Shown here: piece after piece, positions 1-64,000 of the stretch
Layout of the letters: the number at the start of each line of letters is the position of its first letter
Position numbering within the stretch: position 1 is the stretch's first letter
DNA from: Nitrospirota bacterium
Lineage (GTDB): Bacteria > Nitrospirota > Nitrospiria > Nitrospirales > Nitrospiraceae
Direction: 5' to 3'
DNA length: 64,000 nucleotides
NCBI GenBank assembly: GCA_963703955.1
Contig: CAVPGK010000020.1
Span: forward strand, 1 to 64,000
Made by a program: the position numbers and the translations under genes
The notes under the pieces: model-generated
Database searches by the model: none
Told to the model about the DNA's origin: nothing
What the model saw: only the letters and a program-made list of their open reading frames with translations

Positions 1-2
1 TG

Positions 3-524
3 CCGGTCCCGGAATGGTACTTTCTGTTCTACTACGAACTACTCAAGTACGTGCACGGTCCGCTGGAACCGCTCGCGACGTGGGTGCTCCCGGGCCTGTT
101 TATTCTGGTCCTATTGTTTTGGCCTTTCCTGGATTGGAAGAAGACGGTCCGCAATCCGGCCTCCAGGCCCATCGGTATGACCTTGGGCGCCCTCTTCTTA
201 GTGATCGTGTTCTCCTTGCTGGGGATCTCGGTCAAGCAACTTCATGCGGTGAAGCGGGTGGATCCGGCCATCGCGCGCGGAAAAGCCGTGTTTGCGCGAT
301 TCGGTTGCGCCGGCTGTCATCGGGTTCACGGCGAAGGAGGTGCGGTCGGACCCGACCTCTCCTACGTGGGAGACGCTCGTCCCGATCGCCAGTGGCATCT
401 TAAGCACTTCCGCGATCCCCAATCCACATCTCCGGGGTCCATCATGCCGAAATTTCCGCTCACCGAGCCGGAGTTGAACGACCTGACGAGTTACGTCTTG
501 ACGCTCAAACGCTCACCTACTTAA
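3..524 (+). CDS. C-terminal part of a cytochrome b (bc complex subunit IV-like) fused to a monoheme cytochrome c; 5' end lies outside the window
   Basis: Frame is open from base 3 and reads PVPEWYFLFYYELLK (PEWY Qo-site motif), then TM helices, the CAGCH heme motif and GPDLS...PGSIMP. Confidence 0.85.
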   Translation, partial: PVPEWYFLFYYELLKYVHGPLEPLATWVLPGLFILVLLFWPFLDWKKTVRNPASRPIGMTLGALFLVIVFSLLGISVKQLHAVKRVDPAIARGKAVFARFGCAGCHRVHGEGGAVGPDLSYVGDARPDRQWHLKHFRDPQSTSPGSIMPKFPLTEPELNDLTSYVLTLKRSPT

Positions 525-586
525 GACGTGTCAGCGGTCTCTTTCGACCGTTCGCCGTTCACGTTCAACGGGAAAGCGACCTGGTT

Positions 587-1483
587 GTGGTAGGTGGCTC
601 AGGTGAAGGGAGGGACATTGGGCATGTGCGAGCCCCCGAGCCGTTGAGCAATGAACGGCATGTAAGCGAGAAGTCGTGCGATGGAGGCGGTGAAGTGGGA
701 CAGGAATGTGTGAGATCTGCGGCCTGGGCGGGGGTGCTTCTCCTCTTCCTCTTTGTGACGGGCTGCGCCAGTTCGATCTATGGCTGGCAAGTTCGGACCA
801 ATTCGACACCGTTGCCGCCAACGCTTCATCCGGACACCTTGCAACAATCCACCGTCGCGCTATTCTCCGCCGTGGCACTTCCCGCTCTACGAGGAAATGA
901 GGTCGCGCTGGTATATTATCTCGCCGAGATTCTTCATAAAGTTGTTCCGGACTGGAAGGTGGTGTCTCCGCAAGAGACAATGGCACGCATCAATGGCCAA
1001 GGATTGGCCACAGAGTATACGCGGATGCGATTGGATTACGAAGAAAGCAACATCCTTGAGCGGGACTCGCTGCGCAAAATAGGGGCCGCCGTCGGCGCGC
1101 GCTACGTGTTCCAGCCCCGCCTGGCTGCGTTCACCCAGTCCATGACGGATCGATGGCAGGTCCCCGGGTTCGACCTCCGGATATCGCAGACTCGTTCAAG
1201 TGATATGCGGCTCGCGTTGCAACTGTGGGATACGGAGACAGGCGAACTGGTGTGGGGCTCCGTCGCCGAAACGAGCATGCAGAACGAGGCTGTGTCACAA
1301 GATCCGGTGTATTTGGAGGATGTTTCCCGCGCCACATTGGCCAGCATGATCACGGATTTCTTGAATGAAACAACGGTATCGAAATATACGCCGGTGAATA
1401 AATTCCTCAATAACCTGATCCAAGAAGCCATGCCGCAAGAGAAGCCCAGCAAAGGGGAAACGAGCAAGCCGGTCAAGAAATAG
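587..1483 (+). CDS. Putative lipoprotein (true start probably near 695)
   Basis: Hydrophobic stretch ending in lipobox FVTGC; C-terminal LQLWDTETGELVW strand typical of CsgG/LpoB/TolB_N-like lipoproteins. Confidence 0.65.
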   Translation: MVGGSGEGRDIGHVRAPEPLSNERHVSEKSCDGGGEVGQECVRSAAWAGVLLLFLFVTGCASSIYGWQVRTNSTPLPPTLHPDTLQQSTVALFSAVALPALRGNEVALVYYLAEILHKVVPDWKVVSPQETMARINGQGLATEYTRMRLDYEESNILERDSLRKIGAAVGARYVFQPRLAAFTQSMTDRWQVPGFDLRISQTRSSDMRLALQLWDTETGELVWGSVAETSMQNEAVSQDPVYLEDVSRATLASMITDFLNETTVSKYTPVNKFLNNLIQEAMPQEKPSKGETSKPVKK

Positions 1484-1665
1484 TGGAGTGAAACAGGCAA
1501 CGAGGCATAGTCACGGCCGCCGTTGACCTTTTCTTACTGACCGATGTAGAGTGCGGCTCTCCTCAGGAGAGCCTGACTCTCCTCTAGTGGCATTGATGAA
1601 CGTCATGACGCCCTGGCGGCAGAGGTGATCTCGTACGGTTCGCCTCCACAACCAATGGAGATTCT

Positions 1666-2218
1666 ATGATTATGCGACACATCGTCCCATTCGTCGCGAC
1701 GACGCTCTTCACGCTACAAGCTTGCACGAGCATCGATGTGAAGACGGACTTCGATCCCTCGGCGGATTTCAGCAAGTTCCACACCTTTGCGTTCGCAGGG
1801 CTGACGGACATTAACAGAGGCGGCATCCTCGATCATTCCGTGATGCGTAAACGGATGGAGTCGATCGTGGGACGCGAGCTCGAAAGTAAGGGACTCCAGC
1901 AAGTCGGAATTGATCAAAATCCAGACCTCTTGGTCCACTATTGGGTCGGCATCGAAGAGAAGCAGCAGATCCAGAGTTTCGGGCCGGCTGGACCCACGGG
2001 CCTGTCGATGGGGAGGTGGATATGGCGGCATGACCACCTCCGATTATAAGGAAGGGACTCTCGTCGTTGATCTCGTCGAGACCCGCAAGAAGGAATCGGC
2101 CTGGCGCGCGACGATGGTCGCGGACCTGGAAGATTCTACCCAGGACAACATGGAATTGGTCAACAAAGCCATTACCAAGGCATTTAAGGAGTACCCGCCG
2201 ACCAAGAGCGCGCCGTAG
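1666..2218 (+). pseudogene. DUF4136-like lipoprotein split by one frameshift near 1975-2008 (pseudogene or sequence error)
   Basis: ORF 1666-2049 has lipobox LQAC and DFDPSADFSKFHTFAF; the overlapping frame supplies YKEGTLVVDLVE...W...IT.AF..YPP. Confidence 0.7.
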
Positions 2219-2336
2219 CACTGGGGCTGCACGCGCTTTTTGTGCAAGCTGCAATCATTGTGCGCCACGCTCGACAGGGGTCTTCACCCGCGCCTGCGAG
2301 CGCCGACAGAAGATGCGGTTTGCCGAGCGAAAGGAG

Positions 2337-3030
2337 ATGAGAATGGAGCGCACGGAGGAAAAGCCAGCACGGCCGGTGCCGACCACGGAAGGCCCAGCCA
2401 TACTCTCGAGAAGCGAGGCGCTCCAGCGCTGGATCGAGACGATCTCTACCGTCCTGCTCGCGGTGACAGCGCTGGCGATCGCTTGGAGCAGCCATCAGGC
2501 GACACGTTGGTACCGCGTCCAGTTCAGCAAAAAACGGCCAGGTGGGTGGGCTGCGCCTTGAAGCGACGCGCACATTGATGACGGCCAGCCAGATGCAAGG
2601 GATCGACGTCGGTCTGTTCACGAACTGGCTCAATGCCTATGCCGCCGGCAGCACGGAACTCGAGACATTCTACCGCGAACGGTTTCGCGCCGAGTTCAAG
2701 CCGGCCTTCGAGGCGTGGCTCAAGACTCAACCCCGGAGGAATCCTCACGCTGCCCCCAGCCCATTCCACTTGCCCGAATACCGGTTGGCCCTCAACGACA
2801 AGGCGGCGCAACTCGAAGAGGAAGCCGCACAGATCTCCCAAGAAGCACGGGCAGCCGCCCAACAGAGCGATGATTACATGCTCAATGACGTTATCCTCGC
2901 CAGCGTGCTGTTCTTTGTCGGCATCGCCCAGCAGATCAAATGGCTCCCCCCCCGGGTCACGATATTAGTCCTGGCCGCAATCCTGTGCCTCCTCGGACTG
3001 TACAACATCGTGATATATGGCTTCGTCTGA
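2337..3030 (+). pseudogene. Membrane protein split by a frameshift at the A6 run 2529-2534
   Basis: N-half TM IETISTVLLAVTALAIAWS joins the C-half (GLFTNWLNAY...SPFHLPEY, two TMs) if one A is removed. Confidence 0.65.
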
Positions 3031-3085
3031 TCGGGCAGTTCAGCATTGTCTTATCCCGAGGGCGCGCTATGAGAGATCGTCAAGG

Positions 3086-3637
3086 TTAGAGCGCCTTCGC
3101 CTCTTGCGCGCCCTGAAGGAGTTGTGAGATGCATGTCTTGGTCGCTTCCTGAATGATCACTGTGTTATTCATCAAGTCCTTGGGCTTCGTGGAGCGGCAG
3201 GACACTGTACGGGTGTCCACCACGCGGTTGCCATCGCGTATGACATAGGTCACGCTCATGTCAAACGTGATATCACCAACATCAACCCAATCGAGGTAGA
3301 AGCGATCAATCCGACCTGTAAGTGAGCGTTCTGTTTGAGGGGTAATCTGATACCCCGAATGAACCAATTCGCGTTTCAACGCGTCGGTGAAAAACGAAGC
3401 CACCTCCTGCGAAAGATAGACTGATCCGGCCGCACGAGGGTTGAGCTGTACCTGCTTCGCGCGCACTTCCCCTTTTTCAAAAGGGGTATAGCTGAAGCTC
3501 TCGATCTGAATCGTTCCCTGCCCCCTCAAGACATTGGTGGGCTGGTAGTCAAGGCTGAGGATCCGGGGGCAGCCGGACAAGACCAGAAGGAATGGGAGTA
3601 GCGCGAGCGACAAACAAGTGGAATAACGGTCGTTCAA
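3086..3637 (-). CDS. Hypothetical lipoprotein
   Basis: Lipobox VLSGC; 183 aa alpha/beta pattern. Confidence 0.65.
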   Translation of the reverse strand: MNDRYSTCLSLALLPFLLVLSGCPRILSLDYQPTNVLRGQGTIQIESFSYTPFEKGEVRAKQVQLNPRAAGSVYLSQEVASFFTDALKRELVHSGYQITPQTERSLTGRIDRFYLDWVDVGDITFDMSVTYVIRDGNRVVDTRTVSCRSTKPKDLMNNTVIIQEATKTCISQLLQGAQEAKAL

Positions 3638-3759
3638 GGGAAACCTTATCTCTTGAAACTTCTCAACTCGTTAGGTATTTTGGTGGCCTCAAGGTACCAC
3701 CGAAGAAAATGTCTGTCGAGTCTATTCCCTGCGGCGAGATTTCTGAAGGAACGAGAGTG

Positions 3760-4956
3760 ATGAAACTCCCGCGTGTCGGGGTCACGTTGCTGGCAGTGTC
3801 CTGTTTCCTTAGTGGATGCACGAGTGCCTCTGTCCAGAGCACGGGTCCTGACCCGACAGCCGAACCATTTAAGCGGTTCAGTGTCCTGACGTACAACACG
3901 CTCCATGGGTTGGCGGCAAGCCGCTTTTGGGTGACGCCAGGCGAATCGAAAGATGAGCGGGCGGCGCGATTCAAGGTGCAATTCGAGCAGTTGGCCCGCG
4001 CGCAACCTGAAGTGATTCTGCTCCAAGAGGTCAATCCGTTACCGGAGATGGCTGAGGCTTATGTGGAGGGCCTGAGAAACCATGGTCTTGAGTACGCCCA
4101 AGTTCATCAAGTGGATGCGTGCGGCGTGCGTCTGGCCCCAGGTTTCGCTGTGGTCCCCGGATTAAACAATGGGCTTGCCGTCGTCGCGAAAGCCCCTCTG
4201 CAACTTCGCAAGCTGGAGGGTCTCAAGCTCAGCGGCGGGTTCGGCGGATGCTACGATTTCATGGGCATGCAAACTGGCGAAATGCGCTATGCGCTGATTG
4301 CGGAGGTCGAAAATCCTGCGACCAAGAAGAAGCTTCTGGCGGTCAGCTTGCATTTGCACTCTGGGATCGAGCGGGATCAATACTTCATCCAAAGAATGAC
4401 TGAGGCCGAGAAGGAGGGACGAATTCAGCATGACGACTATCAAGAAATTCTGGCCGCTTTGACAGAAGACCAAGAGCGGAGGCTCGGGGAATTGCGCATG
4501 CTGGTCGATGAATTACACAGGCTCCATGCTGAAGAACGTTATGCCGGCGTGATCATCGGGGGTGATTTCAACTTCGAACCAGGTTCGCCTGAATATCGAG
4601 AATTGGAACGGGCCGGATTGAGGGATACCTATGTGATCGCCCGCTCCAGCAGCCAGCTGTACACCTATGATCCACAGCAAAATCCAATCGCCATCCATGA
4701 GGAGGTCACAATACCCGCCGCTCTGACCCGAGCCATTCGGAATATGCCCCCAAGCGAACAGCAGAAGGTCATCGAGGCCTACCGTAAAGGCATCAGCCAG
4801 GCGAGACGAATCGATTTTCTGTTCGCGATGTCGGCGCAGCTGAAGACTTGCGTTAAGCAAGAGCTTTTCGGACAGCCGAGTGCGGTCCCTGTCCATACGG
4901 GGTCGGACCATTACGGGGTCCTCGACACCTACATCCTCGACCCCGGGCAATGTTAA
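3760..4956 (+). CDS. Endonuclease/exonuclease/phosphatase (EEP) family lipoprotein
   Basis: Motifs VLTYN, LLQEV, HLHS, GGDFN, RIDFLF, SDHYGV; lipobox FLSGC. Confidence 0.85.
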   Translation: MKLPRVGVTLLAVSCFLSGCTSASVQSTGPDPTAEPFKRFSVLTYNTLHGLAASRFWVTPGESKDERAARFKVQFEQLARAQPEVILLQEVNPLPEMAEAYVEGLRNHGLEYAQVHQVDACGVRLAPGFAVVPGLNNGLAVVAKAPLQLRKLEGLKLSGGFGGCYDFMGMQTGEMRYALIAEVENPATKKKLLAVSLHLHSGIERDQYFIQRMTEAEKEGRIQHDDYQEILAALTEDQERRLGELRMLVDELHRLHAEERYAGVIIGGDFNFEPGSPEYRELERAGLRDTYVIARSSSQLYTYDPQQNPIAIHEEVTIPAALTRAIRNMPPSEQQKVIEAYRKGISQARRIDFLFAMSAQLKTCVKQELFGQPSAVPVHTGSDHYGVLDTYILDPGQC

Positions 4957-5060
4957 TGCGCATCGGCTTTCCGACTTCCATAACCGCGCACGGACGTTGT
5001 CGCGCTTCTTCCGTTGTGCCCAAGCAATTGGGCAACCTAATATTTAGCCTTGTTCACATC

Positions 5061-5089
5061 TTGCTAATCTGAAGCAGTATCTTTACACT
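5061..5089 (+). promoter_or_regulatory. Putative sigma70 promoter of the sulfotransferase operon
   Basis: TTGCTA-17-TACACT; an inverted repeat TGCCCAA-gcaa-TTGGGCA lies just upstream. Confidence 0.45.
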
Positions 5090-5104
5090 CCCGCGAGCGC
5101 ACAA

Positions 5105-6421
5105 ATGAGTGATGGATTGGTACAGGATAACGTGAAACGAGGCTTCGCGAGAGAACATCCACGAGAACGCGGAACGGGGTCCAAACGGCCGTATCCCCTG
5201 AGCCTCCTTCGAGGGGTCAACGCGATTGCCGCGAGGTGGAGTCGCGTGAGGGGCCCGTTGGTCCGGATGGGTTTCGAGCAGGTCCTGGAAACGGCGTGTC
5301 GGCAGACCGGACTCAGAGAATTCGGTGATCCCCGGTTCTATGAACCCCTTCGCATTCTCTTGAACGCTTTCGACACCGAAGCGAACTTGACGTTTATCGG
5401 TCGTCTGGCGATGCGCCATGACGTGCTGCGTTTGCTGAGCAACCGACTGCGGCTCGTTGAGGATCGTCGTCGCTATCCGGAAATCGCGGCCCAGCCGATC
5501 AGGCAACCGATTTTCATCGTGGGGTTGCCACGGACGGGGTCGACGCTTCTGCACAATCTCCTGGGTCAAGATCCTCGGAATCGTGTCCCTTTTACCTGGG
5601 AGGTCATGTTTCCGTCACCGCCTCCGCTGAGTGACCGAAATCATGATTCTCCGCGCATCGGCGCGACCCGGAAGCTCTTGGACGCGTTCGATCGCCTGGT
5701 GCCGGAGTTCAAACGCGTTCACCCGATGAGGGCGGACTTGCCGACCGAATGCGTCTCGATCATGACCCATGCCTTTGCGAGCTATCAGTTCCAAACCCCG
5801 TGCCACATCCCCTCGTATCAACAATGGCTTGCCCATGCGGATCTGAGGCCGGCGTATGAGTGTCACCGGGAGGTCTTGCAGCATTTGCAATGGCGTTGTC
5901 GTGGAGAACGATGGGTTCTGAAGGCGCCTGCCCACACGTTCGAGCTGGAGGCGCTGATCGCTTGCTATCCCGATGCTCGCTTCATTCAAACTCACCGCGA
6001 CCCGATACAGGTGATCGGATCCGTCAGCAGCTTGGATGCGATCCTACGAGGCGCCTTCAGTGATGACATCCATCTCGAGCGCATCGGCTCTGAGGCCGTT
6101 GAGCAATGGACTGAAGCCGCATCCCGCGTGATCGCAGCCCGCGATCACGACCTAGAGAGCCGCTTTCATGATGTGTACTATTCCGACCTCGTTCGGGAGC
6201 CGATCGAGACGGTTCGACGACTCTATGCCCGTCTCGGCTTCGCGTGGTCGGAGGAGGTCGAAACACGGATGGGACGGTTTCTCGTCGAACATCAACAAGA
6301 CGGCAACGGGGTGCACCGGTACTCTCTCGCTCAATTCGGATTGACCCCTGAAATGATTTCAGACCGCTTTCATCATTATTATCGGCGGTTCAAGTTGATT
6401 CCAAATGGCAACGGCGGCTGA
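5105..6421 (+). CDS. PAPS-dependent sulfotransferase
   Basis: 5'-PSB loop IFIVGLPRTGSTLLHNLL, WVLKAPAH and 3'-PB motif HRDP...S. Confidence 0.9.
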   Translation: MSDGLVQDNVKRGFAREHPRERGTGSKRPYPLSLLRGVNAIAARWSRVRGPLVRMGFEQVLETACRQTGLREFGDPRFYEPLRILLNAFDTEANLTFIGRLAMRHDVLRLLSNRLRLVEDRRRYPEIAAQPIRQPIFIVGLPRTGSTLLHNLLGQDPRNRVPFTWEVMFPSPPPLSDRNHDSPRIGATRKLLDAFDRLVPEFKRVHPMRADLPTECVSIMTHAFASYQFQTPCHIPSYQQWLAHADLRPAYECHREVLQHLQWRCRGERWVLKAPAHTFELEALIACYPDARFIQTHRDPIQVIGSVSSLDAILRGAFSDDIHLERIGSEAVEQWTEAASRVIAARDHDLESRFHDVYYSDLVREPIETVRRLYARLGFAWSEEVETRMGRFLVEHQQDGNGVHRYSLAQFGLTPEMISDRFHHYYRRFKLIPNGNGG

Positions 6422-6461
6422 ACCGAGGTCTCATGGCTAGCCGCCGAACAAGGAGGTTTTC

Positions 6462-7040
6462 ATGAATGTCGGTATGGAGTCCGAAGGCTACACCATTTGG
6501 CTGACCGGGCTTCCCTGCTCGGGAAAGAGTACGCTTGCCAAGTTTCTACGAGCCGAATTACAAGCCTTCGGCGTCACGGCGGCGATTCTGGATGGGGACG
6601 AGGTCCGACAGTGGCTGACCAAGGGGTTGGGATTTTCAAGAGAAGACCGGCGAGAGAATAATAGGAGGATTGCTCACGTCGCCAAGCTATTGACGCGGGC
6701 CGGAGCGGTGGCGATCGTCGCTGCGATTTCCCCGTATCGTGACGCGCGAGAGGAAGCCCGGACCATTACCGGACAGTTCGTCGAGGTCTACGTGAGGTGT
6801 CCAGTGAAGGTCTGCATGGAACGAGATGTCAAGGGCATGTACTTAAAAGCGCTTTCCGGGGAATTGTCCAATTTTACCGGCGTCAGCGATTCGTATGAGC
6901 CTCCGGCAAGACCGGAGGTTATCGTGGACACTGATCGGCAATCGGTTCAGGACTGCCTCCAACTCATTCTCGAGAGGCTGGCCATGGGGAACTATCTTCG
7001 CACTGCCGCTACCAAAGAGTCCTGGACACCATCCATATGA
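6462..7040 (+). CDS. cysC: Adenylyl-sulfate (APS) kinase
   Basis: WLTGLPCSGKST P-loop, LDGDEVR, ISPY, RDVKGMY, FTGVSDSYEPP. Confidence 0.95.
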   Translation: MNVGMESEGYTIWLTGLPCSGKSTLAKFLRAELQAFGVTAAILDGDEVRQWLTKGLGFSREDRRENNRRIAHVAKLLTRAGAVAIVAAISPYRDAREEARTITGQFVEVYVRCPVKVCMERDVKGMYLKALSGELSNFTGVSDSYEPPARPEVIVDTDRQSVQDCLQLILERLAMGNYLRTAATKESWTPSI

Positions 7041-7174
7041 AGCCTAAGCAGAGACCGATTTTTCAACAGGGAATCTCGTGACATCCCAGGTGATGACAAT
7101 CTTGGCGGCTGTCGTGATCGGCTGCGCGAGGCCGACGTCCGGCCTCATCGGATCGAACGCGCCATTCCTCTACC

Positions 7175-8236
7175 GTGATGAATGATCAAAGAAACGCTGT
7201 CTTAGAAGCGGTCGGCGCGCCGGAGGGGCACTGGCGGACGCTGTTCGGTGACACGCCGGTCGCCCGAATGCTTCTTCTCGGCGGAACGGCGCTGTTTGCC
7301 CTCGTCATATGGAAGACAGGGGTCGCCTCGATCGCCGCGCAGTTGGATGCTATGAGCTGGCGACTTCCCTTGGTCGTTCTGCCTTATGCGCTCGGAGCCG
7401 CGTTCGATACGCTCGGCTGGTGGTACTCGTTTCCTCATCCCGGCTGTCCGTTGCGCTACAACGAACTGTTTCAGCTCCGGCTCGCGGCCAAAGCCATTCA
7501 GGAAACGACTCCGGCGCTCGCGCAAATCGGTGAAGTGGTCAAGATATATCTGCTCAGAGTCACGCGTGCCGCTTGGCCCATGGCCGTGGCCTCGGTCATC
7601 GCGGCGAAGACCTCGATCAGCGTCGCCCAACTCATGTTTATCTTCGCCGGCCTGCTCCTTGTTCCTCGACTGGTACCGGAAGCCCGAGAGCTTTTGCCTG
7701 AAGCCTGGAGCGGATTGCTGGTGGTAGGATTGCTGCTCATCGGTGTCCTGGTATGGCAGCGATTCGGGTTCTTTCAGCCGTTGATCAGGCTGGGTCGCAG
7801 CGCGAGGCTTCTCACTCCGATCTTGTCTCGGTACGAAGGCCGACTCCGAGCCGCCGACGACATGCTCGCGAAATTTCTGCGCGAGCAGTCGAGAGATTTC
7901 TGGCGCTCCTGTGCATGGCATTTTCTCGGATGGGTGGCGGGAGCTCTAGAAGGGTGGATCATCCTCGTCTTGCTCAATGTGCCTGTCGACCTCCTGACCG
8001 CGTTTGTCATCGAGGTGCTTGTTCTGATCGTACAGGGAACGACCGGATTTATTCCGGCGAATCTGGGAGTGCTCGAAGCGGGCACGATGGCGATCTTCGC
8101 GTGGCTCGGTTATCCCGCGGAGACTGCGATCACCTTCGCGCTCCTGCGCCGCCTGCGACAGATCGTGTGGGTTGCGGTAGGTCTGAGCTTTCTGCGCCGT
8201 CTCCTTCGCGTTGACCGATGCGCCGTGCTCAGCTAG
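7175..8236 (+). CDS. Lysylphosphatidylglycerol synthase TM / UPF0104 flippase-like membrane protein
   Basis: About 8 TMs, TP.LAQIGEVVK and FIPANLGVLEAG motifs, LLRRLR near the C-terminus. Confidence 0.8.
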   Translation: MMNDQRNAVLEAVGAPEGHWRTLFGDTPVARMLLLGGTALFALVIWKTGVASIAAQLDAMSWRLPLVVLPYALGAAFDTLGWWYSFPHPGCPLRYNELFQLRLAAKAIQETTPALAQIGEVVKIYLLRVTRAAWPMAVASVIAAKTSISVAQLMFIFAGLLLVPRLVPEARELLPEAWSGLLVVGLLLIGVLVWQRFGFFQPLIRLGRSARLLTPILSRYEGRLRAADDMLAKFLREQSRDFWRSCAWHFLGWVAGALEGWIILVLLNVPVDLLTAFVIEVLVLIVQGTTGFIPANLGVLEAGTMAIFAWLGYPAETAITFALLRRLRQIVWVAVGLSFLRRLLRVDRCAVLS

Positions 8237-9423
8237 TTCTTCTCGCTTCTCTCGCCGCGCTTCTGCTGAACTGGCCCGAATCGGAGTCTCTCGCCGCAGA
8301 GAGCAAGACCACCGTGATCCCGATTCCCGTGATTCCCGCTTCGAAGAATGAAGGCGCCAGCTTCGGCACCTTTGTTCCGATCTTCAGAACCGATTCGGAA
8401 GGTCAGATCCAGGATTTGATCATGCCGCTGCTGCTCTACAACCAAGACCTTTTCGGAGTCAAAGTGGGCATGAACTATTTCAAGTATTGGCCGAACGAGC
8501 GTGTCCTCAAATTGACGGGCACGTATGGGACGAAGATCGAGCGGCGGCTCCGTCTGGACTATCTCGATCGGAACTTCTCCGGAGGCCGCCACGTGCTGGA
8601 CATCAACCTTGAGATGGATAAGACCGCCTCGGAGCGCTTTTTTGGATTCACCCAACAGAGCCTTCTGTCCGACCAAACGAACTACACCTTGCGTGAGATC
8701 CGGGCTCGTGTCGCATTCGGCTGGAAATTCCCTTCGCTCTGGATCGTCGGGTTGCAGGAGCTCTTTCGCGATGATGCCGTGCAACCCGGCGCCTTTAACG
8801 ACGAGTTTCCCTTCACCGCATCGTTCTTTCCCACCGTGCCGGGCGTCGATGGCGCGACGCTGCTCAGTCACCGGGTCTGGGCCCTTTATGACACCCGCGA
8901 TAGCTGGTTTTCGCCTACGCATGGAACCTACGTATCGCTGATCGGCGAAGGCACCCAGGGCATCCGGGGGGCCGGCGCCTTTTATACGCGTTATGGAATT
9001 GATGCTCGACACCTGTTTCCGCTTTGGGAACAGCGAGTGATCGTGGCGGCACGAGGCCTGCTTCAATCGGTCGGTGGGCCGGACATCCCGTTCTTCGACC
9101 GATCCCGCCTCGGGGGCGAGAACACCCTCAGGGGGTTTGGACGTGACCGGTTTATCGACGACACGGCGGTCGCGCTGAACGTGGAAGCACGCATTCGCGT
9201 ATTCACAGCCCGCCTGTTCAAGGCCGTTGAGGACCTGGAAGTTGCCCCGTTCGTGGACATGGGCCGTGTCATGGGGTCTTATCGAGATTTCTTTCAGGGC
9301 TATGCGGTCAACCCGGGAATCGGTGTCCGCGTGGTGGCCCGACCCTATATCGTCGCACGCGTGGATGTCGGATACGGCAAAGAAGGGGGGGCAGTCTTTG
9401 CGGGCATCTATTATCCGTACTGA
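8218..9423 (+). CDS. Omp85 (BamA/TamA) family barrel without POTRA domains
   Basis: Signal peptide; YDTRDSWFSPTHG; LGGENTLRGFGRDRF loop-6 motif; aromatic C-terminal strand GIYYPY. Confidence 0.85.
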   Translation: MRRAQLVLLASLAALLLNWPESESLAAESKTTVIPIPVIPASKNEGASFGTFVPIFRTDSEGQIQDLIMPLLLYNQDLFGVKVGMNYFKYWPNERVLKLTGTYGTKIERRLRLDYLDRNFSGGRHVLDINLEMDKTASERFFGFTQQSLLSDQTNYTLREIRARVAFGWKFPSLWIVGLQELFRDDAVQPGAFNDEFPFTASFFPTVPGVDGATLLSHRVWALYDTRDSWFSPTHGTYVSLIGEGTQGIRGAGAFYTRYGIDARHLFPLWEQRVIVAARGLLQSVGGPDIPFFDRSRLGGENTLRGFGRDRFIDDTAVALNVEARIRVFTARLFKAVEDLEVAPFVDMGRVMGSYRDFFQGYAVNPGIGVRVVARPYIVARVDVGYGKEGGAVFAGIYYPY

Positions 9424-9779
9424 TCGGATCTCAGGGCTCCGGACAACCGTCCCGTTCCCTGGCTTCCCGGATCGTGAGCAGTCTGGCTTCTCAGCCGGAC
9501 GTCGAAGGAGGGTGCGTTGCTTGTTTCTCCTGCGGGTCAAAACGGGTTTTCGATGGACCGACTGGTCAAGACCCCAGCACGCGCATGGAGCAAGGGTAGG
9601 CTGGGAATAAAGCCGTTGCAGGGATTGACGGACCCCGCAGCATCTGCCAGGCTCGATGCTGCGGGAAGATGACTCATTCAGGCCCGATCGCCGCGACTAT
9701 GAAGGATCGGGAGTTCCCAAGCGGCGTGCACGGGCAAACGCAACGACCCTTCGCTGCACCATCTAAACCTATCGCTGAT

Positions 9780-10211
9780 TTACTTAAATAGCGATCCAAA
9801 CAGGTTCTTGACGGAATCGCCTCCAGCCTTTCCGACAATGTCACCGAGCGTCTTGTTGAATTTGCCGGTCATCTCGGAGCCCATGCCTAATCGTGAGTAT
9901 GCCGTTTCCAGGCCCGCCTTATCCGTAATGGGGCCTTTGACCGCGCCGAGATCTTTCGCTGATTGCATGAACTCGTCCGATCCCGGAATAACCTTCGCCA
10001 GGGAGTTGAAGTCGGTGCCGCTGAGCTTGTTCTGGGCGTAATTGAGAGTGGACCCGACGCCTCCGTTCGCTTGGTTTGCTGTCACGCCGAGCTGGCTGGT
10101 GAGCATGTTCACGAGTGAATCGGCGCTCCCTATGGCCCCCATTGTCGCGCAACCCGAGAACAGAAACGCGACCAGCACAACCGGTCGTGTAAGAAGTGAT
10201 AGACGATGCAT
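9780..10211 (-). CDS. DUF2780-like lipoprotein
   Basis: Lipobox FSGC; LTSQLGVT.NQA.GG.G and AYSRLGM motifs. Confidence 0.75.
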   Translation of the reverse strand: MHRLSLLTRPVVLVAFLFSGCATMGAIGSADSLVNMLTSQLGVTANQANGGVGSTLNYAQNKLSGTDFNSLAKVIPGSDEFMQSAKDLGAVKGPITDKAGLETAYSRLGMGSEMTGKFNKTLGDIVGKAGGDSVKNLFGSLFK

Positions 10212-10512
10212 AGCATGCCTCCTGTGAATGTTATGTATGGGCTGATTCGACTTACCGTGGCAAGAAACGGTGCCCTTCAGACTGGCATCTATGTTACCCA
10301 GGCACCCCCCGGGAAAACAACTGTTAATTGTGACTGACTAGGTTTCTCCAAGACGGACCGGTTATCGGAGGATTCTAGGGCAACATGCCAGGTTGTGAGC
10401 GGGTGACGGAGAGTGGCTTCCGGTCAATTATCTTTGTAAGTTTCTCATGTCCGCACTCTTTGCTTGATTCTACGCCTTGGCTTCGGTAGGGTCATTCGGG
10501 GGGATCGGCAAC

Positions 10513-11031
10513 ATGCGTGGGAACAACGCTCGGCTCGGCGATGCTCTACGATTGATTGTTGCAGCGTTGGTTGCCGGAGGAGTCCAGGGAGCCTGCCTGT
10601 GCGTGGCCGACGCAGCGGATTCCTCGAGGCTCTCTTCCGCCGAGCGGTTTATTGCGGTCATGGGCGGTGAGGCGGTGAAAGACAACAAGACCGGGCTGAC
10701 GTGGGAACAAGCACCGGATGCGTTTCACGGCGTGTGGAATGAATCGATCGCCCATTGCCCTGAAAAGACGGTCGGTGGACAGAAGGGCTGGCGCCTTCCG
10801 ACGGTCAAGGAGCTAGCCAGTTTGACCGATCCCGAGCAACGAGATCCGGCCCTGCCTGCGGGTCATCCTTTTTCGAATGTGAAATCGGCGATTTTTTGGT
10901 CGGCGACGCCTTCGTTGACGGATGAAATCGTGGCATGGCACGTGAGCTTCCTGTCCGGCGAAGTCGCCACCGATCAGAAATCGCAGACTCGTCGCGCGTG
11001 GTGCGTGATGAGTGAATCCTCTTCTCGTTGA
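10513..11031 (+). CDS. DUF1566 (Lcl-type) domain secreted protein
   Basis: DNKTGLTWEQ, GWRLPTVKELASL, FWSAT, AWHVSF. Confidence 0.85.
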   Translation: MRGNNARLGDALRLIVAALVAGGVQGACLCVADAADSSRLSSAERFIAVMGGEAVKDNKTGLTWEQAPDAFHGVWNESIAHCPEKTVGGQKGWRLPTVKELASLTDPEQRDPALPAGHPFSNVKSAIFWSATPSLTDEIVAWHVSFLSGEVATDQKSQTRRAWCVMSESSSR

Positions 11032-11089
11032 TGTCTATACCGAACGCTGCTTGACTCCCCAACTCCCCTGTCCTATGCTCCGCTGACCT

Positions 11090-11992
11090 GTGCGACCACC
11101 TGTGAGGAAAAAGACGGCCACCCGTTCTGCTCCGCTCCTGGTGCCTCGACCACTGGTCAACGCGCTCATGCGATTGTATGACTATCCCGATCCACGCCGG
11201 CCCGACCGGATGATCCGCGGCTATGATCGGCCTCACGCGCTCAGGACCGCACGCATGTGCGCGGCGGTGGCCTTGCGTTTGGATCATCCACCGGCGCGGG
11301 TGAGGCGCTATCAGATCGCGTGCCTGTTGCATGACCTCGGCAGGGCAGGGCTCGATCGGCAGTTGTTCGGTCTGATCTGGTCCTGGGCGAAACGGCATGG
11401 GATCCCTACGCGGCCTCGCGAATGGCGCGCAGTCCATCCGGGTACCCGCTATGGGTATGAAACCGAGGCCTTTCTTAAGCTCTATTCCGGAGACCTCAAG
11501 AAGGCCGGCGTCCCCATAGACAGCTGGACCCGCGAGCAGGTCGAGATGCGCTTGGGCTATGCGCGCCGGCTCAAGCGCCGGTTGCGGACGGTGAAATCTA
11601 CGCTGGTGGCCTTGGGCGTGCGGTGGTCGTCATGGATGGGCCTGGTGGTGCTGTACTATTATTACCCGGAAAAGCTGACGAGGGCTCCGCGATGGGTCCA
11701 TCAGTTGGCCGAGGTCTTGGTCGCCTGTGAACAATTCGAGGCGTACAGCAATCGGAGGCGGGGAGGGGATTACTACGCGCGGAAGAAGGAAACCTTGGTG
11801 GATGCCTTCAATTATCTGGAAAAACTACGCGGGGAGGGCATGGTGAGTGTTGATGTGATTCACGCGCTTCACGCCTTGGCTGCCGACGGGACGTTTGACG
11901 GTATCCTGAGCGAGGCCCGGGGTATGCCATTGTCCACGCAAGAGGTGCGCTACCTCCGAAAGATGGCGTCGGGAGCCTCGCGATGCCGGTAA
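11090..11992 (+). CDS. HD-domain protein
   Basis: H..RTA followed by LLHDLGR; downstream metal ligands are atypical. Confidence 0.7.
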   Translation: MRPPVRKKTATRSAPLLVPRPLVNALMRLYDYPDPRRPDRMIRGYDRPHALRTARMCAAVALRLDHPPARVRRYQIACLLHDLGRAGLDRQLFGLIWSWAKRHGIPTRPREWRAVHPGTRYGYETEAFLKLYSGDLKKAGVPIDSWTREQVEMRLGYARRLKRRLRTVKSTLVALGVRWSSWMGLVVLYYYYPEKLTRAPRWVHQLAEVLVACEQFEAYSNRRRGGDYYARKKETLVDAFNYLEKLRGEGMVSVDVIHALHALAADGTFDGILSEARGMPLSTQEVRYLRKMASGASRCR

Positions 11993-12405
11993 GAAGTGTG
12001 CCTCTCCGACTCACTATGAAAGGGGACACGCATGTTGAGAACGTCACCGCGGAGGTCCGGAACGCGCTGGCGGGCACGGGACTCACAGCGGGGATCGTGA
12101 CGGTCTTCATTCAGCACACCACGGCCTCCGTGATGATCATCGAGGATGAACCGGGCATCCGCGAGGATACCAAGACGTTCTGGGAAAAACTCATTCCATC
12201 AAGCCGCGCCTGGCAGCACAATACCCGGAATCCCGGTGAGGATAATGGGCACAGTCATCTGCGCGGGCAACTCCAGGGGCCTTCTGTCACGATTCCGTTT
12301 CACGACGGCATGCTGATGCTGGGAACGTGGCAGCAGGTTGTTGTGGTAGACTTTGATACGCGCGCGAGAACGCGGACTCTGATCATTCAGGTCATCGGAG
12401 AGTAG
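11983..12405 (+). CDS. yjbQ: YjbQ/UPF0047 family protein
   Basis: HTTASV, NGHSHLR, LGTWQQV, DFD.R.R. Confidence 0.9.
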   Translation: MPVRSVPLRLTMKGDTHVENVTAEVRNALAGTGLTAGIVTVFIQHTTASVMIIEDEPGIREDTKTFWEKLIPSSRAWQHNTRNPGEDNGHSHLRGQLQGPSVTIPFHDGMLMLGTWQQVVVVDFDTRARTRTLIIQVIGE

Positions 12406-12454
12406 ATCGTTTCTCGTCGCGGTCAAGATCTCCTCCACAGATGGGATTGCCCGA

Positions 12455-13828
12455 GTGACTCCCCGCTTGCAGGAACAGGCACGACAGATGGAGGCCGGTG
12501 AGCAGAGCCGGCGGTACGGCATTCGCGAAGGCGCCGCGTATGCTGTGATGCAGGGAGGTGGAGAAAACTATCTCTCCGCCTTCGCTTTACTGCTCCACGC
12601 CAATGCCTTCCAGATTGGTCTCTTGTCCGCTCTCCCTCAACTCCTGGGAGCTTGGTTCCAACTCCTGTCCGTCAAAGCGATGACCCGCTTTGATTCCCGC
12701 AAGGCCATTATTCTGGTGGGGGCCGCAGGGCAGGCCGCCATGTGGCTTCCCCTGCTGGCGCTGCCCCTGCTCTTTCCGGCGCAAGCCCCCTGGCTTCTGA
12801 TCGCCGCGGCCGTGGCCTATTTTGCGATGGGCCATTTTTCGGTACCCGCGTGGAACAGCTTGATTACGGATCTGGTCATGCCGGACAGACGGGGGGCTTA
12901 TTTTGCGAGTCGAGCCAAGATCATTGCCGTGACCGGGTTCGCCGCTCTATGCGCCGCCGGATTCATTCTCCACTGGACCGAGGCCCGCGGCGCTCCGTGG
13001 GCAGGGTTCGCGGCGATCTTTTTGCTCGCGGCAGCGGCGCGGGTCATCTCGACGCGCTATTTCGCCTGTATTGATGAAACCGTGGTTCCCGTGACGCGAG
13101 AAGCGGCAGGCCGTCTTGGCGAGTTTCTTCGAGACCGAGGCAACAGGGGATTTGTTCGCTTTTTGGCGTTCTCCGGTCTGATGCATGTGAGCGTGTGTAT
13201 CGCCGGGCCATACTTCGTGCTCTATCTGCTTCGGGATCTGCAGTTCAGCTATTTGCAATATGCCTCGTGGCTGTCTGCCCAGGTTCTTGGTCAATTCATG
13301 TCGTTACACAGGTGGGGCTGGATGATCGATACGTTCGGGAACAAGAAGGTCCTCCTGGTGACCGGATTCTTCGTTTCGTTCATACCGATGCTGTATCTGT
13401 TCAGCGACGACTTTGTCCACTTGGTCATGATCAGCTTCGTCGGAGGGGTGACTTGGGCTGGACTCTCATTGAGCTTGCAGAACTATGTGTTCGATATGGT
13501 ACGCGCGGAGGATCGCGCCAAGGGAGTGGCCATCTGGAACAACGTCAATGCCATAGGATGGTTTGCCGGCGCCATGCTCGGAAGCTGGCTCGCCTCAGCG
13601 GCGCCTGCACGGATCGTTCTGCCCGGCTTTGAACTGCGATTGATTTCCAATTTGCCGGCAGTGTTCTTCCTCTCCGGACTCTTGCGCCTGGTCGTGTCGC
13701 TGAGCTTTCTAAACAGTTTGAAGGAAGGACGAACGGTGGTGCCGATCTCCCACCGGCATCTTGTTTCCGAGCTTCCGCTGATCAAGCCTATCACACAGGT
13801 CTTTGGTATCCGCAATCGGCAGACGTAA
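12455..13828 (+). CDS. MFS transporter
   Basis: About 12 TMs; WNSLITDLV...RRG and D.FGNKKVL loop motifs. Confidence 0.85.
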   Translation: MTPRLQEQARQMEAGEQSRRYGIREGAAYAVMQGGGENYLSAFALLLHANAFQIGLLSALPQLLGAWFQLLSVKAMTRFDSRKAIILVGAAGQAAMWLPLLALPLLFPAQAPWLLIAAAVAYFAMGHFSVPAWNSLITDLVMPDRRGAYFASRAKIIAVTGFAALCAAGFILHWTEARGAPWAGFAAIFLLAAAARVISTRYFACIDETVVPVTREAAGRLGEFLRDRGNRGFVRFLAFSGLMHVSVCIAGPYFVLYLLRDLQFSYLQYASWLSAQVLGQFMSLHRWGWMIDTFGNKKVLLVTGFFVSFIPMLYLFSDDFVHLVMISFVGGVTWAGLSLSLQNYVFDMVRAEDRAKGVAIWNNVNAIGWFAGAMLGSWLASAAPARIVLPGFELRLISNLPAVFFLSGLLRLVVSLSFLNSLKEGRTVVPISHRHLVSELPLIKPITQVFGIRNRQT

Positions 13829-14035
13829 GAGAAGCCTCCCTCGAAGCCAAAAAGCTGGAGCATCACGATACTGCGTGCATGCAATGACGCGTACCGTACG
13901 CCCGTGGCGTTGTTTAGACATCAGCCCTGCTTGAAGGACGAAAGATCCTTTCTCGTCTGTGGGATATTCAATAGACCTGTGTCGCTACGGCGGGATCCTT
14001 GATTCGGCAATATGGAATGAGAACGGGAAGAGCAC

Positions 14036-14060
14036 GGGGACCGACCTTGCGTCGGTCCCC
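14036..14060 (-). terminator. Hairpin downstream of the BON gene, possible terminator
   Basis: GGGGACCGAC-cttgc-GTCGGTCCCC 10-bp stem between convergent genes. Confidence 0.5.
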
Positions 14061-14077
14061 GCAAATAGTACACCAGG

Positions 14078-15220
14078 TTAGGGCACGATCACCGAGCGAC
14101 CTTCGGTGCACCAGGCCCCTTGGTCTCCATGGAAGCGCTCATCGGCGGCATATCGATACTCATATCGGATTGGTCCGCTGGTGCTCGTAATTTGGCGCGC
14201 TTCACCTTGTCGAACCCATCCACTCCAGATCAGATTGCCACGTCGATCCGCTGACCTTGCCTCGTCACGGTACAACCGGGCCTGCTCGTCGTAGTGGGCC
14301 AAGCGGTCCTCCGCGACAATCTTCTCGCTTGTTTCGCCGAGTCGAGATTTTTCGGTCTGAGGTAACGTCTTACCCTGCTGCGCGCTGGTGGTCTCCTGCA
14401 TCGTTCTCTCCGTGGTCACCGCTGCGGTCTCCCCGATCGGCGGAGTCGCTTCAGGAGCAGCCGCTTTTTCCTCAGAGGCGACCCGGGTCTCTTCGACTCT
14501 GCCGGTCTTGCCGGCTTCTTCTACTTTGCCGGTCTTGCTGGTGCGTTCTTCATAAACCCTGCCGGTTCGCTCATCGTAGATCTCACCGGTTCGTTCATCA
14601 TAGACCTTGCCAGTCCGCTCATCATAGACCTTACCCGCTCGCTTGTCGTGGACTTTGCCGGTTCGCTCGTCGTAACGCACTGGCCTGGGGGCTGCGTAGA
14701 GAGGCGATCCGACGTCGTCATAGACGCGAAGTTGAAGCGGGACGAAGCCGCCCTCGGTTCGCGCGGCGGCATTGGCTACCGTCAGCTTGCAGGTCCGGTT
14801 CGGTTCCGCCTGGCTTACCCTTTGATCACCCAACCGATTCACGACGGACGATACCCCGGCGACCTCCATGGCTCGCCGTTCAGCCCGCGCTCTCTGATCG
14901 GCGTTATCGATCGGGCCGGTGAGATAGACGGTTCCCCGATCGGCTTCGACGTTAATTCCCTGAGAATTGATGCTTTTATCCTGCGCGATTCGACTTTTTA
15001 CAGCGGCCGATAGGTTGCGGTCCTCCGTCGTCTTGGACCGGACGATCGGAGCATCGGGCGTGGGAGCGACTTGCTTCTCCGTGCTGGCGGCCATTGGCGA
15101 AGGTTGCTGTGAAGGAGCTTTCGCTGCAGGCGAAGGTTGCTGTGAAGGAGCTTTCGTTGCACACGCGGCCGTCATCAGAGCGAGCAGAACGACAAATACC
15201 ATTTGTGATGGTCGTTTCAT
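14078..15220 (-). CDS. BON-domain lipoprotein with internal tandem repeats
   Basis: Lipobox TAAC; BON domain (INVEADRGTVYLTG...VAGVSSVVNRL); KAPSQQPSP x2 and (V/I)YDERTG(K/E/R) x6. Confidence 0.8.
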   Translation of the reverse strand: MKRPSQMVFVVLLALMTAACATKAPSQQPSPAAKAPSQQPSPMAASTEKQVAPTPDAPIVRSKTTEDRNLSAAVKSRIAQDKSINSQGINVEADRGTVYLTGPIDNADQRARAERRAMEVAGVSSVVNRLGDQRVSQAEPNRTCKLTVANAAARTEGGFVPLQLRVYDDVGSPLYAAPRPVRYDERTGKVHDKRAGKVYDERTGKVYDERTGEIYDERTGRVYEERTSKTGKVEEAGKTGRVEETRVASEEKAAAPEATPPIGETAAVTTERTMQETTSAQQGKTLPQTEKSRLGETSEKIVAEDRLAHYDEQARLYRDEARSADRRGNLIWSGWVRQGEARQITSTSGPIRYEYRYAADERFHGDQGAWCTEGRSVIVP

Positions 15221-15483
15221 AGTTTCCCCCCTGGCAAAGTGTTTATCACACTAGTAAAGGTACGTTTATACGTATAGCGCGACGGTGACCGACAAGATGT
15301 CCTCCATGAGGAGAGAAAAATGTAGGACTGAAGATTACGCATTATACTCTATCAACTAGTCGGACATGGTAACTTCCGATGGTTGCGATGAGCTGTTCTG
15401 GCTGGAGGATGTAGATACGGCCCTCGGACTCAAATGGAAAGGGCTCCTGTTCCGCTTCAAACAGCAGCCCTTCATAGTGATAG

Positions 15484-15839
15484 TGGCTCCCCGGGCAGGA
15501 CTCGAACCTGCGACCAATCGGTTACGAGTGTTCCCAGCATTTCTACTGGGCTCGGACTATCTCATCACCCGCCTGTCCTGCAGGGGAGGGTGTCGGGCGC
15601 TGGTGAGGCGTTATTGGGAAGGCTCCTCAGCCTCTAGTCTCTGCACGTTCCTGCCTACGCGTGGGCCCTTCGGCAGGCTTCGCTCAGGGTTACCATTCCG
15701 AAGCTCCAGAGATTCGGGGCAGGCTTCCCTGAATTCACCCGATGTTGCAACCACAGTTTCCTGTGGAAGCTGCAGTCCTGCGTGACTTTGTTGGTCACGC
15801 ATCTACAGCCGATCGCTCTACCAACTGAGCTACCGGGGA
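15484..15839 (-). tRNA. tRNA-Asn(GUU) interrupted by a group I intron at 35/36; exons 15839-15805 and 15524-15484
   Basis: Joined exons give a 76-nt tRNA: TCCCCGGTAGCTCAGTTGGTAGAGCGATCGGCTGT^TAACCGATTGGTCGCAGGTTCGAGTCCTGCCCGGGGAGCCA. Confidence 0.95.
15525..15804 (-). ncRNA. Group I self-splicing intron, 280 nt, no homing endonuclease ORF
   Basis: Follows exon U and ends in G; P1 GCUGU/GCAGC with U.G; P3 UCGGGUG/CGCCCGA; P4 UCAGGG/CCCUGA; P7 GAGACUA/UAGUCC; GAAA loops on P2 and P9. Confidence 0.93.
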
Positions 15840-15915
15840 ACGCTCTCATAAGCCGCGCGGATTCTAGCACAAGGTAAAGGCATCTGGAAGATTTCTTTTG
15901 AGAAAGACAGGACCG

Positions 15916-16188
15916 CTACCCGTCGAAATCCACCGACTCGTCCTCGCCGGTCGAAGCGTCGGATCTGCCTTCCGACAGAGCGGCGAAATGGCGGGCCCAG
16001 GAGAGGTATATATTACCGCTGTCCCGCATCGCATCGGCGCCCTTGGCCAGCTTGCCCGCCAGCTCAGGGTCTTTGCCTGTTGCCTCGATTTCCGCCGCCC
16101 GACGTTCCAGGGCCTCCGGAAACTCCTTGAGCAAGGCCAAAATGTCCACGAGGAGTGAGCCCACCACATTGTCTTCACTTTGCTGCAT
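15916..16188 (-). CDS. Small helical hypothetical protein
   Basis: 90 aa ORF preceded by a strong GGAGG Shine-Dalgarno. Confidence 0.7.
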   Translation of the reverse strand: MQQSEDNVVGSLLVDILALLKEFPEALERRAAEIEATGKDPELAGKLAKGADAMRDSGNIYLSWARHFAALSEGRSDASTGEDESVDFDG

Positions 16189-16219
16189 CTTAACCTCCTA
16201 CCGCCGCTTTTCGTTCAAC

Positions 16220-16255
16220 AAAAAAAACCCCATAGCGGTAAACGCCATGGGGTTT
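16220..16255 (-). terminator. Rho-independent terminator of the oxidoreductase operon
   Basis: Minus strand AAACCCCATGGCG-loop-CGCTATGGGGTTTTTTTT. Confidence 0.8.
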
Positions 16256-16278
16256 CTGAAACGGTCCGCTGAACCGGG

Positions 16279-16557
16279 TCAGCCCTGATATGCCTGTCCG
16301 AGCGCCGCGGATTCCCCTTTATGCGTCATCAGCTTTCCGCTCGCGCTCACGGCTTGCATCTCGATGGCTTGGTGCTTGGCCGCGTTGCAGACAACCACGC
16401 AGAGCTCGCATCCCTTACACCGGTTAATGGTCACCTCGGCCACCATCTTGGTGATGTTCAGGTCCAGGCAATTGGCCTCCGGGCAATACATGATGCACAG
16501 GCGGCATCCCTTCTTGGCCACACACTTTTCTTCGATGACTTGCGCGACGTTATACAT
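16279..16557 (-). CDS. forE: 2-oxoacid:ferredoxin oxidoreductase ferredoxin-like subunit (epsilon)
   Basis: C...GCRLC..YCP and CKGCELC...C cluster motifs; last gene of the operon. For versus Por assignment rests on gene order. Confidence 0.75.
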   Translation of the reverse strand: MYNVAQVIEEKCVAKKGCRLCIMYCPEANCLDLNITKMVAEVTINRCKGCELCVVVCNAAKHQAIEMQAVSASGKLMTHKGESAALGQAYQG

Positions 16558-16578
16558 GCGTCTTCATGTCCTTGTTCG

Positions 16579-17283
16579 TTAGGCGGCAGCCATCGCCGCA
16601 ACTTTCAGTTCGACGTTATTCGTATCAGCCCATTCCGAGGCGATTTCATAGGCGCGCTTGACGGTCGCCAAGTTCTTCGCCAGGAGCATTTCCTTCTTGG
16701 CAAACTTCTTCTTGATCGCTTCATCCAGTGTGGCGGTTCCGCCTGATGCGACAAATTTCTTTCCGAACCGCTCTTGGAGCGCCAGGTCGAGAGCTTCCAT
16801 CGACACGCACTTCGTGATGCCGGCTACCGACCCGATCATGGTCATATTGGTGGACAACTCGGTTCCTGCGACCTCCAGCGCGATCTGCGTGCCCGCGATG
16901 TAAAAGATCGCCACATTGAGGTCATTGAGCCGTTCAATGTCCTCATCCGGCAGCAGAGGGACGTCCGAGTTGATGATGACCACTCCGCCTTCTTTGATAC
17001 CGGAATAGAACGGCATGGTATAGCTTTTCCCCATCGTGATGACCTGAGGGTGGAAGACCTCGATGACATCGGGGAATACCAATTCGCCTCGGTCATAGAT
17101 GCGTTCGATGCCGATGCGGCAATAACTTTCGGCAGGAGCCATTCGCTTTTCGGCTCCGAAGAACGGGTTCGAGATCGCAAACCTCCCGTCTTTCGAGGCG
17201 GCCATGGCCATGACGTGCGCAGCGGTCACCGCCCCCTGCCCCCCCAGGCCAGACATCCGGATATTTAGTCTCTTCTTGATCAT
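16579..17283 (-). CDS. forG: 2-oxoacid:ferredoxin oxidoreductase gamma subunit
   Basis: IRMSGLGGQG, PFFGAEKRMAP. Confidence 0.8.
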   Translation of the reverse strand: MIKKRLNIRMSGLGGQGAVTAAHVMAMAASKDGRFAISNPFFGAEKRMAPAESYCRIGIERIYDRGELVFPDVIEVFHPQVITMGKSYTMPFYSGIKEGGVVIINSDVPLLPDEDIERLNDLNVAIFYIAGTQIALEVAGTELSTNMTMIGSVAGITKCVSMEALDLALQERFGKKFVASGGTATLDEAIKKKFAKKEMLLAKNLATVKRAYEIASEWADTNNVELKVAAMAAA

Positions 17284-17322
17284 GGGTTATCCTCCGACTC
17301 GATTGAAACCGCTTCTGTCTGG

Positions 17323-18228
17323 TTACGCTTCCTGCGCGGTCAACTGCTTGGCTGCCGCTTTCTTTTCCTTTTCCTTCGCGGCCACCTCAGCCAAGAGTTG
17401 CTTGGCCGGCTCACTCACATACTCTTTATACGCAAACCGCTCAGTTGGTTTCTCCGAGTCACGCATTTCCTGCAATCCTTCCATGCTGTTCTTGCCGATC
17501 TCCAGGATGCAGGGTGTGTAGAGCTGGAGATACGTCGGCCCGATTTCACGAGCGATGAGCACGGCATTTCTGATCACCTTCTCGACCAGTGAAGGTTTGC
17601 TGACGGTGCAATTCACCACATAGTGACAACCGGATTCGCGGGCAATCTCTGGCAGCCGCACCTTCTCGAAGGTCTTACCGACGGGCGCCATCTTGGCGAC
17701 GAAGCCCTTCTGCATCAGTCCGCTCTCCTGGCCCCCTGTGTTGGCATATAGCTCGTTATCGAAGCAGATCGTGGTGAATTTCTCCTGACGGAACCAGGCC
17801 TGCAGTGTCATATCCAGCCCGATGTCCACGGTCGCGCCGTCGCCGGCCAGCACCACGACATCTTTGACGCGGCCAGGGAAGCGCACGGTGAGCGCGCGTT
17901 TCAGACCAGAGGCGATCGCGTTCTGGTTGCCGAAGAGCGAGTGGATGTTATGGACCCCGACGTGCGGGAACACCAAGCTGGTGCAGCCCGTCGATCCCAC
18001 CATGACCGTATCTTCCGGGTTCGGCAGCGAAGCAAGGATATAGCGGAATGCCATGGACTCTGGGCACCCGGCGCAGAGCGAGTGCTCCTCGATGAGCTCC
18101 TTGGAGCTTCCAATATCCTTCCAGCCCCGGTCTTCTTTGCCGTATGTCGCCCGCTTGACGAGATCCTGATACTCGGACGGCATGATATCGAAGAACTCCG
18201 GCGCGATCTTGATTCGCTCTTTGCTCAT
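17323..18228 (-). CDS. forB: 2-oxoacid:ferredoxin oxidoreductase beta (TPP-binding) subunit
   Basis: LCAGCPE, GSTGC, AGDG...DIG, DNELYANTGGQ, TPC. Confidence 0.85.
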   Translation of the reverse strand: MSKERIKIAPEFFDIMPSEYQDLVKRATYGKEDRGWKDIGSSKELIEEHSLCAGCPESMAFRYILASLPNPEDTVMVGSTGCTSLVFPHVGVHNIHSLFGNQNAIASGLKRALTVRFPGRVKDVVVLAGDGATVDIGLDMTLQAWFRQEKFTTICFDNELYANTGGQESGLMQKGFVAKMAPVGKTFEKVRLPEIARESGCHYVVNCTVSKPSLVEKVIRNAVLIAREIGPTYLQLYTPCILEIGKNSMEGLQEMRDSEKPTERFAYKEYVSEPAKQLLAEVAAKEKEKKAAAKQLTAQEA

Positions 18229-18311
18229 GGATGCCTCCTGTTAAAACACCTTTTCCCCTTAGTTAGAGAACCGATAGTCAGAGAACCGATCTTGTTCCGG
18301 CTCGACAGCGA

Positions 18312-19523
18312 TCAACTGCCACGACCAGCCAGTGAAACCGTTCGCATCCCCAAGGCCGTCTTGATTTCGGAGACGATAATCTCAGGAGGCATCGTCATCC
18401 CGCCGCAGACATGCGGCGCGGCAACGACACGGTCACTGTTTGGAATGCTCGCCCTAATTTCTTTGGCAAGCCATCCCGTCACGTTAAACTCCGGCACGAT
18501 GATGTGCTTGGCATTCTTGGTCGCTTCGCGGATTTCTCGCCCCGGCCAAGGACGCAAGGTCTTGATTTTCACGAGCCCGCATCGAATCCCTTCGTCCTCC
18601 AGCAGGCGGATCGCCTCACGGCCCTGCGATACGGCCGTTCCCGATGCCACGATGAGGACGTCAGCATCCGTGTTCTCGGTGTCGATAAGTCCATTCAACC
18701 AATTGATCGAATGCTTACGCGAACGCTCGATTGCGGCCCACACCTCCTGCTGCCAACTGGCATGGGTTGCGTAACTGATGTAGTTACTCTTCATCACAAA
18801 GGGATCCCGCATCATCCGGACCGGCGGACATTCCATATCCATGCACGGAACCGGTGACCGGTAGGGATCGTAAGGCGGCAAGCACATGTCCGCCGGAGTG
18901 AGCTGTACGACGTCTTTCGTGTGGGTCACGAAGAACCCGTCACAGCAAAGCGCCAGCGGCAGGTGGACATCGGGCTCTTCTGAGACGATGTAGCCCTTGA
19001 GAATCCAGTCATAAAAATCCTGCGCCGACTCGGCGTGCCAGACCAGCATGCCGGTATTGAGTAGGTAGGAGATTTCCAACGTGTCCGGCTGAATGGAGAG
19101 CGGCGAGTTGATACCGCGGCAGGTCACGATCACCTGGATCGGCAACCTGGCGCCGGCCCACATCGGGAAATTTTCCATGGCCCGCATTGTGCCGGGACCA
19201 GCCGTCGTGGTGAACACGCGGGCACCGCCGAACGCGGCGCCGGCACATTCAGACATCACAGCAAATTCACTCTCTCCACGGAAGTATTCCTTGACGTATC
19301 CTTCCGCAAACAGTTCCCCGATCAATGCGGCGGCCTCGCTCTGGGGTGTGATCGGATAGGCGATCATCACATCCACATTGGCCCTCCGGATGGCCTCCTT
19401 GATGACTTCACTGCCCGTGAAAAAGGATGGGCTGCGGGGAGCCTCATTGAGTAGATACCAAGGATCTGTGATCGCTTGCCCTTTGCTATTTTTGGTCCCG
19501 ATGATCGAGTGTGTATCCGCCAT
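18312..19523 (-). CDS. forA: 2-oxoacid:ferredoxin oxidoreductase alpha subunit
   Basis: AYPITPQSE, ESEFAVM, TTTAGPG, DGFFVTH. Confidence 0.85.
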   Translation of the reverse strand: MADTHSIIGTKNSKGQAITDPWYLLNEAPRSPSFFTGSEVIKEAIRRANVDVMIAYPITPQSEAAALIGELFAEGYVKEYFRGESEFAVMSECAGAAFGGARVFTTTAGPGTMRAMENFPMWAGARLPIQVIVTCRGINSPLSIQPDTLEISYLLNTGMLVWHAESAQDFYDWILKGYIVSEEPDVHLPLALCCDGFFVTHTKDVVQLTPADMCLPPYDPYRSPVPCMDMECPPVRMMRDPFVMKSNYISYATHASWQQEVWAAIERSRKHSINWLNGLIDTENTDADVLIVASGTAVSQGREAIRLLEDEGIRCGLVKIKTLRPWPGREIREATKNAKHIIVPEFNVTGWLAKEIRASIPNSDRVVAAPHVCGGMTMPPEIIVSEIKTALGMRTVSLAGRGS

Positions 19524-19574
19524 GGACCCAACCTCCTTTCACTTCTCACTTCGTTGTGCGGCGCGCCCAAACAA

Positions 19575-20240
19575 TCAGTTTGAGGCGGTGCTCTTGGCCG
19601 ATGTCAGCCTTGGTTGGACAGACCCTTTCAACTTACGTACCCATTCGGCGAGGCGCATGATCTTTTCGACGGATGCGTCACGGAAGGACAGCATGGCGTC
19701 CTCATGGCCGGCTTGGGCACACATGGCAACGGTATAGCAGGACGTTCCACCTCTGATGATCTTCAAGGACAAATTCGCTTGGTGGCAGTGGACTCCCACA
19801 AACATGCAACAATCTATCTTATTATGCCAGATCGTGAGATTCGGATGATTAGGATTGATCTCAATTTCGGGGTTGATCTTCGGATACTTGGGCCGGTAAT
19901 CCGGCATGGGAATCAACATCGCCTTTTGGGCTGGCGTCACACATTCTTTAATCGTTTCATAGAGATGCCGAATGGCCGTCGCTTTCTTTGCCGCTTTTTC
20001 ATTCCACGCCCAAAGGACCAGTGGACCGGGAAAGATGGTTGGGACCTTGGCCATCAAGAATTGGCGCGCAGCTTCTTCCATGGCCTGCTCTTCGGGAACT
20101 ATGACACCATGGATGTGCCCTTCACCCGGATTGGGCAATCGAATGCCCATGGAAGCGGCTGCTGGCGGTAAAAAGTGCTCGGGCCCCGGTAGTACACGAT
20201 ACTGGCTCATTCGAATTGACTCCTGAACCGTGTTAAGCAT
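19575..20240 (-). CDS. forD: Delta subunit of a five-subunit 2-oxoacid:ferredoxin oxidoreductase (start 20240 or 20210)
   Basis: First gene of a D-A-B-G-E order as in Hydrogenobacter forDABGE; PDYRPKYPKINPE.EINPNHPN, GVHCH. Confidence 0.7.
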   Translation of the reverse strand: MLNTVQESIRMSQYRVLPGPEHFLPPAAASMGIRLPNPGEGHIHGVIVPEEQAMEEAARQFLMAKVPTIFPGPLVLWAWNEKAAKKATAIRHLYETIKECVTPAQKAMLIPMPDYRPKYPKINPEIEINPNHPNLTIWHNKIDCCMFVGVHCHQANLSLKIIRGGTSCYTVAMCAQAGHEDAMLSFRDASVEKIMRLAEWVRKLKGSVQPRLTSAKSTASN

Positions 20241-20433
20241 GGTTCCCCGCCTATTAGAGTTAGAGGGAGGTAAGTATGAGGTTCACTGTATGCTTTCATC
20301 ATGACGCCTTGCAAGCCAGCAGAAGACCCATCCCGAAGAGATTATGGGCCATAAAACGTAGGATATCCTAGGCCTTTTGTCCCACCTCATTCTGTCCGCA
20401 TTCCTTAATACTCGCGCCAAGTTCGAACGTGTT

Positions 20434-20463
20434 AGTATAACGACCGGTGTGGTGCATTGTCAA
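20434..20463 (-). promoter_or_regulatory. Putative sigma70 promoter of the for operon
   Basis: Minus strand TTGACA-18-TATACT. Confidence 0.65.
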
Positions 20464-20567
20464 CGAACAATTCGCCCTTCTTTCAGGAGGCCTTATACTG
20501 CTCCCGATTAAGACAGAGGCGGTGGAACTGAGTAGACTGTGGCTGATCCACACAGGAGGGGTCAGCC

Positions 20568-20846
20568 ATGAAGCGACGGAAATGGGATGCCAGGACCAAG
20601 GCTACTATCGTGCTGGAAGCGCTCAAGGGTAAGCCAGTGGCGACCATCTGTCAGGACTACCAGATCAGTCAGGCTCAGTACTATCAATGGCGCGACCAGT
20701 TTCTCGCGCACGCCCCCAAGGCGTTTGACGTGGCCAAGCACACCGAGCGGGAAGCCCGGCTCCAGCACGAGAACATCCGGCTCAAGAAGCTGGTCGGCGA
20801 ACTCACCTTGGAGCTCAAAAAAAGCGACGAGGAGGTGTGGCCATGA
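20568..20846 (+). CDS. IS3-family transposase OrfA (HTH)
   Basis: KRRKW...KATIVLEAL...YYQWR plus coiled coil; A7G slippery site at 20817-20824. Confidence 0.9.
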   Translation: MKRRKWDARTKATIVLEALKGKPVATICQDYQISQAQYYQWRDQFLAHAPKAFDVAKHTEREARLQHENIRLKKLVGELTLELKKSDEEVWP

Positions 20847-21619
20847 ACCGCCGCCGGTCGCCAACCGTGGACCAGCGCAACGCGCCACTGGTGGCGCTGA
20901 TCCAGGCGCTGAAAGCCGAGCATCCGTTCTGGGGCTATCGGCGCATCTGGGCCCACCTGCGCTTCGCAGAGGAGCGGGTCGTCAACAAGAAGCGTGTTCT
21001 GCGGTTGATGCGGGAGCACGGCTTGGTGGTGAAGGGCAATCCCCGGCTGAAGGCCATGCGCACCCCGACGCGGAACAAGCCACGGCCGATCGCGCCGAAT
21101 CAGTGGTGGGGTATCGATATGACCAAGGTGATGGTCGAGCCGGTCGGCTGGATGTATCTGGTCGTGGTGCTGGACTGGTACACGAAGAAGATCGTCGGCC
21201 ACTATGCTGGCCTCCAGGCCAACACGCAGCATTGGTTGGCTGCGCTAGACCGAGCGGTGCAGCGCCAGTTCCCGCATGGGAGCCGCGACCACGGCCTGCA
21301 TCTGATGAGTGACAACGGGTGTCAGCCGACCTCGGTCGCCTTCATGAAGGCCTCGGCGACCCTCGGCATCACGCAGGCCTTCACCAGTTACAACAACCCG
21401 AAGGGGAACGCGGATACGGAACGCCTCATGCGAACGCTCAAAGAAGAATTGCTCTGGCTTCGGGAGTGGACCAGCCCGCTGGAGCTGGAACAGGCGTTTC
21501 CTGCCTGGATTGAGTGGTACAACACGCGGTACTTGCATTCAGCTCTTGGTTATCGAACACCGTGCCAGACCGAACAACAACAGCTCACCAGCCACAGCAC
21601 TCAGTTTGTGGGCGCTTGA
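20843..21619 (+). CDS. IS3-family transposase OrfB (DDE integrase core)
   Basis: GYRRI, W.IDMT, SDNG, N...ER...TLKEE, YN..YLHSALGY.TP; in the -1 frame relative to orfA. Confidence 0.92.
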   Translation: MNRRRSPTVDQRNAPLVALIQALKAEHPFWGYRRIWAHLRFAEERVVNKKRVLRLMREHGLVVKGNPRLKAMRTPTRNKPRPIAPNQWWGIDMTKVMVEPVGWMYLVVVLDWYTKKIVGHYAGLQANTQHWLAALDRAVQRQFPHGSRDHGLHLMSDNGCQPTSVAFMKASATLGITQAFTSYNNPKGNADTERLMRTLKEELLWLREWTSPLELEQAFPAWIEWYNTRYLHSALGYRTPCQTEQQQLTSHSTQFVGA

Positions 21620-21899
21620 CAAATGGGGAGCACTACAGCCTATTCTTCTAAGCAATGATGGAACGAAAAACAAAATGGGACTTGTTAGGCCGGGGATACT
21701 GGTACAAGCTTCTTCTAAGCCAAACAGGCTCGCTTGAAATCTTCCCTAGCAAGTGTGTCTGGCTGAAGATGCGGATAAGTTCTGGCCTTCAGCAAGAAAG
21801 CCCGAGCGTTTGTTGGATCCACCCCTACGACCCTTGTTTAATCGCTTGGTGCGTGTTCCGATTCCGCAGTTCGAGATACGCCTGGCTTCTTAACAGATA

Positions 21900-22310
21900 G
21901 ACTTGCTTCGGATGGACAATCCGGTGCGTTCGCCTTGTTGGAACTCTTCCGAAGTTGCGACAGCATCACGCCTCGCTGCGCTCGTGTGCAAGCTGGGGGC
22001 CTATGATGTGCGAGATCGAAAAGCGGATCGATGCGGAGCATACGCTCGTAGGAATTCGCCGCATCCTTCAACCTCCGCTACCAGAATGAAGTCATCGTCC
22101 CGAGCAGTGCTTATGTACTTTGAGGATCGAGAACGAGCGCTCGATCGAACTCCGCGGCCACAACACCTGGTCTTCTTCGGAGGCTAAGCGTCGGAGTCAG
22201 GCATCGTTTGGGAGGCCTCTCTGCATCAACGATCTTGACATTCTGCGCAAAACCGGGGTACCTGAAAACAGAGCCGCCAGGAGTGAAATAACACGAGTAG
22301 AGATAACGTG
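21900..22310 (-). pseudogene. Decayed TPR-like exported protein (boundaries approximate)
   Basis: One frame reads AEFDRALVLDPQST*ALLGTMTSFW*RRLKDAANSYERMLRIDPLFDLAH, two TPR-like units with in-frame stops. Confidence 0.55.
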
Positions 22311-22474
22311 GGGGAGGTGACAGGAAGTTAACAGGAACGGGAGGGGATGACTCGCTCCTACACGAAGTGTGTTCACGTTGTCCCGCTTGCAGGTGAGGGA
22401 ATTCGCCCGAGCGCCATCTGTTACCCGGATAAGTAGGATTCGAGAGATGCACTCCCAGGAAGAAAAACCTTGAA

Positions 22475-22771
22475 CTAGGGGTCGCAACTCCCTTCAGCCT
22501 GTTTGGGAAAGACCTGCTGAAACGGGTGGACCTCCACTCGCTCGAATACCCCATTGATTGTGTAGGGATCGGTTCTTGCGAGGGCTTCCGCTTCAACCAG
22601 AGACTCTGCGGTTATAACGATAAGGCTTCCCGCGCCATCGGTGAGAGGACCGGCAAGGACGACCCGTCGTTTGGCATCCAGGGCTTCCATTTTCTCTAAG
22701 TGGGCCGGACGGTGGATCTTTCGCTTAGCCGCCCCATCTGGTCCGTCGAATCCAAGGATTACAAACGTCAT
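22475..22771 (-). CDS. yciI: YciI family protein
   Basis: R..HRPAHL, LAGP, GSL, DPY...GVF. Confidence 0.9.
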   Translation of the reverse strand: MTFVILGFDGPDGAAKRKIHRPAHLEKMEALDAKRRVVLAGPLTDGAGSLIVITAESLVEAEALARTDPYTINGVFERVEVHPFQQVFPKQAEGSCDP

Positions 22772-22783
22772 CTAACGGGAGCC

Positions 22784-23191
22784 TCATGGTTCGAGTGGCT
22801 GGCGATCGGTATAGCCGCTGTGGATTTCATGCCACCAGCGAATTTCCGTCTCTCCACACTTCCAACAAAGATAAACAATGCGGCCCTCCATCTGATGTGG
22901 AAAATCACACAGTCCAATATCCAGATCTTTGACCAACACGCCTATTTCTTGGATGGCGCGAAGGTGTTCACTGATATGTTCAAGGGCGGAAATATAATGA
23001 TGTCCGGCAAAACTCCCCCCCCCAAACTGAGACTTGGAACTTGCCTTCTTAATCTCGTCCTTCGTTCGAATGAGAACAGCCTTGGCTTGTCGAATAGCGG
23101 AGAGATGGTCCTCGAGTTGAGGGATCAATTGATTGGCTTCGGAAAGCGTGAACAGGCGTTCCAGGTTTTGGCCCTCTTCTCGATGTCCCAT
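22784..23191 (-). CDS. DUF2203 family protein
   Basis: FTLSEAN.L.P, KDLD.GLCDFP, YLCWK.GE..I.WWH...G...R.P. Confidence 0.85.
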   Translation of the reverse strand: MGHREEGQNLERLFTLSEANQLIPQLEDHLSAIRQAKAVLIRTKDEIKKASSKSQFGGGSFAGHHYISALEHISEHLRAIQEIGVLVKDLDIGLCDFPHQMEGRIVYLCWKCGETEIRWWHEIHSGYTDRQPLEP

Positions 23192-23332
23192 GAGGTTGTC
23201 TTTAGCATAAACGCTGTCCCTTCGCAACGATTAGGCATGAAAGAGCGACCCTTTCCAAGTTCTGCTGCCTTGGGGGCAGACGTCCCCTTGGAGGCATGTC
23301 TCTTGTACCAGAAAAACCGATAGAAATGACTA

Positions 23333-23361
23333 TTGACAAAGAGAAGAGCCGTCGATACTAT
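23333..23361 (+). promoter_or_regulatory. Putative sigma70 promoter of rho
   Basis: TTGACA-17-TACTAT, about 310 nt before the start codon. Confidence 0.6.
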
Positions 23362-23673
23362 GTTTTATAGACTTCCCATTGAAACGACCCGAAGTTACTT
23401 CCATCCCAGTGCAGCTTCCCGGGGCAGATCTCGAAACAAACCACTGAAGGGCCGATAAAGGCGAAGCGTGGTGCGGTCCCTGTGCGGGAGCACCAACCAT
23501 CAACCATGGAGACTTAGGGCGCCACAGAGTGTTTCTTCGCTGGCCACCCTCTTCGTAAGCAGACAGACACATCTCTTGTTCAGTGCAGGCAGAAGATACC
23601 ATTTTTGGCTTGTTTCTGACTTCAACCCTCAGCGGTTACAAGTCGGTGAGCCCACATGTTAAGGGAGAAGACC

Positions 23674-24924
23674 ATGCATCTTGCCGAGCTCAAGCAGAAA
23701 ACTATCGCGGATCTCAATGATGTGGCGCGAGACCTCAAGATTGAGGGCGCGGCCAACTTCAGAAAACAAGAATTGATCTTTGCCATTCTTCAGGCTCAAA
23801 CCGAGAAAAACGGTGTGATCTTCGGGGAGGGCGTGTTGGAAACCTTACCAGATGGTTTTGGTTTCCTCCGCGCCCCGGATTCGAACTATCTGCCTGGGCC
23901 GGACGACATCTATATTTCTCCTTCCCAAATACGTCGCTTCAACCTCAGAACCGGTGACATCGTGTCAGGGCAGATCCGCCCACCCAAAGAGAGCGAGCGG
24001 TACTTCGCGCTTCTCAAGGTCGAGAAGGTGAACTTTGAGGACCCCGAGGTCGCTCGAGACAAGATCTTGTTCGACAACCTGACTCCCCTCTATCCCGAAG
24101 AGCGGATCAACTTGGAATTCGATACGGAAGAGTATTGCACTCGGGTCATGGACCTGACGACGCCAATCGGGAAGGGGCAGCGGGGCCTTATTGTCGCCGC
24201 GCCGAGGACCGGCAAGACGATGCTGCTTCAGGCAATCGCCCGGGCGGTTTTGAAAAACCATCCCGAGGTCATGCTGATTGTACTATTGATCGATGAGCGT
24301 CCTGAGGAAGTCACCGACTGGCAGCGGCAAGTGAAGGCAGCGGAAGTTATCAGTTCCACGTTCGACGAACCGGCTCAGCGACACGCGCAGGTAGCCGAGA
24401 TGGTGCTGGAAAAGGCGAAGCGCTTGGTGGAACATAAGCGCGATGTCGTCATCCTGTTGGACAGTATTACGCGGTTGGCTCGCGCCTATAACACTATTGC
24501 TCCCCCGAGCGGGAAGGTGCTCTCCGGAGGTCTGGATTCAAACGCGCTCCAACGCCCGAAGCGATTCTTCGGTGCCGCTCGCAATATCGAGAATGGCGGA
24601 AGCTTGACGATCATGGCCACCGCATTGGTGGATACGGGGAGCCGTATGGACGACGTCATTTTTGAAGAGTTCAAGGGGACCGGTAATATGGAGGTCCACC
24701 TCGATCGACGGTTGGCTGACAAGCGCATCTTCCCGGCCATCGATATCAGCCAGTCTGGTACTCGCAAAGAAGAGCTGTTGGTCGATCGTGACAGACTGAA
24801 CAAGATGTGGATTTTGAGGAAGGTGCTCAGCCCGCTCGGAACCATGGAAGCCATGGAGTTCTTGATGGATAAGATTGGAGGGACCAAGACCAATCAGGAG
24901 TTCCTGCAATCGATGAATCGGTAG
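23674..24924 (+). CDS. rho: Transcription termination factor Rho
   Basis: [36 protein letters not shown]. Confidence 0.99.
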
Positions 24925-25087
24925 GAAGGAAAGGGATGGGCTGAGCGATCCTTGGTGCTTGAGCAGCGCGGGCTTTTAGCCCACCCTCCCAAGACGCGTC
25001 CATTCCCGAGCAGCAGGTGCTGGCTGTGGACGTGCAGGACGAGTCGATCAGCCCGCACTTTAGACACCCGAAAGATAGGGGGACAGA

Positions 25088-25288
25088 ATGAAAAGGGGCA
25101 TCCATCCGGCGTACAAAGAAGCGACGGTTCATTGCGCGTGTGGGGCGACCTTTAAGACACGATCCACGGCCGGTAACCTGAACGTTGATATCTGTTCCAA
25201 TTGCCATCCGTTCTTTACCGGAACGCAAAAAATCGTGGACACCGAAGGGCGGGTGGAACGATTCAAGAAGAAGTATGCCAAGAAATAA
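25088..25288 (+). CDS. rpmE: 50S ribosomal protein L31 (zinc-binding type)
   Basis: [22 protein letters not shown]. Confidence 0.98.
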
Positions 25289-25311
25289 CCCCGCGCAATG
25301 ACCGCTTCAAA

Positions 25312-25348
25312 AGATCCTGTCTCAAGGCGAGGCAGGGTTTTTCGTTTT
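25312..25348 (+). terminator. Terminator after rpmE
   Basis: GATCCTGTCTC-loop-GAGGCAGGGTT followed by a T-tract. Confidence 0.65.
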
Positions 25349-25361
25349 AACCGGTAGAATC

Positions 25362-26471
25362 ATGGCTTATATTCAGACCGCGGACGCGAGGGACGTACCG
25401 TTGCTCGCAAAATGGGAGCATGTGGTGACTCGTTATGAAGAGCTGAACCACCAGCTCACGGATCCGTCCGTTCTCAGCCAGCCGACCCTCATTCACAAGT
25501 TGAATAAAGAGCGAACTGAAATAGAGCAGATCGCCGTACTCTATTCCTCCTACCAGGAGCTGTTGAAGCAACTTGCGGAGACAGACCAACTGCTCACTGA
25601 TCCCACCGTTGGGTCCGATTTGAAGGGACTCGCTGCCGACGAGGCTCGCCGACTCCAAGAGCGACGGCGGGAACTGGAGCGCATGGCCATCGAGCTTCTT
25701 GAGCCGAAGGACCCGCGGGACGAGAAAAGTACATTTGTCGAGATTCGCGCCGGGACGGGTGGAGACGAAGCGGCCCTTTTTGCCGGAGATCTGTTCCGGA
25801 TGTACGCCAAGTACGCCGAAAAAAAACGCCTCCGGGTTGAGGTGGTCGAGTCCCACGAAACAGGAATCGGTGGATATAAGGACCTGGTCATGCTGGTCGA
25901 GGGGAAGGGTGCATACGGATTCCTGAAGTATGAGAGCGGCGTCCATCGTGTTCAGCGAATTCCCGCGACCGAAGCCAGCGGGCGCATTCATACGTCGACC
26001 GCGACGGTGGCCGTCATGCCTGAAGTGGAAGAAATCGACGTCCAGATCGATCCCAAGGATCTCAGGATCGATACCTTCTGTTCCTCAGGTGCCGGCGGGC
26101 AAAGCGTGAACACGACCTATTCGGCGGTTCGGATTACCCATATCCCGACAGGTGTTGTCGTGAGCTGCCAAGATGAGCGTTCCCAGTTGAAGAACCGAAT
26201 GAAGGCGATGCGGACCCTGCGGGCCCGTATTGTCGAAGCGGAGCGAGCCAAACGAGAAGCGGAAATCGCGCAGAATCGAAGAAATCAAGTTGGGACCGGT
26301 GACCGGAGTGAAAAGATTCGAACCTATAATTTCCCGCAGAACCGTGTGACGGATCATCGTATCGGACTGACTCTCCACAAACTCGAACAGGTGCTTGCCG
26401 GCGACCTGGATGAGGTTGTCGATGGGCTCCGAGCAGCCCAGCCTCGCGCCGCGGCTCCGGAGTCTCCATGA
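25362..26471 (+). CDS. prfA: Peptide chain release factor 1
   Basis: PAT tripeptide in [26 protein letters not shown]. Confidence 0.98.
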
Positions 26472-27424
26472 ACGACGTGCTGACTGAGGAGCCGCTTGGG
26501 CAAATGCGCGGCTCGAGAGATGATACATCCTGCGAGCCGGTGAGCACTGGATCGATGACTCTGGCTCGGTTAATCCGTAAGGGGGTGAAGCTCTTGTCCG
26601 CGGCCGGCGTCGACCATGCGGAGCAGGAGACGTTCTGGATCCTGGAGTTCGCCTTCGATACGAGTCGCCTGCTCTTTCACCTTGATGGCCGACGCAAGGT
26701 GACGCCGGAAGAGTGGAGCCGGGCGATGACGCTCCTTGAGCGTCGAGCGGATCGGGAACCGCTCCAACATATCCTAGGCACCCAAGAATTCTGCGGTTTG
26801 GAGTTTGAAGTCGGGCCCGAGGTCTTCATCCCTCGACCGGAGACCGAGTTGGTGGTTGAAGAAGTCCGGCGCCACTGTCTCTCACGGTCGTATTCTCTCA
26901 TTGCTGATATCGGGACAGGATCGGGGTGCATCGCTGTTGCCTTGGCGCAGACCTTGTCCACGGCGAAGGTCTATGCCGTGGACCTTTCGAAGCGGGCGCT
27001 CAGATATGCCCGACGCAACGCGATCCGGCACGCCGTGAGCGAGCGGGTGACCTACCTGGAAGGAGACCTCTTCCAACCCCTCAGGGGACTTGGCTTAGAA
27101 GGAAAGCTTGCGGTGGCGGTGTCCAATCCTCCTTATATCACTAGTGGTGATGTCTCTGGTCTTTCCCCGGAAGTCAGGGACTATGAACCGCGGCTCGCCT
27201 TGACCGGTGGACTGGACGGCCTCACGTTCTACCGAAGACTTCTGCCAGGGGCGCTCGAATTTCTCGAGCCCGACGGATTGCTGGTTCTTGAGCTGGGACA
27301 TGGGCAGTCGGAGCAGGTTCGTCGGATGGCCTTGGACTTGAATCAGTATGGCTCAATCCGAACCGTGATCGACCAAGCAGGCATTGAACGAGTTATGTGC
27401 CTCGAAAGAAAGGCGCTGCGTTGA
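26468..27424 (+). CDS. prmC: Release factor glutamine methyltransferase
   Basis: IPRPETE, DIGTGSG, SNPPY. Confidence 0.97.
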
Positions 27425-27473
27425 ATAGCTTGCGGAGCGAGCGCACATCGGTGACGACTCGGCGCTGACATCC

Positions 27474-28748
27474 ATGGATCAAATCCTTATTACCGGCGGC
27501 CATACTCTCCGGGGAACGGTCAGGATCAGCGGCTCAAAAAACGCAGCGCTGCCTATTCTCGCCTCCACGATCTTGGGAGGAGACTGCGTCATCACCAATG
27601 TGCCTCGGGTTGCGGATGTCGTCACCATGTGCAAGTTGCTGGGTATGCTGGGCGCCACGCTGACTTTTGAGGATAACCGAGTTGCGACCAGTACCGGCAA
27701 ACTTCGATCGACCCAAGCCCCGTATGATCTCGTGCGGACCATGCGTGCCTCCATTCTCGTGCTGGGTCCCCTCTTGGCGCGCTGGGGGGAGGCGACGGTG
27801 TCGCTTCCGGGTGGCTGTGCGATCGGAACCAGGCCGGTAGATTTGCATCTCTTAGGCTTGACTAAACTTGGCGCGGAGGTCAGCGTTGAACACGGGTATG
27901 TTAGGGCGAAAGCGGGTCGCCTTCGGGGCGCACGCCTGTACCTTGATGTGCCGACCGTGACAGGGACGGAAAACTTGATGATGGCGGCTTGTCTGGCAGA
28001 TGGAACTACCATCATCGAAAATGCCGCCAAAGAGCCTGAGATCGTGGACCTCGCTGATTGTTTGGTCAAACGGGGCGCCAGAATTGCTGGCGCGGGCTCC
28101 GACCTGATTACAATCGAGGGAGTCCGGGAGCTTCGAGGCGCGGATCACGAGGTTATTCCGGATCGCATTGAAGCCGGTACGTATCTGACCGCAGGGGCGA
28201 TCACCGCTGGTGACGTGTGCGTCGATCATTGTCAGCCCACGCAGTTGGAAGCTGTGATCATGAAGTTGCGTGAAACCGGGGCTGAGGTCACCGAAGGCAA
28301 GGAGACGGTCCGCGTGAAAGTTTCTGGACGACTTAAGGGTGTGGACGTCAAGACCTTCACATACCCTGGATTCCCGACCGATATGCAGGCACAGATGATG
28401 GCGCTCATGTGCATCGCGATGGGAACGAGCGTCATCACGGAGACGATCTTCGAAAGCCGATTCATTCATGTCCCCGAGTTGCGTCGTATGGGAGCCGACA
28501 TCAAAGTTGATGGGAACCATGCGGTCGTCCACGGGAGCAATCACCTTGCGGGCGCGCCGGTCATGGCCTCAGATCTCCGCGCCAGCGCCGGGTTGATTCT
28601 CGCCGGACTGGCTGCGGAGGGGCAGACGGAGATCTCACGCGTTTACCACTTGGACCGGGGATACGAACGAATCGAGGATAAACTTCGCGATCTCGGCGCA
28701 GCGGTTCGTCGAGTTCCGTCGGGTTCCGTCGCCGCGGCGAGCACGTAA
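27474..28748 (+). CDS. murA: UDP-N-acetylglucosamine 1-carboxyvinyltransferase
   Basis: [28 protein letters not shown]. Confidence 0.98.
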
Positions 28749-28751
28749 ACC

Positions 28752-29429
28752 ATGGTCACGGTGGCGTTGTCAAAAGGAAAATTGCTTGGTCCCACTCTTG
28801 CCTTGTTTAAGAAAGCCGGGGTTGCGAACGGGCACCTCTCCGAAGAAAGCCGACGTCTGGTGTTTCCTTGCGCTCAGACCGATACGACGCTGCTGATCGT
28901 GAGGCCCAGCGATGTTGCGACATATGTGGAGTATGGAGCCGCCGATGTCGGCGTCGTCGGGAAGGATATGCTGTTGGAGCAGGATCGAGATGTGTATGAG
29001 CCGTTGGACCTGAAGTTCGGGGCCTGCCGAATTTCAGTGGCCGCCCTTCGAGGCCAGGAAGTTCCTGACCGGTTGTCCTCCAAGATTCGAGTCGCTACGA
29101 AATATCCGAACATAACTGAGCGGTATTTCAATCAGAAAGGTATTCCCGTCGAGGTCATTAAGCTGTACGGGTCGATCGAACTGGCTCCGCTCGTCGGGTT
29201 GGCCGATCGAATTGTCGACCTCGTGTCAAGCGGGCAGACCTTGAAAGCCCATAATCTGGTCGAGGTGGAGGTGATCGCGGAGTCCACGGCTCGGCTGATT
29301 GTCAACCGGGCCAGCCTCAAGATGAAGCATCAGAGCATCACCAACCTGATTGAGAAGTTGAAGCACAGCCGAAGGCGAGACGGCCGGAAACGCCGTGTGA
29401 ACCGAGGCGCGGCTGGAGAGCGGCCATGA
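28752..29429 (+). CDS. hisG: ATP phosphoribosyltransferase, short form
   Basis: ALSKGK, ATKYP, GSIELAP, DLVSSGQTL; no C-terminal regulatory domain. Confidence 0.97.
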   Translation: MVTVALSKGKLLGPTLALFKKAGVANGHLSEESRRLVFPCAQTDTTLLIVRPSDVATYVEYGAADVGVVGKDMLLEQDRDVYEPLDLKFGACRISVAALRGQEVPDRLSSKIRVATKYPNITERYFNQKGIPVEVIKLYGSIELAPLVGLADRIVDLVSSGQTLKAHNLVEVEVIAESTARLIVNRASLKMKHQSITNLIEKLKHSRRRDGRKRRVNRGAAGERP

Positions 29430-30709
29430 AAGTAGTCGTGAGCAAGGATCGGACATTCACGGCCGCAGTAGCACGGATCACTTCTCGATCCAACCTTAAC
29501 GCCGGGAAGGTCGAGACGGCAGTCAAATCCATTCTGAAGGGGGTTGAGCGGGGAGGCGATCAGGCGGTCATTCGTTATACGAAGAAGTTTGACCGAATCA
29601 CGCTCAAGCTCTCACAACTCCGTGTCAGTCCGGAGCACGTGAAAGAAGCCTACTATCAAATTCGCAAGGAAGAAGGAGACGCCCTGCGATTTGCCGCTCA
29701 ACGCATCACGGCCTTTCATGAGCGGCAACGACCCAAGACCTGGATGTATCAAGACAGCGGAGCAACGTTGGGGCAGATGATCCTGCCGCTCGACGCCGTT
29801 GGGCTTTATGTGCCCGGTGGAAAAGCGGTGTACCCGTCCTCCGTGCTGATGAGCGCGATCCCGGCAAAGGTAGCCGGCGTGAAGCGTGTGGTCATGTGCA
29901 CGCCGGCTCAAAAGATCGGAATAAGCCCGTATCTGCTCGTTGCGGCAGATATCGCGGGCGTGGATGAGGTGTACCGGATCGGCGGAGTGCAGGCGATTGC
30001 GGCGATGGCGTACGGCACGAAAACTCTGGACCGCGTCGACAAGATCGTCGGCCCCGGAAATATCTACGTGGCGACGGCCAAACGCTTGATGTACGGGACG
30101 GTAGGCATCGATATGGTCGCGGGTCCCAGCGAGTTGCTGGTGGTCGCGGATGAGGCCGCGAATCCCTCGCACGTGGCGGCCGACCTCCTCTGTGAAGCAG
30201 AACACGACGAGGATGCCAAGGTCTATTTGGTGACGACCTCGGCGCGTTTGGCGCAGGAGGTGTCGCGCCGCATATCAGAGCAGCTGACGAAGTTGAGCAG
30301 AGAAAAAATCATTGCGAAGTCGATCGGCCGTCACGCAGTGGCATTCGTCGTGGACAGTCTCGAAGAAGCCATCGATCTTGCGAACGAGATCGCGCCGGAG
30401 CACATTACGCTCTCCGTGGACCGACCATTCGACTATCTGGAAAAGGTTCGGCATGCCGGGGCGCTATTTCTAGGACGGTATACTCCCCCGGCGGTGGCGG
30501 ATTACGTAGCGGGTCCTAATCACGTGCTGCCGACCGGAGGCACGGCGAGATTCTTCTCACCCCTTTCCATCGAGGATTATGTGAAAACGAGCAATATCAT
30601 CTCCTACAGCAAAGAGGAATTGGCGAAAGTGAAGGATCATCTGATTCGCATCGCCCAGATGGAAGGGCTTGATGCGCATGCGAAATCCCTGGAGAGCAGG
30701 CAACCATGA
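29426..30709 (+). CDS. hisD: Histidinol dehydrogenase
   Basis: YVPGG, GPGN.YV, AGPSE, EAEH, APEH. Confidence 0.98.
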
Positions 30710-31305
30710 AGACCATGCCGATTCGTCGTGCTACCGTCGAACGACAGACCAGCGAAACCCATGTCAATGTCGATTGGGTCCTTGACGGGAGTGGTCAGGG
30801 TCGCATTCGAACGACCATTCCGTTCCTCGACCACATGCTCGAGTTGTTGACCAAACACGGCTTTTTTGACCTCACAGTGGAAGCCAAAGGGGATACCGAG
30901 ATCGACGAGCATCACACGTTAGAAGATGTGGGAATCGTGCTTGGTGACGCGCTCAAACAGGCATTGGGAAAGAAAGAAGGCGTGCGTCGATTCGGATGGG
31001 CATCGGTTCCACTAGACGAGGCCCTTGCGCAGGTAACGGTGGACCTCAGCGGGCGGCCCTACTTGGTCTATCAATTGGAGCTTCCCCAGCGCCGGATCAA
31101 ATCATTCGATCTCGGCTTGTTCGAGGATTTTTTCCAGGCGTTCGTCACGCATGCGGCCCTGAATCTGCACGTCAACGTGCTGTATGGCCGCAATCCCCAT
31201 CACATCATGGAGGCCGTGTTCAAGGCATTGGCAAAGGCGTTGGATCAGGCCACATCGATCGACGAGCGGGTGTCCGGGGTGCTCTCGACTAAGGGCAAGC
31301 TGTAA
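30706..31305 (+). CDS. hisB: Imidazoleglycerol-phosphate dehydratase
   Basis: FLDHML, DEHHT.ED, N.HH..EA.FKA, STKG.L. Confidence 0.98.
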
Positions 31306-31358
31306 TCTTCCTCGTCCTCTCCATCCCGGCGATGTGACAGTCGGATCATGGGTGTTCA

Positions 31359-32003
31359 ATGATCGCCATCATTGACTATGGGATGGGTAATCTGAGAAGC
31401 GTCGAGAAAGCCTTTGCGGCGGTGGGACATCACGCGGTGGTAACGCGAGATCGTCGCGTGATTGACGATGCCAGCCATGTCGTATTGCCCGGTGTGGGGG
31501 CGTTTGCCGACTGCATGACCAACGTAACCCGCTATGGGTTGATCGATCCCATCAGGCAAGCCATCGGGAAAGGCAAGCCTTTCCTTGGGATCTGTTTGGG
31601 ACTGCAACTTCTCTTCACGCAAAGCGAGGAATTCGGCGTCCATCAGGGATTGGGTGTAATTCCCGGCGCGGTCACGCGCTTTTCGTTCGGAGATCATTCT
31701 GCGGTGGCCCGGTCGCCGGAGACGAACGACGCCCTCAAGGTTCCGCACATCGGCTGGAACGCCATCACGTTGAAACGCGAGGCGCCGCTCTTCAAGGGGA
31801 TCGAGAGCGGGACCCAAGTGTATTTTGTCCACTCCTACTATGTGCAGCCGAGTGATCCTTCTGTCATCAGCACCGTGACGGAGTACGGGCTCACGTTTGT
31901 CTCTAGTATCTGGCGGGACAACATCATCGCGTGCCAGTTTCATCCGGAGAAGAGTCAATCGGTCGGGCTGCGCATGATCCGCAACTTCGGGGCGTGGTCA
32001 TGA
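31359..32003 (+). CDS. hisH: Imidazole glycerol phosphate synthase, amidotransferase subunit
   Basis: DYGMGNL, LPGVG, GICLG, QFHPEKS. Confidence 0.98.
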   Translation: MIAIIDYGMGNLRSVEKAFAAVGHHAVVTRDRRVIDDASHVVLPGVGAFADCMTNVTRYGLIDPIRQAIGKGKPFLGICLGLQLLFTQSEEFGVHQGLGVIPGAVTRFSFGDHSAVARSPETNDALKVPHIGWNAITLKREAPLFKGIESGTQVYFVHSYYVQPSDPSVISTVTEYGLTFVSSIWRDNIIACQFHPEKSQSVGLRMIRNFGAWS

Positions 32004-32728
32004 GAGACACGGACTTGCCCCTGGTGTTCGTCTTCGCGGCAGCCGTGGCCTTATATGCTGGGTGTGTTCCGGCGAAAGTGAGGACGGCGGAGTCCCCTGC
32101 GATCGAACGATACAAGGTTCAGACGGTGGTCGTGATGCCGTTTGAGCGGCTGGAGACCCCGCAGATCCTCGATTCCTCTTCATCGGAATTTTCCGCGCCG
32201 CGAGGAGCCAGGCGATCCGATATCTCGATGGCGGTCCCACCTTCCTCTCAGGAAAGGCTCAATTTGGGAACGACGACTGTTCCTGATTCCGCCCCCGAAC
32301 AGGTTGCGCACATTATGTATGAACAGCTCCGGAGACGGGAGGGCCTACGGGTGCTCTCACCTGATGAAGCCCGGGCGGCGGTGAAATCATTGGAAAAAGA
32401 GACCGGTACGCTCTCGCCCGAATTGGCGGCTCGCGAGGTGGCCGGTCGGCTGGGAACCGATGCGGCCATGCTGGGCCGCGTGCTGGTCTATCGAGAGCGG
32501 GTGGGGAGCAAGTGGGGCGCCAATCCCGCCGTGGTTGGGTTCGAGGTGAAATTGATCGGGACGGACGGCGAAACCTTGTGGACCGCTAATTATTATGAGA
32601 AACAGCGACCGTTCGTAGAGGACGCAAAAGGCTTTTTTGAGCGAGGTGGTGTGTTCGTGACTGCGGAGGAACTGGCGAAGTACGGAGCCGAACATATGGT
32701 CCGGAAGTTTCCGTTCGGTCGTCCGTAA
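32000..32728 (+). CDS. Putative lipoprotein inside the his operon
   Basis: ATGA overlap with hisH; lipobox YAGC; VVVMPF...G...W fold pattern. Confidence 0.7.
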   Translation: MRDTDLPLVFVFAAAVALYAGCVPAKVRTAESPAIERYKVQTVVVMPFERLETPQILDSSSSEFSAPRGARRSDISMAVPPSSQERLNLGTTTVPDSAPEQVAHIMYEQLRRREGLRVLSPDEARAAVKSLEKETGTLSPELAAREVAGRLGTDAAMLGRVLVYRERVGSKWGANPAVVGFEVKLIGTDGETLWTANYYEKQRPFVEDAKGFFERGGVFVTAEELAKYGAEHMVRKFPFGRP

Positions 32729-32794
32729 ACCCTATTGAGTTTCGAAATAGTTCTGAGTTTTTGGTTGAAGTCGAGTCTATCGGACACTGAGCTT

Positions 32795-33514
32795 ATGCTT
32801 GTTATACCTGCGGTTGACCTCAAGGACGGCCGCTGTGTCCGTCTTCGTCAGGGGGACATGCGGCAAGAGACGACCTACTCGAATGATCCCCCGGCAATGG
32901 CCTTGCATTGGGAGGGGCTAGGCGCGGGGCTGCTTCACATCGTGGATCTGAATGGGGCGATCGACGGCCGACCACAAAACGTCAGCCAGATTGAGTCCAT
33001 TCTGAAGGCGGTATCGATCCCGGTTCAAATCGGCGGAGGCATTCGCACGATGGAGGCGATCCGTCAGTATCTGTCACAAGGGGCTTCGCGGGTGGTCTTG
33101 GGCACCGCGATGCTGGAGAATCCTACGCTTCTTGAACGGGCCTGTGAGAAATTTCCTGGTCGCGTTCTGGTCGGTCTGGATGCCAAGGGCGGAAAAGTGG
33201 CCGTGCGGGGTTGGACCAGCGTTTCAGGAACGTTAGCCTCCGATCTCATACCGCGGCTCTTCGGCTATCCCCTGGCAGGTATCATTTACACCGATATCAC
33301 CAGAGACGGCATGTTGGAGGGACCAAACCTGTCCGCGCTTAGGGAAATCGTGACCTGTTCTCACGTGCCGGTGATTGCGTCCGGAGGCATCTCTCGGGTC
33401 GAAGATATACGGGCGATAAAATCCTTGGGCGCTCGCATTGAAGGAGCCATCGTGGGGAAGGCCCTCTATGATGGAAAACTGGATCTGAGAACGGCCGTCG
33501 AGGCGGCTTCTTAA
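32795..33514 (+). CDS. hisA: ProFAR isomerase
   Basis: IPAVDL..G.CVRL.QG, GGGIR, TDI.RDG, G..VGKALY. Confidence 0.98.
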   Translation: MLVIPAVDLKDGRCVRLRQGDMRQETTYSNDPPAMALHWEGLGAGLLHIVDLNGAIDGRPQNVSQIESILKAVSIPVQIGGGIRTMEAIRQYLSQGASRVVLGTAMLENPTLLERACEKFPGRVLVGLDAKGGKVAVRGWTSVSGTLASDLIPRLFGYPLAGIIYTDITRDGMLEGPNLSALREIVTCSHVPVIASGGISRVEDIRAIKSLGARIEGAIVGKALYDGKLDLRTAVEAAS

Positions 33515-33529
33515 GGAGCCGACACCGAC

Positions 33530-34312
33530 GTGTTGACCAAACGCATCATCCCCTGCCTGGATGTGAAGGACGGCCGTGTGGTGAAAGGTGTGGGGTTTGT
33601 GAACCTCCGCGACGCTGGCGACCCGGTGGAGGTCGCGCAAGCTTATGATCGAGATGGGGCGGATGAGCTGTGTTTTCTGGACATTACGGCGTCCCATGAG
33701 AACAGAAAGCCTATTTTGGACGTGGTGGCCCGCACCGCGGAGCAGGTATTCATGCCGCTGACGGTAGGAGGCGGGGTTCGAACGCTGGAAGATATACGAT
33801 CTCTGCTCAATGCTGGCTCCGACAAGGTCAGCATTAATACCGCCGCGGTGGAGAATCCTCGCTTTGTCGAGGAAGCCGCCGGTCGCTTCGGCACGCAGTG
33901 TATTGTCGTGGCGATTGACGCGAAGCGGGTTTCCTCGCCCGCGCAACCTTTGCGCTGGAAGGTCTACACCCATGGTGGCCGTCGATCAACGGATCATGAT
34001 GCGGTCGAGTGGGCGCGTCAAATGGAACAGCTCGGCGCCGGAGAAATCTTGTTGACCAGCATGGACCGGGATGGCACGCAGGATGGGTACGATCTGGAAT
34101 TGACTGCCGCGGTGTCTGAAGCCGTCTCCATTCCAGTCATTGCGTCAGGCGGCGCGGGCACTCTTGAGCACCTCTGCAATGGGTTCGTTCTCGGAAAGGC
34201 CGATGCGGTCTTGGCCGCCTCGATCTTTCATTATCGAACCTACACGATACAGGAAGCTAAGGCGTATCTGAAGGATCGAGGAATTCCGGTGAGGTTTACG
34301 AAGGATTCCTGA
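33530..34312 (+). CDS. hisF: Imidazole glycerol phosphate synthase, cyclase subunit
   Basis: [24 protein letters not shown]. Confidence 0.98.
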
Positions 34313-34319
34313 ATGCGGA

Positions 34320-35027
34320 ATGCCGATTGCTGAGTTGACGATGACTGACGTTCGCCGTATCCGATTCGATGATGAGGGGTTGGCCCCCGCTGTGGTCCAG
34401 GACTGGCGGGATGGGACCGTCCTCATGCTGGGATTCATGAACCAGGAAGCCCTGGATCGAACGGTGAAAACGAAGCACGTGCATTTCTGGAGTCGTTCCC
34501 GAAAGGCACTCTGGAAAAAGGGAGAAACTTCCGGGCATTACCTTGTCCTCAAAGATCTTTTTCTCGACTGCGACCTCGATACCGTCCTCGTGAAAGCGGA
34601 GCCGGTCGGCCCGACCTGTCACACCGGTGAGCCTTCCTGTTTCTTTACACGGCTCGCGGACGATGGAGCGCCGGATGCCGGCAAAACGGGTGATGCGTTG
34701 GGTGGGGTCCTTGAGCGGATCTATCGGACGATTCTGGATCGAAAGCAGGTGCCTCAACACGGCTCCTATGTGACTTCGCTGTTCGAGGGCGGGATCGACC
34801 GCATCTTGAAAAAGGTGGTCGAGGAGGCCGGAGAAGTGGTCCTCGGATCCAAAAACGCGAAGCGAGAGGAAGTGGTCCACGAAGTGGCCGATCTCTTCTT
34901 TCACACGCTTATCGTACTTGGTTACCATGACATTACTCCACAGGAAGTCTATCGGGAATTAGCCAACCGCCTAGGAAAATCCGGCCTTCGGCCGGAGAAA
35001 ACCAAAGGGAGAATCCCCAGTGAGTAA
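34320..35027 (+). CDS. hisIE: Bifunctional PR-AMP cyclohydrolase / PR-ATP pyrophosphatase
   Basis: WKKGETSG, DCD.D, CHTG..SCF, KKV.EEA.E. Confidence 0.97.
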   Translation: MPIAELTMTDVRRIRFDDEGLAPAVVQDWRDGTVLMLGFMNQEALDRTVKTKHVHFWSRSRKALWKKGETSGHYLVLKDLFLDCDLDTVLVKAEPVGPTCHTGEPSCFFTRLADDGAPDAGKTGDALGGVLERIYRTILDRKQVPQHGSYVTSLFEGGIDRILKKVVEEAGEVVLGSKNAKREEVVHEVADLFFHTLIVLGYHDITPQEVYRELANRLGKSGLRPEKTKGRIPSE

Positions 35028-35364
35028 TTGTCTGTTTTGTCGCATCGTAGAGCGGACGATTCCTTCCAAGATTCTCTTTGAAGACGATGTGGCCTTGGCG
35101 TTTGAGGACATCAATCCCCAGGCACCGGTTCATGCACTGGTCATCCCCAAGCGTCACGTCCGATCTGTCGATGAATTGGAAGGCGTAGCAGCCGGGCTGT
35201 TGAGCCATCTCTTGCTGACCTGTGTGAAGATCGCGAATCTGCAGGGCATTGCCCAGTCGGGCTATCGACTTGTCACCAACACGGGGGCGAATGGAGGTCA
35301 GACGGTCTTTCACCTGCATATGCACGTTCTGGGCGGCCGTCCGATGCGGTGGCCACCAGGATAG
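35020..35364 (+). CDS. hinT: Histidine triad (HIT) nucleotide-binding protein
   Basis: CLFC, DINPQAP.H, QTVFHLHMH, WPPG. Confidence 0.93.
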   Translation: MSNCLFCRIVERTIPSKILFEDDVALAFEDINPQAPVHALVIPKRHVRSVDELEGVAAGLLSHLLLTCVKIANLQGIAQSGYRLVTNTGANGGQTVFHLHMHVLGGRPMRWPPG

Positions 35365-35488
35365 ATGATCTCGTCTGTCTTTGACGCGGCATGAATAGGT
35401 TTGTTAGACTAGTCGGTCGTTCTTATTCCGATGAGTAACCTCGACAAGCTCGGTAAGAGAGGGCCGTGGGCAACCAGGAGCGCAATCG

Positions 35489-37312
35489 GTGATGAGCCAG
35501 GGCCTGATTCCGCAGGACGTCGTTGATCAAGTTCGCGAACGCATCGACATTGCAGAAGTGATCTCCGGCTATGTCACTCTGTCCCGAACGGGCCAGAATC
35601 TGAAAGGCCTCTGTCCGTTCCACGCTGAAAAAACACCGTCCTTTACCGTCAGTCCTTCCCGGCAGATCTTTCATTGCTTCGGCTGCGGGGCCGGCGGCAA
35701 CGTCTTCACCTTTCTGATGAAGATCGGAGGGACGAGCTTTCCAGAGACGGTCCGTGAGTGTGGTCGGCGCGCCGGAATTGCGGTGCCAATGGCCATCGAG
35801 CCGCCATGCGCCGACCTTCGTCAACGGGCGCGTCTTGAGCAGGTGGTTGGGGCCGCCGCCTTGTGGTTTCAGCGGAACCTTCTGGACGCAACTGTTGGCC
35901 AGGATGCCCTGATGTACCTCGAACACCGCGGCATTCGGCGGCAGACTATCGAGGTGTTTAGGTTAGGAGTAGCGCCGGCGGCGTGGGATGGCCTGCTCGG
36001 CTGCCTTTCCAAGGAAGGCTACTCGCCATCGGAACTCGCCACGGCTGGGCTTGTCGTGGTGAAGGATCAGGCGGGGCGTCGGCCACAGGACGCCGGTGGA
36101 TATTATGATCGATTCCGCGGCCGATTGATGATCCCCATTTCAGATCTCCAGAAGTGCGTGGTTGCGTTTGGAGGTCGAATCCTGGGAGACGGGGAACCCA
36201 AGTACCTCAATTCGCCGGAAACCCCGCTCTTCAACAAGGGCCGTACCTTGTATGGATTGGAGCGGGCCCGGGAGGCCGCCGCTCGGACGAATCAATTGAT
36301 CGTCGTGGAAGGGTATTTCGATGCCATCGCGCTGCATCAAGCGGGCATCTCCAATGTGGTCGCCACGCTGGGGACCGCCTTAACCCCTGACCACCTCCGA
36401 ACCATTCGGCGCTTTGCAAGCAAGGTGGTTCTCCTGTTCGATCCTGATTTGGCTGGCGTGAGGGCGTCGCTACGAACATTGGATCTCTTTGTGGACAGCG
36501 GGATTGGAGTGACGGTGATGTCTCTTCCGGACGGCCAGGACCCGGACGCCTATGTCAGGAAAAACGGCGCGGAGACCTTCGCAAGACTCCAGGAGCGCGC
36601 CCAAAGCCTGTTAGACTTTGCCGTCGAGCACAGTTTGCAGAGCGCGGCATCTGGAACGATCGATGATCGTATCAGGAGCGTCGATGACATTCTTCGGATT
36701 CTGCAGAAGACCGGTCATCGGATCGAAAAGGAGGAATGCCTTCGACGGGTGGCGGAACGGCTGGGGATCAGCCAGCAACGGCTGATCGAACGATACCCGG
36801 AGCTCTTGCCAAAGCCTAAGCAGCCGGGTCGGAGAGGGCCTGTGACTTCGGCAAGCGAGCCCCGCATGAAGCGCAATCCGGAAGAGTGGGACCTTGTCCA
36901 CCTTCTGCTCCAGGGTCAGTTGAGCGCTGCCCAGATTCGCGCGCTTCAGGTTGAGGCTTTTGCGGTCCCGACCTGCCGCAGGATTGTGCAGATTGCCCTG
37001 AGCCATCTGGATCCGGACGGACGTGTCCAGATTCGCTCTCTCTTGGACGAGGCGATGACTGAGCCAGACTGCGGATCGGCGGTGACGGAGCTCTCGATGT
37101 CAGAGCGGCACTTCGACGATGTTGCGGCGTACGTGAACGGATGTCTTGAGACCTTGGAGCGGAAACGGCGTGAGCAGGCGCTTGAGGAGCTCATTATCCG
37201 GCTCCGAACGGCGGAGCAGGAAGGCCGGACAGAAGAAGCCCGCCGACTGAATGCGCAGGTCAATGACCTGCGCGTAAAGAAGGCAGCAGTGCCGTTATTG
37301 CCGGCTACCTAG
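35489..37312 (+). CDS. dnaG: DNA primase
   Basis: CPFH...CFGC zinc finger, KYLNSPET, VEGYFD, FDPD.AG, DPD. Confidence 0.98.
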   Translation: MMSQGLIPQDVVDQVRERIDIAEVISGYVTLSRTGQNLKGLCPFHAEKTPSFTVSPSRQIFHCFGCGAGGNVFTFLMKIGGTSFPETVRECGRRAGIAVPMAIEPPCADLRQRARLEQVVGAAALWFQRNLLDATVGQDALMYLEHRGIRRQTIEVFRLGVAPAAWDGLLGCLSKEGYSPSELATAGLVVVKDQAGRRPQDAGGYYDRFRGRLMIPISDLQKCVVAFGGRILGDGEPKYLNSPETPLFNKGRTLYGLERAREAAARTNQLIVVEGYFDAIALHQAGISNVVATLGTALTPDHLRTIRRFASKVVLLFDPDLAGVRASLRTLDLFVDSGIGVTVMSLPDGQDPDAYVRKNGAETFARLQERAQSLLDFAVEHSLQSAASGTIDDRIRSVDDILRILQKTGHRIEKEECLRRVAERLGISQQRLIERYPELLPKPKQPGRRGPVTSASEPRMKRNPEEWDLVHLLLQGQLSAAQIRALQVEAFAVPTCRRIVQIALSHLDPDGRVQIRSLLDEAMTEPDCGSAVTELSMSERHFDDVAAYVNGCLETLERKRREQALEELIIRLRTAEQEGRTEEARRLNAQVNDLRVKKAAVPLLPAT

Positions 37313-37497
37313 TTTCTAGCCGCATAACAGCCGAACGAAGCCATGTGATGATAAAAGACACGGTGAACGACAGGCTGCTTGAGAGGACCATCAATGCGTA
37401 AGATGTTCATGCTCGGAGCGAACGGCGTGAGGTGATGAGCGGTTCGTTCGACTGAGAAGACTGCCGGAGGGCTTTCTCAGCAGTGTGGAGGAGGTTT

Positions 37498-39303
<1,806 letters not shown>

Positions 39304-39322
39304 CGGGAACGGTACTCTTGGA

Positions 39323-39351
39323 TTGACAGGTCTCGGGCGCAAGATTAGAAT
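39323..39351 (+). promoter_or_regulatory. sigma70 promoter of the tRNA
   Basis: TTGACA-17-TAGAAT. Confidence 0.7.
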
Positions 39352-39385
39352 CGCGCATCGAGTCCGAAGGTGATGCGAACCGACG

Positions 39386-39462
39386 GGGCCCATAGCTCAG
39401 TTGGTCAGAGCGGCGGACTCATAATCCGTTGGTCCCAGGTTCGAGTCCTGGTGGGCCCACCA
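39386..39462 (+). tRNA. tRNA with CAU anticodon, probably tRNA-Ile2 (lysidine)
   Basis: GGGCCCA/TGGGCCC acceptor stem, CTCATAA loop, GTTCGA, CCA end. The paired 1-72 position excludes fMet; location after rpoD resembles ileX. Confidence 0.9.
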
Positions 39463-39514
39463 AAGAGTGTGAACACAAACGACCCCATGCATCCCAACGA
39501 CCATCGAGGCCACG

Positions 39515-40285
39515 TTGAATCCGCAACTTTCGTCGCTGATTGAGCTTCAAGCTCTTGATCTCAGAATCCTCGAGATCAAGGAACAAGACAGAAAGATTCC
39601 CACCCTTCTTCAAGCCGCCGAAACCCCTCTTCAGGAAGCCCGACAGCATCTTCAAAAGGCTACGGCCTCAGTGGAAACGCTGGCGAAGGAACGCCGCGAT
39701 CGCGAGCGTGATCTGGAGGCCCACGAAGCCCAGGTCGGAAAGCTGAGGGCCCGCCTCATGGAACTGAAGACGAACAAGGAATACCAAGCCCACCTATTCG
39801 AGATTGAAATGGCGAATAAGAAGAAGGGGGAAATCGAAGAACAGATTCTGACCCTGATGGAGCGTGTCGAGAAGCAGCAGGAGGAAGCCCAGCAGGCCAA
39901 GGCAAGGGCTAGTGAGGCCGAACGCATGTTCGCCCAGGAGAAAGTTCGGCTGGAGACCCTTGCGGCTGGCTTGGGGCTAGAGCTTGCCCAACTGGATCAG
40001 AAACAAAACGAGGTGGTTGCGCTGGTGGACAAGAGCTTGTTCGCTCGATACACCAGGCTGAAGGCGGGACGAAAGGATCTGGCGCTCGCCCCGATCAGAA
40101 ACGGCATTTGCGCCGGGTGTCGCCTGCAGCTTCCGCCCCAATTGGTGGCGGAAGTCAAACGTTCCGATGAATTACAGACCTGCACGTATTGCCACCGCAT
40201 CCTTTATTGGGAAGTCGAGCCGATGAGTGCTCCGACGGCCCCCACTTCCCGGCGCGATGAAGAAGATCTTCAGGAGACGATCTAA
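39515..40285 (+). CDS. Coiled-coil C4-type zinc ribbon protein (DUF164)
   Basis: LIELQ.LD, NKEYQA, CAGC...CTYC.RIL. Confidence 0.9.
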   Translation: MNPQLSSLIELQALDLRILEIKEQDRKIPTLLQAAETPLQEARQHLQKATASVETLAKERRDRERDLEAHEAQVGKLRARLMELKTNKEYQAHLFEIEMANKKKGEIEEQILTLMERVEKQQEEAQQAKARASEAERMFAQEKVRLETLAAGLGLELAQLDQKQNEVVALVDKSLFARYTRLKAGRKDLALAPIRNGICAGCRLQLPPQLVAEVKRSDELQTCTYCHRILYWEVEPMSAPTAPTSRRDEEDLQETI

Positions 40286-40944
40286 ACGCCTGTGCTCCCG
40301 GCCATCACGGTCTGAGTCGTCTTGAAGTGCAGCTTGGCAACAGTCGCCAGCCGCTCCCGCCCGTGTTTCTTGATGATCATTCGCGCCGCCAGCTCGACGG
40401 CTGGTGAGGCTCCTTTGGGTAACGTGGTTCCGACCTCGTTCGAAAGGCGCGCAAGCCTGATCAGAAACTCGGCTCTTGCGAGGATTGAGGCAGCGGCGAC
40501 CGCCAGATCGTCTTCCGCTTTCGGCCGCTGAATCAACCGAATTCGCTTTCCCTTTTCCAAGAGGGCGTTGAGGATGAACCGCTCATCGCCGAACTGGTCT
40601 GAGATCGCCAAGGCGCAGTCCGTGTTCTCCAGGATATTTTCCAGTGCGCGGGCATGTCCCCAGGCGAGAAGCCGATTCAGGTTGCGAATTTTCGCGTAGA
40701 GGTCGTTATAGCGTTGGGGGCCGATTGCGACGACACTGTGCTTGCACACCTGGCGAATGTCGGGAGCCATCTCCAGAACTCGCCCGTCGGAGATCCGCTT
40801 ACTGTCCCGAACCTGCATCAGCTTGAGGTCCTGTTCGGACTGCGGCGTCACCAAGACCGCGGCAATGACCAGCGGGCCGAAGTAGTCGCCCTTTCCGGAT
40901 TCATCGATCCCGATTCGCTCGTCCGGACAAGTGGCGTGAGTCAT
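40282..40944 (-). CDS. rnhC: Ribonuclease HIII, catalytic domain only
   Basis: IGIDESGKGDYFGPLV, DSK, DQF, VAAASILAR, LPKGA, AKLHFKT. Confidence 0.88.
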   Translation of the reverse strand: MTHATCPDERIGIDESGKGDYFGPLVIAAVLVTPQSEQDLKLMQVRDSKRISDGRVLEMAPDIRQVCKHSVVAIGPQRYNDLYAKIRNLNRLLAWGHARALENILENTDCALAISDQFGDERFILNALLEKGKRIRLIQRPKAEDDLAVAAASILARAEFLIRLARLSNEVGTTLPKGASPAVELAARMIIKKHGRERLATVAKLHFKTTQTVMAGSTGV

Positions 40945-41021
40945 CTCATGGCCGACGGTGGAGCAGCAGGCTTGGTTGGGGGGCGTAATCTAACAGACCG
41001 CTTTCGCGCGGTCAATTCACC

Positions 41022-41051
41022 TTGAAACCGCACGCGGACGGCGCGTATACT
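41022..41051 (+). promoter_or_regulatory. Putative sigma70 promoter of rnpB
   Basis: TTGAAA-18-TATACT. Confidence 0.6.
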
Positions 41052-41061
41052 TTCACGCGCA

Positions 41062-41460
41062 CTGGAGTGGACCGGGTGGTCGCTCGTGGGAAACTGCGGG
41101 AGGAAAGTCCGGACTCCATAGGGCAGGGTGCTGGGTAACGCCCAGGCGGGGTGATCCGACACCGGCGCCACAGAGAACAGACCGCCGATGGCCCGCGAGG
41201 GATCAGGCAAGGGTGAAACGGCGGGGTAAGAGCCCACCGCATCTGTTGCAACACAGATGGCACGGCAAGCGTCGCCCGGAGCAAGGCCAAATAGGAGGAC
41301 GTTCCAAGCTGCCATCAGCAGCCAGGAATCGGTTGGCCCGACCGAAGTCCTCGGGTAGGTCGCTGGAAGCTTGGGGTGACCCGAGCTCAAGAGAAATGAT
41401 CACCCCCGTCTCAGAGCTGATCTGAAGCGGGACAGAATCCGGCTTATAGGTCCTCTCCAG
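41062..41460 (+). ncRNA. rnpB: RNase P RNA (type A)
   Basis: GAGGAAAGTCCGGACTC, GGTGAAACG...GGTAAGAGC, GAGCAAGGCCAAATAG, ACAGAATCCGGCTTA; P1 CTGGAG/CTCCAG. Confidence 0.97.
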
Positions 41461-41699
41461 CGCGCCTTTTTAATAGCTGCTCGCAATTCCCGCTCAGTCA
41501 CCTGGCCGGCAAAACGCTCCACGCGATCAATGAGGACCACGGGAATACGCGTCCCATGCCGATACGACAGATCGGGGTCGCCCGAAATGTCGATGTGCTC
41601 AAGACGGAACGGGATGTCGATCTGTATTCGTCGGGCCATCCGTAGAACCACCTCGCACAGATGGCAGTCCTGTCTGGAGAATATGGTGACGTCGGTCAT
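41400..41699 (-). CDS. Glutaredoxin-like (DUF836) protein
   Basis: CHLC, DI..D..L, IPVV; 3' end overlaps rnpB. Confidence 0.8.
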   Translation of the reverse strand: MTDVTIFSRQDCHLCEVVLRMARRIQIDIPFRLEHIDISGDPDLSYRHGTRIPVVLIDRVERFAGQVTERELRAAIKKARWRGPISRILSRFRSALRRG

Positions 41700-41916
41700 G
41701 CTGAATGCTGTGAATGTAGTGTTCGCAGTCTACCCAATGTGAACCGAAAGCGTACCGCATATGACATGGAACTCCAAGGCAGACGGACCACACGAAAGCG
41801 TGACAGGTCTCGGGTGCATGATCCGCATTGACTTCGTTGTGAGGCTGCTGCTATCATGAAAGACTCTTTCCTTTTGTTTTTCAGCACCTTTCCCTTAGAT
41901 TACTGCGAGGCAATCG

Positions 41917-43689
41917 ATGAAACTCACCGGCGCGGAAATATTTCTGGAGGCCCTCAAGCGTGAGGGGGTCAAGACCCTTTTTGCGCTTCCGGGAGGGGTT
42001 GTCCTCAAGATCTTCGATGTTCTACACCAGCAGAAGGATATCGATGTCATTCTCACCCGCCATGAACAGGGTGCCGGACATATGGCTGAAGGCTATGCCA
42101 AGGCGACGGGAAAGCCTGGCGTGGCCCTCGTGACGTCCGGGCCCGGGATGAGCAATGTGGTTACGGCGTTGGTGGACGCCTACATGGATTCGGTCCCGTT
42201 CGTCTGCTTTTCCGGTCAAGTGCCGACCAGCATGATTGGGAACGATGCCTTTCAGGAGGCCGATAACATCGGGCTGAGTCGACCCTGCACGAAGTATAAC
42301 TTTCTTGTCAAAGATGTGAATGATCTCGCCGTGACCATCAAGGAAGCTTTCTACGTGGCGACCACCGGCCGTCCAGGTCCTGTCCTTGTCGATATTCCAA
42401 AAGACGTGTCGATGAACAAGGCGGATTTTACGTATCCTGGGTCGGTCTCGATCCGAGGGTATAACCCGACCTATGACGGGAACAAGTGGCAGATCAAACA
42501 GGCGGCTGAGGCGATCACCAAAGCCAAAAAACCGATCTTCTACGTGGGCGGGGGGGTGATTTTTTCCGGCGCGTCCGAGGAATTGATCGAGTTGGCGGAG
42601 ATGACGCAGATCCCCGTCGACATGACGCTGATGGCTCTCGGGGGATTTCCGGGCGATCATCCGCTCTCAATGGGCATGATGGGGATGCACGGGACCTACT
42701 GGGCGAATATGGCCGTGCACTACTCCGATCTCGTGATCGCAGTGGGGGCTCGTTTCGATGACCGAGTGACCGGGAAGGTGTCTGAATTTTGCCCCTATGC
42801 GAAAGTCATTCATATTGATATCGATCCCACCTCGATTCGAAAAAACGTCAATGTGGACATTCCGATCGTCGGCGATTGCAAGCGGGTGCTGAGAGAATTG
42901 ATTCAAGTCCTCCGCGCCACCGTGAACGGTGATCAGAAGGACCTCAGGAAACCTTGGTGGGATCAAATCAATGAATGGAGGCGGGCGAACCCGCTGACCT
43001 ATCAGCAGGATCCGGACGGACCCATCAAGCCGCAACACCTGATCAAGCGGTTATATGATCTCACCAAAGATCGCGACCCGATCGTGGCGACCGATGTCGG
43101 CCAGCATCAGATGTGGGCCGCGCAATACTACAAATTGGCCAAGCCTCGTCGGTGGTTGACATCCGGAGGGTTGGGGACCATGGGCTTCGGGTTTCCCGCC
43201 GCAATGGGTGCACAGGCCGCATATCCGGACAAGCTCGTCCTGTGTGTCTCAGGAGACGGCAGCGTACAGATGAATACTCAAGAGTTGGCCACGGCGGTCG
43301 TCAATAAGCTGCCGGTGAAGGTGGTGATCGTCAATAACCGATTCCACGGGATGGTCCGTCAGTGGCAGGATCTCTTCTATGAAGGTCGGTACGCGTCGAG
43401 CTACTTGGACGTCACGCCCGACTTCGTCAAACTCGCGGAGGCGTATGGCGCCGTGGGGCTTCGAGCGACGAAGGTCTCGGAGCTTGATGATGCGATCAAG
43501 GAGGCGGTTGCGGTGGATAAACCGGTTCTTGTGGACGTGCCGGTTGACCAGTACGAGAATTGCTATCCAATGATTCCGGCGGGTGGCTGCAACCACGAGA
43601 TGATTCTGAGCGATCCACCTGGAGTCAAGAAAAAGGGAGCCGGCGGCCAGGTCACGCCTGAGGACAAAGATACGGTATTGACCGCCTAG
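41917..43689 (+). CDS. ilvB: Acetolactate synthase large subunit
   Basis: RHEQGA, TSGPG, DVGQHQMW, GDGS TPP motif. Confidence 0.98.
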   Translation: MKLTGAEIFLEALKREGVKTLFALPGGVVLKIFDVLHQQKDIDVILTRHEQGAGHMAEGYAKATGKPGVALVTSGPGMSNVVTALVDAYMDSVPFVCFSGQVPTSMIGNDAFQEADNIGLSRPCTKYNFLVKDVNDLAVTIKEAFYVATTGRPGPVLVDIPKDVSMNKADFTYPGSVSIRGYNPTYDGNKWQIKQAAEAITKAKKPIFYVGGGVIFSGASEELIELAEMTQIPVDMTLMALGGFPGDHPLSMGMMGMHGTYWANMAVHYSDLVIAVGARFDDRVTGKVSEFCPYAKVIHIDIDPTSIRKNVNVDIPIVGDCKRVLRELIQVLRATVNGDQKDLRKPWWDQINEWRRANPLTYQQDPDGPIKPQHLIKRLYDLTKDRDPIVATDVGQHQMWAAQYYKLAKPRRWLTSGGLGTMGFGFPAAMGAQAAYPDKLVLCVSGDGSVQMNTQELATAVVNKLPVKVVIVNNRFHGMVRQWQDLFYEGRYASSYLDVTPDFVKLAEAYGAVGLRATKVSELDDAIKEAVAVDKPVLVDVPVDQYENCYPMIPAGGCNHEMILSDPPGVKKKGAGGQVTPEDKDTVLTA

Positions 43690-43769
43690 TGCGTGCGGCC
43701 TGCGGCGCAGTCTAAATGAATTGTGGGCTCGACTCAGACTCATGAGTCAACACTCACGACCATACGCGT

Positions 43770-44288
43770 ATGGAACACATTATTTCCGTCACCGTGGAGA
43801 ACAAGTTCGGCGTCCTCTCGAGAGTCGCTGGGTTGTTCAGCGGGCGCGGGTTCAACATTGAAAGTCTGTCGGTGGCTCCGACCCTGGATTCGTCGATGTC
43901 CATGATGACGATCGTGACCTCGGGTGATGATCGAATCATCGAGCAGATTGTAAAACAGCTCAATAAGTTGATCGACGTTATCAAGGTGGTGGATCTGAAC
44001 GAGAGCGAGTTCGTGGAACGGGAGACCGCGCTGATCAAGGTCCACACGAAACCCGAAGATCGCGCGGAAGCCTTACGGATCACCGATATCTTTCGGGCCA
44101 ATGTTATCGATTCCACTCCGACAACCTATACCATCGAGGTGACGGGCGATGTCAGGAAGGTTGAGGCGATGATCAACCTGCTTCAGCCGCTGGGGATCAA
44201 AGAACTGATCAGAACCGGCCGGGTGGCCATTGCGCGGGAAGTGGTCCGGACGGCCACAGCGCAGCCGAAACGGGTTGCCAAAGACTGA
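43770..44288 (+). CDS. ilvN: Acetolactate synthase small subunit
   Basis: ENKFGVL.R..GLF..RG.NIESL ACT domain. Confidence 0.97.
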   Translation: MEHIISVTVENKFGVLSRVAGLFSGRGFNIESLSVAPTLDSSMSMMTIVTSGDDRIIEQIVKQLNKLIDVIKVVDLNESEFVERETALIKVHTKPEDRAEALRITDIFRANVIDSTPTTYTIEVTGDVRKVEAMINLLQPLGIKELIRTGRVAIAREVVRTATAQPKRVAKD

Positions 44289-44312
44289 CAACGCTCCACT
44301 GCGAATCATTGA

Positions 44313-45368
<1,056 letters not shown>

Positions 45369-45393
45369 GGGATTGGGGTCAGCGGGTCGATAA

Positions 45394-46056
45394 ATGGCGG
45401 ATCGAGCCATCGGAATACCAATTGTTCGTGAGGGGCTACCATTTGTCGGAGCCTTCGCCGGCTGCACGGCGCTGTCCGCAGCTCTGGGATGGCCCATTCC
45501 CAGCATTGTGTTTGGCGGGGTCACGCTCTTCACAGGCTGGTTTTTTCGAAATCCGCGGCGAGTCGTTCCCGCTGAGAAGGGGGCCGTCGTCGCCCCGGGG
45601 GATGGAAAAATCATTGCGATCGAAGAGGACTTCGAGCCACGATTTCTCAAAGACCACGCGACCAGGATCAGCATCTTCCTGAATATCTTCGATGTGCATA
45701 TCAACCGGATTCCCTGTGAGGGGGTCATTGAAGATATCGCTTATCAGCCCGGTCGCTTCTTGGCGGCGAATCGCCCTGAGGCGACCCTCAGAAATGAGCA
45801 GAATGCGCTCATGATTCGGACCATCGGGGGGGCCAAGGTACTGTGCGTGCAGGTCGCCGGATTGCTGGCTCGCCGGATCGTCTGTTGGGCCTCGGCCGGA
45901 GAGTCGGTCGGTTGCGGGGAGCGATTCGGCCTCATCAGATTCGGGTCGCGCGTCGACCTTTTTCTTCCCAAGGATGCGTCGCTGCGAGTGGCCCTCGGCG
46001 ACCACGTCAAAGGCGGACACCACCTGCTCGCGGTATTGCCGGATAGGAGGGCGTGA
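45394..46056 (+). CDS. psd: Phosphatidylserine decarboxylase
   Basis: FFRNP.R, DVH.NR.P, RNE, FGSRVD self-cleavage site. Confidence 0.95.
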   Translation: MADRAIGIPIVREGLPFVGAFAGCTALSAALGWPIPSIVFGGVTLFTGWFFRNPRRVVPAEKGAVVAPGDGKIIAIEEDFEPRFLKDHATRISIFLNIFDVHINRIPCEGVIEDIAYQPGRFLAANRPEATLRNEQNALMIRTIGGAKVLCVQVAGLLARRIVCWASAGESVGCGERFGLIRFGSRVDLFLPKDASLRVALGDHVKGGHHLLAVLPDRRA

Positions 46057-46865
46057 TGCGCGGAACCCTTATGAAACAGACCAAGAGCTTTATGAAGGAG
46101 CGAGGGAGAAAAGGCGGGATTTACTTGATCCCCAATCTGTTGACAACGGGCAATCTGTTCAGCGGGTTATTTTCCATTCTCGCCGTGTTCAATGCGAATT
46201 ATGTGGCCGCGTCGATTGCGATTCTGGTCGCCGTGGTCTTTGACATGCTGGACGGAAAGTCGGCTCGGCTGATGAACAGCACCAGCCGGTTCGGGGTGGA
46301 GTATGATTCCCTAGCCGACCTGGTGTCCTTTGGCGTCGCGCCGGGGTTGCTCATTTATTCATGGGCCTTGAGCGGGCACGGCATGGTCGGCTCGGCGGTG
46401 ATGTTCGCGTTTGTCGCATGCGGCGCGCTGCGTCTAGCCCGCTATAACGTCATGACGGTCCCGTCCGAAAGCAAGTATTTTACCGGCCTTCCGATTCCGG
46501 CGGCCGCCAGCGTCATTTCCACGCTGGTCGTGTTCGACCATCACATCGTGCGGATGGGAGCGGAGGTCAAGCCGGTGTTGATTCTGATCATGACCCTCGC
46601 GCTCGCATTTCTGATGGTCAGTACAATCAAATATCGCAGCTTCAAGGACCTGAGATTGAAGAACGGTCACGCCTTCAATTACCTGGTTTGGTTCATCCTG
46701 GCCATCATGCTGGTGGTCGCGTGGCCTCAATTGATGCTGTTTGTACTTTTTGCCAGCTATGCGGTATCGGGTCTCATTGAAAAAGCCGTCGGAATGGTTC
46801 TGAAGGCGGTCGGAAAACGAGGAGGAGCCGATTCCGATCGACCGGTTTTGGAGACGAAGCAGTAG
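46053..46865 (+). CDS. pssA: CDP-diacylglycerol--serine O-phosphatidyltransferase
   Basis: D.LDG..AR...S.FG..YDSLAD..SFG.AP, RLAR.N, F.GLP.P. Confidence 0.95.
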   Translation: MMRGTLMKQTKSFMKERGRKGGIYLIPNLLTTGNLFSGLFSILAVFNANYVAASIAILVAVVFDMLDGKSARLMNSTSRFGVEYDSLADLVSFGVAPGLLIYSWALSGHGMVGSAVMFAFVACGALRLARYNVMTVPSESKYFTGLPIPAAASVISTLVVFDHHIVRMGAEVKPVLILIMTLALAFLMVSTIKYRSFKDLRLKNGHAFNYLVWFILAIMLVVAWPQLMLFVLFASYAVSGLIEKAVGMVLKAVGKRGGADSDRPVLETKQ

Positions 46866-46867
46866 AG

Positions 46868-47153
46868 CGGCAACGACGAGGAGTAGTACGCGATTCCGAC
46901 CGGAATGGAGAGAGCTGGTGGTGTCCGTCCCATCTAACGGATATGGTGCGAACCAGCCCGTCGGTCGCGGAACTCGCCTCTGAGCCGGGCCCGTGAAGCG
47001 GGTGGACGGTCATGGGCCCCCGCCTGACCCCCGAAATGGGTCGTAATGAGGGTGTCCGAGCTTTGGGAAGAAGCCGGTCACTGAATCAGGGTGGTACCAC
47101 GGAGCGCGACGAGCCTTCGTCCCTGAGTGTAGGGAGGAAGGCTTTTTCTTTTT
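46868..47153 (+). promoter_or_regulatory. Leucine T-box riboswitch (specifier CUC) with terminator
   Basis: AGTA box, AGAGA, GGTGCGAA, GAA-CTC at 46970-46975, AATCAGGGTGGTACCACGG at 47084-47102, TTCGTCCCT, hairpin and T-tract. Confidence 0.92.
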
Positions 47154-47157
47154 ACGA

Positions 47158-47277
47158 GATGCTGAAAACGGTCCCCAGCTTCGTTCTCGGCTCGTCAAAG
47201 TCCTCACCGTAGCCCAGAGGCTACGCCTCCGGCTTTGACTTCACCTGCGGCCTCGTTGGATGACCGTTTTGAGCATC
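47158..47277. repeat. About 120-bp palindromic repeat / MITE-like element
   Basis: 16-bp terminal IRs GATGCTGAAAACGGTC / GACCGTTTTGAGCATC and nested internal hairpins; related copy at 55277. Confidence 0.8.
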
Positions 47278-47320
47278 CCGCCGATGCACGCACTAACCAT
47301 CCTGAAGGGAGGAATAGGTT

Positions 47321-48868
47321 ATGACGCGGATGATTCGGATCTTTGATACGACGTTGCGCGACGGCGAGCAGTCACCGGGCGCGAGCATGAATGTCGAAGA
47401 AAAATTCATGATTGCGAAGCATCTGGCGCGACTCAACGTCGACATTATCGAGGCCGGGTTCGCCTATAGCTCGCCCGGCGACTTCGAGGCGGTGCGGCGA
47501 ATCGCACAGGAAGTCGAAGGGCCGACGATCTGCAGTCTGGCCAGGGCGAGACCAGAAGACATTGATCGGGCGTGGGAGGCGTTGAAGGGCGCGCCGAAGG
47601 TTCGGATTCACACCTTCCTTTCCACGTCCGACATTCACCTCAAACATCAATTTCGCATGAGCCGGGAGGAAGCGCGGAAGCGGGCGGTTGAGATGGTGCA
47701 GCGCGCTCGCGACTACGTGGAGGACGTCGAATTCTCCCCCATGGATGCGAGCCGTTCGGATCTCTCCTATTTGTGCGAGGTCTTGGAAGCCGTGATCGAG
47801 GCGGGAGCCGGCACCGTCAATATTCCGGATACGGTGGGTTATGCGACGGCTCAGGAGTTCGGCCAGCTGATTCGGAACATCCGCAAGCGTGTCCGAAACA
47901 GCCAGAAAGCGGTCGTCTCGGTGCATTGCCATAACGACCTGGGGTTGGCAGTTGCGAACTCGCTTGCCGCCATCGTCGAAGGGGCCGGGCAGGTAGAATG
48001 CACGATCAACGGGATCGGAGAACGAGCGGGCAACGCGTCGCTGGAAGAAATCGTCATGGGCCTTCGCACTCGGAAGGATTTCTACGGCGCCGATACGCAA
48101 GTGCATACGGAAGAATTGTCCAAGGCCAGCCGTCTGGTCAGTAAGATCACTGGCATGATGGTCCAGCCCAATAAGGCGATCGTCGGGGCCAATGCCTTTG
48201 CCCATACGTCCGGCATTCATCAGGATGGCCTGCTGAAGGACAAGAGCACCTATGAAATCATGCGGCCGGAATCGATCGGGCTGGTTCAGAGCAAGATGGT
48301 TATGGGAAAACTGTCGGGCCGCCATGCCTTCAGGCAACGGCTCGAGGAGTTGGGCTATCGGCTCTCCGATGAGGAGATCAATCATGCATTCGATCGATTC
48401 AAGCGGTTGGCCGATCAGAAAAAGGAGATCTACGCGGAGGATCTCGAAGTCATCATCTCCGATGAGATCGCCAAAATCTCCGAGCGCTTCGTCCTGAAAA
48501 GTCTCCAGACAGAGAGCGGGACCAACAAGGTCCCAACGGCCGCCGTGGAGCTGGAGATCGACGGTGAGCTGGTGAAGCGGACGGGGACGGGCGACGGGCC
48601 GGTCGACGCCGCCTACCGCACTATTGCCGCGATGACAGAGACGAAGAGCCGCTTGCTGTCGTATGCGGTCAAAGCGATTACCGGCGGAACTGACGCGCAA
48701 GGTGAGGTGTCGGTCCGACTCGTGGAAGGCGGAAAAACCGCGTCCGGCCACGGGGCTGATACGGATATCATCGTGGCGTCGGCGCATGCCTATCTCAATG
48801 CGCTCAATAAACTGGCGTACTGGGCGTCGAAGCACCAAGATCCGTCGCAGAAGGTCGGCTTGATTTAG
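47321..48868 (+). CDS. leuA: 2-isopropylmalate synthase
   Basis: [34 protein letters not shown]. Confidence 0.98.
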
Positions 48869-48886
48869 GGAAGTGGCCGGGCTAGA

Positions 48887-49279
48887 GTGCCATTTCGTGA
48901 GAAGAACCCTTCGACCATGGTGGTCACACGGTTGCGTGAGTGCAAGGAGTTTCTCGCGGGCGATCACACGGTCCTACGGGAACTGTTGCATCGCGATCGC
49001 TGGCCTGTGAAGATCGGGTACAGCCTTGCCCATGGGAAGCTTGAGCGGGGCGGCTGCTCGAGGCGGCATCGTCTGGCTTCAGCGGAGGTTTATTATTTCC
49101 TAGCTGGTCAAGGTCTCTTTCATAGTGGAGATCAAACGTCGACGGTCGAGACCGGTACCGTCGTGTACGTGCCGCCGGGAAGTGATCAATGGCTTGAGAA
49201 CACCGGAGACGAGATGATCGAGTTCTTATGTCTTGTGGATCCGGCCTGGCGGCCAGAAGATGAAGAGGTGCTTGAGTAG
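48887..49279 (+). CDS. Cupin domain protein (start possibly 48917)
   Basis: H.L...E.YY.L.G.G, VYVPPG..Q..EN.G. Confidence 0.85.
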   Translation: MPFREKNPSTMVVTRLRECKEFLAGDHTVLRELLHRDRWPVKIGYSLAHGKLERGGCSRRHRLASAEVYYFLAGQGLFHSGDQTSTVETGTVVYVPPGSDQWLENTGDEMIEFLCLVDPAWRPEDEEVLE

Positions 49280-49312
49280 GGGTCCGTCGGGGCTTTAACA
49301 GAGAGGGTCGTT

Positions 49313-50389
49313 GTGAAAGTGCAAATTGCAGTGCTGGCCGGTGATGGCGTCGGGCGGGAGATTATTCCCGAAGCCGTGAAGGTTCTGAAGGCTGTCGGGG
49401 ACCGATTTCATCATACGTTTGAGTGTGTCACCGGAGATGTCGGTGGACACGCCCTTGATAAGGTTGGGGTTCCTTTGCCGAAAGGGACGCTCTCGCTAGC
49501 GAAGCAGAGCGGCGCAGTGCTCCTGGGCGCAGTGGGCGGCCCGAAATGGGAAGGACTGGACTACAGTCTCCGACCTGAGCGCGCGCTGCTGGGGCTGCGG
49601 GAAGAGCTCGGGCTATTCGCTAATTTGCGTCCCGCCAAGTTGTATCCGATGTTGACCGATGCGTCCACCCTAAAGCGGGAGGTCATCGAGGGGATCGATC
49701 TGCTGGTGGTGCGTGAGCTGACGGGTGGGATTTATTTCGGCAAACCCAGGGGGATTGAAAAGACGGCCGGCGGCGAAAGGGGCGTCAACACGGAGGTGTA
49801 CACCACCGAAGAAATCAGGCGGATCGCCGAAGTAGCCTTCGAGGCGGCGCGCAAACGGCGACGCCGTGTCACCTCCGTCGACAAAGCCAACGTGCTCGAG
49901 TCCTCGGAACTCTGGCGGCGAGTGGTCACCGAGGTGCACAAAGAGTACCCCGATGTCGAGTTGAACCACATGTACGTCGATAACTGCGCCATGCAGTTGA
50001 TCAGAAATCCCAAGCAGTTCGACGTGCTGGTCACGACGAACCTGTTCGGCGATATCTTGAGCGATGAGGCCGCGATGTTGACCGGGTCTATCGGCATGCT
50101 GCCGTCGGCCAGTCTCGGCGCGCATGCCGGTCTCTATGAGCCCATCCACGGGAGCGCCCCGGACATTGCGGGAAAACATATCGCGAATCCGATTGCGACG
50201 ATCGCGTCGGTCGCGATGATGCTCGCCTATTCCTTCCATCTGGAGAAGGAGGCGGAGGCGGTCGATCAGGCGATCCTGAAAACCCTCGAACAGGGGTATC
50301 GCACCAAGGATATTTTTGGTCAGGGTCGTCAACTCGTCGGGACGGTGGAAATGGGAGAGACCATCGTCAAGAATTTCTTACAGGGATAG
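49313..50389 (+). CDS. leuB: 3-isopropylmalate dehydrogenase
   Basis: [35 protein letters not shown]. Confidence 0.98.
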
Positions 50390-50407
50390 ACGCGGAGGAG
50401 CGAATCC

Positions 50408-51625
50408 ATGCTGACGTGCGCCAAACCGGGGACGATCGGAACCATCGCCGGGAACGGAGAACCGGCGTATGGTGGGGATGGAGGGATCGCGCTGGCCGCC
50501 AGTCTGAACGAGCCGAAAAACGTGGCGCTGGACCGAGCGGGGAATCTGTACATCGCGGATTCGGAAAACCATGTGATCAGAAAAGTGGAACTCGCCACCG
50601 GTGTCATCACCACCGTCGCCGGTCGTCCCACGGACCCGACTCCTGACCATCGTGCGACAGGCGGGACGATCAACAGTGTGAACCCTTCACGAGATGAGGA
50701 TGTCTTTGGCGACTCCGGTGCCCTGACGCCTGAGAAATTCGCGCAGTTGGCGGATCTTAGCGGAACTGTACGATTCGTGGTGAGTACGTCGTCCGGGACG
50801 GGGCGCTTTCAGGGCGATGGCGGGCCGGCAACCAAAGCCGTGTTGAACTTCCCTTCTGCGGTGGCCGTGGATGGCGCGGGTCATCTGTACATCGCCGATA
50901 CCAGGAACCATCGAGTGCGGAAGGTGGATGCAGTAAGCGGGGTGATTACGACCATCGCAGGGACCGGCCAACATCGTTTTTCGGGAGACGGTGGACCGGC
51001 GGTCGCAGCGGCGCTCAACGAACCGGCGGCCTTGGCCGTCGACCACGCGGGACACCTGTATATCGCCGATCAAAGCAATAACCGCGTGCGAAAGGTGAGC
51101 CTGGCGACGGGTGTCATCACCACGCTTGTGGGAACCGGCGCAGCGGACTACTCAGGCGACGGGATGGCTGCAATTGAAGCGGCTCTCTGGGGACCGAGCG
51201 GCCTCGCTTTCGGAGCCGATGGCACCTTGTATATCGCGGATACCTTTAACGGGCGGATCCGCGTGGTTGACCCGGAGACGGGAGGCATTCGCACGGTGGT
51301 CGGGGACGGCCGGGACTATCGCTACCAGGGAGTCGCCAATGATGTTTCTACAAGCCTGTCGCGGCCCTATGGGATTGCGCTTGATCGCGAGGGGGATCTT
51401 CTTGTCACCGACTCCGACAGCCACCTGATTCGAAAATGGCATCGAAGCAAGAAGGTCATTACCCGACTCGCGGGAAATGGAACCGCCGGGTTCGGAGGGG
51501 ATGGCGGGCTGCCGATCGACAGTAGCCTGAACTATCCGTTCGGTGTGGCCGTTGACGCCATCGGCACCATCTACATTGCCGATACGTTCAATCATCGTAT
51601 TCGCGTCATAGTAAGCGAGAAGTAA
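50408..51625 (+). CDS. NHL-repeat beta-propeller protein
   Basis: Six repeats of GDGG.A..A.LN.P..VAVD..G.LYIAD..N.RIR. Confidence 0.9.
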   Translation: MLTCAKPGTIGTIAGNGEPAYGGDGGIALAASLNEPKNVALDRAGNLYIADSENHVIRKVELATGVITTVAGRPTDPTPDHRATGGTINSVNPSRDEDVFGDSGALTPEKFAQLADLSGTVRFVVSTSSGTGRFQGDGGPATKAVLNFPSAVAVDGAGHLYIADTRNHRVRKVDAVSGVITTIAGTGQHRFSGDGGPAVAAALNEPAALAVDHAGHLYIADQSNNRVRKVSLATGVITTLVGTGAADYSGDGMAAIEAALWGPSGLAFGADGTLYIADTFNGRIRVVDPETGGIRTVVGDGRDYRYQGVANDVSTSLSRPYGIALDREGDLLVTDSDSHLIRKWHRSKKVITRLAGNGTAGFGGDGGLPIDSSLNYPFGVAVDAIGTIYIADTFNHRIRVIVSEK

Positions 51626-51697
51626 GGCAAAAGGAAAAATATTCCGACACGTCTTCATTCTTAAGTCTTTGCTTTTGCCTTGTACCTTGGAAAACAC

Positions 51698-52711
51698 ATG
51701 CTGAAAAAGAAATCAACTTATCGAGTTGCCGTCGTGGGGGCCACCGGCGCGGTCGGCGCACACATGATCGACATCCTGGAAGAGCGAAAATTTCCGATTG
51801 AGATGCTGTCGCCGTTAGCCTCTGCGCGCTCGGCCGGAGGGACCGTGTCGTTTCGTGGCGAAGAGTTGACCGTGCAGCAGCTTACCAAGGAATCCTTCGA
51901 GAGGATCGACCTGGCCCTGTTCTCGGCGGGAAGCGATGTGAGCAAGGAATTCGCGCCGATCGCCGTACAAGCCGGCGCGATCGTCATCGATAATAGCGCA
52001 GCGTGGCGGATGCAGAAAGATGTGCCGCTCGTGGTGCCCGAGGTCAACTCTCATGACATTGCCGGGCACCAGGGGATCATCGCCAATCCGAATTGCTCGA
52101 CGATTCAAATGGTCGTGGCGGTGAAGCCCTTGCACGACGAGGCCCAGATCAAGCGGATCGTCGTGACCACATTTCAATCGGTTTCCGGAACCGGAAAAGA
52201 AGCGATGGATGAGCTGATGGATGAGTGCAAGGATCTGTTGAGCTTCCGATCGCCGAACCCCACGGTCTATCCGTACCAGATCGCCTTCAATTGTTTGCCG
52301 CACATCGATGAATTTCTCCCGTCCGGCTATACGAAAGAAGAAATGAAACTGGTTCAGGAAACGAGAAAAATCCTCGGTGACTCTTCCATTCAGATTACCG
52401 CCACCAGCGTGCGGGTGCCGGTCTATATCGGGCATTCGGAATCCGTCAATATTGAAACGGCTCGAAAGCTGAGTGCGAGCGAGGCTCGGGCTATTCTCTC
52501 GACGGCTCCCGGAGTGCACCTTTACGACGACCCCGCACACAAGATCTATCCGATGCCGTTGGATGTGGCGGGAAAAGACGAGGTCTACGTCGGCCGCGTT
52601 CGGGAAGACGAGTCAATTCCCAATGGTCTGAATCTCTGGGTCGTGGCGGACAATCTCAGGAAGGGAGCCGCGCTGAACGCCGTTCAGATTGCGGAATTGC
52701 TCGTGAGATAG
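51698..52711 (+). CDS. asd: Aspartate-semialdehyde dehydrogenase
   Basis: GATGAVG, ANPNCSTIQ, QSVSGTG, DNLRKGAA.N. Confidence 0.98.
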   Translation: MLKKKSTYRVAVVGATGAVGAHMIDILEERKFPIEMLSPLASARSAGGTVSFRGEELTVQQLTKESFERIDLALFSAGSDVSKEFAPIAVQAGAIVIDNSAAWRMQKDVPLVVPEVNSHDIAGHQGIIANPNCSTIQMVVAVKPLHDEAQIKRIVVTTFQSVSGTGKEAMDELMDECKDLLSFRSPNPTVYPYQIAFNCLPHIDEFLPSGYTKEEMKLVQETRKILGDSSIQITATSVRVPVYIGHSESVNIETARKLSASEARAILSTAPGVHLYDDPAHKIYPMPLDVAGKDEVYVGRVREDESIPNGLNLWVVADNLRKGAALNAVQIAELLVR

Positions 52712-52714
52712 GTC

Positions 52715-52966
52715 ATGCCTGATTGGAGCGGAGCAGGGAAGATGGTCGTCGGCATCGGCATCTTGCTTGTGCTTATCGGCGTCATCATGACGTCCGTGGG
52801 TAAGTTGTCCGGGGCAGGGGGCGGTTTGGGCTGGCTCGGGAAGCTTCCCGGTGATATCTTTATCAAAAGAGACTCCTTTAGTTTCTACTTTCCGCTCACG
52901 ACCAGCATCCTGATCAGCGTGATCATCAGCGTCTTGGCGTATCTCCTGTCGCTGCTCAAACGGTAA
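52715..52966 (+). CDS. DUF2905 membrane protein
   Basis: LGKLPGDI.I.R..FSFYFPLTTS. Confidence 0.85.
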   Translation: MPDWSGAGKMVVGIGILLVLIGVIMTSVGKLSGAGGGLGWLGKLPGDIFIKRDSFSFYFPLTTSILISVIISVLAYLLSLLKR

Positions 52967-52971
52967 GAACC

Positions 52972-54243
52972 ATGCGAATCTCGGTGGGAATCTGCACGAC
53001 GCTGCTGGTCGTCCTGTTTGCGTACGAAGCGTGCGCCGCCGAGCAGATTCGTGTCCTTCTTGTCCAGCTCACTCCTCGCATAACCGTGCGTGCGGAGCGG
53101 GGCGTGGTGGTCCGGTTGTCCAAGACCGACGAACGAATCGTGAGGGCTCCGCTCCAGGTGACAGCGGGGTCCGCCGTCATGACGGTCAATGGGGTACGTG
53201 TCAGATCGGGACTGTTACGGATTCGGGCCCGGAAGGGAGACCTGATCATCAAGACGTTCAACGGGTCGGCCGGCGGCCAAGACCGTCTCGTGGGCCAGAA
53301 ATCGATCACGGGAAACCGATCGCCCGCCGACAGCATGATGTCGCCTATTGTGGGGTCGACTAAGACTGGCGGTTCAGCGTCGCTGGTCGTCAGTGGGGCG
53401 GTGGATGTGGTGTATCGCGGAGGCGGTTTGTCGGTGATCAACGAACTGGACCTGGAAGAATACGTGAAGGGAGTTGTCCCGTCTGAGATGAACGCGGCCT
53501 GGCATTCTGAAGCATTGAAAGTTCAGGCCATTGCGGCGCGTACGTACGGCCTCTATCAGAAAATGCTGAACGACGGGCGCGATTACGATGTGGTGGCCGG
53601 AACGCAGGATCAGGTCTATCGTGGCCGTGACGGGGTGGATCAGCGCGTACATGATGCTGTCGAGACCACACGGGGCTTGGTCGTCGCATACCGGAATGCT
53701 CCGATTCTGGCCGCGTTTTCGTCCACGGCGGGCGGACCGACCGAAGACGCGATGAATGTCTGGGCCAAGGATCTGCCGTACCTGAAAGGCGTTGATTGTC
53801 CGTTCGACGAAAATTCACCCTATTATCAGTGGAGGGCGCAATTCACGATCGACGCACTGGAACAATCTCTGCGGAAACAAGGCATGACGGTGGGAACGAT
53901 CGCGACGGTCACGCCATTCTCTTACACCCGCGCGGGACGGGTTGACAGAGTTCGCATACTGCATTCGCAGGGGGAGTTGGTTCTGCGCGGCCAGGATCTT
54001 CGCAAGGCGGTGGGGTACGGCATTATTCCGAGCACTCAGTTTGAGATCGAAGCTCTAGGGCACGATGTCATCCTCTCGGGACGAGGCTCCGGTCATGCCG
54101 TAGGACTGTGCCAATGGGGAGCAAAGGAAATGGCGGAGCGGGGGCATTCCTACGCCTCTATCCTGCGCTATTACTTTCCCGCAACCGAGCTGAGGCCCAT
54201 CCGAGGCCTCGAGCGTCCTCCCATGCCGACACCAACGCCCTAA
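52972..54243 (+). CDS. SpoIID/LytB domain protein
   Basis: EEYVKGVVPSEM, ALK.QA.AARTY, DQVY.G, GH.VGLCQWGA. Confidence 0.92.
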   Translation: MRISVGICTTLLVVLFAYEACAAEQIRVLLVQLTPRITVRAERGVVVRLSKTDERIVRAPLQVTAGSAVMTVNGVRVRSGLLRIRARKGDLIIKTFNGSAGGQDRLVGQKSITGNRSPADSMMSPIVGSTKTGGSASLVVSGAVDVVYRGGGLSVINELDLEEYVKGVVPSEMNAAWHSEALKVQAIAARTYGLYQKMLNDGRDYDVVAGTQDQVYRGRDGVDQRVHDAVETTRGLVVAYRNAPILAAFSSTAGGPTEDAMNVWAKDLPYLKGVDCPFDENSPYYQWRAQFTIDALEQSLRKQGMTVGTIATVTPFSYTRAGRVDRVRILHSQGELVLRGQDLRKAVGYGIIPSTQFEIEALGHDVILSGRGSGHAVGLCQWGAKEMAERGHSYASILRYYFPATELRPIRGLERPPMPTPTP

Positions 54244-55262
54244 TGCGACTGTCCGACTTTGATTTTCCGTTCGATCCGACCCTAATTGCTGATCACCCCA
54301 TTCAACCGAGACACCGAGCTCGTCTCCTCGTTCTCCCACGACAGGGTGGCCGGTTTGCTCACCATCATGTGGCGGACCTGCCGGGGCTTCTGCGTTCCGG
54401 TGACCTGGTGGTGGTTAATGATACGAAAGTGATGCCGGTTCGGCTCACTGCGCGGAAATCTCCCGGGGGCGGCAAGGTGGACTTGCTCTTTGTGAAGCCG
54501 TTAGAGGCGGACACCTGGGAGGTTCTGTTGAAAGGCGGGGGTAAGCCTGGCCAGATTCTTCATTTTGCGCCGGGTACCTCAGCGACCGTGATCCAATGCG
54601 GCGAGACCGGGACAGTGGTGAAGGTGGCGAGCCCTCGGCCCATCCACGAGCTGTGGGAACTGATCGGGCATATGCCGTTGCCGCCGTATATCAAACGACC
54701 TCCACATGACACTGATCGAGTATGGTATCAGACCATCTTTGCTCGAAGGGAAGGGGCACTCGCGGCGCCAACAGCGGGCCTCCATTTTACAGACGAGTTG
54801 GTTCGCGCGCTCCGGGAAAAAGGAATTCGAATGGCGGCCATCACCCTCCATGTCGGACCGGCAACATTCCGACCGGTAAAAGTCAGTCGCGTTGAGGATC
54901 ATCCCATGCCGCCCGAACGAATTGACGTGTCGCAAGATACAGCCGATGAGATCGCGCGGGTAAAGTCCAATGGAGGGAGGGTTGTGGCTGTCGGAACGAC
55001 CGTAGTCCGAACGTTGGAAGCCGCAACCGGGGCTGACGGAGTAGTTCATCCAATCAAAGGCGAATCAAGCCTTTTTATCCTCCCCGGCTATCGATTCCGT
55101 GTCGTTGATGGCCTGCTCACGAATTTTCACCTGCCCCGCACAACGCTGCTGATGCTGGTCTCCGCCTTCACCGGAGCGGGTTGGCTGCGGGCGGCGTATA
55201 GCGAGGCGATCCGGGAGCGCTACAGATTCTACAGCTACGGAGATGCCATGCTGATACTATGA
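54243..55262 (+). CDS. queA: SAM:tRNA ribosyltransferase-isomerase
   Basis: PLPPYI, AAPTAGLHF, TNFHLP, YRFYSYGDAM; TAATG coupling to the upstream gene. Confidence 0.97.
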   Translation: MRLSDFDFPFDPTLIADHPIQPRHRARLLVLPRQGGRFAHHHVADLPGLLRSGDLVVVNDTKVMPVRLTARKSPGGGKVDLLFVKPLEADTWEVLLKGGGKPGQILHFAPGTSATVIQCGETGTVVKVASPRPIHELWELIGHMPLPPYIKRPPHDTDRVWYQTIFARREGALAAPTAGLHFTDELVRALREKGIRMAAITLHVGPATFRPVKVSRVEDHPMPPERIDVSQDTADEIARVKSNGGRVVAVGTTVVRTLEAATGADGVVHPIKGESSLFILPGYRFRVVDGLLTNFHLPRTTLLMLVSAFTGAGWLRAAYSEAIRERYRFYSYGDAMLIL

Positions 55263-55276
55263 GCGGCAAAATTTCA

Positions 55277-55361
55277 GGATGCTCAACAAGGTCATCCCGT
55301 CTCTGGGCAAGTTGAGGGTTTTTTTGAGCCGAGAACGAAGCTGGGAACCTTTTCAGCGTCC
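55277..55361. repeat. Internally deleted copy of the 47158 repeat, opposite orientation
   Basis: Shares GGATGCTCAA...GGTCATCC, CTCTGGGC and GAGCCGAGAACGAAGCTGGG...TTTTCAGC. Confidence 0.75.
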
Positions 55362-55363
55362 GG

Positions 55364-56062
55364 CTAGAGGAGTTCTTTGTGGACCTTAATCGAAACTCTC
55401 GCTTTCATGGCCTCTTTGTAGGCCATCAGCGCGCGTTGTTGTTTCTGGAAGAGAAAGTCTTGCAAGAGCCGTTCGTTGGCTGAGCGACCGTCTGATGACT
55501 CCGGTTGGGATTGGCGAGGCATAAGCCCCTGCGCCTCGGCAATTTCGGCAGGTGTTAGCGCGACGGAATCTCGGATGATCGTGCGGACTTTCTCCCGAAG
55601 GAGTTCCGTGGTGTGCAACGCTTCGAACAGCGCCGGCGTGAGCCGGTTGGCTGCAAGCAGGCGGCGATACAAATCGGGGTCGAAGTGACCCTTCTGCTGA
55701 AAATCCGGACGCCGCATGATGTCGTCTCGTAACTCATCGGGCGTCACAGTCAGGCCCATCTCCCGCGCGGCAAGGGTCCACAGCTTGTTCTCGATCAACC
55801 CGTCTATTACGAATTGCTTGAGCGTCTCTTCCTTGAAATCGCCTTGCACGTTGTCCTTGTAAAATCGATACGTGTTCTCGTAGGTTCGACGATACTCATC
55901 CCTTGTGACTGTCAGGTCTCCGACCGAAGCGATCCCGTTGCTCTGCGTCTCCCCGAACCCCCACCAACCCATGGTGATAATGAACGCAATCGCCAAAAGT
56001 CCCATTATCGATTTCAACAACCACGGGTACTTGCGGGCGCCTTCGCGCATCAACTTGATCAT
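55364..56062 (-). CDS. SurA N-terminal / PpiD-like membrane-anchored chaperone without a PPIase domain
   Basis: N-terminal TM, A..MGL.VT..EL...I...P.FQ..G.FD..LY...L. Confidence 0.8.
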   Translation of the reverse strand: MIKLMREGARKYPWLLKSIMGLLAIAFIITMGWWGFGETQSNGIASVGDLTVTRDEYRRTYENTYRFYKDNVQGDFKEETLKQFVIDGLIENKLWTLAAREMGLTVTPDELRDDIMRRPDFQQKGHFDPDLYRRLLAANRLTPALFEALHTTELLREKVRTIIRDSVALTPAEIAEAQGLMPRQSQPESSDGRSANERLLQDFLFQKQQRALMAYKEAMKARVSIKVHKELL

Positions 56063-56275
56063 GTCAGTCCCCAAGATGTGAGAAATGAATCTTACCGAGA
56101 GGCCTGGGCAAAGGCAAGGGGAGTGAAGCCGGGAAACCGGGCCGAGTGGTACCATGGTACAGTGAGGATGGCGAATCAATCAGCGGCTTCGGTTGCCTGA
56201 CCCCTCCAGGGGGAGTGGTTTGTGCAATCCGGCCAGATTTGTTATACTTGTCCACCTATTGCGAGGAATCGTGCC

Positions 56276-56734
56276 TTGGCGGAACAGCGGTTGGGAACCA
56301 GCCCTTTGAGCATAGGGGTGTATCCCAAGGCACAGATTCTAAACCGCTTTATCGCGAAATTCGTTGATGTCATCATTGTGATATCGGCCAGTAAGGTGGT
56401 GTCTCCGGTCGGCTGGCTGGCAGGATTGACCTACATCCTTATTGCAGACGGGTTTTCAGGAGGGCGGAGTATCGGGAAACGCTTGATTGGGCTCCAGACG
56501 GTGGTCCCTCGCACCCAAGGGGTTTCCGGGTTCAAGGAATCCATCATTCGTAATCTGCCGCTCGCATTGGCCTATCTTCTTTTTCCGATACCATTTATCG
56601 GCTGGTTAGCGGGGATCGCCATCCTGACGCTCGAAGGTCTGTTAATTATTGGAAATGACCAGGGTCTCCGACTCGGTGACGATTTCGCCAAGACGCAGGT
56701 CCTGGACGGCGGCCAACTCGATCTACGAGACTGA
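56276..56734 (+). CDS. RDD family membrane protein
   Basis: R.IA..VD, SIGK...GL, IRN, RLGD..A.T.V. Confidence 0.85.
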   Translation: MAEQRLGTSPLSIGVYPKAQILNRFIAKFVDVIIVISASKVVSPVGWLAGLTYILIADGFSGGRSIGKRLIGLQTVVPRTQGVSGFKESIIRNLPLALAYLLFPIPFIGWLAGIAILTLEGLLIIGNDQGLRLGDDFAKTQVLDGGQLDLRD

Positions 56735-56778
56735 ACCGGATGGGCAGAAGCGACGACAGTGCTGAAGGTTCAGCCTAG

Positions 56779-57840
<1,062 letters not shown>

Positions 57841-57869
57841 AGGAGGGCCCTCCTGCATAGGAATGGTTC

Positions 57870-58724
57870 ATGCTTCGCTCTCTGTCGGGCACAACGCGAC
57901 TGCTCCTCCTGTTGTTTGCGCTCCTGCTCTCCATCATGTTCCTGCTTCCTAAGCAGAGCCGGGATCTGATGCAGAGCCTCGGTCAGCCGGTTACTCTTGT
58001 CGTTTCCCTCCCGCTCGAAGCCTTGACTGCCGTCGATCGAAGTGTCAGGGACGTGTGGGAGAGCTATGTGGCCCTACGACGGGTGCATGAAGAAAATCTC
58101 CGGCTTCGTCAGGAAATCCTCGCCCTACGTGAAGAGAACGGTGGATTGCGAGAGACGGCCACCTCGCAGGCTCGCTTAGCGGCGCTGCTCGAATTCAAAC
58201 AACGCATTCCGCACAGGACCGTCGCGGCCCAAGTAATCGGACAGGATGCGAGCAATCTGTATCGTGGGGTCGTGCTCAACAAGGGGGAACGCGACGGCAT
58301 TCGGGTGGACCTGGGCGTAATGACACCGGCTGGCGTGGTAGGGCGAGTGATCAAGACCGGCCCATCCTCGTCGGTGGTTCTACTCGTCACGGATCCTCAT
58401 AATGCCATCGCCGGCATCGTGCAACGCAGCCGCGACGAAGGCATCATCGAAGGGACCCCGAGCGGCAGGGCCCGAATCAAATATCTTCCGTTGCTATCCA
58501 GCGTGCGGATCAGTGACGTTGTGGTGACATCCGGTCTCACCGGCGGCTTCCCGCGCGGCTTGGTGGTAGGGACGATAACGAGCATTGAAAAAGAGGAAGG
58601 CGCGCTTTTTCAAGCTGCGGAAATTGCTCCTGAAGCGGACCTGTCGAAATTGGAAGAGGTGCTGGTCATCACGTCGCCTCGATCGCTCGATAACGAGTCG
58701 GGACCAAAGGAGATACATCCGTAA
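57870..58724 (+). CDS. mreC: Rod shape-determining protein MreC
   Basis: TM plus coiled coil, NKG..DG, VVTSG..G.FP.G; follows mreB. Confidence 0.95.
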   Translation: MLRSLSGTTRLLLLLFALLLSIMFLLPKQSRDLMQSLGQPVTLVVSLPLEALTAVDRSVRDVWESYVALRRVHEENLRLRQEILALREENGGLRETATSQARLAALLEFKQRIPHRTVAAQVIGQDASNLYRGVVLNKGERDGIRVDLGVMTPAGVVGRVIKTGPSSSVVLLVTDPHNAIAGIVQRSRDEGIIEGTPSGRARIKYLPLLSSVRISDVVVTSGLTGGFPRGLVVGTITSIEKEEGALFQAAEIAPEADLSKLEEVLVITSPRSLDNESGPKEIHP

Positions 58725-59236
58725 GACAGGCACTCTACATCACACTGGTCATCGGTCTTGTCCCGATTCAGGCCACGGCGCTTCAGTACTTGAGCCTGGG
58801 CGGTGTGCGACCGGACCTCTGCCTGATCGCTTCCTTCCTCGTAGGCTTCCTGGTCGGCGAATTCGACGGGGTCATGATGGGGCTTGCGTTGGGATTCGTC
58901 CAGGATCTTTTCTCAGGCGGCGATTCGGGATTGAACCTTATCACGAAAGGCCTCATCGGGCTGCTGGCAGGGTTGGCCGGCCGACATCTGGCAAATGCGA
59001 CCACTTTGGCCGTCCTTGCTCTGTTGCTCAGCGCCTCCCTGGTTTCGGGATTTGTCTTCGTCCTGTGGGCCTGGTCGGGAGAAGGGTTGTCAGACGCCAT
59101 GACCTTTGTCCAGTCGGTTCTCCTTCCGCACGCCGTCTATGACGCTGGGCTCGGTGCCGCGCTCTATTGGCTCATCGTGGGTCGCCGGGGAGAACACCCT
59201 GCGTTTGAACAAGGGCGGGTCCGATTCGGGAAATGA
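58721..59236 (+). CDS. mreD: Rod shape-determining protein MreD (start codon uncertain)
   Basis: PDL motif, G...D..SG, several TMs; lies between mreC and mrdA. Confidence 0.85.
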   Translation, partial: VRQALYITLVIGLVPIQATALQYLSLGGVRPDLCLIASFLVGFLVGEFDGVMMGLALGFVQDLFSGGDSGLNLITKGLIGLLAGLAGRHLANATTLAVLALLLSASLVSGFVFVLWAWSGEGLSDAMTFVQSVLLPHAVYDAGLGAALYWLIVGRRGEHPAFEQGRVRFGK

Positions 59237-59281
59237 GGCTGTCCGGGCGGCCGGAGCCCGCCACGGATTGTTGAAGGCACC

Positions 59282-61159
59282 ATGTCCGAATTTGAACCTG
59301 GATATAGTGAACTGCGTGAGGTTCAGCGTCGTCTCACGATCCTGAAGGTGGGACTCTTGCTGGGCCTGGTGTTGTTGGGGATTCGCCTGTGGCACCTGCA
59401 AATTCGCGAAGGCGCATATTATCGTAATTTGTCCGACAACAACCGGACCCGTTCCGTCTTGATTGAACCGGCGCGCGGGCTGATCTATGACCGTCATGGA
59501 GAATTGCTGGCCAACAATGTGCCGAGCTTCACCCTGTATATCACCCTCGAAGACGTCAAAGATCGTGAGCAATTGATCGCCAAGTTGGGGGATCTGATCG
59601 GGCTGGATGCAGACCTCGTCCGGAGGAAGCTGGCCGAGCGGGGCGGCAAGTTGGTGCCGAGAAAGATCAAGGGTGGGCTGACTTTGCGAGAGGCGGCCCT
59701 GATCGAATCGCACCGGCTGGACTTCCCCGGCGTCGAGATTCAGGCGGAATCTCAGCGGAACTATCCGGCCGGGGTCATCGCCGCGCACCTGGCGGGGTAC
59801 GTCGGTGAGGTGTCGGCGGACCAGTTGGAACGACCCGAGAACGCGGAACTGCATCAGGGCAGTATCGTGGGCCAGTATGGCATTGAAAAGACCTATGATC
59901 ACTTCCTGAGGGGCCGCGCCGGACAGAAAACCATCGAGGTCGATGCGACCGGGCACGAGAAACGGATCGTTCAAATCCAGAAACCGGAAGCCGGTGATGA
60001 TCTTTACGTCACCATTGATGTCCGTCTGCAGAGGGTCGCGGAAAATCTGTTGGGACAGGAGGCCGGGGCCATCGTCGCGTTGGACCCCAGAAACGGCGAG
60101 ATTCTCGCGTTGGCCAGCCGACCGGTGTTTGATCCGAACACGCTGTCCCGAGAGCTAACCGCCAAGCAATGGGACGAAATCGTCCAAAATGAGGGCCGCC
60201 CACTGAACAATCGCGCAACACAAGGCCAATATCCCCCAGGCTCGACCTTCAAGATTGTGATGGCGGCCGCTGCGTTGGAAACAAGGACGGTTGACCCGAC
60301 GACCAAAATTCATTGCGCGGGGGGGTATCAGTTCGGCCGCCGCCTCTTCCACGACTGGAAAGCCGGGGGCCACGGGTATGTCGATTTGCATCAGGCTCTC
60401 GTGCATTCGTGTGACGTTTACTTCTATACGATCGGACAGCGGATGGGGATCGATACGATCGCCTCCTTCGCAAAACGGTTGGGCCTGGGCCGTGAAACGG
60501 GCATCGAGCTCCCCTCGGAACGGTCGGGGATCGTGCCGTCAACAGCGTGGAAAGAAAAAGTTCGTCATGAACCGTGGTTCCCAGGAGAAACGATCTCCGC
60601 CGCCATCGGTCAGGGGTATGTTACGGTGACTCCGCTCCAGATGGCTCACTTAACCGGTATCGTGGCCAACGACGGGTTTTCCTATCGTCCACGCCTGGTT
60701 CAGGCGATCATGGATCGGGCAACCGGTCAGCTGCAAGAAGTGAAAGCGGTGGCGGAGAACCGGATTTCGTTCAGGCCGGGGACGCTGGATGTAATTAGGG
60801 ACAGCCTTGCCGACGTGGTAAATGAAGGCACCGCGACGCGGGCGAAATCCACGCTCGTCACTATCGCCGGAAAGACCGGCACCGCGCAAACCGCCGCGCT
60901 GCGGACCGGGCCGGAGAAGGACATTCCCAAGAAGCTTCGAGATCATGCTTGGTTCGTCTCCTACGCTCCCGTCGAAAACCCGAGGATCGCGGTGGCGGTC
61001 CTCGTCGAAAATATGGGGCACGGGGGATCGGCCGCGGCGCCGCTCGCCAAACAGGTCATCGAAGAATTCGTTCGGCTCACATCCGACACTCCGGTCTTGA
61101 CTGAATCCCGACCGGACCAGAAGCCGAAAGTGACCGTTGCTGGAGTGGCTCATGATTGA
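59282..61159 (+). CDS. mrdA: Penicillin-binding protein 2
   Basis: PGSTFK (SxxK), SCD, KTGTAQ. Confidence 0.97.
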   Translation: MSEFEPGYSELREVQRRLTILKVGLLLGLVLLGIRLWHLQIREGAYYRNLSDNNRTRSVLIEPARGLIYDRHGELLANNVPSFTLYITLEDVKDREQLIAKLGDLIGLDADLVRRKLAERGGKLVPRKIKGGLTLREAALIESHRLDFPGVEIQAESQRNYPAGVIAAHLAGYVGEVSADQLERPENAELHQGSIVGQYGIEKTYDHFLRGRAGQKTIEVDATGHEKRIVQIQKPEAGDDLYVTIDVRLQRVAENLLGQEAGAIVALDPRNGEILALASRPVFDPNTLSRELTAKQWDEIVQNEGRPLNNRATQGQYPPGSTFKIVMAAAALETRTVDPTTKIHCAGGYQFGRRLFHDWKAGGHGYVDLHQALVHSCDVYFYTIGQRMGIDTIASFAKRLGLGRETGIELPSERSGIVPSTAWKEKVRHEPWFPGETISAAIGQGYVTVTPLQMAHLTGIVANDGFSYRPRLVQAIMDRATGQLQEVKAVAENRISFRPGTLDVIRDSLADVVNEGTATRAKSTLVTIAGKTGTAQTAALRTGPEKDIPKKLRDHAWFVSYAPVENPRIAVAVLVENMGHGGSAAAPLAKQVIEEFVRLTSDTPVLTESRPDQKPKVTVAGVAHD

Positions 61160-62273
61160 CCGCGTTATGGACAACCGAGGGCTGGATCGTTTCGAGTGGC
61201 GATTCCTCACGGTCATTCTTGCGATCCTTGCGCTTGGCGTCCTGTCCATCTACAGCGTCACGCATACCCAGCAGGGAGGCGGCTTGCCGATCTATCTGAA
61301 GCAATTGGTCTGGATCGGAATTGGCGCCGTGGCGTTCGTGGTCACCTTCACCGTGGACTATCATAAGATTTCCAGGTTGGCCTATCCGCTCTATGCGCTT
61401 GTGCTCGTACTGCTGGTTGTGGTTTTGGTCACGGGAAAAACTAGTCGCGGCGCGCAGCGGTGGATCCCCATCGGGCCGTTTGCGTTTCAGCCGTCAGAAT
61501 TTGCAAAGCTGGCGTTGATTCTGGTCTTGGCCAGCTACTACGCCAACAGTCCGCGAGAGGGCTGGCTGCAGCGCGTGGTCTTGCCGGGGCTCATCATGAT
61601 GCCGGGCTTGCTGCTGATCATCAAGCAGCCGGATCTCGGCAGCGGCCTGAGTTATCTGGCGATCTATGCCGCGATGTTGTTGGTGGTCGGAATCCGGTCC
61701 AAAGCGCTCGGCATCTTGTTGCTGTTCTCGCTGATGCTGTTTCCCTTCGCATGGGAAATGATGTGGGGATCGCTCCATGGCTATCAACGGGAGCGGATCA
61801 TGACCTTCGTCAATCCGGATTATGATACAGGGGGCAGGGGATACCATGGCCTGCAATCCCGGATCGCGATCGGCGCGGGAGAGTTGGCAGGCAAGGGTCT
61901 CTACGGGGGCACGCAGAGTCAGTTGAAGTTCTTGCCGGAGGGGCATACGGATTTCGTCTTTTCGGTATTTTCCGAGGAATGGGGATTTCTCGGCGTGCTG
62001 GTTCTTCTCACGCTGTTCATCAGTCTGATCGTGCTGTCGATGGAAATTGCCTCTAAAGCAAAGGATGTGCTCGGGGCTCTACTGGCCGCCGGTGTCATCG
62101 CGATGATCGGGTTCTGTGCTATCGTCAACATCGGGATGACGGCCGGCATCGTCCCGATCGTCGGGATTCCCTTGCCGCTCATGAGTTACGGTGGTAGCGC
62201 GACGGTGACGACCCTGGCCGCTCTTGGCCTGCTGTTAAACGTCAAGCGCCGTCGCCTGACTTTGTTCTATTAG
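61152..62273 (+). CDS. rodA: Peptidoglycan glycosyltransferase RodA
   Basis: GAQRW, QPSE.AK, QPDLG, PE.HTDF, P..SYGG. Confidence 0.97.
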   Translation: MIDRVMDNRGLDRFEWRFLTVILAILALGVLSIYSVTHTQQGGGLPIYLKQLVWIGIGAVAFVVTFTVDYHKISRLAYPLYALVLVLLVVVLVTGKTSRGAQRWIPIGPFAFQPSEFAKLALILVLASYYANSPREGWLQRVVLPGLIMMPGLLLIIKQPDLGSGLSYLAIYAAMLLVVGIRSKALGILLLFSLMLFPFAWEMMWGSLHGYQRERIMTFVNPDYDTGGRGYHGLQSRIAIGAGELAGKGLYGGTQSQLKFLPEGHTDFVFSVFSEEWGFLGVLVLLTLFISLIVLSMEIASKAKDVLGALLAAGVIAMIGFCAIVNIGMTAGIVPIVGIPLPLMSYGGSATVTTLAALGLLLNVKRRRLTLFY

Positions 62274-62476
62274 CAGCTTGCGCAGCTATCGTGAGCCAAC
62301 TGGATCGGCTGAACCCGAGCTGATGAAATCGAAATCGTGAGAGATTGAACCTAACGAGCGGTCTGCGATGGTCTATGGAAGGTTGATGACCGGACGAAGA
62401 GCGGTGAGTCCGACGCTCACGCTCTTTCGAGCCACGATTCTGCCATCCCCGACCTCGCGCACCGCGGGGAGACTAT

Positions 62477-63985
62477 ATGGGGCGAGACATCGCGATCAAT
62501 GTGACTCGGGAAGAAACCCGGGTGGCGGTATTAGACAACAATGTCGTGACGGAACTCTACGTCGACCGGGCGAAGAACAAGGATTTCGTCGGGAACATCT
62601 ATAAGGGTAAGGTCGTCAAAGTGTTGCCGGGCATGCAGGCCGCCTTCGTCGATATTGGCCTGGATAAAGCTGCGTTCATGCACGTCTCCGATCTCTCCGT
62701 AGACACAGAGCCGGGTGAAACCTTGCTTGATACCGACGACGACGAGAAGGGGCCCGATATGCCGAGGCCTCGGAGACAATCGAGCCAGCCGATCGAGCAG
62801 CTTCTTCAAGAGGGCCAGGAGCTGATGGTTCAGATCTCCAAGGGTCCAATCGGAACGAAGGGCCCCCGTGTGACGACCTACGTCTCGCTTCCAGGACGGT
62901 ATCTTGTGTTCATGCCGAATGTTGAGCACGTGGGGGTCTCGCGCCGCATTCCCAAAGATGAAGAGCGCGCGCGATTGAAGGAGATCGTGAAGCGCTTGCG
63001 CCGACCCGGGTACGGCTACATCGTCCGCACGGTGAGCGAAGGCGTCAAAGAGGATGAACTGCAGTCCGATGTCGAATTTCTGAATGTGCTGTGGCAGGAT
63101 GTTCTGAGAAAGCGGGATCAGCTCCCCGCGCCAACCCTCTTGCACACCGACCTGAGCCTGGCCTTTCGCGTAGTGCGCGATCTCTTTACGAAAAAGGTTG
63201 AGCGTCTGCTGATCGATTCGCGCCAGGAGTACGAGGCGATCAAGGATTTTGTCCACCGCTTCTTGCCGGAGCAGACCTCACGGATCCAATACTATGATAA
63301 AGAAGAGAGTCTGTTCGATCACCTCGGGATCGAGGCGGAGATCTCTCGGGCCTTGAGTCGTAAGGTCTGGCTGAAGTCAGGCGGACATATCGTTGTGGAC
63401 CATACCGAGGCGATGACGGTCATCGATGTCAATACCGGCCGGTACGTCGGTAAGCGCGATCAGGAAGAAACGATTCTGAAGAATAATCTGGAGGCGGCGA
63501 AGGAAATCGCCTATCAGATCAAGTTGCGGGGCATTGGCGGCATTATCATCATCGATTTTATCGACATGGAGCGCGAAAAAAATCGCGACAAGGTCTATCA
63601 AGCGCTGGTGGATGCCATGGCCAGCGATAAGGCGCGAACCAGGATTTCTCGCATTTCAGACCTAGGGCTCATTGAACTGTCGCGCGAACGGGTTCGGGAG
63701 GATCTTCTCCGCACAATGTCCGAACCCTGCCATTACTGCGAGGGGCGAGGCTATACGAAGTCTGCGACCACCGTAGTCTACGACATCTTCCGGGAAATCC
63801 GCCGTATCGGAAGCGAGGCTCAAGAGCAGAAGATCGTCATCGGTGTTCACCCCGGTGTTGCCGCGATGCTGTGCGATGATGAGCAGGAAGGGGTGGAGGA
63901 TCTGGAGCGCGCCTACAACACGAAGCTGATCGTCAAGGCCGATCCTTTGCTGCATTTGGAACAATATGACCTCATTGTCCTATGA
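62477..63985 (+). CDS. rng: Ribonuclease G/E family
   Basis: GNIYKG.V..VLPGMQAAFVD, IDVNTG, IDFIDM, C..C.G.G; no RNase E scaffold tail. Confidence 0.95.
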   Translation: MGRDIAINVTREETRVAVLDNNVVTELYVDRAKNKDFVGNIYKGKVVKVLPGMQAAFVDIGLDKAAFMHVSDLSVDTEPGETLLDTDDDEKGPDMPRPRRQSSQPIEQLLQEGQELMVQISKGPIGTKGPRVTTYVSLPGRYLVFMPNVEHVGVSRRIPKDEERARLKEIVKRLRRPGYGYIVRTVSEGVKEDELQSDVEFLNVLWQDVLRKRDQLPAPTLLHTDLSLAFRVVRDLFTKKVERLLIDSRQEYEAIKDFVHRFLPEQTSRIQYYDKEESLFDHLGIEAEISRALSRKVWLKSGGHIVVDHTEAMTVIDVNTGRYVGKRDQEETILKNNLEAAKEIAYQIKLRGIGGIIIIDFIDMEREKNRDKVYQALVDAMASDKARTRISRISDLGLIELSRERVREDLLRTMSEPCHYCEGRGYTKSATTVVYDIFREIRRIGSEAQEQKIVIGVHPGVAAMLCDDEQEGVEDLERAYNTKLIVKADPLLHLEQYDLIVL

Positions 63986-64000
63986 TGTCTCCAGTCTACC

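Follow-up and report, generated by a model that had tools for sequence, protein, structure and literature searches.

Group I introns that interrupt tRNA-Asn and tRNA-Asp genes between positions 35 and 36, few of them with endonuclease genes, have reportedly been found in Patescibacteria. For bacteria in general, tRNA group I introns were extended from 4 to 21 classes or sites by Williams (2020, bioRxiv 10.1101/2020.01.27.920355), whose text, in the parts drawn on here, names the four classical classes and Leu.3Cg and states that introns longer than about 400 bp may hold protein genes. The tRNA-fMet intron of Synechocystis PCC 6803 is described as having its endonuclease ORF in P1 with an extension into P1/P2, which is termed 'core creep' (PMC3073962), and phage T4 SegB as a free-standing homing endonuclease of a phage tRNA cluster with its preferred cut in the tRNA-Asn gene (PMC2330249). 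A general model of homing, decay, loss and re-invasion is given together with P7.1 as a classifying feature of group I introns (PMC3984707), and a CCC:GGG receptor step with an asymmetric loop is described for subgroup IC3 (PMC2275092).

The locus analysed here is a tRNA-Asn(GUU) gene of a Nitrospirota bacterium, split inside its anticodon by an intron and located in a window of 64,000 nucleotides (the whole stretch of DNA that was analysed; Table 1). Joining of the two exons by script gave a 76-nt molecule called as tRNA-Asn(GTT) by ARAGORN, and among 10 split points tried, a GTT loop was obtained only from the split after base 35, with U before the intron and G at its end. Of 9 intron-less tRNA-Asn loci retrieved, 6 have a gene identical to the exons. 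The coordinates, strand, lengths (35/280/41 nt) and insertion between U35 and U36 proposed in a preliminary description of this DNA are thus borne out by exon joining and the split-point test, and in the numbering of Williams (2020) the site is the fourth loop position of tRNA-Asn, with U(-1) and G(omega). The same description had recognised a group I intron, in agreement with the RF00028 search (76 bits, E 6.4e-19; gathering score 50), and had expected annotation to overlook the tRNA. ARAGORN in default mode does miss it, and the intron option recovers tRNA-Asn. Because default scans miss the gene and some homologues are wrongly labelled Thr under the intron option, Nitrospirota genomes can seem to be without tRNA-Asn. 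Folding of the precursor gave z = -4.0, equalled by 0 of 100 shuffles. Scans for promoters and terminators returned 0 and 0 sites; by eye, a hexamer resembling a -10 element (15861-15866, minus strand) is seen just upstream of the tRNA, with G+C-rich sequence after it, and the promoter scan made no call there.

Table 1 Features of the split tRNA-Asn gene and its intron, in transcript order (window positions).
Feature	Position	Strand	Remarks
tRNA-Asn(GUU) 5' exon, bases 1-35	15805..15839	-	35 nt; last base U35, which forms the U.G splice pair
P1 5' strand (last five bases of 5' exon)	within 15805..15839	-	
Group I intron	15525..15804	-	280 nt, last base G; RF00028 76 bits
L1 hairpin; arms 15801-15794 and 15786-15779	15779..15801	-	Read by comparison as collapsed remnant of an HNH endonuclease cassette
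P1 3' strand/internal guide GCAGC (15773-15769) and 2-bp P1 extension	15769..15775	-	
P2, GAAA tetraloop	15751..15766	-	Two-sided changes in 5/6 pairs; 100% paired
P3 5' strand (15742-15736); P4-P5-P5a (15733-15683); P6-P6a (15682-15646)	15646..15742	-	
P7 5' strand with putative guanosine-binding site; partner 15559-15554	15635..15641	-	6/6 pairs invariant in 42 sequences
P7.1-type insertion	15605..15634	-	GAGGC/GCCUC stem, invariant GG/CC pair step, conserved asymmetric loop
P3 3' strand (15599-15593); P8	15566..15599	-	P8 with CCC:GGG step, then asymmetric loop
P9.0; P9 with GAAA tetraloop; omega-G (15525)	15525..15553	-	
tRNA-Asn 3' exon, bases 36-76	15484..15524	-	41 nt; G73 and encoded CCA

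Rarity of the intron was not upheld, since it was matched in 34 of 401 genomes of the phylum, the host genome included. Among 100 relatives it was found in 20 (the 100 include two genomes flagged as unpublished, G006 and G052, neither being one of the 20), and its presence is patchy inside genera, at 2/35, 3/12, 2/4, 12/26 and 2/6 genomes. In total, 42 full copies including the query were recovered, leaving out one that is split over two contigs (G034) and second matches with no exon pair in G143 and G110. All 42 have GGCUGU before the intron, a terminal G and UAACC after it, so that site and boundaries are common to all. As a separate observation, loci from Fibrobacter and Mollicutes (L034, L035, L038-L040, L042, L045, L046, L052, L054-L058, L062, L065 and L070) have sequences resembling the 3' end of a group I intron, in a tRNA other than Asn.

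Pairing statistics were taken from an alignment of the 42 Nitrospirota copies. The P2-P9 model is paired in 91.3% of cells, and 35 of its 68 pairs show two-sided changes; 0 of 500 shuffles scored as high, a test that kinship inflates, and slid controls reached at most 45%. The P1 helix GCUGU (exon)/GCAGC (guide) occurs in 42/42 copies, P3 and P7 are 100% paired, with two-sided changes in 2 of the 7 P3 pairs, and the P9.0 pair adjoining omega-G is G-C in 28 copies and A-U in 14. P5a (40% paired) and the outer P8 pairs (76% paired) fit poorly because their lengths vary, and inspection by eye did not reveal a P10 pairing between 3' exon and guide. The U.G splice pair and P2-P9 elements noted earlier are thereby confirmed across the alignment; by analogy with established group I structure, P7 would bind the guanosine.

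A P7.1-like insertion had also been described, closed by a TGAGG/CCTCA pairing. An insertion between P7 and P3 does exist, but its stem is a different one: GAGGC/GCCTC shows a two-sided change in 4 of 5 pairs and is paired in 97.6% of cells, while TGAGG/CCTCA, with two-sided changes in 0 of 5 pairs and matched by 500 of 500 shuffles, was rejected. With respect to subgroup, the intron has the CCC:GGG receptor with asymmetric loop, whose placement in P8 is our assumption, and GNRA loops on P2 and P9, as in IC3; whereas IC3 introns are not known to have a P7.1 insertion, a covarying P7.1 stem is present here. A P7.1 insertion between P7 and P3 is a feature of IA introns. The core thus looks, from its predicted fold, IC3-like while carrying P7.1, a modest structural variant. 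A related intron in locus L073 is without P7.1. Other tRNA-Asn introns with the same HNH gene (L297, L301, L302, L304, L306-L309, L315 and L321-L328) have P7-P3 insertions that differ or are absent, so the domain varies within the class. The conserved asymmetric loop in P7.1 resembles a kink-turn-like motif.

L1 measures at least 300 nt in 9 of the 42 copies, 70-213 nt in 7, 26-38 nt in 13 (the class of the query) and at most 14 nt in 13. A full-size HNH gene lies in L1 of 9/42 introns. The ORF of the relatives matches the HNH family phrog_2255 at E 1e-27 to 1e-31, and scores 16.8, 20.4 and 10.6 bits against Pfam HNH, below the cut-off of 21.4; a search of solved structures with the HNH protein gave nothing below E 0.09. 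Of the nine ORFs in long L1 loops, six are open and keep the conserved motifs, a seventh is open but has two changes in the motifs, and the remaining two are interrupted, by a stop in one case and a frameshift in the other. C37, C40, H52, H53, C86, N88, C89, H90 and H94, which comprise the HNH His/Asn residues and zinc-type Cys pairs, are kept in at least 52 of 54 homologues. In relatives, the HNH frame enters the ribozyme core by 57-165 nt. For six open ORFs (G110, missed by the frame rule used, was left out), dN/dS was 0.06-0.08 in the 3 of 15 pairs with finite dS, dS being saturated in the other 12.

Homologues were collected from metagenomes and viruses. Of the best 80 of 183 metagenome matches, 66 lie between both tRNA-Asn exons, 9 have one exon and 5 neither; three of these five sit just downstream of a tRNA-Asn gene with an ORF-less intron (L341, L344 and L347). 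Among the best 80 of 147 viral matches (20 of these 80 were run against Rfam), one is inside a tRNA-Asn intron (L073). The other 79 are free-standing, with tRNA genes within 1.5 kb in 76 and tRNA-Asn as a nearest tRNA in 55; after clustering of the viral set at 70% identity, tRNA-Asn is a nearest tRNA in 8 of 17 representatives, and Asn accounts for 9 of 28 flanking tRNAs and 0 of 73 other tRNAs (Fisher p 3e-6, overstated by kinship). Five of 457 matching annotated phage records were inspected; all have the gene in a tRNA cluster, and tRNA-Asn adjoins it in three. A single branch with support 87 separates the 35 metagenome rows from the 19 viral rows in the HNH tree, from which, as it is unrooted, we claim no direction of transfer. 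Locus L073 also holds, beside its HNH-bearing tRNA-Asn intron, a small GIY-YIG-like ORF (478-819) that follows a duplicate of the tRNA 5' end; at the tRNA 3' end is a serine-recombinase-like gene (1416-2705).

This genomic context points to tRNA-Asn DNA as the target that the phrog_2255 HNH protein would cleave, and our literature searches found no paper on phrog_2255 as a tRNA-Asn homing nuclease. Tentatively, and with not quite even confidence, we propose that phrog_2255, a minimal HNH protein of about 95 residues, may be an uncharacterised tRNA-Asn homing nuclease present at every stage of the life cycle of a mobile intron. The stages would be a free-standing gene in phage tRNA clusters, a gene beside an ORF-less intron, a gene in L1 creeping into the core, and a decayed hairpin. 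If true, phrog_2255 would keep the intron cycling through the sole tRNA-Asn gene of nitrifiers. At a single site, the family provides a natural gradation from endonuclease gain through overlap of its gene with the ribozyme core to its loss, and a very small nuclease with a predicted target.

The history of the intron was examined on an RpoB tree of 60 chosen genomes, 38 with and 22 without the intron, where for some of the 22 'without' means that there was no intron-level match. Intron state changes 15 times on this tree, compared with a shuffled mean of 17.8, and 22 of 200 shuffles were as low. The intron tree broadly tracks host families, and intron and host distances are correlated (Mantel rho 0.76, 0/999 permutations, 37 genomes), so the patchy pattern could be due to loss alone. 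Together with the absence of a full-size HNH gene from 33/42 copies, this agreement is what would be expected if the intron were ancient and only vertically inherited, with the HNH gene a passenger or kept for another job, for example as a splicing helper, and with no ongoing homing. We regard that account as unlikely, because the HNH gene is under strong purifying selection with saturated synonymous sites, its Cys and His motifs are nearly invariant in the 54 homologues, free-standing phage homologues adjoin tRNA-Asn genes where no intron needs help, and 13/42 introns persist after losing all of L1. From its distribution, the intron is old in the phylum and has been lost repeatedly, and re-invasion among near kin is possible. 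A search of the intron against annotated phages gave one weak match (E 0.02).

The L1 hairpin of the query connects it to the endonuclease-bearing introns. This extra hairpin in the P1 loop, already noted in the preliminary description, is real by the measure of its folding energy (-12.1 kcal/mol, z -4.25, 0/300 shuffles), and hairpins in 10 of the 13 members of the 26-38 nt L1 class are stable beyond shuffles; since 13 introns are without it, splicing does not need the hairpin. Its 5' arm corresponds to the leader of the HNH cassette and its 3' arm to the ORF codons that surround the final conserved His. Among introns that bear the endonuclease gene, L285-L290 are closest to the query (92% core identity); their HNH cassettes open with the same 9 bases as the 5' arm, the ORF region closes with the 3' arm, and the two ends pair there too. 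In a local alignment of the hairpin with more distant HNH cassettes, the match did not stand clearly above interior windows, the 3' end scoring higher in 4/9. The 9-nt hairpin loop agrees at 8/9 bases with a segment from inside the HNH gene, a likeness to which we attach no weight (rough chance estimate about 0.03). Judged by these comparisons, the L1 hairpin is a leftover of the HNH gene that close relatives still carry; the query has no intact endonuclease ORF, only the two gene ends remaining, and no HNH homologue was found elsewhere in the host genome with the HNH query used. The leftover frame is open at 15611-15802 (minus strand), running for 63 codons from an ATG at the start of the intron across the core and ending at a stop within the P7.1 loop; it encodes no nuclease domain.

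The preliminary description had found no endonuclease ORF, from which it derived that any spread would use reverse splicing or an endonuclease provided in trans. No ORF body is indeed present in the query, but the intron is not primitively ORF-less, given the full-size HNH genes in L1 of its relatives, and the proposed routes of spread are not supported, as relatives have the HNH gene inside the intron and the query hairpin is its remnant. Free-standing HNH genes beside the three ORF-less introns mentioned above make homing in trans possible in the family. A primitively ORF-less intron that spreads by one of these two routes is nonetheless highly improbable for the query, its ORF-less origin being largely refuted by the match of the L285-L290 cassette ends to the hairpin arms.

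The preliminary description also reasoned that asparagine decoding would depend on splicing if the split gene were the only tRNA-Asn. The host is treated as Nitrospiraceae-like, because one protein encoded in the window groups, at 90% clustering, with proteins labelled Nitrospira sp. or Nitrospirales. Its genome (28 contigs, 82% complete) gave no second tRNA-Asn with ARAGORN and blastn. Other tRNAs, such as Asp, are missing from it as well, so this genome alone cannot establish uniqueness. In 12/12 single-contig intron-bearing relatives, no other tRNA-Asn was found: the intron-less allele used as query was matched only as two split halves, and the best full-length match in each (78-83%) is a tRNA-Arg. 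Further ARAGORN intron-mode calls in the host genome, including an Asn call on contig C16, had no exon similarity and no RF00028 match and were discarded; ARAGORN at low threshold gave noise only. The split gene is thus probably the sole tRNA-Asn of the cell, as the earlier reasoning supposed, and the 12 single-contig relatives appear to need splicing by the ribozyme in order to decode asparagine.

Expression was assessed from four metatranscriptome runs, all of one study and available as contigs only. Contigs identical to the window cover the split gene and leave its flanks almost bare, and one ends exactly at omega-G (15525). Because contigs cannot reveal RNA ends or levels, this is weak evidence of expression, and the contig end is only a hint. 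No spliced junction was seen in these four contig-only runs, the joints listed belonging to other tRNAs. The incompleteness of the host genome and its missing tRNAs would leave room for a dead split gene and an intact tRNA-Asn in the unassembled part; we consider this scarcely credible, as the exons are perfect, the catalytic core is intact, the closed relatives have no second copy and coverage in the metatranscriptomes is transcript-like. A negligible chance attaches to splicing at an earlier position to give tRNA-Thr(CGU), a reading prompted by the CTCGTAA loop that the intron end and second exon form at split points 30-33 and by the Thr label that ARAGORN gives several homologues, and rejected because the terminal G is absent at those split points, P1 and P9.0 set the sites at 35/36, and the exons equal intron-less tRNA-Asn genes.

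Taken together, the locus is very probably a group I ribozyme, compact and functional, in the probable sole tRNA-Asn gene of the cell, at the endonuclease-lost stage of a homing intron. Sequence data and comparison establish the splice sites, the fold, the uniqueness of the gene in closed relatives and the loss of the HNH gene. In the proposed pathway, the guide GCAGC would pair after transcription with exon bases 31-35 to form P1 with its U35.G pair. As in known group I introns, free guanosine bound in P7 would cut after U35; omega-G, held by P9.0, would then take the site, and U35 would be joined to U36, completing the GUU anticodon. As the comparison with relatives shows, L1 of the ancestor contained an HNH gene of about 95 codons, with the leader and the ORF end paired as a closing stem, and deletion of the ORF body left this stem as the hairpin. 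The HNH protein most likely cuts intron-less tRNA-Asn near the anticodon, which would allow the intron to re-invade after precise loss, in a cycle of homing into intron-less alleles, decay, loss and re-invasion.

Several further features of the window and genome were recorded. Upstream of the tRNA, a 2-oxoacid:ferredoxin oxidoreductase gene cluster, named after members of the matching protein clusters, occupies 16279-20240 (minus strand), and two overlapping ORFs at 20568-21619 (plus strand) presumably represent an IS3-family transposase pair. The 23S rRNA gene of the host genome has a 611-nt insert (G000:C18:100703-101313; L002 about 1509-2119) with two tandem group I-like cores (RF00028 42.9 and 15.8 bits); between the cores lies a degenerate repeat of the sequence that begins the downstream exon. 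G001 instead has two distinct introns, and a true exon lies between those. The tandem-core insert is possibly a twintron, a chimera or a mis-assembly. In nearly all Nitrospirales loci checked (L183:2480-3415 on G000:C26, L206-L262 and L264), two genes, which we take to be rplJ (L10) and rplL (L7/L12), form one open frame with no stop between them and a Met at the junction.

The introns said to occur in Patescibacteria share host tRNA and site with the query, and differ in phylum. In the parts of the published sources used here, the introns of Williams (2020) resemble the query in being anticodon-loop group I introns with U at -1 and G at omega, the query site being position 4 there. The Azoarcus pre-tRNA-Ile intron (PMC13168695) and other IC3 tRNA introns likewise have a compact P2-P9 core with P9.0 and lie in an anticodon loop, and IC3 tRNA introns share with the query GNRA loops on P2 and P9 and a CCC:GGG step in P8 (PMC2275092). 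Azoarcus differs in tRNA and site and in length (205 nt, compared with 280 nt), the P7.1-type domain and L1 hairpin being the extras of the query. The Synechocystis tRNA-fMet enzyme is of the PD-(D/E)XK type (PMC3073962), whereas the query family is HNH, has crept 57-165 nt into the core in relatives and is lost in the query. T4 SegB is a GIY-YIG enzyme that is not linked to an intron (PMC2330249), in contrast to the HNH family of phrog_2255. The locus is therefore a tRNA group I intron of an already known kind, and the kind of system is unchanged.
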